Positions 1 to 64,000 of a stretch of 64,000 bases of DNA are shown here, piece by piece. The stretch is from the NCBI GenBank assembly GCA_011109175.1, contig RDEW01000005.1:372001-436000 (forward strand). The letters are read 5' to 3'. The DNA is from Dicyema japonicum (Eukaryota > Animalia > Dicyemida). The translations under genes and the position numbers were made by a program. Numbering within the stretch: position 1 is the stretch's first letter; the number at the start of each line of letters is the position of its first letter. The notes under the pieces were generated by a model. That model did no database searches. It worked only from the letters and a program-made list of their open reading frames with translations, and was not told where the DNA came from.

Positions 1-170
1 TATGATCTCAAGACTTATTGGTGTACAGCCACACATATTGTACAGTCTTTTCTTGGAGATCTTGGATGGGCAGGACATTCCAGTTATGTTTCTTAGATGA
101 TTCCTGTAAAACGAATATGGCATCTCCAATTCCTTTTTCGAGGTGGCCCAGGTCCCAGAGTTGTTGATTT
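1..170 (-). mobile_element. RTE-clade LINE remnant (C-terminal region), truncated by window edge
   Basis: Clear nucleotide similarity to the RTE copy at about 30320-30470 (gatcttggatgg.caggacattccagttatgtttcttagat). Confidence 0.7.
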
Positions 171-1170
171 TTTAAATAAATTTATTAAGACATTAAGAAA
201 ATCAGCCGAAGCGCTTCTAAACATCCACTTTGACGTGGAATGCAAGCTTCCTACACCTACGTGTCTCAAGTCGGCGCTGGAGATCGGCTTTTCAGCATAT
301 CTGTCATTGCTCTCAAGTGGAATTCTTTTGGTTTAAGATATCCTACGTTTTCTAACCGGACTTTCTTGGGACAGTTTTCGACGAAGCTCGTCGCGAATGG
401 CGTGAAACTGGTTTGGATATGCCGAACGATCCTTCGAGGCAACGCGACTGGGATGAAATCTCCTCCAAGAATATCTTCGACGTGCTAAAGTCTGAGGCCA
501 ATCAGCATCGTCTTGCATGCCTCGTGTCCGCCGCCAACCATGGGAGTGAGCATTGCTGGATGTACGTATTCCTGTGTTCCTCTCTGGGGACCCTTTTGGA
601 CGAAGACTGCATTCGGATTGGGATCGTACAGCACCAATTTCGTTGTGGAGGGATTGTCGATGCCAAAGGGCTGCATCCGCTTTCGTGCAAAAGGAGTGCG
701 GGCAGAGCACCCCGCCACGCTGCTATGAACAACATTGTCATGCTTGCTCTTGAAGTTCAGACTTCCCCGCATTGCTGGAGCCCACGGTATTAGACTGCGG
801 AGACGGGAAAAGGTCGGATGGGTTAACAATCTTTTTGTTCTCTGAGGGAAAATCGTTAGTATGGGACTGGATTGTTTAAATTCTCTTTCTAACCCAATGA
901 TGCTCACTTTAGCGCATTCTGCTGAATCGGCAACCGATCTTGCTGAGTAAATCAAGATAAAAAATTATGATGGAATTGGAGACCGTTTTCTTTTTGTAGC
1001 GATGGCAATCGATACGTCTGGTACTATCACAGCTTTTGTCCTGAAGGAAATCGGGGGGGGATTGGCCCATCGTAAGAAAAAAGTGCAGAAAGCGGTCTGC
1101 AGAGGCAACGAATTGCAGTTGTCCGCGGAAACGCTTACTCCATAATGTCAGCAGCTGCAATTTCCAAAAA
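170..1170 (+). mobile_element. CRE-like non-LTR retrotransposon 3' half (post-RT region plus restriction-like endonuclease), degenerate
   Basis: Frames give KSALEIGFSAYLSLLSS, CGGIVDAKGLHPLSCKRSAGRAPRHAAMNNIV (CCHC knuckle) and DGKRSDGLTIF..EGKSLVWD (PD..D REL motif), with stops and frameshifts. Confidence 0.75.
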
Positions 1171-1541
1171 CTACCCTAACTGCATTTTTCTCATTTTGTT
1201 TTAATATAATAAAATGCAAATCGTCACGGGAAATGCGTTCTCAATTATGAGAGCAGTCAGCAGTTGTTAACTTATTTTTTGCATTAAAAATATAATAAAA
1301 TTGAAAATTTAATTATTTTGCTGTGGTATTATGGAGAAGTATAGAATAACCCCTCGATCCTATTGAAATCTACCAGGATCACTTAATTAAATGGTTAACT
1401 CCTTTCTTGGTGTTCCCTTTTTCGAGGTTGATTAGTCCATTCTCAGAGAAGTTGCAGGCAACTGTGCCATAACTTTGTAACCACGAAAAACGTTTCTTAG
1501 TCAATCTATGTTTTTGCTAGTCAAAGACAAAAATATTTCAT

Positions 1542-2197
1542 TATTTGTGATTCTCGAATAACGTGATCTATCCAAGCCTATAGTGTCTTGACTGGAATAG
1601 TAGGCGGTAGTCTCGAAAATGAAAATTTAATGTTAAATGTTTTTAGATTATTTATTAGCAATCATAACTAATGTTAGTATTGTTAATTTTCTAAATTTCG
1701 TGAGATAACATTTCTTGTCTTTTTCCAGCAATCTTTAGGTTGTAGAAGTAGTCATTCGAAATGTTTCGTTTGCCAGAAAAATAAAATTAAAATTAACTGT
1801 ATGAAAGATCATGGCATTTGTCAAATATGCCGATAATTTCCTCAACGTTGATTACCTTCAATTTAAGTGTATCTACAAGATCAATGTTATGAAGTATGCA
1901 ATGTAGTATTGAAATTGCATCAAGACATTCCAATTGGCTGAATTCCGCAATGAATGCAAAACATATTATTGTTACTACAAAATAATATTTATATAATATA
2001 CCAAATAGTAAATGCTGCATCGTTTCTCCAATCATTCCACATATTTATAGTCCATCGTCTTGATTTAGTGACAGTAAACTACTATTTATATTATTATTTT
2101 CTTTTATATTTATTTTTAGCAAATACCAATTAATAGTCAATTAATAAATCTTTTAAGGTCAAGCTAATAACATTAAATAAATTTAACCAAAAATTAA
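1542..2197. repeat. About 655-bp dispersed direct repeat, copy 1 (copy 2 at about 19287-19956), carrying a minus-strand 80-aa ORF at 1793-2035
   Basis: Near-identical sequence; the two ORF translations differ by one residue (EEIIG vs EEVIG). Confidence 0.9.
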
Positions 2198-2479
2198 AGT
2201 ATTAAATCTGCAAATTAAAGGTATTAAAGAACCCTTAAAGAAAAAAATATAAGCTTAGGAGGACAGTTTGATTTCAAACCGATGAAGCCAAAAGAGTGCG
2301 TTCACTTTTACGATTTTATGTAAATGTGCTAAATAGGCCATCCGTATTTTCAGTTGTCTCTCCCAGATGACAAGTATAAAAAGCGATTTGATTCTTAGAA
2401 TCTTTATTTTGACTTTAAAACACGATTTTATTAAACACTATTTTTACTCGGGTACCTGCCCTCGTGGTTCCTATCCTCA

Positions 2480-3800
2480 AATGAGAGTTTTATGCCAAAC
2501 ACTGTCAAAAGTTTAGAAATATCTAGGCATAACAAGTTCACCTGCCTTCAACTATCAATGACCTTCTGAATTTCTAAATTTAGATGGTAAAAACAGTCTG
2601 CACATGACCTTCCAGGACGAAGGTCCAATTGGGAAGGGGGCAAAAAATTAGTTTCTTCAATATGCTGACATAGACGCTTGAATATAATCTCTCGATGATC
2701 TTCCAAGTAGAACACACCAGACTGATTGACTATAGCCCATCCTCACTATAGACCTCTTCATAAGAGTGGGATAAAATCAATCTTGAGACTCATTAAACAA
2801 TCATTAGCGAACAAAAAGCTTCCGGTCTTCCTTGAACATCTTCATGCCAATCGAGTCAAATCCCGGTGCGTTGGACTTGCATTTTTAATAGCCATCTTGA
2901 TCTCCCTCATGATGATATCCTCCTAAACAGTCATGAGTCCGCCCAAAAAATAATTAATAAGTTCAAAGGAATCCTTTTTTCGATCGTCAGGAATCAAGCT
3001 ATGGGCTCGATTACCTGGATATTTTCCAGTTGATTCTTAAATACTTATGAATATTCTCTAATGAGTAAGTGACCCCATCTGGATTATTCAGAGAATCTCG
3101 CTTGTTTCTGTCCTGGGACAAGTAAGCTTCTTGTAAATTTTCCAAAAGGATGTTTTTGACGTCCACTTTAATTGTTCGTTTCTCCATCTCTGTGCCACTA
3201 ACATCTTCCATTTCTTTTCTGTCACCTTCGTTTTTATCTTACAACCGCATATCTTTAGATTGATATATTTGAAATTCTGGTAGACAACCTGTTCTAGTCG
3301 TTCGGTTCTAAGCATATAAATTTTACTCATTCTTCTTTTTTATGTGAATTTTGTTTTGTCTCCCAAGTAGATCTGATGAATTTTCTATTAGATGTCCCAA
3401 GAACGCTTGCTTCTAAAATTAGGTTAGTCTTTCCTATATAAATCACTTCTATCCTCCGTATATCGTTCTGAGTTTTTTCATTGCTGCTTCTAATTATATT
3501 GATAATGGTAGATGGGAGAGTAATTCTCTTAGATAAGTAGTCGTATTCAAAATTTTCTTGAGTAGGTCTTTCATACTCTCACAAAGAATTCTTCATTGGA
3601 GACTAAAATTCTCATCATTCTTATACGACTTATCCAGAAATTGTTCCAGTACCTCCATTATGGCCATTAATCATGTCAAAAGATCTTGGTAATTTTATTC
3701 CCAGAATGTTAGCAACACACCTTGATTTGTGACTCAAGACTACTTTAGCTGTAGATTTTTAAGGAAAACGTACCATTAACTAGCATTTTATTTTATCATA
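2480..3800 (-). mobile_element. Highly degenerate LINE (jockey/I-like) reverse transcriptase region
   Basis: Minus frames give EIKMAIK..KSNAPGFDSIG and ISLVCSTWKIIERL, typical of the RT N-terminus; many stops. Confidence 0.5.
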
Positions 3801-3959
3801 TTGTCAAGCCCATACTTCAACAATAATTGGGTAATGTACGATGGATGATCACCCTACTGATGGTCCAGGACAGTGACCGCAAATAGTAAAAAAATTTAAC
3901 AATAAAAAAAATTTATTAAATAAAATATACAACCATGATTCTTTTCACAATATTTATTT

Positions 3960-4190
3960 TGGAGGCAACGAGAGTATTCGAGAACTCTAAAAGAAGAAAA
4001 TAAAATAACCCCTCCACTAGATTCCATGTGCAGCCAATCGTCCTCGAGATGAGTGGAATCTTTGGGGCAAGACTGTCTTTTTTCTGGTCAATCACATCGA
4101 AAGTGACAAATGAGCGTCGGGAAATCGAATGGCTGTTCCAATGGATCTCTGACAGTTGTCAGGGGACATCCAATCCATTCTTTCGGCTGG
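3960..4190 (+). mobile_element. CRE-like element 3' tail
   Basis: FHVQPIVLEMSGIFG...TNERREIEWLFQWIS resembles the CRE C-terminal F.PIA.ET.G...RE..WL.QRIS motif. Confidence 0.6.
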
Positions 4191-4337
4191 ATTTATTTGA
4201 TTGTTTGTTACGTAAGAAATTGTTTTTGCGAAATAAATTAATTAACAATAAAAAAATTAATTTAAATTTATTTTGTTAAAATATTCAAAAAATAAGTAAT
4301 GTTGAACAACACTTCAAAAAATCTGTACAAAATGATG

Positions 4338-5440
4338 TTAAAGTGGAATCAGTTTCACCAGAAAAGCATTTGTTTTACCAAGGGAAAGATGATAACAACG
4401 CACGGGACTAAATAAAGTTGAAGAAATTATAGCATCTTTCCAGTCAATATTACACAAAATGACAGCCCTCCCACTCTCGCGTAAAACGTCATGAGCCATC
4501 TGCAAAAATCTTTCTAGAAATTCACTGGGAGTTAATTTGTCCGGGATTTCAAAATTTAAACCGAATGGGAGATCACATAAAATAACGTCAACAGACTTTG
4601 CCACCAACGGGAATCTAAGAACATCCCAAGCAACAAAATCAGGAGACATTTGGTATCCTAAGGCGGTGGATGCTTCAGTAAGAACCGCTTTATTTGAATC
4701 TCCACCAATCAGGAAAACTGAATATGGAAGGGTCGTAGAAGATTCAAAAAGGATAGATCCAAGTCCACACATTGGATCAATGCAGATATCTCCCTTACTA
4801 ATATCAGCCAGTATGGCCATAGCAGAACAAACAGTAGAGCGGAGCCCCTGTTTTCTCGGACGTTCAGCAAATGAAGGACTGAAATTGTGAATCCCTATAA
4901 GCAAGTGATGGTCGTTATATTGGACGAATACTTCGATTTGAGGGTTTCTCAATTCCACCTTCCAGCCAAGATCCACCAAAAACCGAGATATAATTCGACT
5001 GGCAGTCTAACACCCTAATAATTAGCAATAACCCTTAAATTTATATAACTTCTGAACTGGGATTGGCATTTAAATGAAATTCTAAAGCTTGTGGCGTCTG
5101 TGGAAAATAAATTTGCATATTTCCGCCACGTCTCAGGTAATACACGTTTTACTTTGTTCGTGAGTTGTCGTTTCCCTTGAAATTAATATAAACATAACAA
5201 TTGCAAAATGACAGATTTGTTTGAGTGTCGTATAAAATTGCTCCAAAAAGTCTCTCGAATACTTTAATTTTTTTGTACATAATGTACGGGGATAAGGCAG
5301 ACGAGAAAAAAACTTTTCCCTTTATGAAGTCTAACTAAATTTTTATTTAATATCGAAACATCATAAGCGCCTAATTTATTTGATATCTCTTCTACAGAAA
5401 TTTCCTCAAGACCTGCACTAACGGTAATAAAGTAGCGCAT
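4338..5440 (-). CDS. THUMPD2: THUMP domain-containing protein 2 (U6 snRNA m2G methyltransferase), 4 exons, about 342 aa
   Basis: Exons 5440-5360, 5334-5199, 5175-5033, 5006-4338 joined by 25/23/26-nt GT-AG introns give an open frame: MRYFITVSAGLE...GKVFF...FERLF...GWKVELRNPQIEVFV...GLRSTV..AMAILADI..DPMCGLG...DLPFG...LSLGKTNAF, matching recalled THUMPD2 motifs. Confidence 0.85.
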
Positions 5441-5639
5441 TTAATTTTAAATAATAATGATAAATCAAAAATTATAAAATTAAATAAAATCGGGTTTATA
5501 AAAAAATAAATATAAATTGGTCCGACTCTTGTTGATTCTGTGGCTCTTGAACACTATGTGTGGAAAACGCGGAATTCATGGACTAGACTTCTCCCATGAA
5601 CTTTTAATACCACGTGGCTTTCCAGTACTTAAAGAGATG

Positions 5640-6420
5640 TTAACTTTATGAGGACCTCTCAAGATACAAAATATCTCTCGGATGCCTTCAATAGACAAAT
5701 TTCACCAACCGGATAGAAGCACAACAAGAAGAGTTCAGACTAATCTTCCTGTCAGATCCAGACACTATGGACTGGGATTTGCTGTAAGGAATGGCTTAGT
5801 CCCGATAATTTACCATTATTTTATAATAAAAAACAGAATTGTGATACTAAAAATAAAATTGGACAGTTTTAACTCCACCAAGATTTACCTAACCATCATA
5901 AACACATATGCTCTTCCACAACGGACGGTAAAGGACCTGAGGAGGTCGAAGACCTATATATAATCAGTCGGCTGTCTACGCTGAACTTGCACATTCATCA
6001 TTAATAATGATGTGGGAGACCTAAACGCGAAAGTGGGTGCTCGGGTTACCACCGAAGAAACATTAATTGGAAGACACGGCAGAGGAAGAAGCCTGTCGGA
6101 CCCTACTAGCTAACTTACGCCAGGTAAACAATCTATTCATCCGGCAGACACAAGACAACTTGGTCATATTTCAATCATTTTTGGTCATATTTGTGGTTTC
6201 CTTACTCATGACTGTTACCTTACCATAGATTTCTTGGACATATACTTCGTCTGGACTTGGGACCCTTGTGAACAATCATGGAGGACTACTTTGTTTTGGT
6301 CGATCGAGGAGAACTTTCATGTAGCGCCAAGTGCCAGGGTTGAACGAAAAGGTGACCAGTACTACCGCTATTCTACATGGCCAAATTCTACCAATATTGA
6401 TCTTTGCAGGCAGTGTTAAA
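5640..6420 (+). mobile_element. RTE LINE relic: APE endonuclease N-terminus joined to the C-terminal tail (internal deletion)
   Basis: DLSRYKISLGCLQ, HYGLGFAV, LTIINTYA and GDLNAKVG, followed within about 150 bp by GHILRL..TIMEDYF (RTE tail). Confidence 0.65.
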
Positions 6421-6429
6421 TGAATTTAT

Positions 6430-7560
6430 TACAAAAACTATAAGAAAAAACAAGAACTGATACCTTCAACTTTGATCGATATTTCTACATTAAACTCACT
6501 CAAGTAAGTGATCAGTGGCAAACAAGGTAACGAACACGCTGGCCGTTTATACGAATCATTGATTCTAGAGGTACTGGTGACGGGCGTTTCTTTTGTGATC
6601 AGCTGTTTCGTCATTCAATACACTCTTTATTGGATAACTTTGATCTTCTCGACAGTTTGTTCAGGATTTTGATTGACTCAATGAGGCCATAACTCGATAA
6701 CCTTTTGTATATTGATTCTATAAGAGGTTTTCTGATCTTTTATGGAGAGAAGTTGTTCAGTAGAAAGTCTTCTCTCATTTTGGTAATACATTATCGACGT
6801 GCCACAAGAAGCACATGTGCGTATAGAAGGTTACGCATATAATTTTTGTGTTTACCTTCGATTGGCTGTTTTTTGCCCAGTCTCTTGTCCGACGTGAAAA
6901 GTGAGTTGATGGAGTTTTCTCTCACTTAGTTGATTGTCTCTAAACCAAATTTGTCTTTAGTCTTTGTTGCATTCTTGTGGTGGCTGCATGAATGTCTTGG
7001 TCGACTGAAGCCAGAACGATATCATTGGAGAAACAACGAGGATATCATTTTCAGTTCCCGGTTTAGAAAGGTCAGCCGAGAATCAGTTAACTGTAATGAG
7101 GGTAGCATTGATTTCCTGGTCGACATTATTTGGGAGAAACTGAGTTGATTTTAATTTGTCAATGCAGATACATCCCTTAGACCGCTATGTTTAATAATCT
7201 GAGTTTGAAATTTCTATTGATTCCCGCTTGAAAAAATCACAAAGTGAGATTCTTTCTTTGGACTGAGTCGAATATCACGTGGATATCGCTAAAAAAGAAC
7301 ACATTTTTCAAGTTTCTGAGAGAACAGATGGAATAAGTTAGGGAGGCAATATGAATGATGTCAACCATTTTCCTAAAGACAATGATGAATTAACATATTG
7401 TGAAGGATTTATTTGATTTTTAAAAGGATTAGCATCCCATGAGCATTGGAAGTCGAACAAAAAAGCGAGACAGGCTTATATTAAGGCTATATTTTCGGTT
7501 TTCTTATTTTCAGAATTTGATGGATGCGTTAAGTTTCTATAATTTTTGTTAATGGTTGTA
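6430..7560 (-). mobile_element. jockey/I-like LINE RT and 3' region, degenerate
   Basis: Minus frames: SDIHVIFDSVQRK, LPNNVDQ, DIVLASVDQD and SLFTSDKRLGKK; same family as 16885-17545 and 21130-21465. Confidence 0.65.
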
Positions 7561-8432
7561 GATTTTTGTCAAGGTTAATATTTCCTGTTTACCATAATTT
7601 TTAGAGGTATTATTATTAGGGAAATATGACCCAACACTTACCCGTGTCGTTTTCAATTTGACTCAAAATGAGGATTTCCGTTTTCTTAAGCTTTTTGAGG
7701 GCGAATATACAGTAATATTTTTTCAAGTTGTACGGAGCGGTTAATACAGGTTAATACACCTGGGGTTAAAACTACCAAAATAGAGATTTCCCAGGCATCT
7801 TTCAGTAAATGTACTCAAGTGTACTCAGTTGGGAAATTTTTATTTGTAATACCACGATTTATCCCCCAAACGGAAATGACACTCTTGATCGTTAATAGTA
7901 TAAGGTTATAATCACTTCCAGTGTCGTAAATGATTGATCACAGGAGGAGGAATATAGTGGCACGTCTTGTGAGGTTAGTTGATCTGTCAAATATTCTTGT
8001 GTTTTTGAGAGAAAATTGATGATCGTCAGTGAAATGATTGATAAAAATGAGGGTATTTTGTAATTATGTCCCCGTGCATATAATTTCATCAAAGTCAAAT
8101 AGATTACTGTTCACGATGCATATTTTGTTCGTTTGTGGTTCCAATGTATATTTTTATACTCAACGAATTTGTCATCAACTTGATGTATTCTTTCTGATTA
8201 GAGGAACCTATTTAACGTTTCTCTAATTAGAGGTTCCTTGTTGTTGTGTTAGACAAAGAGAATTGTATCACAGGTAGCGAATAGTCTCCCCGTGGAACAG
8301 GGCAAATGGTTTTTTGAAGTTCTTTAAGTGAACTATAACCGCATCCGGAACTGACAATACTTGTCAACCAAGGATGCCACGTTAAAATAATGAGATCTCA
8401 GTCATGCAATATTTGATTTATGATCACTAAAA

Positions 8433-8550
8433 CTATTTTTTGACTTTATGAAAAATTTATTTACAATTTTTTTAAATATGAAAAAAACTAATCAAAAACT
8501 TTATTAAAATATAAAATAATTAAAAATGTTTTCAGGTTAAAACTTGGGTC
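8433..8550. repeat. About 120-bp AT-rich dispersed repeat (second copy about 24445-24560)
   Basis: Shared ttttgactttatga.aaattta...aaaaaactaatcaaaa.cttt.ttaaaata...gttttcagg.ttaaaa. Confidence 0.5.
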
Positions 8551-8739
8551 TTTTATAATAACAGTCAGAGTTTTTTCAATGACCTTCCTGATTTGAATGC
8601 GGCGTAACAGTCGATGACACGTTAGTATTTTATTCAAATCAAAGATCCTAATAAAAATATGCAGATATTGCTTTTAAAATTTCTAAATAAAAAATTGACT
8701 GGCAGTTGTAACGTCAACAATAGGGATATTCAAAAATGA

Positions 8740-9345
8740 ATAACTTTAGCTACCGAGCCTGGATAAGACGTTAAAGCAAACAGTCGAGTCACTACTGAAT
8801 TTACGTTTTGACGAGCTGAATTTGACAAAATCCAAACTTGTTTCTAGCTTCGGAGGAGCTGGCATAAGATCAGCTTACAGATCACCCTTCCGGCATACAT
8901 ATCGTCGCTTTCGAGCCAAAATCATCTCGTCCGTTTTATATCCAACCTCCCCCTAAATCCCTCATTTTGTCCTTCCACATATATAGAGGGACGGTGATCT
9001 GATAGATAATGTTCCCTTTTTGTATCCCAGTCCCTGACATTAAGTGATGATCATATTATCAATATGTAATAGTGAGCCATCATTGAAACTGGTCCACAGT
9101 CAGTGTTCGGGCACTTTTGTCTCAGTAAGGTGATTTCTCCATCATTGCCAACCTTGTAAAATTTGAGGGCTGCCAATGGGACCTTTTTGCGCACGTGCTT
9201 TATTTTCTTGGGGATTGTGTGTTATTTGGACTTTTTTCTTCTTTCCACCCAAAAGTGGCACAAATTGCTGCAAAGTCGAGAATTCCTTGATCCCACATCG
9301 TCCAATTGGAGACTCGTAGTCTAATGTCAGGCCGTTGTAGCTCAA
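8740..9345 (-). mobile_element. Possible LINE APE endonuclease remnant
   Basis: SPIGRCG and LSDHRP-like motifs in minus frames; heavily degraded. Confidence 0.35.
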
Positions 9346-9529
9346 GCACGTGGTATCACAAGGAACCCCTGATAATTAGAATAAAAAACTTAACCAATTT
9401 TTATGGAGATTTGCTTGAGTAATCTAAATTGCAATATTAATTCTCACGTCGCAGCAGAGAGATTTTCCAGTAGGAGTTTTGACGAATATTTGCATAAAGC
9501 TCACACTAGAGATCAAACATAACGTGAAA

Positions 9530-11180
9530 ATTCAAACACAATTGAATAAATTTAAAATTATTTTTATAATTTTCCGTAAGTGTGTTTTCATGTTGAAGCC
9601 GTCAGTAATAAACTGGGAGATAGAACCCAAATGAGTCGTTGTAGAACGGTCTGCCCTAAAACCATGTTGGAACTCTGGTAGATGTAGAAAAGAATAGATG
9701 CGCATTAACACAAGCTTTTCCAGTACTTTTGATAAAACACAAGTTATTGAGATGGTAAGAATAGGGAACGTCTTTTGGTTTATGGGCTTTAGGATTGGCG
9801 TAATCAGGGAGTTTTTCCATATATTAGGTAACGTATGGTAGTTGATAGAGTCGTTGTACAGTCTTGATAGTATGGCCCGTGCCTGAGGTCCAAGATGTTT
9901 GAGGTGAATAGTGCAAATACCGTCGGGACCACAAGCACGAGTGGGACGTAGCAATTTAATAGCTTTTTCAACATCATCGGGAGTGAAGAAGGTGGAATAT
10001 GGTTCTTGTTGAGGGCGGCGCCGTTCAACAAGTGTAGAACAAGAAAAACTTTATGGCTGATCGATACGTAGTACTTCATAATCTTGTTTGCGAGTTTGCG
10101 TGCGGGTTCCGAAGCGTTGCGGGCAACGGCCTCAGCTCCGCGGTCCTCCTCATTGATAAGGCTATTGATCCTTTTAGTGTTTTCCAAAATGTGGCACAAG
10201 AGTTTTTGTGACATAGTCGTCCAACTAGGCGGCTCCATTTGAGTCTGTTGTTAGTTCGGATATTTGGTATTCAGTGAACTATATGGAGTAGAAGGAGTTA
10301 TTTGTCTGTGTTCTATTCCTCTTCAGCGCATCTCGTTTTTGATGAGTGACACTATTTGTGATGATAATCTTGGATTGAACTTCTTGTAAGAGGCGCTAAA
10401 TATAAATAGTTTATCAGCTTTTAGAATGATAGCGGACATAATCTTGGCCGTCTCCTCTACTGTGCAAGTAATCATAGTAAGGTCAAGGAGACTATTGTCC
10501 ACATTCGTCCTGAAACCTTGCCACTCGGCTTTCAAGTAATTTTTGAACTTTGTAGAACAACACGGTAAACAAATAGGCCTTCTAAGTCTCAACACAATGG
10601 AGTTATGGTCGCTTGAGAAACCATAACGAACATTCCATGAAATTCATCCAGCCATAGAGGGAGAGCAGAGGGACAGGTCCGGGGATGTTGGACTGTCCCT
10701 TCTGCGGGACGGGGTCCTTGTGTGGGTGTCCGGATCATTAAGGATAGTCAGATCATTGAGCAGGAAAGGATGTATTCGCCGCGACTGTCGGCTGATTGAT
10801 TACGGAGCCAGAGTGGATATTTCGCGTTTAGGTCTCCGCATAGTAGCTGATCATTTGTCCACACAGGCTCAATAGGTTGAAGATGTAGGAAGTACTACAT
10901 GACCCCTGAGGCGGGATATAGACATTACACAGTGTAAAACATCTCGTCGAAGAAAAGGGAACTTCAATAGAAATCTGTTCCAGAATAAGATCCCCTTCTC
11001 AGAGAGAAGATACAGAATGGGTGACATCCGTGAATTTAAGTCCATCCTTAACGATAGTAATAATCCGCCTCCGAGACGTCTTGTTCGGTCCAAATTATTA
11101 ATTAGTTCTACCACGTGGATTAGAATACTGATGATTTTAAGTGGTAAAATAAGTATTTTATGACATAGTACCTTCATTGT
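9530..11180 (-). mobile_element. jockey/I-like LINE: APE endonuclease plus RT N-half, frameshifted and 3'-truncated
   Basis: RTRRLGGGLL and SDHNSIV (APE); ACGPDGI..IWKNSLITPILKP..LSKVLEKLV..FQHGFRADRST (RT). Confidence 0.85.
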
Positions 11181-11569
11181 TAGTTATTCGTAATGCCTCA
11201 GCATCAATTTTTTCGTGTTTATTAATAAATGTCCTACGAGCATGCCTTTTGTGGCTTTTTATTTTTAGGGAATGTTTGTTCTGTCTGCAATACCCAGTCT
11301 TTCCGTGTAAATGTACGGTTCCATAGCTATTCCCTTTAGTATGATCTTTGATAATAATTGCGACAGGATTTGTTAACCAAACGGTAGTTAAGGTGGTGAT
11401 GTACGTTACTTCTTTCTTGACTCGGGGATGTCAGAGGTAAATGTCTGATGTACGTACATCCGGATTTGAATTCTGTCTGTTCAATATTGAAGGAACTTAA
11501 AGGATCATCTGTGAAGGTGCACGCATGTTACTAATAACAATGTCGTTAAACTGAATAACAAATCAATAA

Positions 11570-11900
11570 ATCCAATGACATATTACAACCTTATGACAAA
11601 CGACGAGCTCTACAGAATTTCTCAAACAACACAGATTGGGAATAAAGTGACTTTGGCGAAATGGAAGCTCGTTGGACATATTATAAGAGCTTCGGAAATG
11701 GCACCGGCCAATCAGGCCATGTAATCATACTTCTTTGTATTAAACAAAACAACGTATCGAGATCGACAAAAAACGTTGCCGTCGACGCTCGACAAAGAAC
11801 TCACTTGCATGGGAAGAAAACTGAAAACAGGAGAGGAACTGGATAATCAATTCGTTTGCATGAAACAGGGCAGGATGGAAACGCCTTACAGCGCGTATCT
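11570..11900 (+). mobile_element. RTE LINE 3' tail
   Basis: KWKLVGHIIRASEMAPANQAM, homologous to the tails at 56931 and 63100. Confidence 0.6.
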
Positions 11901-11929
11901 AGAGATGCATGGCAAAAGTGGAATCTCAA

Positions 11930-12090
11930 ATTAGTTAACTTTTCTGGTTCCGCGGACATTGCTATTTACAGCATTGTAGAATGCCCAGCTACTTCAATTG
12001 CAGTGGAACAAACTTTTTCCCGATTGAAAAAAACAGATGTTTTAAAGATTGAAATATTTTTCAATTATAATTTCTCTAAAAATGGATAGT
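11930..12090 (+). mobile_element. hAT transposase C-terminal dimerisation fragment
   Basis: CPATSIAVEQTFSRLK resembles the hAT PATS..VER.FS motif. Confidence 0.4.
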
Positions 12091-12179
12091 TTTAGTTAAT
12101 TTCCATATAAATTGTCCTAAAATTATTACTTAGATTGGTTATTTTCAAAATAATTTAGGAGGCTTGGAAGGGTTACCTG

Positions 12180-13480
12180 GCAATATTAAGGACCTTACGT
12201 CCACTTCACCTTGGAAGTTGGACGCTGTTTTGTCATTACGGACCTAATCAGAAAAATAGTTATCGGCAACATCTCAGAATATGCCAGATAATTGCTCTTT
12301 TTCGCAAGGTTTCTTGCTTTTAAAAAACTAAATGGGGGAATCCTTCCCATAGCGGTCGGGAACTGATTCAGAAGAGTTGCCGCAAAGGTAGCATCGACCC
12401 TGGTTAGCAGACAACTTGGAGAGGAGTTTATTCCTAAACAAATAGGTGTTTGTATCCAGAATTGTTGTGAGGCTGCTTTCATGCAGCAAGGCGTTTTTTC
12501 ACAGAGAAATATTTCACATAAATGCATTGGAATCAGGTTGGACATAACGAATGCATTCAATTCTCTCAGAAGAAATAAAATTATGAAAACATTTGGTAAA
12601 GATTTTCCCTCTTTTCAAATTCGGCGGAGGTTGCACCCGGCATATCTATCGTCTTTTTCAATTTGGCACGGCAAGTCCTTCTTCACACTATTGGACTTTG
12701 CTGGAATGAGTCATTTGACGAAGCTTGTCGGAAATGGAACGGGTCAGGACTCAAAATCCCCGAAGACACAACAAAGCAACGTAATTGAGAAATTTGGAAG
12801 CAAATAAACATCGTCTGGCTTGTTTGGTGTCAGTTTAAAGTGGAGGGAGTAAGCATGGCTTGGTGCAATACCTTGCCCAATCCTAGGGACTCTTTTGGAA
12901 GACGAATATTTGAGGATTGGAATCGAACAAAGGCTAGGACTAGACGTTTGCCAGGAGAACCGATGCTGATGCGGAAAAATAGTCAATGCGGAAAGATTGC
13001 ACCCGCTGTCCTGCAGAAGAAGCGCCGAAAGAGGACCAGGTTACGCTGCTCTGAACGCTGCTTCCTATCACAGCATGAATCAGTGGGTTTCGATTGAGGA
13101 CATGGAAAGAGACTTGAAGGAATGACCCTTTTTTCTTACATATCCGGAAGATCTTTGGTCTGGGATGCAACTTGTGTTGACATAAATTCAAGAATGAATT
13201 TTTTTCAGATCGGTTCAGACACCTGGAGCTGCTGCTTCAACTGCAGAAAACCTAAAAATCAAGAAATATTCTTGCTTCGGGGACCGGTACAGATTTACTC
13301 TTGTTGCAATTGAGTCATCAGGAGCCGTTGTCCAATGACGGCTGAGTTATTGCGTGAACTTGGAGGAATGCTTGCCAGAAAGAAAAAGGATCAACGAGAA
13401 AGGTTCTGGCTAAGACAAATGATTGAAAAGGCCATACTCAGAGTAAACTCGTTTTGCGATCCACACAGCCGGCTTCCTCA
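12180..13480 (+). mobile_element. CRE-like non-LTR retrotransposon (RT N-part plus REL), degenerate and internally deleted
   Basis: KKLNGGILPIAVGN.FRRVAAK, QIGVCIQNCCEAA, RLDITNAFNSLRR, then GRSLVWDATC and the ERFWLRQ tail. Confidence 0.8.
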
Positions 13481-13689
13481 ACTAACATTTGTTTCTTTGT
13501 TGAAAAAAGAATAATTTAATGCCAAGATTAAGTATTTTCGATATTTTGTTCACAGAAAACGCGAAAAATACAAAATAATTTGAAAATTAAAAATAATAAT
13601 AAAATTGTCTATTTTTTCTTAAGATGTCAAATTTGTACTTTTTTATTTAAAATGTCCTTAAAAATGTCCTATTATTTCCGCGCTAGTAA

Positions 13690-14290
13690 TCACCCTTCTC
13701 ATGGAATAAGAGTTTTTCGACAACTCACTTTTATTCCGCATCTCCACATCAGTGTCGGTCATTATATCTGCTACAATTCAATAGAATGCTTCATATGCAA
13801 GCACATGGCAGCTCTACAAGCTGGTCTGAAGCAGAGGTAAACTCTTCATCGGGGACCTTCATCCCGTACTTGTGTTCAATTAGAATGCGTTCGAGAGTCC
13901 TGTTTTACCAACTGATTAGAATTAAGTCCTCGTTGTTCCTTCACTATATAGTTATCCATATAATTCTTGAAGCATCTATCCCACATCTTAACCAGGGATA
14001 ATCCATACTTGACAGTCTTAAAAAAGTAAAAGGTCTCCCGCATAGGAGATCATATTTGTGCTACTTCTCACCTCAACATGTTTGATACGATCCTGAGAAG
14101 TAATCTTACATTATGGTTATTTAGTTTTGACTTGTTGTTACCAAAATGTCAAGTTTGTTGACCTTGGTTTAAGTCATTATCGACACAAGTCGTATTTCCG
14201 AGTCGATATTATTGACTAACCAAGTGCCTCTTCCTCCTTTTTTAACTCCGTACATTCTGCAGAGATGCAAATGTACACTGCCTCCGGACA
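13690..14290 (-). mobile_element. R4/Dong-like element 3' (REL) remnant
   Basis: HLHLCRMYGVKK and ITSQDRIKHVEV; the nucleotide tail (gaaca.aag.a.gggatgaaggt, ctgatgtggagatgcgga) matches 50600-51260. Confidence 0.75.
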
Positions 14291-14759
14291 TAATCAAAAT
14301 TTTCGCCTCAAGTATTTATTTTGCCAACAATGGCATGAGACGGCAGGACGTGTCAAAGCTTGTAGCGATTTCCAATTTATCTTCAACCAGGCCTTTCGCA
14401 AGATTAACATACTGAAAGTTGTGTCGGCCACTCATTTGGCCAAAGCAAAAAAAGGCCTAACCATTATAAACAATTCATCAAACCACAATTAGCCATGCAT
14501 TTCTTTGTTGGTTAACCTCTTGCTCCCTTTTTTTCTATCGAAAAAAATACAAAAAGTCTAAATATCGCTCTCAGAACAATTACTAGATGTCTCAGATGAT
14601 CATCTACAGTGGGAATCGAAGATCCTTCCAATTGGAGAAAATTTGATAATGAGAACTCTACAGTTCCTCTCCAAAGCATATAGCCTTAAATTCAAATCAA
14701 TGCATTTTAATGTCTGTAATTTTTTGGGCCATTTTTTGAGATTAAATTAATAATTTTTT

Positions 14760-15600
14760 TAACTGTTAAATTTACAAAAGAAAATTAATTTATTTATTAT
14801 TTAATATTTCACGATTTTTGACAACACCTCTTGGAAAGCAATGATTCGATGTCTGGATTATGTTCTTTTAAAGTTCCCAGCCTTAATAATGTAAATGTTC
14901 ATCTGTCAGTCTTGATCTGAAAGAGGAATTATGTAATTTCATTGTTGAAAAAAATTGTAAGTACAGGCAAACGTTGCATAGATTCGTAGGGATAAATCAT
15001 GTAGTTGAGGAAATCTATAAATGGAAAAAATTTATATAATATGGAATTTCAACTTCATGTTTTTCTTTCAAGGGGGTCTCATTCTGAAGTTCTATCTCCA
15101 TTTGAAATGCTTTAGTAACGACTTCAACTTTTATTGACATTGGAGTGGTAAAAATATTATTCGAATATTTCCTCACCTTCAATGGAAGCAGATCTAATAA
15201 TTCTTTAATAACATCAAAGTATACTCCACGAATGAATACAGCACAAAAAGAAATGTCTTTAATACACGTACTTTCATAAAGTGCAAGATAAAAATTTTCA
15301 AAATCTTTGTAGTATTTGAAAAGCTTGGAATAGCAATTGTGTGATAATTCACTGCTAGCAACAATATTTGGTGATAAGCTAAGATTTTTTTGAGAGACAA
15401 ATTATTTCACTGACTTTTAAAAGACAGTCTTTAATAAAATTTCCTTCTGTAAATGGTTTTGACGAGACTTTGCCATCACTCCACTTACAACATAATTGTA
15501 TCACATTCTCAGTCGAATTATTCATATTTTTGAAAAAATTTCACTGATTTAATAAAACGATTTTAGTTTTTGTGTTTTTCGTATCGCAATCGTCCACAGA
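14760..15600 (-). mobile_element. hAT (Buster/SPIN-like) transposase relic with internal deletion
   Basis: KPFTEGNFIKDCLLKV, AVFIRGV..ELLDLLPLK, then the C-terminal FQMEIELQ..FSTMK..RSRLTDEHL..PDIESL. Confidence 0.75.
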
Positions 15601-15719
15601 CATTTTTCTAAAGACATTTTTCTTGAATAACAAAAAACAAATTAAAAAGCATGACTGTCAAAACTATTTTAATTCAAAATAAATAACATAATCTAAAAAA
15701 TTAATATAATTTTTTAAAT

Positions 15720-16135
15720 AAACACAGGGAAACACAGAAACTGACCCGTTCTTCATACCTTCTCACCCCAATGACCGGAGTTGATTGAAACAGATAAACG
15801 GTTATGTTTTAAGAGAACCATCCGAAGACTCGATGATAATAAAATACTACACCTGTCCCCTCCTCCAATTAACCAATCAGAATTTTATCTTCCGAGGGAC
15901 GTCCGGGTTAACTTAGCTCGTATACGATTTGGGCAGCACCACTATCTACCAACGTACGATGTCCTCTCTCTATTTTGCAACCTCTACATGTTGACAACAA
16001 ATTACTTGTTTGAATGTCATGAATTAGCACAACGTTAATCCACAATGGCATGATTGACCGATCTATGTGAGCGACCGGCATTTGCTACGTCCTATTTAAT
16101 AGTTGCTGGCCTCCTACAAGTTAATTGACTTCAAC
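15720..16135 (+). mobile_element. I/jockey-like LINE 3' end (further copies about 26100-26350 + and 28740-28790 -)
   Basis: PPINQSEFYLPRDVRVNLARIRFG..TTNYLFEC. The gagcgacc.gcattt tail is shared with 26280; 26280-26320 and 28740-28790 share an identical 36-nt block. Confidence 0.6.
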
Positions 16136-16884
16136 TCGAGCAGCCAATCTCTGACTCCAACTCTGTCCTCTTAAACATATCCAGCCTGCTAAAGTCCGAG
16201 AAAATACCACTGAACTTCCCGGACGTTCCCATCCATTAGCTTGCATCAACCGCTTTCCGAAGAGAAAACTATTATCTCCATTATAAGGTACTCTCTCGAG
16301 AAAGAGAAGTAAAAGAAAAATTTACATCCTCAAATGACTGAATATATTTCCTACGCTTGCAGTGGTAGAAACACCTTGACAATTACAGTCCAATCCAAGT
16401 GCAATTAGTGGGAAGAGAAATAAGGAAATTCAATCCATTGTCTCCAAAGACGAGGTATCTTTGTCAACAGTGCGGACAATAGCCTCAGCCGCCACAACCC
16501 TCACGGACCTTAGGATCCTCAAATGAATACGTCTTTGTGCATATAACCTCGACGCAAAAAGTAGAATTTTTTCAGACGTGACGTAATCGATGGACGATCC
16601 AAAAACAGGGACAGACATAATCAAGGATTTAGTAAATCCAGAAAGGAAATCTAATTTTTGGGTCTTAGACAGTCGGGGAAAATTTAAGAAGACAAAAGTT
16701 TCAAATATTTTCTTGACAACCCGACACATTACTTGTGGAAGAACATGGAACAATCAAAACAATGGATCCAAAACTTTCGTCTGTTCTCCGGGAATTCTCC
16801 TAATGATTACTCATGGAATATCTTTCCTAATGATGAAGTCATCCATAAGTGGCATCGCCCTCAGGTTAACTAATTTATTATATT

Positions 16885-17545
16885 TATTTAACCCAAGACC
16901 ATGGTAAAACCAAACTAATTATCACGTGATCCCGATGCATTCAACAGAGACTTCATCTTCCTTCGTGCCCGCGCATGAACGTACAGGACAGCTACCTGAA
17001 TTTTCAGGGCCACCTTCACGTAAGAGATGTAAGTCTGGTTCAGGGCCACCTTCACGTAAGAGATGTAATCTGGAGTCTCGTCTCACAAGGGCCTCCTGAG
17101 ATGTAAGTCTGGTTTGATGATCTTCACAAATCCAACTCTTCGTTACTCTGTAAGCCTCATATCACCTCATATTTGTCCAAGATATGGACGTTCCTCAAGA
17201 GGCGCATGCATATGAGAAACATGGCTCGATGTACTGTTTGTACAGTTTCATCAAGACTGGGTGAGTAACACTTTTCCACATTCCCGATAAACTTTTCAAT
17301 TCGTTCCGTTTTTTCGCGCATTTCAATAAAATGTTTTCTACGTGTGGTGTCAAACAGAAATGCATATCAATTGTCACACCCAAGATCCTTTGACATCTGT
17401 TGAAAGGGATGCCGACCTTGTTTAACTTCAAGGTGACTGTCTTCCTTCCCAATCTTTTGTCAGAGGTAAATAGTGACGTACACGATTTCATTCGAATCCT
17501 ATTTTCAAGGCATTGTAGAAAAAAATCACGATTGTCGTAAATTTC
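16885..17545 (-). mobile_element. jockey/I-like LINE 3' portion (second copy 53230-53830)
   Basis: SLFTSDKRLG..RILGVTIDMH..KLYKQYIEPCFSYAC; ends GIT-stop; high nucleotide similarity to 53230-53830. Confidence 0.8.
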
Positions 17546-18439
17546 TTCCACTTTATATTAATACAAAAGTCATGAATAGTTAGGTTTTTTCTTTAGGTTT
17601 TCAAAATTAGGGCTATTAGAAAGTGGATTTGGTCGCCTCAAGCAGACGTTCTCTCTTAGATTCCCTCCTTGTATTAATTAGCTGTAACTACTTCCTGGGG
17701 TTGATAAATAAAGAGACTCAGGAGAACCCCAGTGCCTAGTCAGCATCTAAAAAGTATTCTTCTCTTCCCTAGTCAAGTGAAAGGGTTCTCATGTGGGAAT
17801 TAGATAAAACTTATTTCATGTAGCTCATTAACAATCATGGCGAGGGTTCCATCTGTAAAGCGATTAGTGTATTTTCACAAAATAAAAACATCAATATTCA
17901 GACCAGTTCACTTATTGGGTATATTTATATAAGTATTGGACGTTGATTTGTCCTCTCTGTTTCCTTGACGTTACAAGACCATCTCTTCTCCTTTTTTTAG
18001 TTTGCTTTAATTTTTCTTTTCTCTGATTGTATTTATTTCTGGAATATTCCATTTATCCAACATTTTATTTCACTTGAAGGGACAGGAGTCAACTATTATT
18101 GTTAAAAGCACTTTCACAAAACCAGAAAACGTTATATTAACTAAGGTCCCGTTTGTACCACAAGGGGCAACATGAATTTAAATAAATGTTATTTATTTAG
18201 AACCATGGGAAAACCGAGAAAGAAAAACAGAAAATGGTTAAAGAGTTAGGTAATTCCAGTTACCGTAATCAACTGCGTCATCTAACGTCTATTGTCTTCA
18301 GTTGTTACTACTACTGTACGAGGGAGCCTTTTCTCAGTCCTGCTAACGAATCCATTGGGGAAGGGAATTTTTGTAGCAGTCGGTTTTCTTTTGGCTTGGA
18401 TTAGTGTTATAAATTAAATTAGTTTATTTAAAGACACTT

Positions 18440-18950
18440 TAACCAACAATAAAAAGTTAATATTTAATAATCAACAACCTTCCTCGTCTGCCTGTTCACC
18501 AGTCTTTTCAGACAGGTTCGAATCTTGTTGGTGAAACAACTCCGAGAGCTCCTTGTCCAATTGAGCCCTCTGCCCATATGGTATCTCCGGGCTCTGCTTC
18601 CTATACTCCAGTGTCAGGCTCTCTAGGTTCCGCTTCAATACAGTGGACTGTAGATAGGCCTGGAGTTTCCTATCTACCCCTAACTGCTTCAGATAACTCT
18701 TGTGGTATTTTGTTGCAATTCCTTCCCACATCATTACTATAGGAATAATGAGGACCTTGCAACCAAGCATCTGCCACATCTCGTTTGCAAGCAAGCCATA
18801 CTTCTTTTTTTCTCCATCTCCACAGTCTGCAAACGATCATGAGACGTAATGCCAATTTCTATGATAAGGACTTGGCCAGATTCGTGTACCACAATGTCCG
18901 GTTTATTGTGCTTGACTAGCACCGAGGTACGGATAGCACTGTCTCCTTAA
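18440..18950 (-). mobile_element. R4/Dong-like element 3' (REL) remnant
   Basis: HNKPDIVVH..LIIEIGITSHDRLQTVE and AYLQSTVLKRNLESL, homologous to 50448-51113. Confidence 0.8.
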
Positions 18951-19286
18951 TTTAAGATCCATGTAAAGAAACTTATGAACAAAAAATTGAAAGTTTCAAC
19001 AAGTTTAGGCTGTTGACTAGTTAACAACGTTATAATTGTTTGAAGGTTTTAGTGCTGACGTACCTTATTGTATGGTATCTAAATAGCTTCATGACAGGCA
19101 AAGGCCCTCGTCTTTGTACAGAGACTAGGTGACGGACAGACAAAGGGACAGCAAAAACCCATAGATATTTAAAAAAAAGTTCCAGGTGAACGTGAGATCA
19201 TGTTTTAATCCAGTCCGCTTAATTTTGAAAAAAAAACTTATAAATCATACAGAAATTTGGCTTTCCATTGGTCTTGTATTCTCGAA

Positions 19287-19956
19287 TTATTTGTGGATTC
19301 TCGAATAACGTGATCTTTGTGTTTTTGGAATCCAAGCCTATAGTGTCTTGACTGGAATGGTAGGCGGTAGTCTCGAAAATGAAAATTTAATGTCAAATGT
19401 TTTTAGATTATTTATTAGCAATCATAACTAATGTTAGTATTGTTAATTTTCTAAATTTCGTGAGATAACATTTCTTGTCTTTTTCCAGCAATCTTTAGGT
19501 TGTAGAAGTAGTCATTCGAAATGTTTCGTTTGCCAGAAAAATAAAATTAAAATTAACTGTATGAAAGATCATGGCATTTGTCAAATATGCCGATAACTTC
19601 CTCAACGTTGATTACCTTCAATTTAAGTGTATCTACAAGATCAATGTTATGAAGTATGCAATGTAGTATTGAAATTGCATCAAGACATTCCAATTGGCTG
19701 AATTCCGCAATGAATGCAAAACATATTATTGTTACTACAAAATAATATTTATATAATATACCAAATAGTAAATGCTGCATCGTTTCTCCAATCATTCCAC
19801 ATATTTATTAGTCCATCGTCTTGATTTAGTGACAGTAAACTACTATTTATATTATTATTTTCTTTTATATTTATTTTTAGCAACTACCAATTAATAGTCA
19901 ATTAATAAATCTTTTAAGGTCAAGCAAATAACATTAAATATAACCAAAAATTAAAA
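19287..19956. repeat. About 655-bp dispersed direct repeat, copy 2, ORF 19553-19795 (-)
   Basis: Near-identical to 1542-2197. Confidence 0.9.
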
Positions 19957-20059
19957 TTTACAAAATGTTTATAACAGGTTTTTTTAGAAATTTAAATTTT
20001 AGGTTTGAAATTTTTTAAAGCTTAAAATCAAATTTCTGAAAAGTTCGTGCTAAATTAAG

Positions 20060-20220
20060 AGAAACATTTTACGCTATCAAAGTTTTACGGTCGGACAACG
20101 GACTGGAATTCAAAAATGGAACAGCTCTGCAGAGAATTTAATATTCAACAATGCATGGTGGATAAATCATCCTCAATCACAAGCAATTGTGAAAAGATTT
20201 AATCAGAGAAAGAATAACCA
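20060..20220 (+). mobile_element. Retroviral-type (Gypsy/Ginger-like) integrase core fragment
   Basis: KVLRSDNGLEFKN and HPQSQAIVKRFNQ motifs. Confidence 0.5.
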
Positions 20221-21129
20221 CGCAGGCTACTACTGTATATCCCCCAGTTGGTTGTTTCTTTATTTCAGTATATCCCTTCACTAGTGGTCCAATGAAACTT
20301 CTCTGAGTAATATTCTGTTCAAATAGGAGGTCATATTTATTTTTTAAGATTAAAGACATTTATGATAATGAAAAGAATTTACTTAGAAAGTCTGAAAAGA
20401 AAATAGGTAGTTCCTAATGTAACAGATTCAATACCATTGGTCACCTCCCCCGACCGTTCCCGTTTGTATCGACATAAGCGAACCCTTTGATAGAACTCCA
20501 TGATTGTATTTTAGATTGTACACAGTTTAATCTTTGACCTTGGAAAAGTTTTCCTTGTGACAAAAACCACAAAAATACAAATCATTTTCCTTCTCATCCT
20601 ACGTGGACCGTGTCATCAGAAGGCCAGACGAATACTTAACGCTCTCCTTACTGTTTTTGGAATCAAAAACATTAAAACTTAAATTCAAACAATTCTCTGA
20701 ACTACGATAGTTCCAGCTGTTATAACTGTGTCTTTTACTTAATCTACGAAAACTTCAAAAAACTCAAAATGTGGGTTTACGAGCAGTTACCGGTTGTAAC
20801 CTGCGTGCACCTGTAGATCGCTTACATTGAGAATCTTGTATTTTTCCAAATGTAAATCAATTGCACATGAAATTTACAATTCCTCAATAATTTAACTAAT
20901 TCTGTTCATCTCTTCTTGGGCCAATATTCTTAATGTCTTGACAGAAAATGTGACAAATAAATGATCCTCCGAAATACTTTGGTACTTTTTTTTCTTCTTA
21001 TCCTCTGCTTAAATATTAAAACCAAAATTTACCAGAATTCTAATTTATTTGGTAACAGATTTATATAGAAGTTTATTTTTTGTTAATCGAAAATATCTTA
21101 GCTTTTCTAACAAAAAAAATCAACGATTT

Positions 21130-21465
21130 CTGCATTTTTTACAGGATTTACAAAAGGCCTTCGACTCTGTCTCAAGCAAAATCCTAACCCGGAAATTGTT
21201 TGTTTTCCCCGTCAACCCCAATATAAAACTTTGGCTTGTTAACTTCATAAATGGGAGAAGGACCCGGGTATACATGGATGGGACCAAATCAATTTCAAGA
21301 TTACTACCCAATGGTGTCCCACAAGGTTCCCCTTTATCACCCGCCTTATTTAACTTATACATGTCCGATTCACCACAACCCGATAATAAAGACGATTTCA
21401 TCCTATCATATGTTGATGACTTATTAATCGGATCCCGCGATCAAGATATCCCAAAAACTGAATAA
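21130..21465 (+). mobile_element. jockey/I-like LINE RT core fragment
   Basis: DLQKAFDSV, NGVPQGSPLSPALFNLYM and SYVDDL motifs. Confidence 0.85.
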
Positions 21466-21821
21466 AACTTTTTTGCAGACATTTCCGGGTTATTAAAAAA
21501 GGTTGAAGTCCAAATACTGGCTAAAAAGTCTGATCTCTAATACTGAGTTCGTTGAATAAATTTTTGGGATGGCGATGTGTCTTGAAGTCCACTAAGATTA
21601 TTTTATGTATGATTGTAGTTAATTGGTTTCACCATGTTCGAAAAATATCTGCTATTTGTTAAGAGAAAGATAAGGAAATCATCTGTCATGGATTTTTAAA
21701 GATAAGAAGAACGTAAAATCTATATTCGAATCTTCAAAAAAAGTTCAGTTTATCGAACTTTGGTTTTCTGTGGTTACATCGATTTCTTTGTATTGAGTTT
21801 ATTTAAAAACTACATATATTC

Positions 21822-22122
21822 TGTTGTAGCGTAGTGTAACGAGTCCGGACAAAAGGATGATGTTCCAGTTCGAATTTCGCTGCTGTACATTCCGGTTGAA
21901 GGTTTCACGCATCAACAATGCTTTGGCGTAATCAGTGAAGATCTCACTGCGAAACTGATCGTCTATAAAGAACCTACACCCTACAAAAAGAAAAAAGAAG
22001 TGAAGAGCATTCCTTGGTTCTGCCTGTACGATTAGTTATCATAACTGCTCTGTTTAAAATAAAGTGTGTCCTGCCTGGGAGGAGCGATAGCTAATATGGT
22101 TCTTCGTAAAGTGCAATATTAT
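21822..22122 (+). mobile_element. tRNA-derived SINE, diverged copy
   Basis: A-box-like tagcgtagtgt, B-box gttcgaat; body and tail align with the 55370-55698 copy (aaagaaaaaaagaagtgaaga.cattccttggttct, aaataaagtgtgt.cctgcct). Confidence 0.7.
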
Positions 22123-22129
22123 TTTTGTT

Positions 22130-22700
22130 CAATGTTATATTTTAATGGTTAGAGACAAGAAACACAATTTTACAACATATATTTATGTATGGGAATTATT
22201 AAAACATTTAAAGTCTACTATAATAGACGCAAATTGGAGTATCTTTGTGGATTATTAGAAAAAGAAAACATGTAAGTTTATGAATCATATAAAAGTTTGA
22301 ACCTTAAAGACACTGTTCTATTTATATAAATGGACTGGGAAGATGTATCCCTTAAAACAATCAAAAATTGTTTTCAAATACTAAAAAAATCAGGTACTAG
22401 CACACCTTCAGTAAATGTGAACATAAGAGATATTATCTAATACGGATATTTACGATCCGATTAAAATCAAAGAACTTCTATAAATTATTCTGAAAAAATG
22501 CAATAGATTAAGATGAAATAACATCATTAATAGATGATAATGAGATACTCATCCATGAAGAAACTACTTAATTGAAATCCCTAAACAAGAATGAAATAGC
22601 ATCAAAGTTAAGCGAAATTAAGAATTTTCTTGAGGACGTTGAAAACTAAGAGGATGTCGTCCTTATTACATCTATTGGAAGATTTAACACAAATATCAAA
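22130..22700 (+). mobile_element. pogo/Tigger-like DDE transposase C-terminal relic
   Basis: MGIIKTFKVYY..LNLKDTVLFI.MDWEDVSLKTIKNCF matches the Tigger/CENP-B DDE_1 end. Confidence 0.6.
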
Positions 22701-23202
22701 AAAGAACCAAATGGGAATTGAATTTTATTTCGATAGAAATTTAATACTTCATTTTTTTTAATTTTTTTCGTAAACCTCGGTCTCAGAAACCAAAAATTCC
22801 TTAGGGCTCTTGATTCTCATTCTAATATGACGCCATAAATATTGAAAGTTTTAATTGACTTTTATTCACGATTAATCAATTAATATGGATTAGTCTGGTT
22901 TAACTGTGCCTCTCTTATGTATGAAAAAGTTAATCAACTAGAGGAGCTACTGCGTTTCATAGACGTCATTGGTTGTGAGTGTAGCAAGTGGTATAAGTTA
23001 GAAGTCACTGTCTTATCTCAAGAGACGGTCCCTGGCTACACTCAGTTTTACCAATAATTAAATTCTAGATTTTTCAATTTTTTATTTTCATTTAAAAACC
23101 CAAAAATCATCGCTAAGTTAGGGAACGAACACGCCCATCAGGTGATTCCAGCTTCAAAATAAAAAAATAAATCAATAAAATTAATTAAAAGTTAGATTAA
23201 AT

Positions 23203-24148
23203 ATGGATTACGCAATCAATTGCCTACTGATTACTTTATTTAAGACATATTTCGTCTGTTGTGTACAAAACAATTTTATGGATCTCAGTGGATACATAAA
23301 CATCTTTAACGCTTTGGTAGTACCACAGGAATGCGATTTCATAAATGATCTATGGACGTTGCTCGGTGAGGTGAACCGAAATATTAACGGAATAACAAAT
23401 CTATATAATGCCCTCTCAATATGTGATTTAAATTCCCAATGCGTCCTAGCAACAAAGTTTTTACTTATTTTCTATTTCCAAGATACGAGGTCTCTTTACA
23501 CGTGGTTTCCTGTAGGCTCTTCCGTTGGAATCACTTAAAGAACGAGTCACAAATGAATTCCCATGAAAATTGCAAATACAATATGGACAATGCAGGTAAA
23601 TACATATGTGTGAATCCAAACCATTACTATCTGAATGACAAAAGTACTAACTTTGTGTTCCTTTGTAGAAGTTGAGTCAATGATGTGGGCTCTGATTAAC
23701 GTTTACTACAAAGACTGTCTTATTGTGAGAGATCATAGAATATATGAGAATGTCTTCTCGATAAACAATAGCAACCTCCATTTGCTAGACTTATTCCCAA
23801 ATCATATGACTAATGTGTTACACAATATGTTTGGTGATTTGGGAATTCAAATTTCTTGTACGTCACCACATATTAACATCACAAATAAGACCAACAGTGT
23901 CATCTTTGTTGTCTGTAGTAAAAATAGGGATTCATATAAATTGAATGAAAATCTTTATCCTGGTATTAGAAATTTATATTTTAGGACAAAGTTGTCAGAT
24001 TTTGAACCAGGCCCAATTCACCACCAACGTAATCATTAACGGGGATAAAGAAAAATATGATAAAATTATGGAATATAAGGATGAGTGCTTTGTTTTCTTT
24101 TCTATTGGCGCTATGTTGGATATAAATAACTTGTTTTATTGTGACTAA
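23203..24148 (+). CDS. Orphan Cys-rich protein with hydrophobic N-terminus, 4 exons, about 290 aa
   Basis: Introns 23457-23482 (26 nt), 23644-23668 (25 nt) and 23963-23984 (22 nt) join four overlapping ORFs into one 873-nt open frame; no motif recognised. Confidence 0.7.
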
Positions 24149-24599
24149 TTTGTAGGAATAAGTCAATCTTAAATTGCGACTTTTGGGGAAGATTACTCTG
24201 ACTAAGCCATTGCAATTAGTCTCAAATATATTGGGGCGAGTCCGACATGGGGAGGATGAAGTTTGTCTTAGCCAAAGTTTTTCTTCGATCACATAAACAT
24301 TTTTTTACTTTCTTTATTTTGAGAATTTGTTTTTTCGATTTTTACAGAAAATTTTTTAGACACGCGTTATAAAGATGCCGAGAATCTTCGCTGTTCCTTT
24401 TGTGACTGTTCTTGATTAAATTAATGATTCGGGCGATTTTTCACTTAAAATTTTGACTTTATGACAAATTTACCTACAAAAAAATTTTAAATAAAAAACT
24501 AATCAAAATCTTTGTTAAAATAGATATGGTTCAAAACGTTTTCAGGCTTAAAATTCGCTCTTTATATGAGAATTTTCGAAAAAAGGGACCTTGGATGAG

Positions 24600-25270
24600 A
24601 CTATTATAAGGGGTGGTTGTTGTGCCGCAATTGAACCGTAATTGGATTTTGCAACACGGCGTTCAAACACCCCACAAGGTACATGACGATATGGGTTGGA
24701 CAGAGAAAAAATCGGAATGGTGAGATAGTCCCGATTTACAATCAAATTGATTATATACTGTGTAAGCGCGAATTCAAGCGCATGCTCATGGACTCGCGAT
24801 CTCATGGAGGCACTAAAGAAGTTGCAGAGAATATTGCTGATCAATTTGAATCGCTCTTCAGGAGTGACGACGAACACATACTAAATTTGTCGGACACCCA
24901 AATCTTTGACTAAGCCAATTACGGTGGCGGAGATACAAATGGCTCTGTAAAAACTGAACAACAATGAGAGTCCGGGCATTGACCGTATTAACGAGGAACT
25001 TCTGAAACGATCGCCGCCCTCACTGGTCTATCATCTATGCAGCATGCTAAACGACATTTATATGAAACACATGTCTTTCCACTAGGGAAGGGAATTCTGA
25101 TACTTATACAAAAACTTGGGAATCTGGTTGGACCGGTAGAAAATCTCAGGCCCATAATCCTTCTAACAACTCTACGGAAACTACTATCTCTGATTGTTCT
25201 GGAAATGATTTCTCCCTGGGCCAAAGTGGTTTTAGAAGAGAAAGATCCACGACGGATATCGTATGAACAC
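24600..25270 (+). mobile_element. RTE LINE relic (APE C-end joined to RT N-part)
   Basis: NQIDYILCK..DSRSHGGT jumps to PGIDRINEELLK and NLRPIILLTTLRKLLSLIVL. Confidence 0.75.
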
Positions 25271-26499
25271 ATATATGCTCATACCAGGACCCCAATCCCA
25301 AATATGGGCTGTCTACCTTTCTTAGATTTGTCGTTGTGTTTCATCGTTTGGAGATGATTTTTCACGAAATGTTCAATATAGCTTCTCAAGTGATCATTTT
25401 CTAAATATTTTTCGGTAAATACCTGGTAGTAACAACTCCTGGGGGAAATCCAATATCTCAGAAGATTTCTTCTATGTTTATTTTTCGTTATAAAAATCTC
25501 TGTTTTCCATTAAAGGGCGTCAGAGTGATGGAGCAATGGACTTTTGGAAAGAATTTCCACTCAAAAATTCCGACTAAACTGAATTATAGATCACTGATTT
25601 GAAAGACTAATTTTCGAAGACAAACACAGGAAATCTCATCGTGAGTCCACTTTGATATGGAATAAGTTAACTAGTAGTCGAATTACGAGGAAATTCACAG
25701 ATTATCGGAAGTACATGCGCTTGTTCCTGCACGTGACATCGACGTGTGACGGATGTTGATGAAGGACCGATCGTTTTTTGATCGAGTCACGGACAAACAT
25801 AGTGGATTTCCTTGTATTCACAGAACTAGGAGATTCTTTTTTATCGACGATTCCGATAGGAAAGTGCCGAGGGTAGGATCTGTTCGATGCCGTATAAGGC
25901 GTAGAGTCTTTTTTGTAACGAGCTGATTTCGTCAAACGTCAACACAGAGAATGTGAACCTCCAGGAAGTAAGCATATTCCAATTAAGAAAGATGGTCGGC
26001 AGGTAGTTATTTTATTTATCCACAGTCCCCTCAACTAACTAAAATCCTTCCTAAGGGAATCAAATCCTTCCAATTGGAGACCATTTGGAATGAGAGCTCT
26101 GCAATTCCTCTCCCAAGACTACAGGCCATACCATCCCTGTCACTCCCATTGCAAATCCCTAAACTAAATAAAAATTATTATGACAACCAGTGACTTGTCT
26201 CGAATGCTATCTTCCAGCACCAATAAAATGGGGTCGTTTGAAACAGATACACTATTTTGTTTCTATGAGAACCCGTCATTTGAGCGACCGTCATTTGTTG
26301 GGTCCTACTTAACAGCCCGTGGTCTTCTACAAGTTAGTTACTCAACTAACTTAATTAACTAACTTGGTAAGCCTGGTACAAACAGTCAAAACTAATTATC
26401 CAAGGAAGGAACCTAAGGGAAAACTGCTTGTGCCACCAAATATTCAATTATAGGTTTCTGCTTCCGAAGGGTGATGAAGAAGTAGGTTCACCTTTTTCC

Positions 26500-27330
26500 A
26501 TTTTCATCACACGTCCTACCGTCGCGTACTCACTTTATTTTTTGGAGGAAATTTTTCATAATGGTAATTTTACAAACGGAGTTGGTCAGTGAGAAAGTAG
26601 GAAAATCCTTTTCAACAACTGTGCTGTGCCAGAAGGACTCGTCATCTCAGGGGTGGGATTTTGTTAACAATTTGATGTCATTAGACATTTAGTTCAGCCA
26701 CAAAGGCGGTTTGACTTCCCTCTTGTATCGGATAGTTGATTGCCAGCCATAGAGGGTGTTTAGTGTTGATATCCTCACTAAGGATAACGTCGTTCAAGGA
26801 TGCCAAAGTGATAAATTGGGCATAGCGTAGTGCTTCGGACAATAACCATGTGGAGTCGCGTAAATGTTCACAAAAGTAATTTTTGCATTTTTGTTCCAAG
26901 TGAGATTGCGTTGATTTTAGTAAGATCGTCGTCTCCTAAGATATTCTTCACCACTGAAGTGATGTCCACACATTTAACTTCTTTCCGATGTAAAATGAGT
27001 AGGCCACTATCCCGCTTTTTTGTACGGTTAGTCCGTATTGATTTGTATGCAGGGAACACCAGGATAGGACTGTTCATAGGCAGTTTCGTCTATTAAATCA
27101 AAGCCACGTTGATCTTCAGCAAGACCAGGCGAGATGCCAGTTCCAATATTTTCCCCCTTACTGCATTGACGTTTAGTTGCAGAACTGTGGTCCATCTCTT
27201 TCGGTGGGCTAGAGGTTCCTTCTGGGTAGTTGAAACTGAAAGTGCGAGACAATATCCTCACAAGTAAATGCTTAATGGTTGTCTTTGGGGCATATTAGGT
27301 GCCCTCCGGGCGTTACCAATACTTACAGAG
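26500..27330 (-). mobile_element. jockey/I-like LINE APE endonuclease relic
   Basis: LQLNVNAVRGKILELA, FPAYKSIRTNR..DSGLLIL, EDINTKHPLW. Confidence 0.6.
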
Positions 27331-27439
27331 CTGGTAAACCACATAACGTCACGCTAAAAAATAATTTGTATTAGTTTGTATATGCGGCGGGATAAAAAGT
27401 TAAAATAATAAATTTCGTATTTAAAAATTATAATTTATA

Positions 27440-27610
27440 ATATAGCCGTTGAGACGTTTGGTTTTCTTGTGCCTGCGACGCTGGTATTCTTGAATCGTCT
27501 AGGGACTCGGATTACTACACGATCAGAAGACCCTCGTGAGCGCTGCTGGTTATTTGAGCGAATCTTGATAGGAAATAGACACGCAGTCAGGACAGCCGCT
27601 ATATGGCATT
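27440..27610 (+). mobile_element. CRE-like element 3' tail
   Basis: IAVETFGFL..FLNRLGTRI..EDPRERCWLFERI. Confidence 0.65.
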
Positions 27611-27676
27611 TACTCTTTTTTCTTTATTTCTTATTTAATAAATAATATTTTATAATAACTATAGAAACACATTATA

Positions 27677-28708
27677 ATGAGAATAGTTGATTCAATATAC
27701 CTGAATAGTCTTGTTTCACATAATTGGGAGGGTGTTGATTACAAACAAGGTTGGCTGCTTGTCAAATGTGCCAATTCACTAAATTACTTTAATATAAAGT
27801 CAAAAAACGATATTTACAAAATTAATCTTAACAACCGTGAATTAATGGAAGTATGTTGATTATTTAATTTTGGCGATATTATTTTCATTAAAGCAGATGG
27901 TCTTCGTCGTTATTTTGTATTGCGATAACTTAGAATTGTACAAACTCCAAAATCAGCAAAACACTCATTCTTTATCCATCAAAAAATACACACGTGGTTT
28001 CATTTGACTTATTTAGGCGATGAGGTTACATATTCCAAGGGATTATTCCAATGGAACGACTCTTTATTTATTGGCTCATCAAATGGGGATATTTTGAAAT
28101 TCGATTATCACAACGATAAACTTGTTTATTCCAAAACTTTAAAAAGTAGGGGTTATTCCAACTTTAGAGCACGTGGGGGTCATTTGTACTTTTGCGGGAA
28201 ACGTAAATTATTTATTAAGTGGAGACGACGAGGGGACAATATCAATATGGGACACTAAACTGAACCTCGAGATGTCAGCCAAATTTGATATGTACAAATA
28301 TTATGAGATATTTTAGTATGATTTTGTCGATTGTAATCTACAAGTCACTCGTGATTTTCGGAGATTTTGATGGGAGGATCCATGTTGGGAAACTACCCTT
28401 CACCGGTCATTCCACATTTACTATCACCGCTCATTCACGCTGCGTCACGTCGCTTGACGTAAATGATGTTTTATTAGGACTTATTGTAATTCAGGGACTC
28501 CTCTTGTCAGTATCAGAAGATGGGTATGCCAAGATATGGATTATCGATGAAGTGGATAATAATGTATTTCTTAAGGAAATTGCAGATAAAATTAAAGTGC
28601 CATTATCAATCGAACTGTGGGTCCTTGCAAGGAGGGAGGTGGGTAGAGTCCAATACAATTTCTATCGTTTCTTATGAACATTCTAATGTTGTTTTAATTG
28701 AATTGTAG
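27677..28708 (+). CDS. WDR54: WD40-repeat protein, WDR54-like (multi-exon)
   Basis: Spliced (22-27-nt introns): LLSGDDEGTISIW, LVIFGDFDGRIHV, ITAHSRCVTSLDV..LLSVSEDGYAKIW, KCHYQ..LQGGRW, collinear with recalled WDR54. The 5' exon boundaries are less certain. Confidence 0.7.
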
Positions 28709-29019
28709 GATTTTTAATTTTTTACAAACCTAATAAAGTGGCTGTTAAGTAGGACCCAACAAATGACGGTCGCTCAGTATCGTAAATAATCTGTATTCAG
28801 CCAAGTCACTTTCTTAGGTCTCGTAGAGCCGTCTCCACATATATGATAAACAACAAAGGAGGGGAGTCTCCTTGAGGAGTACCTATATGCTACTTCTCTT
28901 GATATAGTTCTGCCAATTTGAACTCAGCTTCGTGTTGGATAGAAAGACACATCATTTTTATTGTCTAGAAATCTCTCCACTTTTTGTTACATATGTTTGT
29001 TCGAGGAAGCTGAACGGAA

Positions 29020-29350
29020 GAAGACGCTTATTGAAATTTTTCATCGTAAAAATGGGCATCTTGATTTTGATAGGTTACTTTTTATACCAAAAATCTTGTC
29101 TACGGAATGAAATTATAGTTGTGCTAAGGTCTTGTCCCCAATGTCGGGCAAGACAGCCTACAAACACTCCGCCACTATAGCACCTAACGGAACATATACA
29201 CTGAGAGAAAGGTACTAGTTCTATAATTTAAGATATATTTTTGCTGTAATTATTCAAATGAGAATTAAATTTTTTGGCTTTTGGCTGGGTTGGATTCATT
29301 TTCCGAATTTTGTTGAACCTCTAAAACTAAATCCTCGATGAAAGCGTGTA
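29020..29350 (+). mobile_element. Integrase zinc-binding (H2C2) fragment, Gypsy/Ginger-like
   Basis: FHRKNGHLDFDRL plus frameshifted LRSCPQCRARQP. Confidence 0.45.
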
Positions 29351-29379
29351 ATGAAGAGATTGTCAAACAGTTAGCCGCA

Positions 29380-29945
29380 AGACAATGTCTAGTGTGCCTA
29401 CAGCCAAATACAAATTTGGATAAATGGTTCCTAGCAAACTAAATAGACATTTTACTTCCAAAATTCCTGACTTCCAAAAATCTGTTATTTTATGCAGTTG
29501 AAAAAAACACAAGTATTATTTAGTTTTTACTACGTATTGTAGATCCAGTCAAATGTTGTTTAGTGATACTTTTTGAGCTCAGTGGAATCACTGAGATATT
29601 CATATATGATTTCTGAATAAATAGCAAAAGAACTGAAACCTCATACAATCGGCTAAAACTTGATAATCCTTTTTTGTGTCAGTCAAAACACTTATCTGTT
29701 AAAGAAAATGAAGAACTTGAACTGTTTTATGATTAATTTTTAAAAAATCCTTAAAATTAATGATGATGGAGTCGGATATTGGAGAATTCTGGATATATGC
29801 ACGAAACATATATCCCAGATTATTTATACGTTGCATAATTTGAAATACAACAAACGGGTAAATTTGAAAAAAATTGATGCAGAAATGCAAGTGCCGTTGT
29901 TAACAATTCGACCAAATATTGATGATACGTGCAAAAAATAATAAG
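29380..29945 (+). mobile_element. hAT Buster-like transposase relic, core deleted
   Basis: QCLVCL..MVPSKLNRHF and IAKELKPHTIG (N-terminus) directly followed by GEFWIYARNIYP and KIDAEMQV..IRPNIDD (C-terminus). Confidence 0.65.
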
Positions 29946-30272
29946 TGTATTTATTTTTTAATTATGCTTGTTTTAGTGAATCATGATTCAATTACCAATT
30001 CTCGTTGCATTCTCTAATTTATTATTATTAGCACTTTCACAAAGCATGTGCAGCAAAAAATATAAGAGAAAGAGTTAGCTTGTTCCAAGCTCTTCTGTTC
30101 TTAGCTAGGTCCTTCAGTGTGTCCAGATTGTCACCAGATGCCAATGTTTTCTTCACGGCTTTCAGATCGTTTTATAAAACGGGAGGGTTGTTCTCGGTCT
30201 TCCACGAAAGCGTTTTACATTGGAGGAGTAGTAATCTTCAAATGCGCTATTCGGGGGGTATCGGGTCCAACC

Positions 30273-30720
30273 TCAGGACGTGTCAAAAAGCCTCCAACGA
30301 AAGCTAATAATCTCGTGACTTAATGGAGTACAGTCACACTTATTGTAAAGTCTTTTCCGCGAGATCTTGGATGGCCAGGACATTCCAGTTATGTTTCTTA
30401 GATAATTCCTGTGAAACGAGTCTAGCCTCTCCAATTCCTCTTTTGAGGTGGCCCAGGTCCCAGAGTTGTATAGTAGGATTGGTTTGATAAAAGTGTCGTA
30501 TAACATTATCCTTTTCTGTTTTAGCCATAGGTTTTTCAGCCTGTGTAATGCCGCGTTTGCCATGGTTTTTCTCCGTATGATATCTTCACTATCTCCTAAT
30601 AGGGAACAAAGTTTCTTTCTGTGTCTCCATTTCTCTTCGAGTGAGTTATTCATTCGTCTTATTTCAGTCCGTTGTGTTTTTCTCTGTTCACGATGAGAAA
30701 CCATTTCCCAAGTATATCTG
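30273..30720 (-). mobile_element. RTE LINE C-terminal region
   Basis: KLCSLLGDSEDI.RRK..ANAAL..FIKPILLYNSGTW..LDSFHR..WPSKIS..RWRLF. Confidence 0.85.
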
Positions 30721-31329
30721 GTGCTTTTTCTAGTACATGTTCCAGGAGTTCTTTGTCTTCAGAGATTATGTCGACATCATCTAATTTATTGTTGTCGTTT
30801 TATATTAATAAAATTCTACTCATTAAATAACTAATTTTTGTCCTCACTTTTACGTATCCGAAAAAAATTTAATTTTTTATTTTATGTGTGCGGTGGATTA
30901 TTTTTTACAATTAGCGTACCGCGAGAATTATTTTCTGAAAACCTCTGGTGTAGTGCAATTAGAAGTATTATTCTAATGCTTGGAAAACCGATTATGTTGC
31001 ATAGAAAAAACAGAATAGAATTTATAAGTGAAAAGTGCACGACTTTAGTATTAAACACGTCAAGGGAAATGCAAGATGTTCTTGGGTTCAAGGACAGATC
31101 GAGACTCTGTGTAAGAAGTCATGGTTTTTATACATTCTTGTTAGAAATTTAAATTCTAAGTGATTGACATAATTGGGAAATTCATAATTTACCATTAATT
31201 CGTTTATTGGTGAATTATGAATTACGCATATTTTTCTTATAGAGATTAGGTTAGAGGAAAAGGATTAGGCGACTACCTAAAATTTGGCAATTTATATGAC
31301 TACTCTTAACAAGCAGTTTAGAATTTATC

Positions 31330-31600
31330 TCTTATCTTGTCCAATAAAGTCGTGTCCGACCCTTAGAGATCTCATGAACGAGTTTCCTCCACTCCCCGAT
31401 CCGTTGCAATTTGGAGTAGCCTTGATATAGGCATTCCCGTGACAGTTTCCACCGTGGATAGCCACCGAGTCCTTGGTCGGCCAGGTCTTCTCTTCCCAGT
31501 AATATTGCTCAGCATAATGGTTCTTTCCAGTGAATCAGAGCGTACAACATGCCCAAAGAACGCCAATCTGTGTTTTACGATTCTTCCTTCTAGCGAAATT
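31330..31600 (-). mobile_element. RTE-BovB-like LINE 3' tail
   Basis: FFGHVVRSDSLERTIML..GKRRPGRPRTRWL..LLQIATDR and terminal gggtcggacacgact. Confidence 0.8.
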
Positions 31601-31669
31601 TCAGTCTCTTAATTGATACAATAATTAATCAGGAGTATGTCAATTTTCCATTGAAGTTTTAAATTTTTG

Positions 31670-31760
31670 TTTGGAGGCAAGTTCTGGAATGCTGGAACGA
31701 GTCAGTAGTTAGTTAGTTTGGTTACCCTTGGTCTTTGGAATAATTTTAATTTAATAATAA
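31670..31760 (+). repeat. Short LINE 3'-UTR tail (family shared with 40210-40430 and 40990-41140)
   Basis: ttagtttggtt....ttggtctttggaa.aatttta motif. Confidence 0.55.
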
Positions 31761-32185
31761 TTATTCAATGATTAGTAAAAAGTTGTGTAACACTCCGAGT
31801 TTTACTGTAATTAGAAATTATTAGTAAAATAAGAAATTAAAAGGATTTTCAGCTTTCGACTAGGGGTTTTGCTCAATGTCTCCGCAGAGGATCACTGGAA
31901 ACGTAAGCTTGCTGCTCTTCCCATAGCCAATACCAGGTAACCCAATAAATAGTGGCTTTCTCCACGAGCAAGATTTATTTTATTTACGAGCAAGATACCC
32001 ATTAAATTAAAATTATTTAATTTATTTTAGACAATACAATAAAAAACATTACTAAAATAACTAAAATAAATTTAAAATTAAAATAATTTTTATTTATGCA
32101 TTAAAATAAAATTTTTGAATATTTGCAGTTCAGTGTGTTTGCTCTGTAGTTTATCAATTTATTTTAATATCAGGTGATTGATAAA

Positions 32186-33831
32186 ATGGAAAATAAATTC
32201 GATGAGCGTGTACTTCCTAATGAAGTTCCCTTTGATCTACCAGCTGATAAAAGACATCCAATGACAAACCGTCTCTCATATATAAAGAAAAACATCCTTC
32301 CAGCCGTTATTAAGCAGAGCGTTTCCTGGCCTTTTCGTAAACCCGTGGACTTTGAAGGCCTCAAACTATTTGTAAATTGATGAAAACCCACTTTAGGATT
32401 ATCCGTCTGTTATCAAGAAACCGATGGACTTGTCCACTATTTCAAAGAGACTCAATCATGGATGGTATAAATCGGCCTCCGAATTGATTTCAGACTTTGA
32501 TCTGATGGTGGCAAACTGCCTCAGTTACAACCGTCCTCAAGAAGTGAGCATAATTCTTATTTTCTAGGATGTCTCCCAAATGGCAGAGTCGCTGAAAAAA
32601 TTCTTTTACGAGAAACTTAAAAAACTTCCTGCTGAGGTTACTTGTTTGAATATTGGCAGGAAAATGTCATCGGGGACTCCAAAAGGAGGGACTCTATCAA
32701 ATTGAAGCCAGTGGATGGTGTCCCGGAGAAACAAGCTCCTGTATAATTAGCTGAATTGAAGGTAAAGAGGTCGAGGTTTGGTCTCTCACTACAGAAAAGA
32801 TGTTTCCAGATTGTGTGTGATTTCTTTGATCCAAAATACGTGGTTTACCCCCGAGTTTATTATTCTAGGAATTTGCGGAGCCATTCTACCACCCAGTGGA
32901 TACTATTATGTTCCCGGACTACCTTAACTTGATCTCTGACCCGATGGATCTCAGTCAGATCAAACGTAACGTGGAAATGCTGAAATATCAGTCATTCATG
33001 GACTTTGCCTACGACATGAAGCTTATTTTCAGCAATTGCTACATTTATAACGTCGCAGGGTCAGATATTTACACTCAAGCCAACCGACTGCAGGTATTGG
33101 GGTTGTTTTAGGCAGAATTTGTATGAAGAGATCATCAGCGAGACGAGTCAGCATTATCGATCGGAGGAGAATATCACTTCTCTGATCAAAGTTTTGGAGG
33201 AAAAGATAAAGATGCTGGAGGATGAAATTTCTACGGCGGTGGTAAATAGTCCGAAAGAGGCTGTCCGTCACCACCAGTCAGAATTGGAAGAGGAAAATTC
33301 GAGATTCCAGCGAAGTGACAACCAGGAAAGCGACGATGATTATACTTACTCGTATCAAGACAGAAGAAGGATCAGTCTCATGGTGTCTGGAAAACTGCCG
33401 AGTAGTTATTTCCTACATGCTTAGGCGATGAATTGGTAAAAGTGGCTGAAATGTGTAATGGGAAGAACGCTCTCGATGGGAGATGTGTTGGAGACGAAGT
33501 CATCATTGATTTTGATCAAATAAAAAATTCGACCTTGAGAAAAATTGAAAAATACGTTGAGAATTACGTGAAGAATAATGATTACAGTTTTTGTGATTTT
33601 TATTCCAGAAAATTGTAGACCCTCTAGAATGGAAGAATCGGGGCAGGATGTGCAAGACCATAAGAATTCGAAGACTCCTTCTAAGCGGCAAAGTTATTTG
33701 TGCTTATTATTTGAGAAATTGAAAATCCTCAATCTGGGGGTAAGTCTCATTTTCAGATTAATCTGTCGGATGAGTCGTCTTATACTTCCTATCTGGAGTC
33801 CGATTCCGACAATATGATGGGGCTTGGATGA
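32186..33831 (+). CDS. BET-family protein (two bromodomains plus ET domain), 10 exons, about 477 aa
   Basis: Nine introns of 25, 24, 23, 21, 29, 22, 23, 22 and 23 nt give a 1434-nt frame: BD1 WPFRKPVD..DYPSVIKKPMDL..CLSYN, BD2 PFYHPVD..PMDL..CYIYN, ET YSYQDRRRISL..EVIIDFDQIKNSTLRKIEKYV. Confidence 0.92.
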
Positions 33832-34159
33832 TCTTTTCTTGTTTACATTATTTGTTGTTATAAACTTTAAATATCTTGTTTATTTTCTTATAATGGTTAC
33901 ACTAAGGTTTCACAAACCTTTTTAGTTATTAACCCCAAGGAGAAGGTAGGGAGATCCTTTCCAAAAATTATGTCGTTATAGAAGACGCGGGTAGAATCTG
34001 TTAAGGAGAATTGACCTTTGCTGAAAATGATGGGATATTTTGTACCCTAACTCATTCACAAAATTTAAATAATAGTGTCTCCATTTTTATTGAGAAAACC
34101 GGGGAGGGAGATGGTTGATTGAGAGCGGATTTTAAATCTCTGAGAGTAGTTTTGTTATT

Positions 34160-35420
34160 TATAGTTGATTCTATAATATTCACCACACAAATCTTTTGTG
34201 GTGTAGTGCATCTGTTGTGAACAAACAATTTGAAACATATTCTACGGGCCTTCCTGCTGACATGGAAACTGAAAACACGGACGAAACAGGATGTTTGGCT
34301 CGGGAACTGCATAATGTCCAGGAGATTACTTCGAATGCTGCTTTTAGCACAAAACTGCAAGCTCTGAAACCCATGGTTGATGCTGTAGATCACTCTGACA
34401 AAGTAGAGTGGGCCAGCGAGGTTGTCAGACTTTCTCGTTAGAGATTTAATCGTATTCCGAGGAATTGATGGTCTATTATAACGGATTCTTTCAATGAAAA
34501 GTTTGGGACCTCAAAGTCTATCTCCGATATCAAAACACTCTCAAGGGTGCCCTGTGCATCGAATTCTATCAAGAGTGATTCTAGTGGAGCTCTCTCACAG
34601 AATTATGAAATATCCAATTTAAAAAATTGTTTTGAAGAATTTAATTTCCAAATTGAAGAGTTCAAAATCTTCTTCGAACTAATCGGCTTGCTACTAAGAA
34701 GATTCTTTTGAAACTTTTGGATAAAAAGCTACTATATAGAATGAATCAGTTAAAAAACATTTGAAATCCTATCCTCATAAGAACTTGGATGAAATTAGAG
34801 ATATTATTTATACAGGTTGAATTCCCTATGAAAATATATAAATTGTGCTCGTGCGAGTAGCAATTTTGTTAAAAGTACATCTTAAAAATTGAAACATTAA
34901 AAACAAATATGTTTTGGTAAATGATTTTCCTAATATGACTACAAAAAGTGCAGAGTGGAAAAAAATTCTCGACGCCTTATGTTCATGTGGCTATAAAAAG
35001 GTTGGAATCACTTTTCAGGAGATGCTGAAGGTGTCTGAGGTAGAAAAACTTAATAAATACGACCTCCTCGCTCGAGAGTTGTCTCAACTATACAATGCGA
35101 AAGTTAAAATTATTCCTACTGTTTTGACTTGGGAGGGAATTGTAAGTTCTACAAGTCATATAAGGCATGGATGTGGATATAATTCCGAGGGCATATATTC
35201 AATCTATTGTGTAAAGAAAACTCTTGAAAGCATGTTAGTGGAGCACCGACATGGGATGAACTTTCAAGAGAGTGATGTTAGTGAGGTCAATCATTTCCTA
35301 CAACGAAAGTCTCTACAACAAGTTGAAGATGACGGAATCGTGCTGGAGTGAAGATCAGATTGGTGATGGTGACCAAGAGATTGCAGTTAGAGAGCTAAGG
35401 AATGGCTCAAAACGAAAGAG
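34160..35420 (+). mobile_element. R4/Dong-like element with the RT deleted (5' Myb-like region plus 3' REL tail)
   Basis: GLPA..EWASEV..RFNRIPRN.WSII..FNEKF aligns to 47757-48127; EKLNKYDLLARELS..KKTLESMLVEHRHGM aligns to 50850-51080. Confidence 0.7.
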
Positions 35421-35778
35421 AATAAATTAATACAGCCAATTAATTTTAAATAGTTTAATTCTGACTTTTGGTTTATTTGTTCACTACTGACTAGAATAAT
35501 TATTTGATGACCGCATCCATACTATTGTTCATTGTGTGTGGTTTTGGGGTAATATTTTATTTACTTCATGTACTCTGAAATTGTAATTAGTCTGCGAACT
35601 TTTAAACCAAAAATATGCCAATGTATGGAAACAGAAGATCTCTGAGGTATTGTGCAATTAACTACATTTAATTATTTATATTTATAACTTTAAATTATAA
35701 TCATAATAAAATTTAAATGATAAATAGAAAAATTTATTGATAAAATTCCGCAAATTTGGCAAATCGCTTTCAATCCTC

Positions 35779-36989
35779 ATGAAACTCACAAGTTTGATTA
35801 TTTACTACGCAAATTCTCAGTTTATTTGTAAATTTTAGAGTCAGGCGGTAATTGTTTGCCTCACCTCGAGAGCATCACTATATTACCGAGTGCGAGCAAC
35901 CGTGATGACCTTAAAAAGTGTATAATCATTGACAAAAAACGTCCACCAAATAATAAGGAAAGCACCCCAGGTACTTGGGTTTATATTCGGTGACTATCGA
36001 TGGGAGTGAGATCTTGGATGAAAATGTCCAGAGGGTAATTCCGACTACCCAAACCACCTCAATATATTGTCGAATTCTCCAAAGCTTACTTTTATTGAAG
36101 TGCTTCTCATTCGGTATAAAGTTGAAATATTAAGTTAACATATTTGGTAAATTCAGAAGAAATAAACGGCACGAGTATATTTTTGACCCCCACAAATATA
36201 TTCGTTCTAAAGTCAACCCAGTAAGTGCCGAAAATAACATTTCAGAAAATCCCACATATAATCGAACTCTTCGTTGACTACATAGAGTCATACTTTTTAC
36301 AGGTGGAGGGAGTATATAGAGTCCCCGGGAGTCAAAAGGATATAAACAACCAGATCTTTATGCTAAATAAAGTTTAAGTCTGCTAATATAGAACCCTTCA
36401 AAGTGGGAGTTCGAACCAGCTCTGTGGAACAACGGAATTTTCGTGACAAGCCTCTTCCAATGTATTTTAAAAAGTTTCTCTCCATATTTTCGACTCAAAA
36501 GTATTGTGGGGGATATAATAGGGTAGATATAATTTCAGAAATACTGAAGGTTTACCGCCGCATCCCCCAACGTGTAATATTCTTTTTTTGTGCCGCAATT
36601 AAAAAGAACGAGTCGTTTTCAGTTAACTTACTCCTCTATTTTGTGAACCACCTGTCGAAAATCGATGAAAACGCCAAGTTAAATAAGATAACTTTGAAGT
36701 CTCTGGGAATCGGGTTTCCCCCAATTCTGTTTAATTGTGAATTTCCCAAAACTTTCGACCAAGAATTTGCTTCACAGATTAAAGATTTGTGTGAAATATC
36801 GTCGATTATAATAGATAATTTCAACGAGGTTTTATAATTTATGATTTTCAGATTCAACTACACTTCGGGTGGAAATGCGACAGAGGGGACCAGAAAGACT
36901 ATTTGGAAAAGACGGAGATGCTGAGAGAACGCATAATGCCCCAAATAATGGATATAGAGGTTACTAAACCAGCTGTCTTTGACTTTTAA
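35779..36989 (+). CDS. RhoGAP domain-containing protein (multi-exon; start uncertain)
   Basis: KIPHIIELFVDYIE..VEGVYRVPG (arginine finger) and LLYFVNHLSKIDENAKLNKITLKSLGIGFPPILF; 23-25-nt introns. Confidence 0.7.
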
Positions 36990-37059
36990 ACCACATTATA
37001 TGCCCACGTTTGTGAACACGTGGTTTGACTTAAGATTTTAATCTCTTCTTTAAGCATCT

Positions 37060-37460
37060 CACTGTATTTGTGTTTACCAGTTGTTGCTGGGCAGAAATTA
37101 AGTAACAACAATTTATTCCAAACATTGAACCATCCATCTCTTACGCATGTGATATCTGGGGAAAATTCATCTCTTGGACAAATCTCTTGAAGATCGAGGC
37201 TAGCAGAAAAAGAGCCTCCAAAACCACGGAACGCTTGATTTCTGGAGAGTTCCAGCCACCAATGCCTCTTGAATCCATGATAAGCATGAACCGTGGACGT
37301 GCTGTCATGACTGCGAAGATCCAGTCACTCGGCCGATACGTGCTTGTGTGGGGTCAAGGGAGGAGCATGGGGCCAAGATGAGGTCCTTGCTAGAGCGTGC
37401 TGGGATCACATGATTAGTTAGTTTGTGTATCCTTGGTTTCTGGTGTTATTATTAGCCTGT
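37060..37460 (+). mobile_element. 5'-truncated jockey/I-like LINE tail
   Basis: IEPSISYACDIWG..TNLLKIE; ends MRSLLERAGIT-stop followed by ttagttagtttg. Confidence 0.65.
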
Positions 37461-38199
37461 CTTCACTATTTTTGGTGACTACATTTCAATCTGTTAAGAC
37501 CTACATCTGTCGTGTCTAAATAAATACTCTCCTTTGTATAGCACTTCTGCCTCGTAATACTCTTCTCAACTTAGACAGAACTCACTTTATTTATGAGATT
37601 ATGCTAATTAATCCAAGGTGTTGAAGGTGTTCTTAACTTTTTATTCTTTTAGCTCAAGTGTGAATCCCTGAGACAATCCGATTCCGTTGTGATGAATCAC
37701 TGATGACTACGTCATTCGTTAATCCAACATTACGTCGACCATATTCACCATTGTGGGAAACCCTCCAGTAGAGTAAGGAAAAGGGAAGCGAAATTGGATC
37801 CATCTGACTTTGAGACGCCCATTTCCAAATAGAATCCCCCTCTTCTTTATTCCACTAAAGGGTTTCGACCAACTGGATCCAATGAAGCCTCTAAGAATCG
37901 AAAAAGGCAAAAAGCCAATAATTTTTGCGAAGCATGTGTTATCGCTAACCGTCAAAGGTTTCAACAGTGCCCTCAGTATCCTCGCTTGAACCTATACAAG
38001 GACTTACTGGAGAAAGAACTGTTCGATAAAATAGACACCCTGCATTATTTATAAGTATTATTGATGGGTTTTTTTAGGAAATCCACATTTCCGTCACTCT
38101 GTATGTTCTTTTTTACGCGGTCGCGATCTCCCAATAGATGAATGGTCCCCGGTTAGCATATGGATAGTTCTACCTACTTCTTTTATATAGACAGGATTG

Positions 38200-38500
38200 G
38201 ATCACGTTTTCAAAAAACTGGGAAAACACATGTGCATGTCGAACGAGAGTACGGGATGTTCTGGTGGGATTTCTTTAACTTTACCGTCCGTCAGCTTGGT
38301 TTACTGCCAGGAATGAATGACGTATTGACTGATTTCTCAAGGCTCTTTTAACCAAATGTTAAAACGGGAATTGCTCTTTTAACCAAATGTTAAACGACAA
38401 TCTTGATGTGGCAACCTAAAAATCCAGATCTAGTGAGGCCGGGAATATGTCATCTACATAATTTTTCAGGGGATCGTTTTCAGTGGAATATTGGCCGTGA
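38200..38500 (+). mobile_element. Possible CRE-like REL remnant containing a 31-bp tandem duplication
   Basis: HVEREYG..QLGLLPG..VLTDFS weakly resembles the CRE REL region; gctcttttaaccaaatgttaaa occurs at 38342 and 38373. Confidence 0.3.
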
Positions 38501-39156
38501 CCTCGTCTAATAAAAATTTGCGTTATTTATTTTTTTATTTTAAAACCAAGAATCACCAACAGATTAGGAGGGAATGCAGGGCCGTCACGTGATTCCGGCC
38601 TTCTTAAGCAGTCATCTCACCATTGTTCTGTGTTCGTCCCGAGATCCGAAGCACTTCCAGGATGCACCGTTATTTTTGGGAACCTTGGAGGTGTCAATAT
38701 GTTCCTGTCTTCCACACAAGTGATTTATAAGGAGTTAATTTAATTTATTAACTCCGGATACACCGAGAAAGAAGTTAAAGTAAACAACTAATTAAGTGTA
38801 TCCATTTCCACTTATACAGAAACAGAGTCTATCCGGAATCAACATAAAGGGTAAGACGTCCATACTTGCAGTTGTGGAAACCCCTCCAGTGGAGTGGAGG
38901 ATAGCAAATGATCCTTCTTCGTGCCGGCCTGGCACTGGGCGCCAGCTAGACAGGTGGATCACATGACGCCACTCTAATAGGAAGAGAGAGGAGGAACAGA
39001 CGAACAAACAGAAACTTCACCAATTAGCCACGAAGCACCAATAAAAATTTGAGATTTTTATTAGTTTTAATTTAAAATTCAATTTATTATTTTAATTAAA
39101 TAATTCGGAAAACCTTGTATTCAAAATTTAAATTATCATAAGAACTTTGTTGTTGT

Positions 39157-40171
39157 ATGTCATCCGAACTGACTTGTGATGAAAACAATCTTTATGACCG
39201 GCAAATTCGTTTGTGGGGACAAACTGGACAGCTTCTGTACATAGAATATATGAAAGTTTTAGCTTAAAGAAATCCACAGTACTGCTAATTGGTTTTAACG
39301 GTACCGCCTTCGAATCTACAAAAAATCTCATTCTTGCGGGAATAAAATCCATTTTCATTTACGACAAAAATTTTTCAAAAGTATTTAATATTCAAAATCT
39401 AAGGATGACCGTGAATATCTACTGGACTGAACAAAAATGTCTCCGTCACTCCAATCTACGTTGATAAAACGGAATTTGAGGATTTTGTGGAAAATATGAT
39501 TCCCCGACCTGATCTGATTTGCTTAATGGACAGTGATATTGCCAAGTGCTCGGAAATCAACGCCTTCACACGTAAAATTGGAGTCAATTTCATTTGCGGA
39601 GACGTCTTCGGGTCTTTCGCATATTTCTTTGTTGATTTGGGGGACGTTTCAGGTTTGTTGTTTATCCATCAGCTTAGAGTTGAAAATAAGGTAATTTGAC
39701 TGTAAAAGCCATTAGAGTGGTGAATTTTTACAGCTGACTGGGGATCTATTGGAAAGCGTATTTTCCCAGCGGATATCCCTTAGAAAGTGGAAGTACGTCC
39801 GTGTGTTGTACTACTTGCTTGGTGTGGGTTTGAAATAATCGTAGTTGCTAACAAATTGGCTAACCTGGGTCCTGATAGAGACGTGGAGTCAGATTATAAC
39901 AAAATATGTGAAGGTTTCCCCAATTTGTCGCAAGAACAGAAAGAATTCGGTTGGTATAGGTTTTTTGGGAGTTATTGTTAAGGTTTTCCAGAGGATCCCT
40001 CAACCCTATCTGCGCCGTCCTGGGTGGTTTGATGACTCATAAAATTTGTGAGGTATAGTTTGTGTTATTCAGATTCTGCAAAATACTATTCAGGGATATG
40101 AAAATTTGTTCTTGTATGACGCTTTCGAGTCTCTGGGTGTTATTAGGCACGTGTCACCATCTGGAATATAG
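39157..40171 (+). CDS. SAE1: SUMO-activating enzyme subunit 1 (AOS1/SAE1), multi-exon; appears to need a 1-nt correction near 39404-39424
   Basis: LYDRQIRLWG, VLLIGFNG..E.TKNLILAGIK, FICGDVFGSFAYFFVDLG, PICAVLGGL..ENLFLYD; 20-29-nt introns. Confidence 0.8.
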
Positions 40172-40209
40172 ATATTTAATAAATTTGGTTGTTCTGGATT
40201 ATGAGTGTT

Positions 40210-40430
40210 TTTTAAATAATAAAATTGTTCCAAAGACCAATGTTAAAACCAAACTAACTGATTTCTTGATCCAGATGCGTTCCAGTAGGACCTTCAGCCA
40301 AGAGTAGTGATTCAGATGTTCTCCGGAGAGCTGAGGTCGATTCCAGAACTCGTCGCCAGGAGCGACATTATTTCCAGGTGTAATGAATAGCTGGATTTTT
40401 TCGAATACCGGTCTGGATTCAATGACTCCA
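40210..40430 (-). mobile_element. LINE 3' tail, inverted relative to the copy at 40990-41140
   Basis: Reverse complement shares ctggc.acg.gttctg.aatcgacctcagct and ggatca...a.t.agttagtttggttt with 40990-41140. Confidence 0.65.
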
Positions 40431-40989
40431 TCAGATGAAAGGAAGAGAGATTTACTTAATTAGCCATGTTTTAAGAATTAGTTGGTTAAGTGCTTCTGCT
40501 TTTCCCATAGTTATGTAAATGCAAGTATTTTGAATTTTTGCTTTACTAGTCAACTTATTAACGAAATAAACGTTTATTTTATTTATCGTGCTTAAGTCTT
40601 TCTGACTTAAATGCTCGTAGACGAATCACTTGTTCTTTTGTTTTGGTCTACCTTCGAGTTCTGAATCAGATACAGTTGATGGGTTCTGGATGTGTTTACT
40701 TTTGTAATACTTTTTTATTAGCCATCGTTTTTTTTTCAAAACCTCTACTCTTGGATAATTGAATTCTTGAAGATCCAGAATTATGCTAGAGTTACTCGGT
40801 GGTATCTCGACTTTGGATATCGTTCCGGTACAGTGACAGATCCATCCCAATTGAGTTTCCTGGTAAGAAGGAAAATGGACGTGCCATGTTGCTTCTTGAT
40901 TGAAGATTTCTCTTCCTTCTCTTTGGTGGCGTCATTGGATCTACCTTAATCAGAGGACGCCGAATGACAGGTCGAAATTCAAAAGAATA

Positions 40990-41140
40990 CATCTATTCAT
41001 TCCACCGAAAGACAATTTTGCCCCTGGCAACGTGTTCTGAAATCGACCTCAGCTTCTCCTCTGGATCACTGTGTTTGGGTGAGGGTTCTGATGGAAGGCG
41101 TCAGGATCAGGCAATTAGTTAGTTTGGTTTGACCCCTATT
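40990..41140 (+). mobile_element. LINE 3' tail
   Basis: Homologous to 40210-40430 (opposite strand) and to 31670-31760. Confidence 0.6.
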
Positions 41141-41232
41141 TATCTAATAATTATGTAACTTACAAAAATGTTTCACTAACGAGCCAATACAATAAATTAA
41201 ATAATTTAAAACTATTATCTTTACCAATACTA

Positions 41233-44200
41233 TCATTTAGCCACAGATCTTCTTAAAAAGTCACCGATGCCACTCTAATAATATTATTATAAAGACAACG
41301 TATTGAGAGAAAGCGTATCCATGGCGTAAACTGAATGTATTCTTGTTAGTTTCGAAGTTAATGGTTGTTATTAATTTCTGAGCAAATGACGGGCGAAATC
41401 GAATTTGTATAGTTCTTAAGTAAATTACTAAAAAAACTTGTAAAAAACAATCGGCATTATGAGGACGGTAATGACCAATGGAAGCAGAAACCAGAAAAGG
41501 GGAGATTCCAACATTATGAAGGAAGCCCCCAATGCAGTAGTGTCTATTAAACCCGAACTAAAAAACAAGGTGATTGAAAAAAATGCCAAAATGGACCCCC
41601 AAATGGATATATGGTGCAACGTCGTCCACGTGTTCATATACAATGCGCACTAAAGACATCAAGTAAGCAATACCCTGACGGTGACAACAAAAGTGAGTAT
41701 AGTCATAACCACGTGCTGAACAGTATAAAGGTCATCAATATTTATTCCTTTAGAGTTTACAGCATCCTTGAACGTTATGTAGGTAAAAAGAGTAATCACA
41801 GTGGCGGAAATACAGCCTTCAATGGCGCTAGTCAAGAAAACTCGTTGGTTGAAAAGCTTATTCCGGAGTCCTGCGTCGTATAAGTTTGGATTTGATATGA
41901 AGGCCTCGTTTGTAATGTCCTAGAACATGATATGGGGGATCACCTTGTCAAAAATAGCCATAACAAGGACAGGAACCGACGTGTAGAACATGTTGTATGA
42001 AGCCATGAAAATAGGATTATAAATCAACTAGAGATCAAAGTGAGGAATACTTGTGCGCTAAAGCCTGAGAAAAATGCAAAAATGAACTGTGAAAAGGCAA
42101 AGGCAAAACTTTTGTAGAAAAAATAGGACATAAAGCGGCACATTCGATAATAAGAGAGACGTCCATGTGTTAGAATAAGCCGTTCTAAAAACCGAAACTG
42201 ACTGATTGAGTAATCAGAAGCTAAAACAGCCTGTCTACCTTCCTTACCAGATATCCCAATACCAATGTCAGCGGCTAAACTAATCAAGGACAATATTACC
42301 TTTGATCATGCTTACATCATTAGCCCCATCTCCAATGGATAGAGTTATCGCTTTCTTGTGTTTTCTGATCAACGAAACAACTTGGGATTTTTGCAAAGGT
42401 GTCACTCGACAGCATATTACCGTTCTACAACAGCTGGCCAGGTCTACGAATGTCTGTTCACTGTGAGTAAGGGCAATTTCCTTAGTGATAACTCAATACA
42501 AGCATACCAGTGATTGACCCGTAAGAACAAGTGCAAACCCAGAGAACCCACTATATTCTGCGGAAAAGTTATCATAGGCTTTTTTAAACTCAGACGGATC
42601 GATATTCATATCCGTCAATATTTTACTAACAATCCCCAAATATTCGTTAATTTTCGAAATAACGTCAACTTTGTCGACACATTCCAATATGAATACTTCG
42701 TACATCTCATTTGTTAACAGTGAGCAGGAATATCCGATATTCACTGCAGTTTCTTGGTTTAATTTAATGGAAAATACCCAATTTATCACCAGTCAGCACC
42801 CAAATCCGTATTTTGGCCTCGCTTAATGAATAAATGGTGTCAGCCACGTTTTCCTGTAATTTGTCCTCTATTCCAGTTGCCCCAACCAAGTTTAGGTTGG
42901 TCTCCAAATCAACGATACTTTTATCAACAGCTTCCGCTTGATTGGTGGTAGACAGGCTTATTATAGCCCTCGTACCACTTCCCCCAGTCCTCCTCACTAA
43001 TATCTTTATAGGCTATGCAAAGAGTGCGTAACCCCGAACAAGCAAATTCCTCAGATTGAGCATGCAACGTACATTTAAATGAGTGGATGTGATACGACCA
43101 CAATCACCGGATCTGTCATTCGATAATACTGAATAAATTGTCGTGTCAGCACCTTTGGTCAGTAGCAGAATTCTTCCTTCACACCTTACCACAACAGACA
43201 TTCGCTTGCGGATATTGTCAAAGTCAAGAATAGCCAGTATTTTGTAAATCTTTACTTTTTCCCCAACTTTGACTTTTATTTCATCGTTGGTTCGCCCCTG
43301 AAATGAATAACACGTTTAGACCACAAATGTGTAGCCAAACTCAGAGGCTGCCTCCACAAGAGCTCCTTCATCGGGAGACTGCGCCTGGAATGTGACACCT
43401 TGGCCTACTTATGTAAACTCAAATTACCATCTTCTGAGGTGTTTGCCATCACAGTGTGACAGATTGATAGTATCTCCATGAATAAATTGACCATTTTATC
43501 TCCAGATGCGATTTTCTCCCTCAATAACTCAGGCTGAAAGTTAGTAAAGCACAAACATTAGAATTTCTGTATTTGACTCCGTTAATGGAGCATTGCTGGA
43601 ACTTCATTAGATTCTAAAATATCCGAAAATATATAACTTGAGTAAGTGTGCCAGTTTTATCGCTGAAAATATACTGAATTTGTCCCAGTTCCTCAATAAG
43701 AGCAGTAGTCCGTGCCTTAGCGTAAGAGTCCGTGAGAGCATCGTACATTTGGTCATCCCAATTCACAAACATGGAATGCCAGAAACGAACAAATTCGACA
43801 CTAATGATAACAGACCATAGAATCTGACCTCACATAGAGAGATATGGGAATAATGGCGTTCATTATGATTACAAACGAAAAAAACGACAAAATAGCCTTG
43901 ACGGAAATGGCAGAATCAACATTCGACGGAAGAAACGACGGAAATGGAATATATGCCTTTAGTTTCACCCCAATTAATTTTTCCCAGATTCCTTGAGCAG
44001 TTATCAGAAAGACAACACAAAAGAAAAGAAAAAGGAGGATCTTGGATGAGTGAAATGAATCCACCTGTGAGATGACTTTATTGATGTAAGAGTCCAGATG
44101 TGTATTCTTTAGACGAAGTTTCCCCGAATTCATCATAATTTTGCTGTCTCGGCCAGTAAAAACAACGATTCCAACAACACTCTCGGTGTTCCTAACGACA

Positions 44201-45035
44201 CATCCACGGAGGACCACATTGTCTTTACTGAGGGGGACTGGACTTTTATCATCAATTTCCAGTCTCCCTTCAAATTTATCGAGATTTTTGTTGGGAAGTT
44301 CACAAATGATTTTGAGGTTGTATTCTTCCAATTTACTCTCGTCGAACCACTCCGCGATTACATGTGGAGAATTTGAAGGCTTCAGGTTAGTCTCTCTAAA
44401 TGATGAGATGGAAATTGAACCCGTCGAGCTCAGCCGTCTCAATTAGACAGAGACCGTCATTTGTGGTACTCAGCAGCACAATATCAGCCTGAAGTAACTA
44501 AAACTCTGACCGGAACTTTTTCCTCACTTTTGATTTTGATAATGTCCCCAACGACGATGTCCTTCCATTTTAAGTGGGTATAACGCCCATAGCGGTAGAC
44601 CTCACAAATCCGATTATTTACTTGCTCATCATTACGATGTCTCAACTAAAATAAAGCCTGAACTAATACATAATCATCGTAAATATCCTTAATAGCTGAC
44701 AAACTGATCACCGTGACGAGGGGAAGTATGGTCGTAATGGGAGATAAAGAAGATATTTGGGGAATAAGCTATGATACGATTGAAAAAAAACTTGTAGAAT
44801 CATCAAGATTAGGAAATACGCATTAGACACTCTGCGGAACTGTTCATACATGTTTATCACAATAAATGTGTACCACGTGTACTTGGAAGTCTTTATAAAA
44901 TTTGTCTAAAATTACTCTTGACCTAACGCAGTATTCGGATAGTTTCCCATGTTCGGAGGTCGAGGAAATAACAGTCCTTTGTTGTTCATCCGTTAACTTT
45001 TTATATTTTGATGATTTATTAAAAAATACCTTCAT
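41233..45035 (-). CDS. ATP8B: P4-type phospholipid-transporting ATPase (ATP8B-like flippase), many tiny introns
   Basis: [50 protein letters not shown] (phosphorylation site), [56 protein letters not shown]. The symbol is family-level only. Confidence 0.95.
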
Positions 45036-46879
45036 TTGTTTAATTAAGACTGCGCTAATTAAGCGATAAACGTCCTAAATACATATTTAATCACGAATTG
45101 CCTAACGATAAGCTATTTTTAATTTCACAGTTTTATTAATTATAATTAAATATTATTAATTTAAATAAATATTACAAACTACATAAATATTCGATTACAA
45201 TACTTTAACTACAAGGAATAACACTTTGAAATATGTCAGATTGATTTTCGCCTAAGTTTTAATGAAATCAGCTATAAATAATACATTTAATAACCTTGGA
45301 GATGCCTTTCTTAGTTGTCACATAACATATTCGAGAAATAGGTTAACCACTAATTAGCTATTAACTTATTTATGGTCTCAAAAATATAATTGAGAATCTC
45401 GAGGGAATAGTTTTGTTGTTATGTATGAATGTGCCACAGCATGAACTGCTAGAAAGCAGCATCCGGGAGTGCCGACCTTAACACGGGCAGGTTGCAAATG
45501 TTTATTGAGTGGGAGAAGTTTTTAATCTCAAAATTACATTTATTAAGGAACTCGAATTTCGCCTAAACCATGTCAAAGTGATACATTTAATGAATGACTA
45601 AATCATTTGCTTGGAACGTTCTGTAATAAATAATTAGTTCCTCCACACGGAAGACAATATTTGTTAGAGACCATTGGGATCAGAGTATTGATTTATGCGA
45701 TACTCCTCTGTTCTAAAATGTCGTATGACTGAGGAAATCACCTGGTCGGATATTTTACTTAAAAAGTTCATCAAAAATTATGTCATGTGGTAAAATCAAT
45801 ATCGACGTTTAATATTGATGTTCATGCCAATCATAAAACCTCAAAATCATTGATTTTTAAAAATCGGCTGTTGCATGAAAGTTAATAAAATACAGTGAAA
45901 CCTTTGAATTCGTCATAAAATGAGAGTCACTAACAATTTTCGAGTTCGGTGAAGGAAACCGGGGGTCAACAAAAAAGATCAGTCACGTGTATTTGCTACG
46001 GCGCAGAACTCGAAGGTCGACCCGGACAAGAGAAGAAGTGGCCCGTCTCCTGGTCGTATAGAAGGCAGAAAGGGCAAAGTGTGGAAGACGATTGTCCAAT
46101 TTTTAAATAAAAAACTTAAATCCATATATTGGCCACAGCAAAGGCATCCCAAGTGGACAAGAACTTATCGCTGTTGAAAGTTCCGCTTCCGTCAATGTTT
46201 GGTTTTAGTTTTTATGTGTTTATGATAAAATATTTAATAATTTGTGATGAAATAATCAGAAAATTTATAAATTTAAAAATTATCGAACAAATAATTTTTT
46301 GATTGAAATTGATAATTTTCAATTGAAATCGATATGCAACTTATGCGATTGAAAAAGATATACGCCGGCCGAGATGATTCAGAAATGATGTAAAAAACAT
46401 AGGGGCAAGGTGGCGAATAGTACGTGAGGGCACGAAATCATATATTTATTTGTTCCGGGTTTGATTATCTGACGGTGGAAGAATTCATCGAGCGTTTTTT
46501 GAAGACAGTGGGGTTCTGCGGATTTACGATCAGCTTTTTGATAAAAGCATTGATCGAATGTTTTGAATCGAGAGAAATTTGAGTTACGGCAACCCTCACA
46601 TTTCTAGATGATCTCCCAAAGACAGGATCTATGTATCCTAGTGAGAGTGGTAAACTTGGGTGGATTTTATGCAGTATACTTCTCAAGGTCGAGTCTTATA
46701 CGTGTTGAAATTTTGAGTAGGTTGATCCATCCAGGGATCCCAGCTATGGGCTGTAATTAAGCGTTGTCTTGATGAATTGTTTGTATAAGAGGGTGAGACA
46801 TTCTATGGGTTGGTCGTGGGTCCGACCAGCAACTGCACAAGGAACATTTGGCTTAAATTAATTTGTTTAATTTGTTAAG

Positions 46880-47420
46880 GAAAATATAACTCCAAGAATT
46901 TTTGGATGCTTGTCACTAGAAGAAACTGATTGTATGGGGGATAAATTGGAGAGGTCCTTTCAGGTTGGAAGGAATTGTAAAAACCTTCAGAAATAAATTT
47001 CGTCAAAGTAGTGATGTGTGGGTTGAGTGCACAAAGTCATGTAATTTGGAAAAGTGACGTATGCAAGTCCTTCATGGGCAATGCAAATGTCACGATCTTC
47101 CTCATTAAAATTATCTGCAATCGAGGAGACTGCAATAAGGTTAATTGGACCAGATCACAATATCCAACCTATTGAAAACTTTTTAATCGAACTACAACGG
47201 AAACTATTAAAGGAGGCTGTTCTACTGAGCTGCCCTCTATTCCAAATACTATCGAATTATCTACAATCATACAGAAATTTTGAGCCGATGCCATGTCCAA
47301 TGAGAAGAGCTGTTCAGGATTCTCGACCCCGCCGGACTCGTCCTCACCTTTGTCGGTCTGGGATCACTTAGATGAGAACTTTTATTTCTTTCTCTTTGAC
47401 CCAGTGATCCTGGGGTAATA
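46880..47420 (+). mobile_element. jockey/I-like LINE tail
   Basis: YASPSWA..LKLSAIEETAIRLIG; ends SGIT-stop. Confidence 0.55.
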
Positions 47421-47629
47421 ATAATAATTTGGAAAAGTTGGAACTGATGCTAGGTTTAAATTAATATTTTTTATTAAATCAAATAGTCATCCAAAACGAA
47501 ACTTGGTTCCTTTCTAGGAGAAAGTGGGGATATTACACAAATAAAAACCTGATGATGCTATCCATGAACTTATGAATTTATGGCTTGAAGAGGAATCAGA
47601 ATCAAAAAAGATTACTTCTTATTAGGTTT

Positions 47630-50600
47630 TCTAGGTTGTTTAGTCTGGATAAGGTTGTTTAGTTTGGATAGGATTGAAGCGATTTGCCAAATTTGCGGAA
47701 TTTTATCAATAAATTTTTCTATTTATCATTTAAATTTAGTTGTTGTGGTGTTGACATGTCCGTTTCTAATCATACCGAGAAATCGAATCCTATGGGCCTT
47801 CCTGCAAAATCAAATAAAGAAGATAGTTTAGTAGAAGCAGGACCGTCGTCTGTGGGGCTGGATAATGTCACAAGAACTAATATCAACATCGTTGGGAATA
47901 TTGGTGCCCAAACCAACTTGCATTCGCTATCTGCCATTATTGAAGAGGTCCACTGTGTCTCTGAAGCTGAGTGGGTATCTCAGATTTTTCTTGCCACGAA
48001 ACAAAGATTTGGAAGGATACCTAGAGGTGGCTGGAACCTCGTACTTAAAAAGTTCAATGAAAAGTACTTTAAGAGTTCCATTCTATGTCAGCTAAAAAAG
48101 ATGCTGAAAATCGGAATAACAATGTGAAAGTAGGCGAATGTTTCAATGTTCAAAATACTACTAATTTTGTGTTTTCCACCTTCAGAAATTGCCTTGAGGA
48201 ATTAAAATTACAAATTGAGAAAATTAAGTCAATTTCGAGGTATACTCAAAAACCAACACCCAAAATTCAGAGAAAGTATGTCAGAGTTAATGTTTTGTCG
48301 GTACTAAATTCTGCAATATATTTTATTACGAAAGATAATCCGCCTCAAGATATCAATCAAATTACTGATATTCTATACGCTGCACAGTGTGCTTATATGA
48401 CTTTAACTGCGAAGGTTAAACCGCAAAGTACGTGGTTGGGGAACACTGAAAAGATAATCTCAAAGCTGATGGCAGAACTAGAACTTGGCAATCGCTTTTC
48501 CAGACAAGCTCTTCCTGTGTATGAAAAACTAAAGGTTCTGGATGTTCTTTGTGCCTATGGATACAAAATGGCCAAAAAGGGTAGGTTGCCAGGATTGAGG
48601 CTCTACTATGTGACCTTGTAAGAATTAAGAAAAGCAAATAGCTGTACATCATTCGAGGAAGGACTTTCGCAAGGACAACTGTTGTTTTGAATTAAATCGA
48701 AGAAGATTTTATCGGAACCTATCAGCAAGCAATGAAGTAACGTTATATGGTTTCGATGATGAGGATTGTATGTCGTTTTGGGAAAAAGTGTGGTCTAAAA
48801 GAAAAGAGATGAACGTGCCATATGACAGTGTGGGTAAAGTAAATACTGGTATTGAAGGCATGTTGCCAGAGTTCACAAATGAGTTTATCCTGGATGTTAT
48901 TAAATGGCTCCCTGATTGGAAGGCGTGTGGATGCGATGGCTCATATAACTTCTTTATTAAGAAAATGGAATCTTTACATGGCTTTTTATGTACTGAGATT
49001 AACCGAATTATTAATGGGGAATATATGCCTGAAAGTTGGTTTTATACTGGAATAACCTATTTAATTCCTAAAAAGGATGATTGTGAGACTCCTAATGACT
49101 TACGTCCTATCACGTGTATGCCAACTTTATATAAACTTATTACCAAATGTGTTAATTCCAAACTCTCAGATTTTGTGGATTCGTTTGGGCTATTATCTGA
49201 CAATCAGCTGGGAACGAGGAAACATTGTCAGGGCGCTAAGGAACAGGCCCTTATTAATCAATGCTTAAATAAGGAGTATGGAAACGCCCTTTATTCTGCT
49301 TGGGTGGATGTGAAGAAGGCCTTTGATTCTGTTGACCATGAATTTTTATTTCATGTATTGGACTGCTCAGGAATACCCCGTTGGATTGTAAACTTTGTAA
49401 AGACCATAGTCAAGAAGTGGACTGTAAATCTCCACTTAGATGGAAGAAGAATTGGTTCTGTAAAACTGGGACGGGGAATTTTGCAAGGAGATTCATTATC
49501 CCCTCAACTATTTGTTATGGTAATGGAACCCTTGAGCAGGACCCTTAACTTTATGTTCCCAAGACTCCAAATTAATCAGGAGGATCCTAATACACTGACT
49601 TATTCTACAAATCATTTGTTATTCATTGATGATAATATTTAGGCTAAAAGAAGATACTGTTATTAAACTAATGAAAGTTGTTCGCGATTTCTTTCATGTT
49701 GCCGGCTTGGAGATGAATTCGGAAAAGTCACTTCTAATGTTAAATCGTTATCATGTTGTGAGACTATGGAAGGAGTCAGTGGATATCGATATTTGGGTGT
49801 TTTTGAAGACGAGGGAAGTAATGTTCTTAAAAGCAAAGTTATGGAGTCCATACTTGAAAATGTTAAGAAGAGAATAACCATGCTTTCAAAAACAAAGTTA
49901 AATTTTGCGAACTTGTTTTTTGTAATAAATAAATACTCAATTTCCCTAACTATTATATAGGATTAATTAATATTGAACCTTATGAATTTGATGATATTGA
50001 CCAACAAATACGACAACTGCTTACGTCACTCAAGTTGCACCTCAAACCTGCAAATAAAGAGAGGCTGTATTTGGACAGGAAGACTTTTGGAAGAAGACTT
50101 ACTTCGATTTCGTTTAAGAGAAAATTAATACTCCTCCAGTTCTTTAAAAGTTTGGAAAAACAGTCGAATGTGTGTTTGCGAAGTTCGGGGATTCTGCGAG
50201 TATTAAAAACAAAAAATGACACTTGGCTACAATGGCAAAATTTCTTGCCTCTAAATATGCAATTGTCGACAGGAAAAGCAATGATATTAAGTCCTTCAAG
50301 GACACTCAGAGGAAATATTTATTAAATAAAATTTATTGCAAAACATTACACTCCATTTTGTTCAAATTTATGGATGAAACAAATGTCGACTATTCTACTT
50401 CCTCAGATTGGTTATCCAGGGGAAATAACGGCCCACGGAGCTAAGCATTGCACTGTCTTCTGCAAGATAGGAATTTGTTTTTCGCACACACGGGGTCATT
50501 ATTCAACCATTGCAAAAAAAGCAGGAAAACTGTCGATCATTTGGCCACTCAGTGTGGTAAAATGCTAAACAGTGATTATCTCCGAAGACATAATGAAGTG

Positions 50601-51300
50601 GTAAAGTATATCCATCTTCATCTTTGTCGAGTTTATGGAATCAAAAGAAGCAGGAAATTGAAAGGACATTCGGTTCAGTCAATATTGACGACTCAAAATG
50701 TCGAAATCAGAGTTGACACGTCGATTTTGACAGAAACAAAAGTCCAATACAATAAACCTGATATTTTTGTGTATGACAAAACAAAAAAGGAAATAACGTT
50801 AATTGAAGTGGGGATTACCTCACAAGACCGACTAAAGCAAGTTGAAGTCGAGAAACTTCACAAATATGACTTGCTAGCAAATGAACTTTAGCTGCTCTAT
50901 GAATGCCAAGTGAAGATTATTCCAGTGGTTTTGACATGGGATGGAGTTGTCTCAAGATGCTTCAAGAATCATATGGATAAATTATCATTTGAAGAATCAA
51001 CGAGGACTTACATCCAATCGGTTGTGCTGAAGAGAACGCTCGAAAGTATGCTCATTGAACATAAGCATGGGATGAAGGTATACGATGAAACGTACGCCTC
51101 TGCTATTTCCTAACTTGTGGAACTGGCATGCCGTGAGGACAGCCCAGTGGACTCTAACGGAGATATTTTGACTGAATCTGATGTGGAGATGCGGAGTAAC
51201 AGGGAGGTTATGGCACACTCTTCTTCTAAGAGAAGAGGAGGGATTACCAACAATCTGGATCAAAATACGCTTAATTAGTTAGTTTACTCGTTATTATTAT
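47630..51300 (+). mobile_element. Near full-length R4/Dong-like non-LTR retrotransposon (Myb-like N-terminus, RT, CCHC, REL), disabled
   Basis: RT: WKACGCDG..LRPITC.PTLYK..QGAKEQ..DVKKAFDSV..GILQGDSLSP..FIDD; CNHC..ETVDH-type knuckle and KPDI..IEVGI REL motif; several stops and frameshifts. A 19-nt tandem repeat lies at 47633-47670. Confidence 0.9.
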
Positions 51301-51329
51301 TTTAATAATTATTTTATTTCTTTAACAAT

Positions 51330-51395
51330 CCGAAAACCTTCACAATCCGAAAGGCATCCAAATTTTTTTGCTAGGATTAATGAGGGTTCACTGTA
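51330..51395 (-). repeat. Solo Tigger/pogo-like terminal inverted repeat fragment
   Basis: Reverse complement begins TACAGTGAACCCTC; a related TACAGTGAAACC lies at about 45891. No matching partner TIR seen. Confidence 0.35.
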
Positions 51396-51479
51396 TTTAA
51401 AAAAATTGTTATTAAAATACAAAAAATGTATAGTCGATCGCCAGATAAATCGCTAAATAAAAAGTTGGCCACCCCTGGT

Positions 51480-51640
51480 TTAGAGTAACATTAACAGTCG
51501 TCCTTCAAAGGATCTTAAATACGTAAAGTTAAAATCCGCCGACGACCTGGACTCATTGAGAGTTCTAAGTAACATCACTGGTGCGTGGACGAGATTAAGA
51601 TCTAAAATTGTTTCTTGTAAAAGCGCTAATAACCTATTAA
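51480..51640 (+). mobile_element. RTE LINE extreme 3' coding tail
   Basis: LKSADDLDSLRVLS..AWTRL resembles LKTGDDLDELRSLA at 57100. Confidence 0.5.
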
Positions 51641-51739
51641 ATAACTCCATAATATTTAATTTTTTGTGATATTTCCTTTGTTGGAAAGATGCCGAAATCA
51701 TCGAAGCAGAGACTTGCAAGAACTGCAACAAATTCAACA

Positions 51740-52690
51740 AAAGGAAACGGGTGATCTACTACACAACATCAAAGTCCCCCAAACGACTAACGAACCCTTT
51801 TGACCTGGACAAACAAATAGCCTAATGTCTTTAAAATGACGTAAGATGTGAGATTCTTTCTTTTTACCAAGCAGCATTGGAGGACTTGATGGTATCCGTC
51901 TCGGCTCTGCCAAATTTATAGCTTTGGGAAACAGCAGTACACGATTTCCGGACATTCTCACAAAACAAAAGGAATACTCCCCAAAAATGATACTAAAAAC
52001 ATTTTCAACATTATACGCAGTGATTGAGGGTTACTTCTTACTCTACCTTAATATTATACTATGTGCATGACTCCTACGTCAAGTCTAGAACTCGGACAAT
52101 ACAACAAGGGGATCCACTAGGCCCTGTTTGTTCAGTCTCTGAATTGGCAGAGTCACAAGATGTCGTTTTACGCGTTTGAAAGTGTGGTACCTGGACGATA
52201 GCACTGTGAGTGGACAGCCAACAACGTGTTGGAGAATCTAAGAAGATTAATGCTTCTAGTTGAGATTCTCAGCTTAGCGCGAAACCTGTACTGAAGTCTA
52301 AAGTTACCCTTCCATGCTGGAGTTAGCTGACCTTGGCGGGGGCAAAAAAACAGATGAAATTATAGGCTTTCTGTTTGAACAGGGGATGCGATTAGTATGG
52401 TACATCACCTTTTTGGCTCCCTATCATCTACTAGCAAAATCGAGACCGTTGTAAATGTATTATTTTTCGCAGAAAAGGCAAATATGGCAAAGAAATACCA
52501 AAGACCCATCGACCAGTTCACGCCACGTCTGATTTCCGTCAAGACAATTGGAGTGACAAACAGAAAGTATTTCTCTTTCCTCAAAAAGATGTCTGGCCAC
52601 ACTAGAAATTATAACGTCTATGAAATATATGGCAGTTCACGTTGATATCGATTGCGATCGTGAGAGGCCGTCTGTGGGGATAAATAGTTA
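51740..52690 (+). mobile_element. CRE-like element relic (RT core plus tail); second tail copy at about 53045-53225
   Basis: IQQGDPLGP and VWYLDD (RT), then AEK..KKY..ISVKTIGV..ISIAIVRG; the tail is repeated at 53137-53226. Confidence 0.65.
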
Positions 52691-53229
52691 TATATATTAA
52701 AGCGCAATGTTGTATGCGGCACAATACCTCGCGGATAAATGGACTGATTTTAATTTAAAGTTTTGAACAAATAAAGACATTGTCGAAAAAGTGAGGGAAC
52801 CAGATATGAAGAATCTAAGTTTCTGAAAATTTCGATCAATATCATCCTGTCAAGTGGCGTTGCCTTTTAATGATAATTTCAAATTTAATCGTTTCTTGGC
52901 ACTAATACAAAATCCCAGAGACACCGGATATGGGGGACAATGGGAGACAGCCCACGTGGGTGAACTGCTTATTTAAACACTCTTCTTACAAATGCAATAA
53001 AAATAAAATACTTATTTTAAGTCTCCTAAGCACTTTAAATAAAAAAAAGACACCAGAGTTATCGTGTCACATATATACAACATTGAGCTTTAATAAGTAT
53101 ACAAGTCCGGTTGGAGTGATAGAAAATTATGGATAACACTCAGAAATCATCACGTTCGTGAAATATATGGCAATTCAAGTTGATATCTATTGATATCGTG
53201 AGAGGCCTCGTCTGTGGAGATAAATTTTT

Positions 53230-53830
53230 ATTTTATTTATTTAACCCAAGACCACGGTAAAACAAAACTAATTATCACGTGATCCCGATGCATTCTAAAA
53301 GAGACCTCATCTTTGCCCGGTTTTCTTCTTTTGTGCCCGCGCATGAACGTACAGGACGGCTGCCTGAATTTTCAGGGCCAACTTCCCGTGATCTGGAGTC
53401 TAGTCTCATAAGGGCTTCCAGAGGCGTAGGTCCGTTCGATGATCTTCACATATCCAACGCTCCGTTACTCTAAGCCTTCTTTTGCATTTTCTCAATTTTC
53501 CTCATATTTGTCCAAGATATGGACGGTCCCCACGAAGCGCATGCATATGAGAAACATGGCTCGATGTATTGTTTGTATACGTTCATCAAGACTGGGTGAG
53601 TACCACTTTTCTATATTCCCGATAAACTTTTCAATTCGTTCAGTTTCTTCTCGCATTTCAATAGAATGTTTTCTACGTGAGGTGTTAAACAGAGATGCAT
53701 ATCATTTGTTACACCTGTGGAAAGGCATCTGTGGAAAGGGATGTCGACCTCGTTTAACTTCAAGGTGACTGTCTTCATTCCCAATATTTTGTCAGAAGTA
53801 AATAGTGACGTAGACGACTTCTCTGCATTC
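53230..53830 (-). mobile_element. jockey/I-like LINE 3' portion
   Basis: Close paralog of 16885-17545 (TSLFTSDKILG..LTPHVENILLKC; GIT-stop). Confidence 0.8.
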
Positions 53831-53965
53831 ACCACAGGTACTAGGACATTTGGCCGACAAGACATTAGGCCGACCAAAAATTATATAATTAATGAAAAAT
53901 TTCAAGATTATTTAATTTGAAATATAATTTTAAAATTTAATTTTTATTTGAATTTTGTTTGAGTA

Positions 53966-55233
53966 ATGTCTGATGATGATCGAGATCATGAGCATTTATT
54001 TTTAACTATGAATGCATTTTATCATTATGGGTATGTATTTTTTTTACATAAAACAAATTTTTTTAAAATATTCAATAGGGATCATATGAGAAAGAAAATC
54101 GAGCTAGCTTCCACCAACTACGGAAAACTCTCTGAGAAGCACAAATCATACATACCTCATTACAAAATTACTTAGAAAATGTCTCAAACTTTATCGATGT
54201 TAATTGCAAACTCCTTAAAGATGTTTTATTGAATTCAAAGCATTTTATCCAGAATTTTCTTCCTAGCGATGTCGCATCCAGGGAGTGTGTGATGGAAAAG
54301 GTCAGTAGATTCCTTCATTTTAGATGGAGTTATACAAACCTTCTGATTACGTTATGGGAAAATTGGTTTCAGTGCTGCACCACATTGTAAGAGACTGGGG
54401 GGTTAGTGGAGCCTACGAACGGTCTACTTGCTATGCGCCTATAATTCACGTTGTTAACAAATGTTTTATCCCTGGAAGGTTTAAATCAGATTTGAGTTCA
54501 GTTCGGTAAAGATATTAGTCCCTGGAGCCGGCTTGGGTAGACTTGCCTGGGAATTAGCCTCCATTGGATATACCTGTCAGGGCAATGAACAGGCCTTGGA
54601 CATGCTGTTTGTCTCCCAGTATATTCTCAACTAGTTTCAGCGGTGGTTACTTTAGTTTGACGGAGAAAGAGGAGGTCACTTTCTATCCATGGATTGGTAA
54701 CTTTAGCAATAGAATGACCAATGATGACCAACTCGAGTCCGTCACTTTTCCCGATGTGTCCCCACGCTCACGGCAGGTTGATAATTTCTCAATGGTTGGT
54801 GGGGACTTTCTTGAGATTTATACAATCAGTGGTGAAGACGTATAGATGATGGTTTAGAAAGCTGGAGTTGTGTGGTCACTTGTTTCTTCATTGATACTGC
54901 CCATAATGTGTTGGAGTACATAGACAGAATATATGATATTCTTGAAATGGGGGGAATTTGGGTCAATCTCGGTTAGGTGGTTCAACATTATATGCAGGTC
55001 CTCTGTTATACCACTACTCGGGGACTGATAAGACCGTGGAACTCAGTTATGAAGACATTAGGAGGGTTGTCGAGACCATGTTTGTGATAGAAGTATTTTT
55101 GTTTTAAATTTAGTATGAAAATAATGATTTGTCTGTTTTGTATATTTATGAACACAAGAGTATGCTTAATTATGGATACAATCCAATATTCTTTGCTGCA
55201 AGGAAAGTACCCAAAGATTTTACTCAAATTTAA
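53966..55233 (+). CDS. CARNMT1: Carnosine N-methyltransferase 1 (UPF0586/N2227 family); frame needs one extra A in the run at 54164-54167
   Basis: [73 protein letters not shown]; introns 21-26 nt plus one of 48 nt. Confidence 0.9.
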
Positions 55234-55319
55234 ACATATTTTAATATTATTTGTTAATTTTTTTATTTCTATTTAAATTTATTTTAAATATTAATTTATT
55301 CGGACACTATAAATCAGCT

Positions 55320-55850
55320 TTATTTAACCAACAATAAAAAGTTAATATTTACTACCTTCCTCTCCAGCCGGGTGGCGTAGTGGTTAGGTGTCGGGTTTAA
55401 GTGGCTTAGGCTACGGGTTCGAATCTCGCTGCTGTTCACCTGGTGGAAGGTTCCACGCATCTACGATGCAGAAATGGTTTGACGAGTGACGCCGTCATCA
55501 GTGAATACTCACTGCGGAACTGGATTTGTCTAGAAAGGACACTCACACAAAAAAAAGAAAAAAAGAAGTGAAGATCATTCCTTGGTTCTACGATTAGTTA
55601 AAATTAACTGTTCTTTACTTAAATAAAGTGTGTGTCCTGCCTATGCGGAGCTATAAAACACTATGGCTCTCGTGAAAAGGCTTTATTATTATTATTATTA
55701 CCTTCCTCTCCAGCCTCTTCAGGCAGGTTCGATTCTGGTTGCTGAAACAAATTCGAGAGCGGTTTGTCCAATTGAACCCTCTTCACATATGACATCTCCG
55801 GGCTCTGCTCCTATATTCCAGTGTCAGGCTATGTCCACCAACCAGAAATG
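55320..55850 (-). mobile_element. R4-like 3' tail (same subfamily as 18440-18950) interrupted by a SINE
   Basis: tttaaccaacaataaaaagttaatattta and tgtccaattga.ccctct..atctccgggctctgct..ccagtgtcaggct match 18440-18620. Confidence 0.75.
55370..55698 (+). mobile_element. tRNA-derived SINE with (TTA)n tail and 17-bp target-site duplication
   Basis: A box TGGCGTAGTGG, B box GGTTCGAATC; TSD taccttcctctccagcc at 55353-55369 and 55699-55715. Confidence 0.9.
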
Positions 55851-56489
55851 ACTTTAAAAACGAAACTGTTTAAGTGAAATCAACATAAGAAATACAAATT
55901 AGAAATTTAGCTTTTATCCCTAGAAAAGTGATGGGTCTGCCACTGCTGATTAGTGCAAAACCACATGAAGGAAATTTTAGTTGCCAAGATAAGACAGAAC
56001 CCATTTTCACATGTGATCTGGTTGTATGATGACCTCTTAACAGGTACCCTTGTGGACATTTTTTTTTCTTCAACTGTATAGTAAAAATGAGGGACATTAG
56101 GTTATATTTAGGGAGAATCAAGTTTAATGTCTTTTTTATAAGGAACAAGTTCTTATGGAAGTATTGGTATCCTCTATTAAGACAGCGTTAATCTTTCCCG
56201 GTACTCGTTACACTGCGGCACCCTGAGGATTATCTATATAAAGAAAAACCAGTATTGGCGATAATTTCTGCAACTTTAAAGTCATGAATAGTTTGGGGAT
56301 TTGTAGATATTAATGAAGTTACTTTTTATCATTTTTCTTGCTTTAAGTTTTAAATCCAATACCTTTTACCAGTGATTACTAAGCCGGATAAAGGGTGTGG
56401 CGGATGTATACCTACCAGCAAGTCAAAGTGGGTTCCGAGAAGGGAGGTCTACGGCAGACATTGTATGGAGCCACAGATGGCGATGCGCA

Positions 56490-57245
56490 ACGCACCAAAG
56501 ATTCAATAGCGCAACGACCGTGTTGGGAATAGCTCAGCGTAAATGTAAACAAAACCGAAATTACTGAAATTAAAAGAGAAGACGATATTACTCATGAAAA
56601 ATGGAGATGTGCTAATAAGCTCAACTTTACTAGGAGACACTGGAGATGTACTAAGGAGGAAAACACTGGCAAATGCAGCAATGGATAAACTAAGGAAAGG
56701 ATAGCTAAAAGCCAAAAGACTTGAAGTTGACATCAGATACAGGCTTTACAACGCCTTTGTTAAACCAATCCTCCTGGACTTGGGGAAGTTCCTTCAAAGA
56801 ACTATAAAACTGGATTCGTTCCACAGAGGGCAACTAAGAAGCTTACTCGGAATGGAGTGGCCACGTAGAATATCAACCACTGGTATCTACAACAAGTGTA
56901 TGTGTTCTTACATCAGCAAGGATGTGATAGATGCCCGGTGGAGGCTTATTTGGGCATGTACTAAGAATGAACCCGGACGCACCCGCTAACAATGCGATGG
57001 AAGATTACTTTGACAGTTGCGAAAAACCCTTCCGCGGACGACCTAGATCGACATTTCCGACTGCCTTAAACAAAGACTTAAATTGTGTGAGAAAAAATCT
57101 AAAGACGGGGGACGACCTGGACGAATTGAGATCACTCGCATTCGACAGAGAAGATGGAAAAGACTAACTATAAATATTGTTTCTTTGAGTGTTGCACATG
57201 CGGGGCTATAATCATTATGGCTTTCGTGAAAGTGCCTTAATAATA
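56490..57245 (+). mobile_element. RTE LINE, 5'-truncated, with 3' UTR
   Basis: NVNKTE..LLGDTGDVLRRKTLANAAM..LDSFHRGQLR..GHVLRMNPDAPAN..RGRPRST..LNKDL. Confidence 0.85.
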
Positions 57246-57629
57246 GTGATTAAGGAAGTTTTCTAATAAACAAAGAGAAAATCTTAATCAATTGACCAAA
57301 TTATTCACAACTTTAATTTAATTTTTAATATAAAGTGGAAAAAAATAAAAATTTTATTAACACGTGTCTGCTAATGCTTCTCGTTGATACCTTACTTTTC
57401 ATGAAAAAACTCAAATTTTAAATTATGATGCTCGTTCCTGCACTTATTTGATAGATTTTCCCACGTGATTAGAAAGACAATATCAAGACAAAAATAAATA
57501 ATCTTTTACTGAAGAAATATTGAGAGATTCTATAAAACGTCAACCGTCTTTTGTTGTCTTTCCGAAGCTTGAAGTTGGTAGAATGGATGCAAAATAATTT
57601 TATATCATAATTAACAAAAATATAATTCA

Positions 57630-58040
57630 TGATCGACAAGCTGGCAGTGTGGCTCTCAAAACAGAGATTCGACACATCGGCAACAGAGTCTTCTGTCACT
57701 GTTTACCGCTTACAAAAGACAGCTCTCTTTACATGAAACACTCAAGGTACATTGCAACGCTCCAAAAGTACGAGCGAAACTGTGTTATGAGGAATTAATA
57801 AAGGACATATTAGATTGTGTCCGTCTTGAGTAGATCAGGGGAGGCCTTTAGCTCAATAGAGCTATGCCAAAATTGAGCCAGCTTTTATTTAAAACAACTT
57901 TTATGGAGAATTGTATATTCTATAACTGGAACCCTTAGAAAATGAAGGGAGACATAGGCACAATAGAGCTCTAATAAACAAGAGCTACGCTTATGATGAG
58001 AATTGTCTGTTTAATTAGGTTTTTAACGCTTATTATTATT
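57630..58040 (+). mobile_element. Possible jockey-like RT C-terminal fragment
   Basis: IDKLAVWLSKQRFDTSATESSVT motif; remainder degraded. Confidence 0.35.
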
Positions 58041-58079
58041 TTAATTTTTTTTCCGAGAAAACATAAAAATAGTTAAGTT

Positions 58080-58460
58080 TCCCCTGTGCCGTGTTCCTAA
58101 TCATCCTCTCCGTCAGCCTCGACCATGATTTTCTGTTGCTCGCTAGTTCTCTTAGGTAGTCTAGGTCGTCTGCCATTTCCATTATAATGTTGGATGCTGT
58201 CCAAACTTTTGTAACACAGTGAATCAGGTCCTGATGGACTACAAATCCGCGACCATAATGTCGGCAGACCGATGAAAGGGTAAAAAGGTGGAAGGGTAAA
58301 TTTTCTAAACAGTTCTGTAAATTTTACGGTCGTTTTTGTCTCTTGTAGACAGCAGACAGAGATGTCATATTTTGTTAAATCGCATGCCAGTTAGTGTTTC
58401 TTGTAAGGTTGTTTAAGTCCTCTGAGACGCAAAAGTCAAGGATCGCATTTCTCCTCAAAA
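58080..58460 (-). mobile_element. RTE relic: APE N-terminus fused to the extreme C-terminal tail
   Basis: DLTKYDISVCCLQETK..RHYGRGFVV directly followed by ADDLDYLRELASNRKSWSRL. Confidence 0.65.
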
Positions 58461-59112
58461 CCTTTATCTACTACATCTTATATTGACATTAACAATCGAT
58501 CCTCTTCTCCAGCAAAAATCACGTCGACCCTCTTACACAGAGTAATCTGGATCTCCGCTCTCCTCGACTTTTATAGAAGCGGGATAACACCCTATCTGTG
58601 TCTAGTGAAGTACCATCCCCAAGTCCATAGAGGAGCGATGCAATGATCGTACGCGAAAACATAAATAAAAACGTCTCCATTTAGAGGTCAATTTCTGCAT
58701 TCAGTTTTCTGAATCGTTTGGTGTCCTCTTTCCTCTGGAACTTGATGTCATATATTGTACCCCCTCGATCTTGACTCCACATAGAGTGCCTCGTTAACGA
58801 CCAGTCTTGTTGTGTCCAAAAAACCTCATTTGATTTTTCTGACAGCTATAAACCAAGTTGATCGTAACAGTGTCTTATCTCTTTCATACATTCAGTCTAC
58901 TCTCTGGAGTCAACTCGATAAATGGCGCGTCATCTGCATGGAAACCAGCCATCAGAATGCAGAATTTACAGCACAGGTTTTAGTGAGAATTGTCCAACTT
59001 TCACATAGCAAACCAATTATTACTAAAAACCAAAATTTAAATTATTGTATCACTAATAAAAATAAAAACAGAATTAAATTGTGATAATAAAAAACTTAAA
59101 ATTAACCAGACT

Positions 59113-59484
59113 TCAGCACACAGCACCATAAAGGTTATGCTCTTTGCAGTAATCATTAAATGACTTGCTCGCTTCATCCAGCTGAGTATTCAGACTTTCC
59201 AAAGTCCCCTTGATTTGTTGACAAGTGTTGTCCAATATTGGGAGAAGTTCTCCTGCAGTTTTCTCTACGAGTGCTCCACCAATCCTTCTGAAACACTTCC
59301 TTGATCCCTCCAACTTACTCAGGACTCCATGAATATATCTAAAATTATAAAGTGAATGAAACTCGTGCTCTCTAAATTCAGCATTAAGTTCAGCCATCTT
59401 ATCATGCAGGGATATTATTCGCTGTTTCAACTCATTATGTTTATTAACGACCTCTTCACTTATTTTATTGGTTTTATCACTCAT
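59113..59484 (-). CDS. PFDN2: Prefoldin subunit 2, 2 exons (24-nt in-frame intron 59339-59362)
   Basis: EHE..LSKLEGSRKCFRRIGGALVEKTAGELLPIL matches the PFDN2 RKCYRMVGGVLVERT motif. Confidence 0.88.
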   Translation of the reverse strand: MSDKTNKISEEVVNKHNELKQRIISLHDKMAELNAEFREHEFHSLYNFRYIHGVLSKLEGSRKCFRRIGGALVEKTAGELLPILDNTCQQIKGTLESLNTQLDEASKSFNDYCKEHNLYGAVC

Positions 59485-60979
59485 TATTCTAAAAAGATTT
59501 ATACTCAATTGGTCACCAAGAGACTGAAATGCCCTTAAGATTTGAATTAATTAAATATTATTTAAATTAATATGAAAATATTTAATTTTTATTTTTACTA
59601 CTAAGAGAACTTTCCCGACCCTTGAAGAGATTCCAGATAAATTCTATCACAAATCCTTTCAAGACATCTACGCCTCTGGAATAGGATTGATTTGGTTCCT
59701 TCACGTGACTACTTTGGTGATAGTATCAATCAAAGGACCACCAATGACTCTAAAGGATTGTGGAAGCGCCCAGCACTCTCAGCTAGCATACTAGAAGGTA
59801 CTGAGGTCAAGGCAACTTAATTGGAGAGCATTAAAGCCCCTCAAATTTTGGAAGAGCCAGTTTTCCAGAGAGAATACCTCAAGTAAGCTCTCAATGAGTT
59901 ACGTGTATTGGGAGTGAACAGGTGGAAATAGATGGGAATGACCATGAGGTTGTAAATTTAGAATGTTAATGTGTTTGATGTTCCTTTTGGTTAGAGACTT
60001 TGTGTATCTTGAGTCTGTATGTTACGAACACGTGGAAGGTAAACGAGAAGATGCATGTCATGGAGAGATGAGTACATTTGGGGATGAACAGGTACGTCAT
60101 TAATTGTTTTTATCACACAATGTTAAAAGACTAAAATTTTATCATTAACTTAGTCACTTCATTTTGAAGAAAATTCTGTTCTCCGTTGTATAACTTTCAG
60201 GATATTTGTCTGAATGTAGCTTTCACAAAAATCAGGCGTTATGCTATCAAAATTAACGAAATAACATTTGGGGACAGATGAATGTGAATACACGTGTCAC
60301 CTGAATGTCTAACCACCATAAAATATTCGTACCGCCCTTTGATATCACAGTTAACTCGTCGATTTGTTAAAATATAATGTTTTTTAGAAAAAATTGTAAC
60401 AAATCATGCCCCCGGTTGTATAGAGACGCTGTGAGAACACGTGGTTTCAGCTACGACAAACTTGAAAACGTAAAGTCCTCTTATGAGTTTGGGCTTTCGC
60501 TGAGGACGATCCTGGATGAATTGCTGGCATAGTGTAACTCCTACAAAATAAAAAAATCCAATTTACATGTGGATGAGTGAGATCTCTGATTGTATAAAAA
60601 CCCAGTCTTTAGAATGTGCTTTATCCACCCTTTCTTGTCTTCCAAAGCCATCATTTTTGATAAACTACTTGTGATCCTCTGATTGTGTTAGTATAGGCGA
60701 TCATGAGCTTGTGATTAGATTTCAAACTTTCAAGATAGATCTTTCCCTTTATCAGAAGGAAATTTTCCTCCTTCTTTTAAGTCTATACTTCCTAACTGCT
60801 TATACATCCACGTCTTGTTCTTCAAATACATTTTATCATGTTGTATTCTTCAGTATTTTTTACGATCAGTTTGTAGGGATATGGTGTGGCTACTTTTTGA
60901 TTTTATTGTTAAAAATTTTGGGATGCCAACAAAAATTGATATAAATCTTTTATATAATACTTAAAACTAAGAAAACTCA

Positions 60980-61330
60980 TATGACATAATCGCAGGATTC
61001 CTTGTTATCAAGTACAAGATGGACCCAACCCAAATAAGCTTTATCAAAGACTATCAACAGAAATCCCTGTTGGATAGTATCAGGAGTAATTCGATCCAAT
61101 ATAATTTATAATTGTTGCGAAAATGAGAATATTGATCTTGGATCCGCTGAGTGATGTCGGATCCCGGTGTCCTCAAGAAGACGCTGGAGACCATGTTGGT
61201 GGAGTATAAATATGTTGTGCTCACCATCGAGGAAGATTTGGTCACAGCAACTAATCTGGTGGAATTAGCAAATCAGTTCAATTAAAATCCAGGTAACCTG
61301 GGTGAGGTAAAAACGGATGGGTTTCAGGCT
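60980..61330 (+). mobile_element. R4-like 3' tail remnant
   Basis: YDIIAG..VLKKTLETMLVEYK..LVELA, homologous to 50870-51130. Confidence 0.6.
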
Positions 61331-61557
61331 AACGACCCTTCTTCTAAGGAAAGAAAGGTTTAAAAGCGATTAGCAATTTTGATTTAATTAAGTTTTCCGT
61401 AAAAATAAAACCAGGTTTGACTATCAAATCGCAACTCTCGATCATGTTCAGCGCTCGCGAAATAATAAAACTTGAACTAAGAAATCAACACTGACACTCG
61501 AGGACAATCAATTAGAAAATATTTATAACAAATGAAACTGTCAAGGTTGGCAGTGAT

Positions 61558-62154
61558 TCAAGAATCACGGTCTTTTTTGAGATCGACTCTTTGTAGCTTT
61601 ATAAACTTGGAATTATTTCCAATTACGAGCTGTTTGTTCGCTTTGTGTGAGACTCTGACGGACGCCGCAAGCTTATTCAGAGAGAATTTTTGATTGTGGT
61701 CGTGTACATTCACTAGAAAGTTTGAATGGGAGTCCTCAATGGATTTTTCATAGACAGCTATTAGATAAAATTAGTCGTATAACTATAATGAGTCCCGTAA
61801 CGGATTCCTGATCTAACAATGTATCCCATGTCCCTTAGAGCCTTGTAGGTTTCAAATTTTAGTTCAAAGTCTTGATCCAGATATTGAAAATGATCCTTTA
61901 TGTCTTTAAAAGTCATCGGACGATCCTTGAAGCGTAATGAAACAGATCACCCAGTTCATGTTGATGATTTTGAAGTTATCAATAACTCCAGTTAGATAAA
62001 GACCCTCTTCTAATGAAAGAACTAACACTTCATCATAACTTTCGGGTTCCCCTCTAGAAAAGTTACCCTTTCCATAGTATCCCAGGTTATATATGTATTT
62101 TTCATGCTCCTTATTCTTGACAATGACGAAATATCCCACTAACTCTGCTTGCAT
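61558..62154 (-). CDS. TSEN2: tRNA-splicing endonuclease catalytic subunit SEN2, 3 exons, about 181 aa
   Basis: GYYGKGNFSRGEP, LVLSLEEGLYL, YKALRDMGYIVRSGIRYGTHYTVYEKSIEDSH..RVSHKANKQL; introns of 25 and 26 nt. Confidence 0.88.
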
Positions 62155-62190
62155 CACCTCCACTCAGAAACAATATTTATTTATTTAAAA

Positions 62191-62677
62191 TTAATAATGT
62201 CTTATTAATTCATTTAAAAAATCTTTTTGTTCATTTTCAACTTTTTTAACGTAATTCAGTTCAATTTTGAGCCTGAAATCAAAATTATAAAAAAAAAAAA
62301 CTTTTCCAGTGTTAGTCTCCGTTCCTCAAGAATGCCAGCAAGCTGTTGAACTTTAAGTTTTTTGGTTTTCTCCAAATTAATTAGCTGATTCTTCTTAGAG
62401 TTTACCTAGGAAATGTGGTCACCCTTTACATTTGCCTTAGCTTGACTAATCTCCGCTGAGAGGTTTTCAAATAGTTGGATATATTCGGCCACTGTTGTTT
62501 TGAAGTCTTTTACGGCTAAAAGTAATTTATCCTTTAACATTCTGTAAATTCGGAACATTCATTTTTTAAATTTTCAGAATTTGTAGCCACATGTGGTTCG
62601 ACTACACGAATTTGCCCAAATTCATCGAAACTAAGACCAGCTTTGGACATTAAGTCTTGTGTGCCTTGCGATATCAT
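62191..62677 (-). CDS. IFT20: Intraflagellar transport protein 20, 4 exons, about 136 aa (absent from the ORF track)
   Basis: Introns of 23, 24 and 29 nt give AGLSFDEFGQIRVVEPHV..LKNECSEF..QQLAGILEERRLTLEKLKIE..KVENEQKDFL, collinear with IFT20 (AGLHFDELNKLRVLDP..LKEEC..KVEAEQNEF). Confidence 0.9.
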
Positions 62678-62739
62678 TATAAGACTATGGCAACAATTTT
62701 TAAATTATAAAATTTAAATATATTTTTTTCATTTTTTTG

Positions 62740-63400
62740 TAGCTCAAAACAGCATACAAAGAAATTTGGCACTCTCTTATGAGATACAGAAGACATACTA
62801 CAAAGAAAATCACTAGCAGGTTTCGTTCTTAAAAGACTAAACAACGTATGGTTACGAGGTAAACAACTTCCTAAAAATCAAATTATACAATATGTTCGTA
62901 AAACCGGTTTTACTGTACAACTCTTCTACCTGGGCACTTACAACGCATGAAATGGAAAGTCTGAACTCCTTTCATAGAATGCAGCTCAGATACATTCTAA
63001 GAATTTCCTGGCCAAATCACACCTCAAACAAATACCTCTATTCCCATTACGATATCCACCTATTGGACGAAGAAATAAGAAGTAACAGATGGGGCCTATT
63101 TGGTCACATCTTAAGAAAGAACAGGAATACTCCCGCTAATCTCGCGATGGAACACCACTATGTTCCTCATCTGGGATCGACTTTCCGGGGAAGACAACGT
63201 ATTACTCTACCAACCCTTCTACATCAAGATCTAACTTAGATTGGGAAAGAGTTGACGTCGGCAGATTATTTTGAACACCTGAGGGACCTATCGAGGAACA
63301 GAGGGAACTGGAAGCGGTTAACAAAACGCATCCAGGAGAGGGTGGCACTAGCGAGATAACTTTACTAACGTTCTTTTGCGGTGTGCTTATTAATAATAAT
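62740..63400 (+). mobile_element. RTE LINE, 5'-truncated
   Basis: FVKPVLLYNSSTW..LNSFHRMQLR..WGLFGHILR..PANLAM..RGRQRITLP; ends in (TAA)n. Confidence 0.85.
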
Positions 63401-63499
63401 AAAACAGCACGGGTTTAAAGCAGAGCGTTCAACTTCAACTCATTTAATCGCTCTGGCATCTTTTATCCGCAAAGGATTCACAAACAAACCCAGACATGA

Positions 63500-63620
63500 A
63501 AATAGTACATTGTTCCGTAGATGTTCACAAAGCGTTTGACTCTGTTCTTAGGAAAAAACAACTTGGAAAATAGTTCAATATGAAATCCATGGAAACCTTA
63601 AACTCTAGTTGGTACGCCGA
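63500..63620 (+). mobile_element. LINE RT fragment
   Basis: VDVHKAFDSV motif only. Confidence 0.4.
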
Positions 63621-64000
63621 ACTATGCATTTCATATTCGTGTGCTTCCTGTGGCTCGTTTATCTTTTAAAAATATTTCACGAAGATCAAAGTTAGCCGGA
63701 AAAGTGCTTCTAATAGTACGAAACGATGGACTTATGATAGGTCGCCTTTCCAATGCCTCTGAGATCCTTAATACGTAAGAACCGAAGAACGTACCGTTGT
63801 AACTACGAGGATTCAGTTATGAAGAGAATGACTATCTTAAAGATTGTCTTAAGAGCTCTTAGAGACAGCTTTTACCGCCAATTTGGTCGTCAATATTGAC
63901 CTACGCAAGTGACCGTGATCAATGGCCATTTCCCGTTCTTCCATCCACAAGTTGACCGTAATCCAGAGTCATCAACCCTAGTTCCGAGTAAATGACTATT

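Follow-up and report, generated by a model that had tools for sequence, protein, structure and literature searches.

How can two unrelated genes on the same strand each be expressed when the second one begins only 36 nt after the first one ends? The question is raised by the minus strand of a 64,000-nt stretch of DNA (C323:372001-436000, here called the window) from Dicyema japonicum, a parasite of octopuses. In this window, the gene encoding IFT20 lies immediately upstream of a gene encoding a catalytic subunit of the tRNA-splicing endonuclease. The initial annotation of the locus read this arrangement as an operon that is resolved by the trans-splicing of a spliced leader (SL).

The published genome of D. 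japonicum comprises 67.5 Mb in 377 scaffolds, with 36.7% G+C, 49% repeats, and 5,012 genes (PMC6736024). The genome-wide searches described here covered 377 assembled contigs that total 67,542,437 bases, with a G+C content of about 36-37%. Tiny introns are a hallmark of this animal: those of the genome are 20-30 nt long (PMC13644364), and those of the gene pair are 23-29 nt. In the text available, the genome paper describes the affinities of dicyemids with flatworms as recently shown (PMC6736024).

The IFT20 and endonuclease genes

The IFT20 gene (62191..62677, minus strand) contains exons at 62677-62539, 62515-62430, 62405-62302, and 62272-62191, which encode 136 codons followed by a TAA stop (62193-62191). 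Its introns of 23, 24, and 29 nt are all GT-AG, and its exons sum to 411 nt and are in frame, as seen both by direct reading and by a scripted frame check. Both gene models were searched against Pfam exon by exon, with each exon taken separately. Exon 1 of IFT20 matches PF14931 at 32.5 bits (cut-off 27) over profile positions 1-33, and exon 4 matches positions 98-119 with an E value of 0.047. Thus, the name given to this gene originally is borne out, with exon 1 above the family cut-off and both ends of the profile covered. Upstream of IFT20, about 215 nt from its ATG, the plus strand carries a C-terminal fragment of a LINE reverse transcriptase (62892-63239), which limits the space for an IFT20 promoter.

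The endonuclease gene (61558..62154, minus strand) contains exons at 62154-61951, 61925-61784, and 61757-61558, totaling 546 nt, which encode 181 codons followed by a TGA stop. A scripted check found its splice sites and frames intact, with introns of 25 and 26 nt. Exon 1 matches PF02778 (tRNA_int_endo_N) at 41.2 bits, starting at residue 1 and at profile position 1, while exons 2 and 3 match PF01974 (tRNA_int_endo) at 32.3 and 33.9 bits. The alignment with M. jannaschii EndA pairs the catalytic His and Lys of the two proteins; the catalytic Tyr, which adjoins the split codon at intron 2, was read by eye only. The exons match only archaeal EndA chains, and the gene product is the size of EndA. 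There is one other clear paralogue of the catalytic domain in the genome (C35:1074287-1074505), and it matches Sen34 (E = 4.5e-7), leaving the window gene as the only non-Sen34 catalytic paralogue. Because the C35 paralogue matches Sen34 and the window gene matches only archaeal EndA, the window gene would be Sen2-like (TSEN2) by elimination only. Of the earlier name TSEN2, then, the catalytic subunit stands, on the evidence of PF02778, PF01974, and the His and Lys residues, while Sen2 in particular is an assignment by elimination. A word search of protein collections with endonuclease exon 1 gave no match, and a comparison of this exon with 1.84 billion representative proteins gave two distant matches and no Dicyema protein.

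The next gene after the endonuclease, which encodes a prefoldin subunit (PF01920; 59113-59484, minus strand), lies 2,074 nt away, and the region between the two was examined for genes without finding any. A word search of protein collections with the prefoldin ORF also gave no match. This gene has a probable intron of 24 nt that is in frame and free of stop codons (59362-59339), and its ATG is preceded by TATAAA at about 21 nt and by ttttAG at 4 nt.

The spacer and its acceptor-like AG

Direct reading of the minus strand confirms that the IFT20 stop and the endonuclease ATG are separated by 36 nt (62155..62190). It also confirms the two overlapping AATAAA words within this spacer (62185-62176), which may serve as the poly(A) signal of IFT20, as a TATA-like element for endonuclease transcription, or as both. 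These words lie 11-21 nt before the AG proposed as a trans-splice acceptor (62164-62163), which is located 8 nt before the endonuclease ATG and has G at position -3; a second AG is present at 62159-62158. The earlier claim that the proposed acceptor has no evident donor also holds, as there is no GT between 18 and 45 nt upstream of the AG. A readthrough fusion of IFT20 and the endonuclease was considered and rejected: three in-frame stops separate the two ORFs.

The AG was judged against a sample of 29 start codons and a control set of 11,079 ATGs. The sample is made up of 26 distinct small-GTPase genes, in which the Ras profile fixes the first exon and the start, together with IFT20, the endonuclease, and prefoldin. 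An AG is present no more than 10 nt upstream of the ATG in 15 of the 29 real starts (52%) and in 48.5% of the controls (p = 0.44). A class of pyrimidine-rich (Y-rich) acceptors is mildly enriched before starts (9/29 versus 15.8% of controls; p = 0.03). The cis acceptors of this genome are themselves weak, consisting of an A/T-rich stretch and then NAG, and a G at -3 was seen at 1 of about 24 junctions sampled. At one junction in another gene (L054; C46, ~860.7-860.8 kb), every solution for the cis intron that keeps the frame uses a GAG acceptor, indicating that G at -3 is possible but rare. The initial annotation had pointed to a "T-rich acceptor-like tttctgAG". This element proves uninformative, since an AG near an ATG occurs at the control frequency, and it would be a poor acceptor, since cis acceptors so seldom carry G at -3.

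The 5' flanks of Dicyema genes

The base composition of 5' flanks was determined for 28 ordinary starts, namely the 26 small-GTPase genes, IFT20, and prefoldin (loci L042-L088 and the window). In these genes, A+T starts from about 63%, reaches 82-85% in the interval from -80 to -21, and is lower again once the coding sequence begins. Within the interval -50 to -10, TATA-like hexamers are found in 17 of the 28 genes (61%) and before 17% of control ATGs (p = 3e-7), and AATAAA is found at 6 of the 28 starts and in 5.8% of controls (p = 0.005). The flank of IFT20 (62678..62777, minus strand) is a candidate core promoter with this composition, containing 78% A+T overall and 85% between -80 and -21. 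As the promoter-like elements normally lie within about 80 nt of the ATG, the leaders of the mRNAs must be short, which implies that very short 5' leaders would be found throughout the genome. At a Rab-like gene (L052, ~1330-1500; C323, ~2,065,240-2,065,410), a tandem duplication of 135 nt includes 5'-flanking sequence as well as the start codon and the first 16 codons, creating two identical in-frame candidate starts.

The endonuclease gene contains 90% A+T between -80 and -21, and most of this stretch is supplied by the last exon of IFT20. That exon (62191..62272, minus strand) is 80% A+T, versus 60-64% in the other exons of IFT20 and in all exons of the endonuclease. Relative to the endonuclease ATG, it spans -118 to -37, the usual position of the A/T-rich 5' flank in this genome. 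Composition thus suggests that a promoter for the endonuclease may be embedded in the last exon of IFT20. The earlier argument that the locus leaves essentially no room for a promoter fails, since the usual signature of a 5' flank is present in the spacer and runs on into the IFT20 exon. The use of AATAAA as a cue for an operon likewise fails to discriminate, as this word, like A/T-rich words in general, is typical of the 5' flanks of ordinary genes here.

Spacing of neighboring genes

Other gene pairs provide a measure of how unusual the spacer is. Among co-oriented neighbors, a GTPase gene is followed by a DEAD-box helicase gene at about 240 nt (L059; the helicase start is a candidate), and SPT5 is followed by a Rab5-like gene at about 430 nt (L045). 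Because the co-oriented neighbors measured, including the endonuclease and prefoldin, are 240-2,074 nt apart, a spacing of 36 nt is extreme for genes that share an orientation. Nevertheless, a handful of pairs like this one are expected anyway among some 5,000 genes. Coding ORFs of at least 45 codons that end within 250 nt upstream of the 26 GTPase starts were also sought, and none was convincing, in a scan that is insensitive to short last exons.

Even closer contact is seen in a convergent pair (L085:527-546; C321:43026-43045), in which a Sar1-like gene on the plus strand and a Rac-like gene on the minus strand have only 14 nt between their stop codons. The last exon of the Sar1-like gene matches positions 150-174 of the 174 in the Arf profile, and the Rac-like gene ends in a CAAX box. 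With so little sequence between the stops, the 3' ends of the two transcripts must overlap each other's coding sequence. Thus, near-contact of genes occurs in Dicyema without operons, and tight packing is not tied to co-orientation.

Search for a spliced leader

A literature search found no report of spliced leaders or operons in dicyemids, mesozoans, or orthonectids, and the genome paper, in the text available, mentions neither (PMC6736024). When the whole genome was searched with the Rfam SL1 family, only noise was obtained, at 21 bits.

The small RNA genes of Dicyema offer another route to an SL RNA. The genes for the U1 and U2 snRNAs (loci L010-L025) share a word, TTYAAAGCATT, that resembles a proximal sequence element (PSE) and lies about 75 nt upstream of +1. 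This PSE-like word occurs 284 times in the genome, versus 238 for the control, and in combination with an Sm-like word it gives 6 matches, versus 0 for the control. The U1 genes have an unusual Sm site, AUAUUUUUUCC, and every U1 match falls below the Rfam cut-off (<=69 bits). Tandem arrays of 5S rRNA are present at C336:218-224 kb, with a period of about 1.9 kb, and at C223:851-860 kb, with a period of 1.9-2.2 kb; a U2 gene adjoins the array on C223. No other Rfam family was found within the 5S repeat units.

One of the six combined matches, on C168, looks like a real small RNA gene of about 85-100 nt that belongs to no Rfam family (L028:1478-1650, minus strand; C168, ~90.6-90.75 kb). It carries the U1/U2-type word about 75 nt upstream, an Sm-like site, AUUUUUGG, and a strong closing stem (z = -4.4), and it is located directly after the tail of a retroelement. 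A second copy, with 95% identity, is found at C4:51672-51857. The putative leader of this RNA is not over-represented in the genome, with 9 matches versus 6 for controls. As a candidate for the SL RNA it was not accepted: there are only two copies, no excess of the leader by itself, and no tie to splicing.

How the gene pair may be expressed

The reading that we judge best, with a probability of roughly 45%, is that IFT20 and the endonuclease are overlapping but separate transcription units within a tightly packed gene island; we rank it above an operon resolved by an SL, as somewhat more likely. IFT20 would be transcribed from its own A/T-rich flank, and transcription of the endonuclease would start in the spacer or in the last exon of IFT20, a start position suggested by composition only. 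The A/T-rich stretch would be the core promoter of the endonuclease and would probably also hold the poly(A) signal of IFT20, at which the IFT20 mRNA is predicted to end. The endonuclease mRNA would then be capped and monocistronic, and its very short leader would not include an SL. Separate units are favored because they explain the compositional signature, need no RNA machinery that is as yet unreported, and fit the convergent example. However, a promoter within the last exon of an upstream gene would be exposed to transcriptional interference, and a start upstream of 62185 would put the AATAAA words into the endonuclease leader. The last exon could also owe its A/T richness simply to the peptide it encodes, which is rich in Lys, Asn, Glu, and Ile. 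In addition, 36 nt is exceptional next to the 240-430 nt of the other co-oriented pairs measured, such spacings in other animals usually belong to operons or dicistronic mRNAs, and the mild enrichment of Y-rich acceptors before starts is a point against separate units as well.

That same enrichment speaks for the alternative, an operon. Here, a single pre-mRNA would arise from the IFT20 promoter and undergo cleavage and polyadenylation behind the AATAAA words, and a leader would be joined at the AG (62164-62163). The resulting endonuclease mRNA would be capped, with 8 nt from the leader to the AUG, and the junction would be of the Ciona or C. elegans SL1 type, which has no intercistronic sequence. 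We regard this as possible, though doubtful. In its favor, the genes are co-oriented and only 36 nt apart, versus 240-2,074 nt for other co-oriented neighbors; AATAAA stands 11-21 nt before an AG, and no cis donor is present 18-45 nt upstream of this AG; and the layout matches that of operons whose poly(A) site abuts the SL acceptor (PMC12582326). Furthermore, SL trans-splicing is present in flatworms, where the available text of the genome paper places the affinities of dicyemids (PMC6736024), and the genome does contain one small RNA gene of the snRNA type, with a PSE-like word and an Sm-like site. Against an operon stand the lack of any report of dicyemid SL trans-splicing in the literature search and of any Rfam SL1 match, the mere two copies of the C168 RNA with no excess of its leader, the chance frequency of AG before ATG, and the G at -3, which makes a poor acceptor. 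The A/T-rich words and AATAAA are equally typical of an ordinary 5' flank, and the 14-nt convergent pair provides packing without an operon.

Two further explanations are less probable. In one, which we consider improbable, a mature dicistronic mRNA would be made without trans-splicing and its second ORF translated by reinitiation or internal entry. The 36-nt spacer and the good start contexts, in which position -3 is A in IFT20 and G in the endonuclease gene, would suit such an mRNA, and the 3' flank of the endonuclease lacks AATAAA and has only a TATAAA-like word, which could serve the whole unit. However, seven further ATG triplets are present in the IFT20 exons and the spacer before the endonuclease ATG, ruling out leaky scanning of the kind seen in green algae, and the double AATAAA directly behind the IFT20 stop would favor 3' end formation ahead of the second ORF. 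Reinitiation would have to follow a first ORF of 136 codons, and after an ORF of this length it is inefficient in eukaryotic translation. The other explanation is that the gene model or its expression is wrong, so that the endonuclease is cis-spliced from an IFT20 exon, starts elsewhere, or is silent. A fusion from the exon 1 donor of IFT20 to the AG at 62164-62163 would indeed keep the frame, since exon 1 ends in phase 1 and there are 8 nt from the AG to the ATG. Such a fusion, however, demands an intron of about 375 nt, whereas introns in this genome measure 20-30 nt (PMC13644364). A different start is at odds with an N-terminal Pfam domain that begins at residue 1 of the ORF and at profile position 1, and a faulty model is at odds with catalytic His and Lys residues that align with archaeal EndA and with the intact splice sites and frames. 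Another point against this whole class of explanation is that the genome has no catalytic paralogue other than the window gene and the Sen34-like one; we consider the class very unlikely.

Comparison with known systems

The Dicyema pair resembles the operons of Ciona intestinalis and the SL1-type operons of C. elegans in that co-oriented, unrelated genes have practically no intercistronic sequence and a poly(A) signal is followed within a few bases by an AG that shortly precedes the ATG of the downstream gene (PMC12582326). Those operons, however, are defined by an SL RNA and by downstream mRNAs that bear the SL, whereas the Dicyema pair is known from genomic sequence alone. In addition, the candidate acceptor in Dicyema is GAG, unlike the U-rich YAG that is typical of trans-splice sites. 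The operons of cestodes and trematodes also provide a parallel, since these flatworms are spiralian parasites in which genes on the same strand lie no more than 300 nt apart, mostly two per unit (PMC12582326). In the supplementary files of that work, neither IFT20 nor the tRNA-splicing endonuclease is named (PMC12582326). The median intercistronic distance in S. mansoni is 99 nt, however, rather than about 0. Flatworm leaders end in AUG, and flatworm SL RNAs carry a UVUUUGG Sm-like motif; no such gene was found in Dicyema.

In compact genomes, such as those of microsporidia and yeasts and in the non-operon genes of Oikopleura, a downstream promoter or start can lie inside the 3' end of the upstream gene. 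These compact eukaryotic genomes have very short leaders and trailers, as well as convergent genes that nearly touch, like the 14-nt pair described above. The Dicyema genome differs in not being compact overall: its 67.5 Mb contain about 5,000 genes and 49% repeats (PMC6736024). Tight packing is confined to gene islands.

Dicistronic genes are known in insects. Dicistronic nuclear mRNAs are also known in green algae (PMC7896298, PMC11291117). The algal and insect mRNAs resemble the Dicyema pair in that two unrelated ORFs share a strand and are separated by a few tens of bases (PMC7896298). The algal mechanism, however, is leaky scanning, which needs an upstream ORF that is poor in AUG (PMC11291117), whereas in Dicyema the intervening ATGs number seven.

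Significance

The gene pair is a new example of a known arrangement, and only resolution by an SL would be new for the phylum. It is a tentative and rather unlikely proposition that dicyemids possess SL trans-splicing together with Ciona-type operons that have no intercistronic sequence, with IFT20 and the endonuclease among them. If it were true, dicyemids would join nematodes, flatworms, tunicates, and a few other groups, adding one phylum to those with trans-splicing, and the process would be linked to the most extreme miniaturization of introns known in bilaterians. It would also bear on the question of a repeated origin of trans-splicing in fast-evolving parasites whose genes have been compacted. 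Under either reading, gene pairs this close are liable to be fused or wrongly split by annotation pipelines. If IFT20 and the endonuclease are separate units, as we favor, the locus would show how far gene islands can be compressed within a genome half of which consists of repeats. In this case, a coding exon of one gene would double as the promoter of the next, and leaders would not exceed a few tens of bases.
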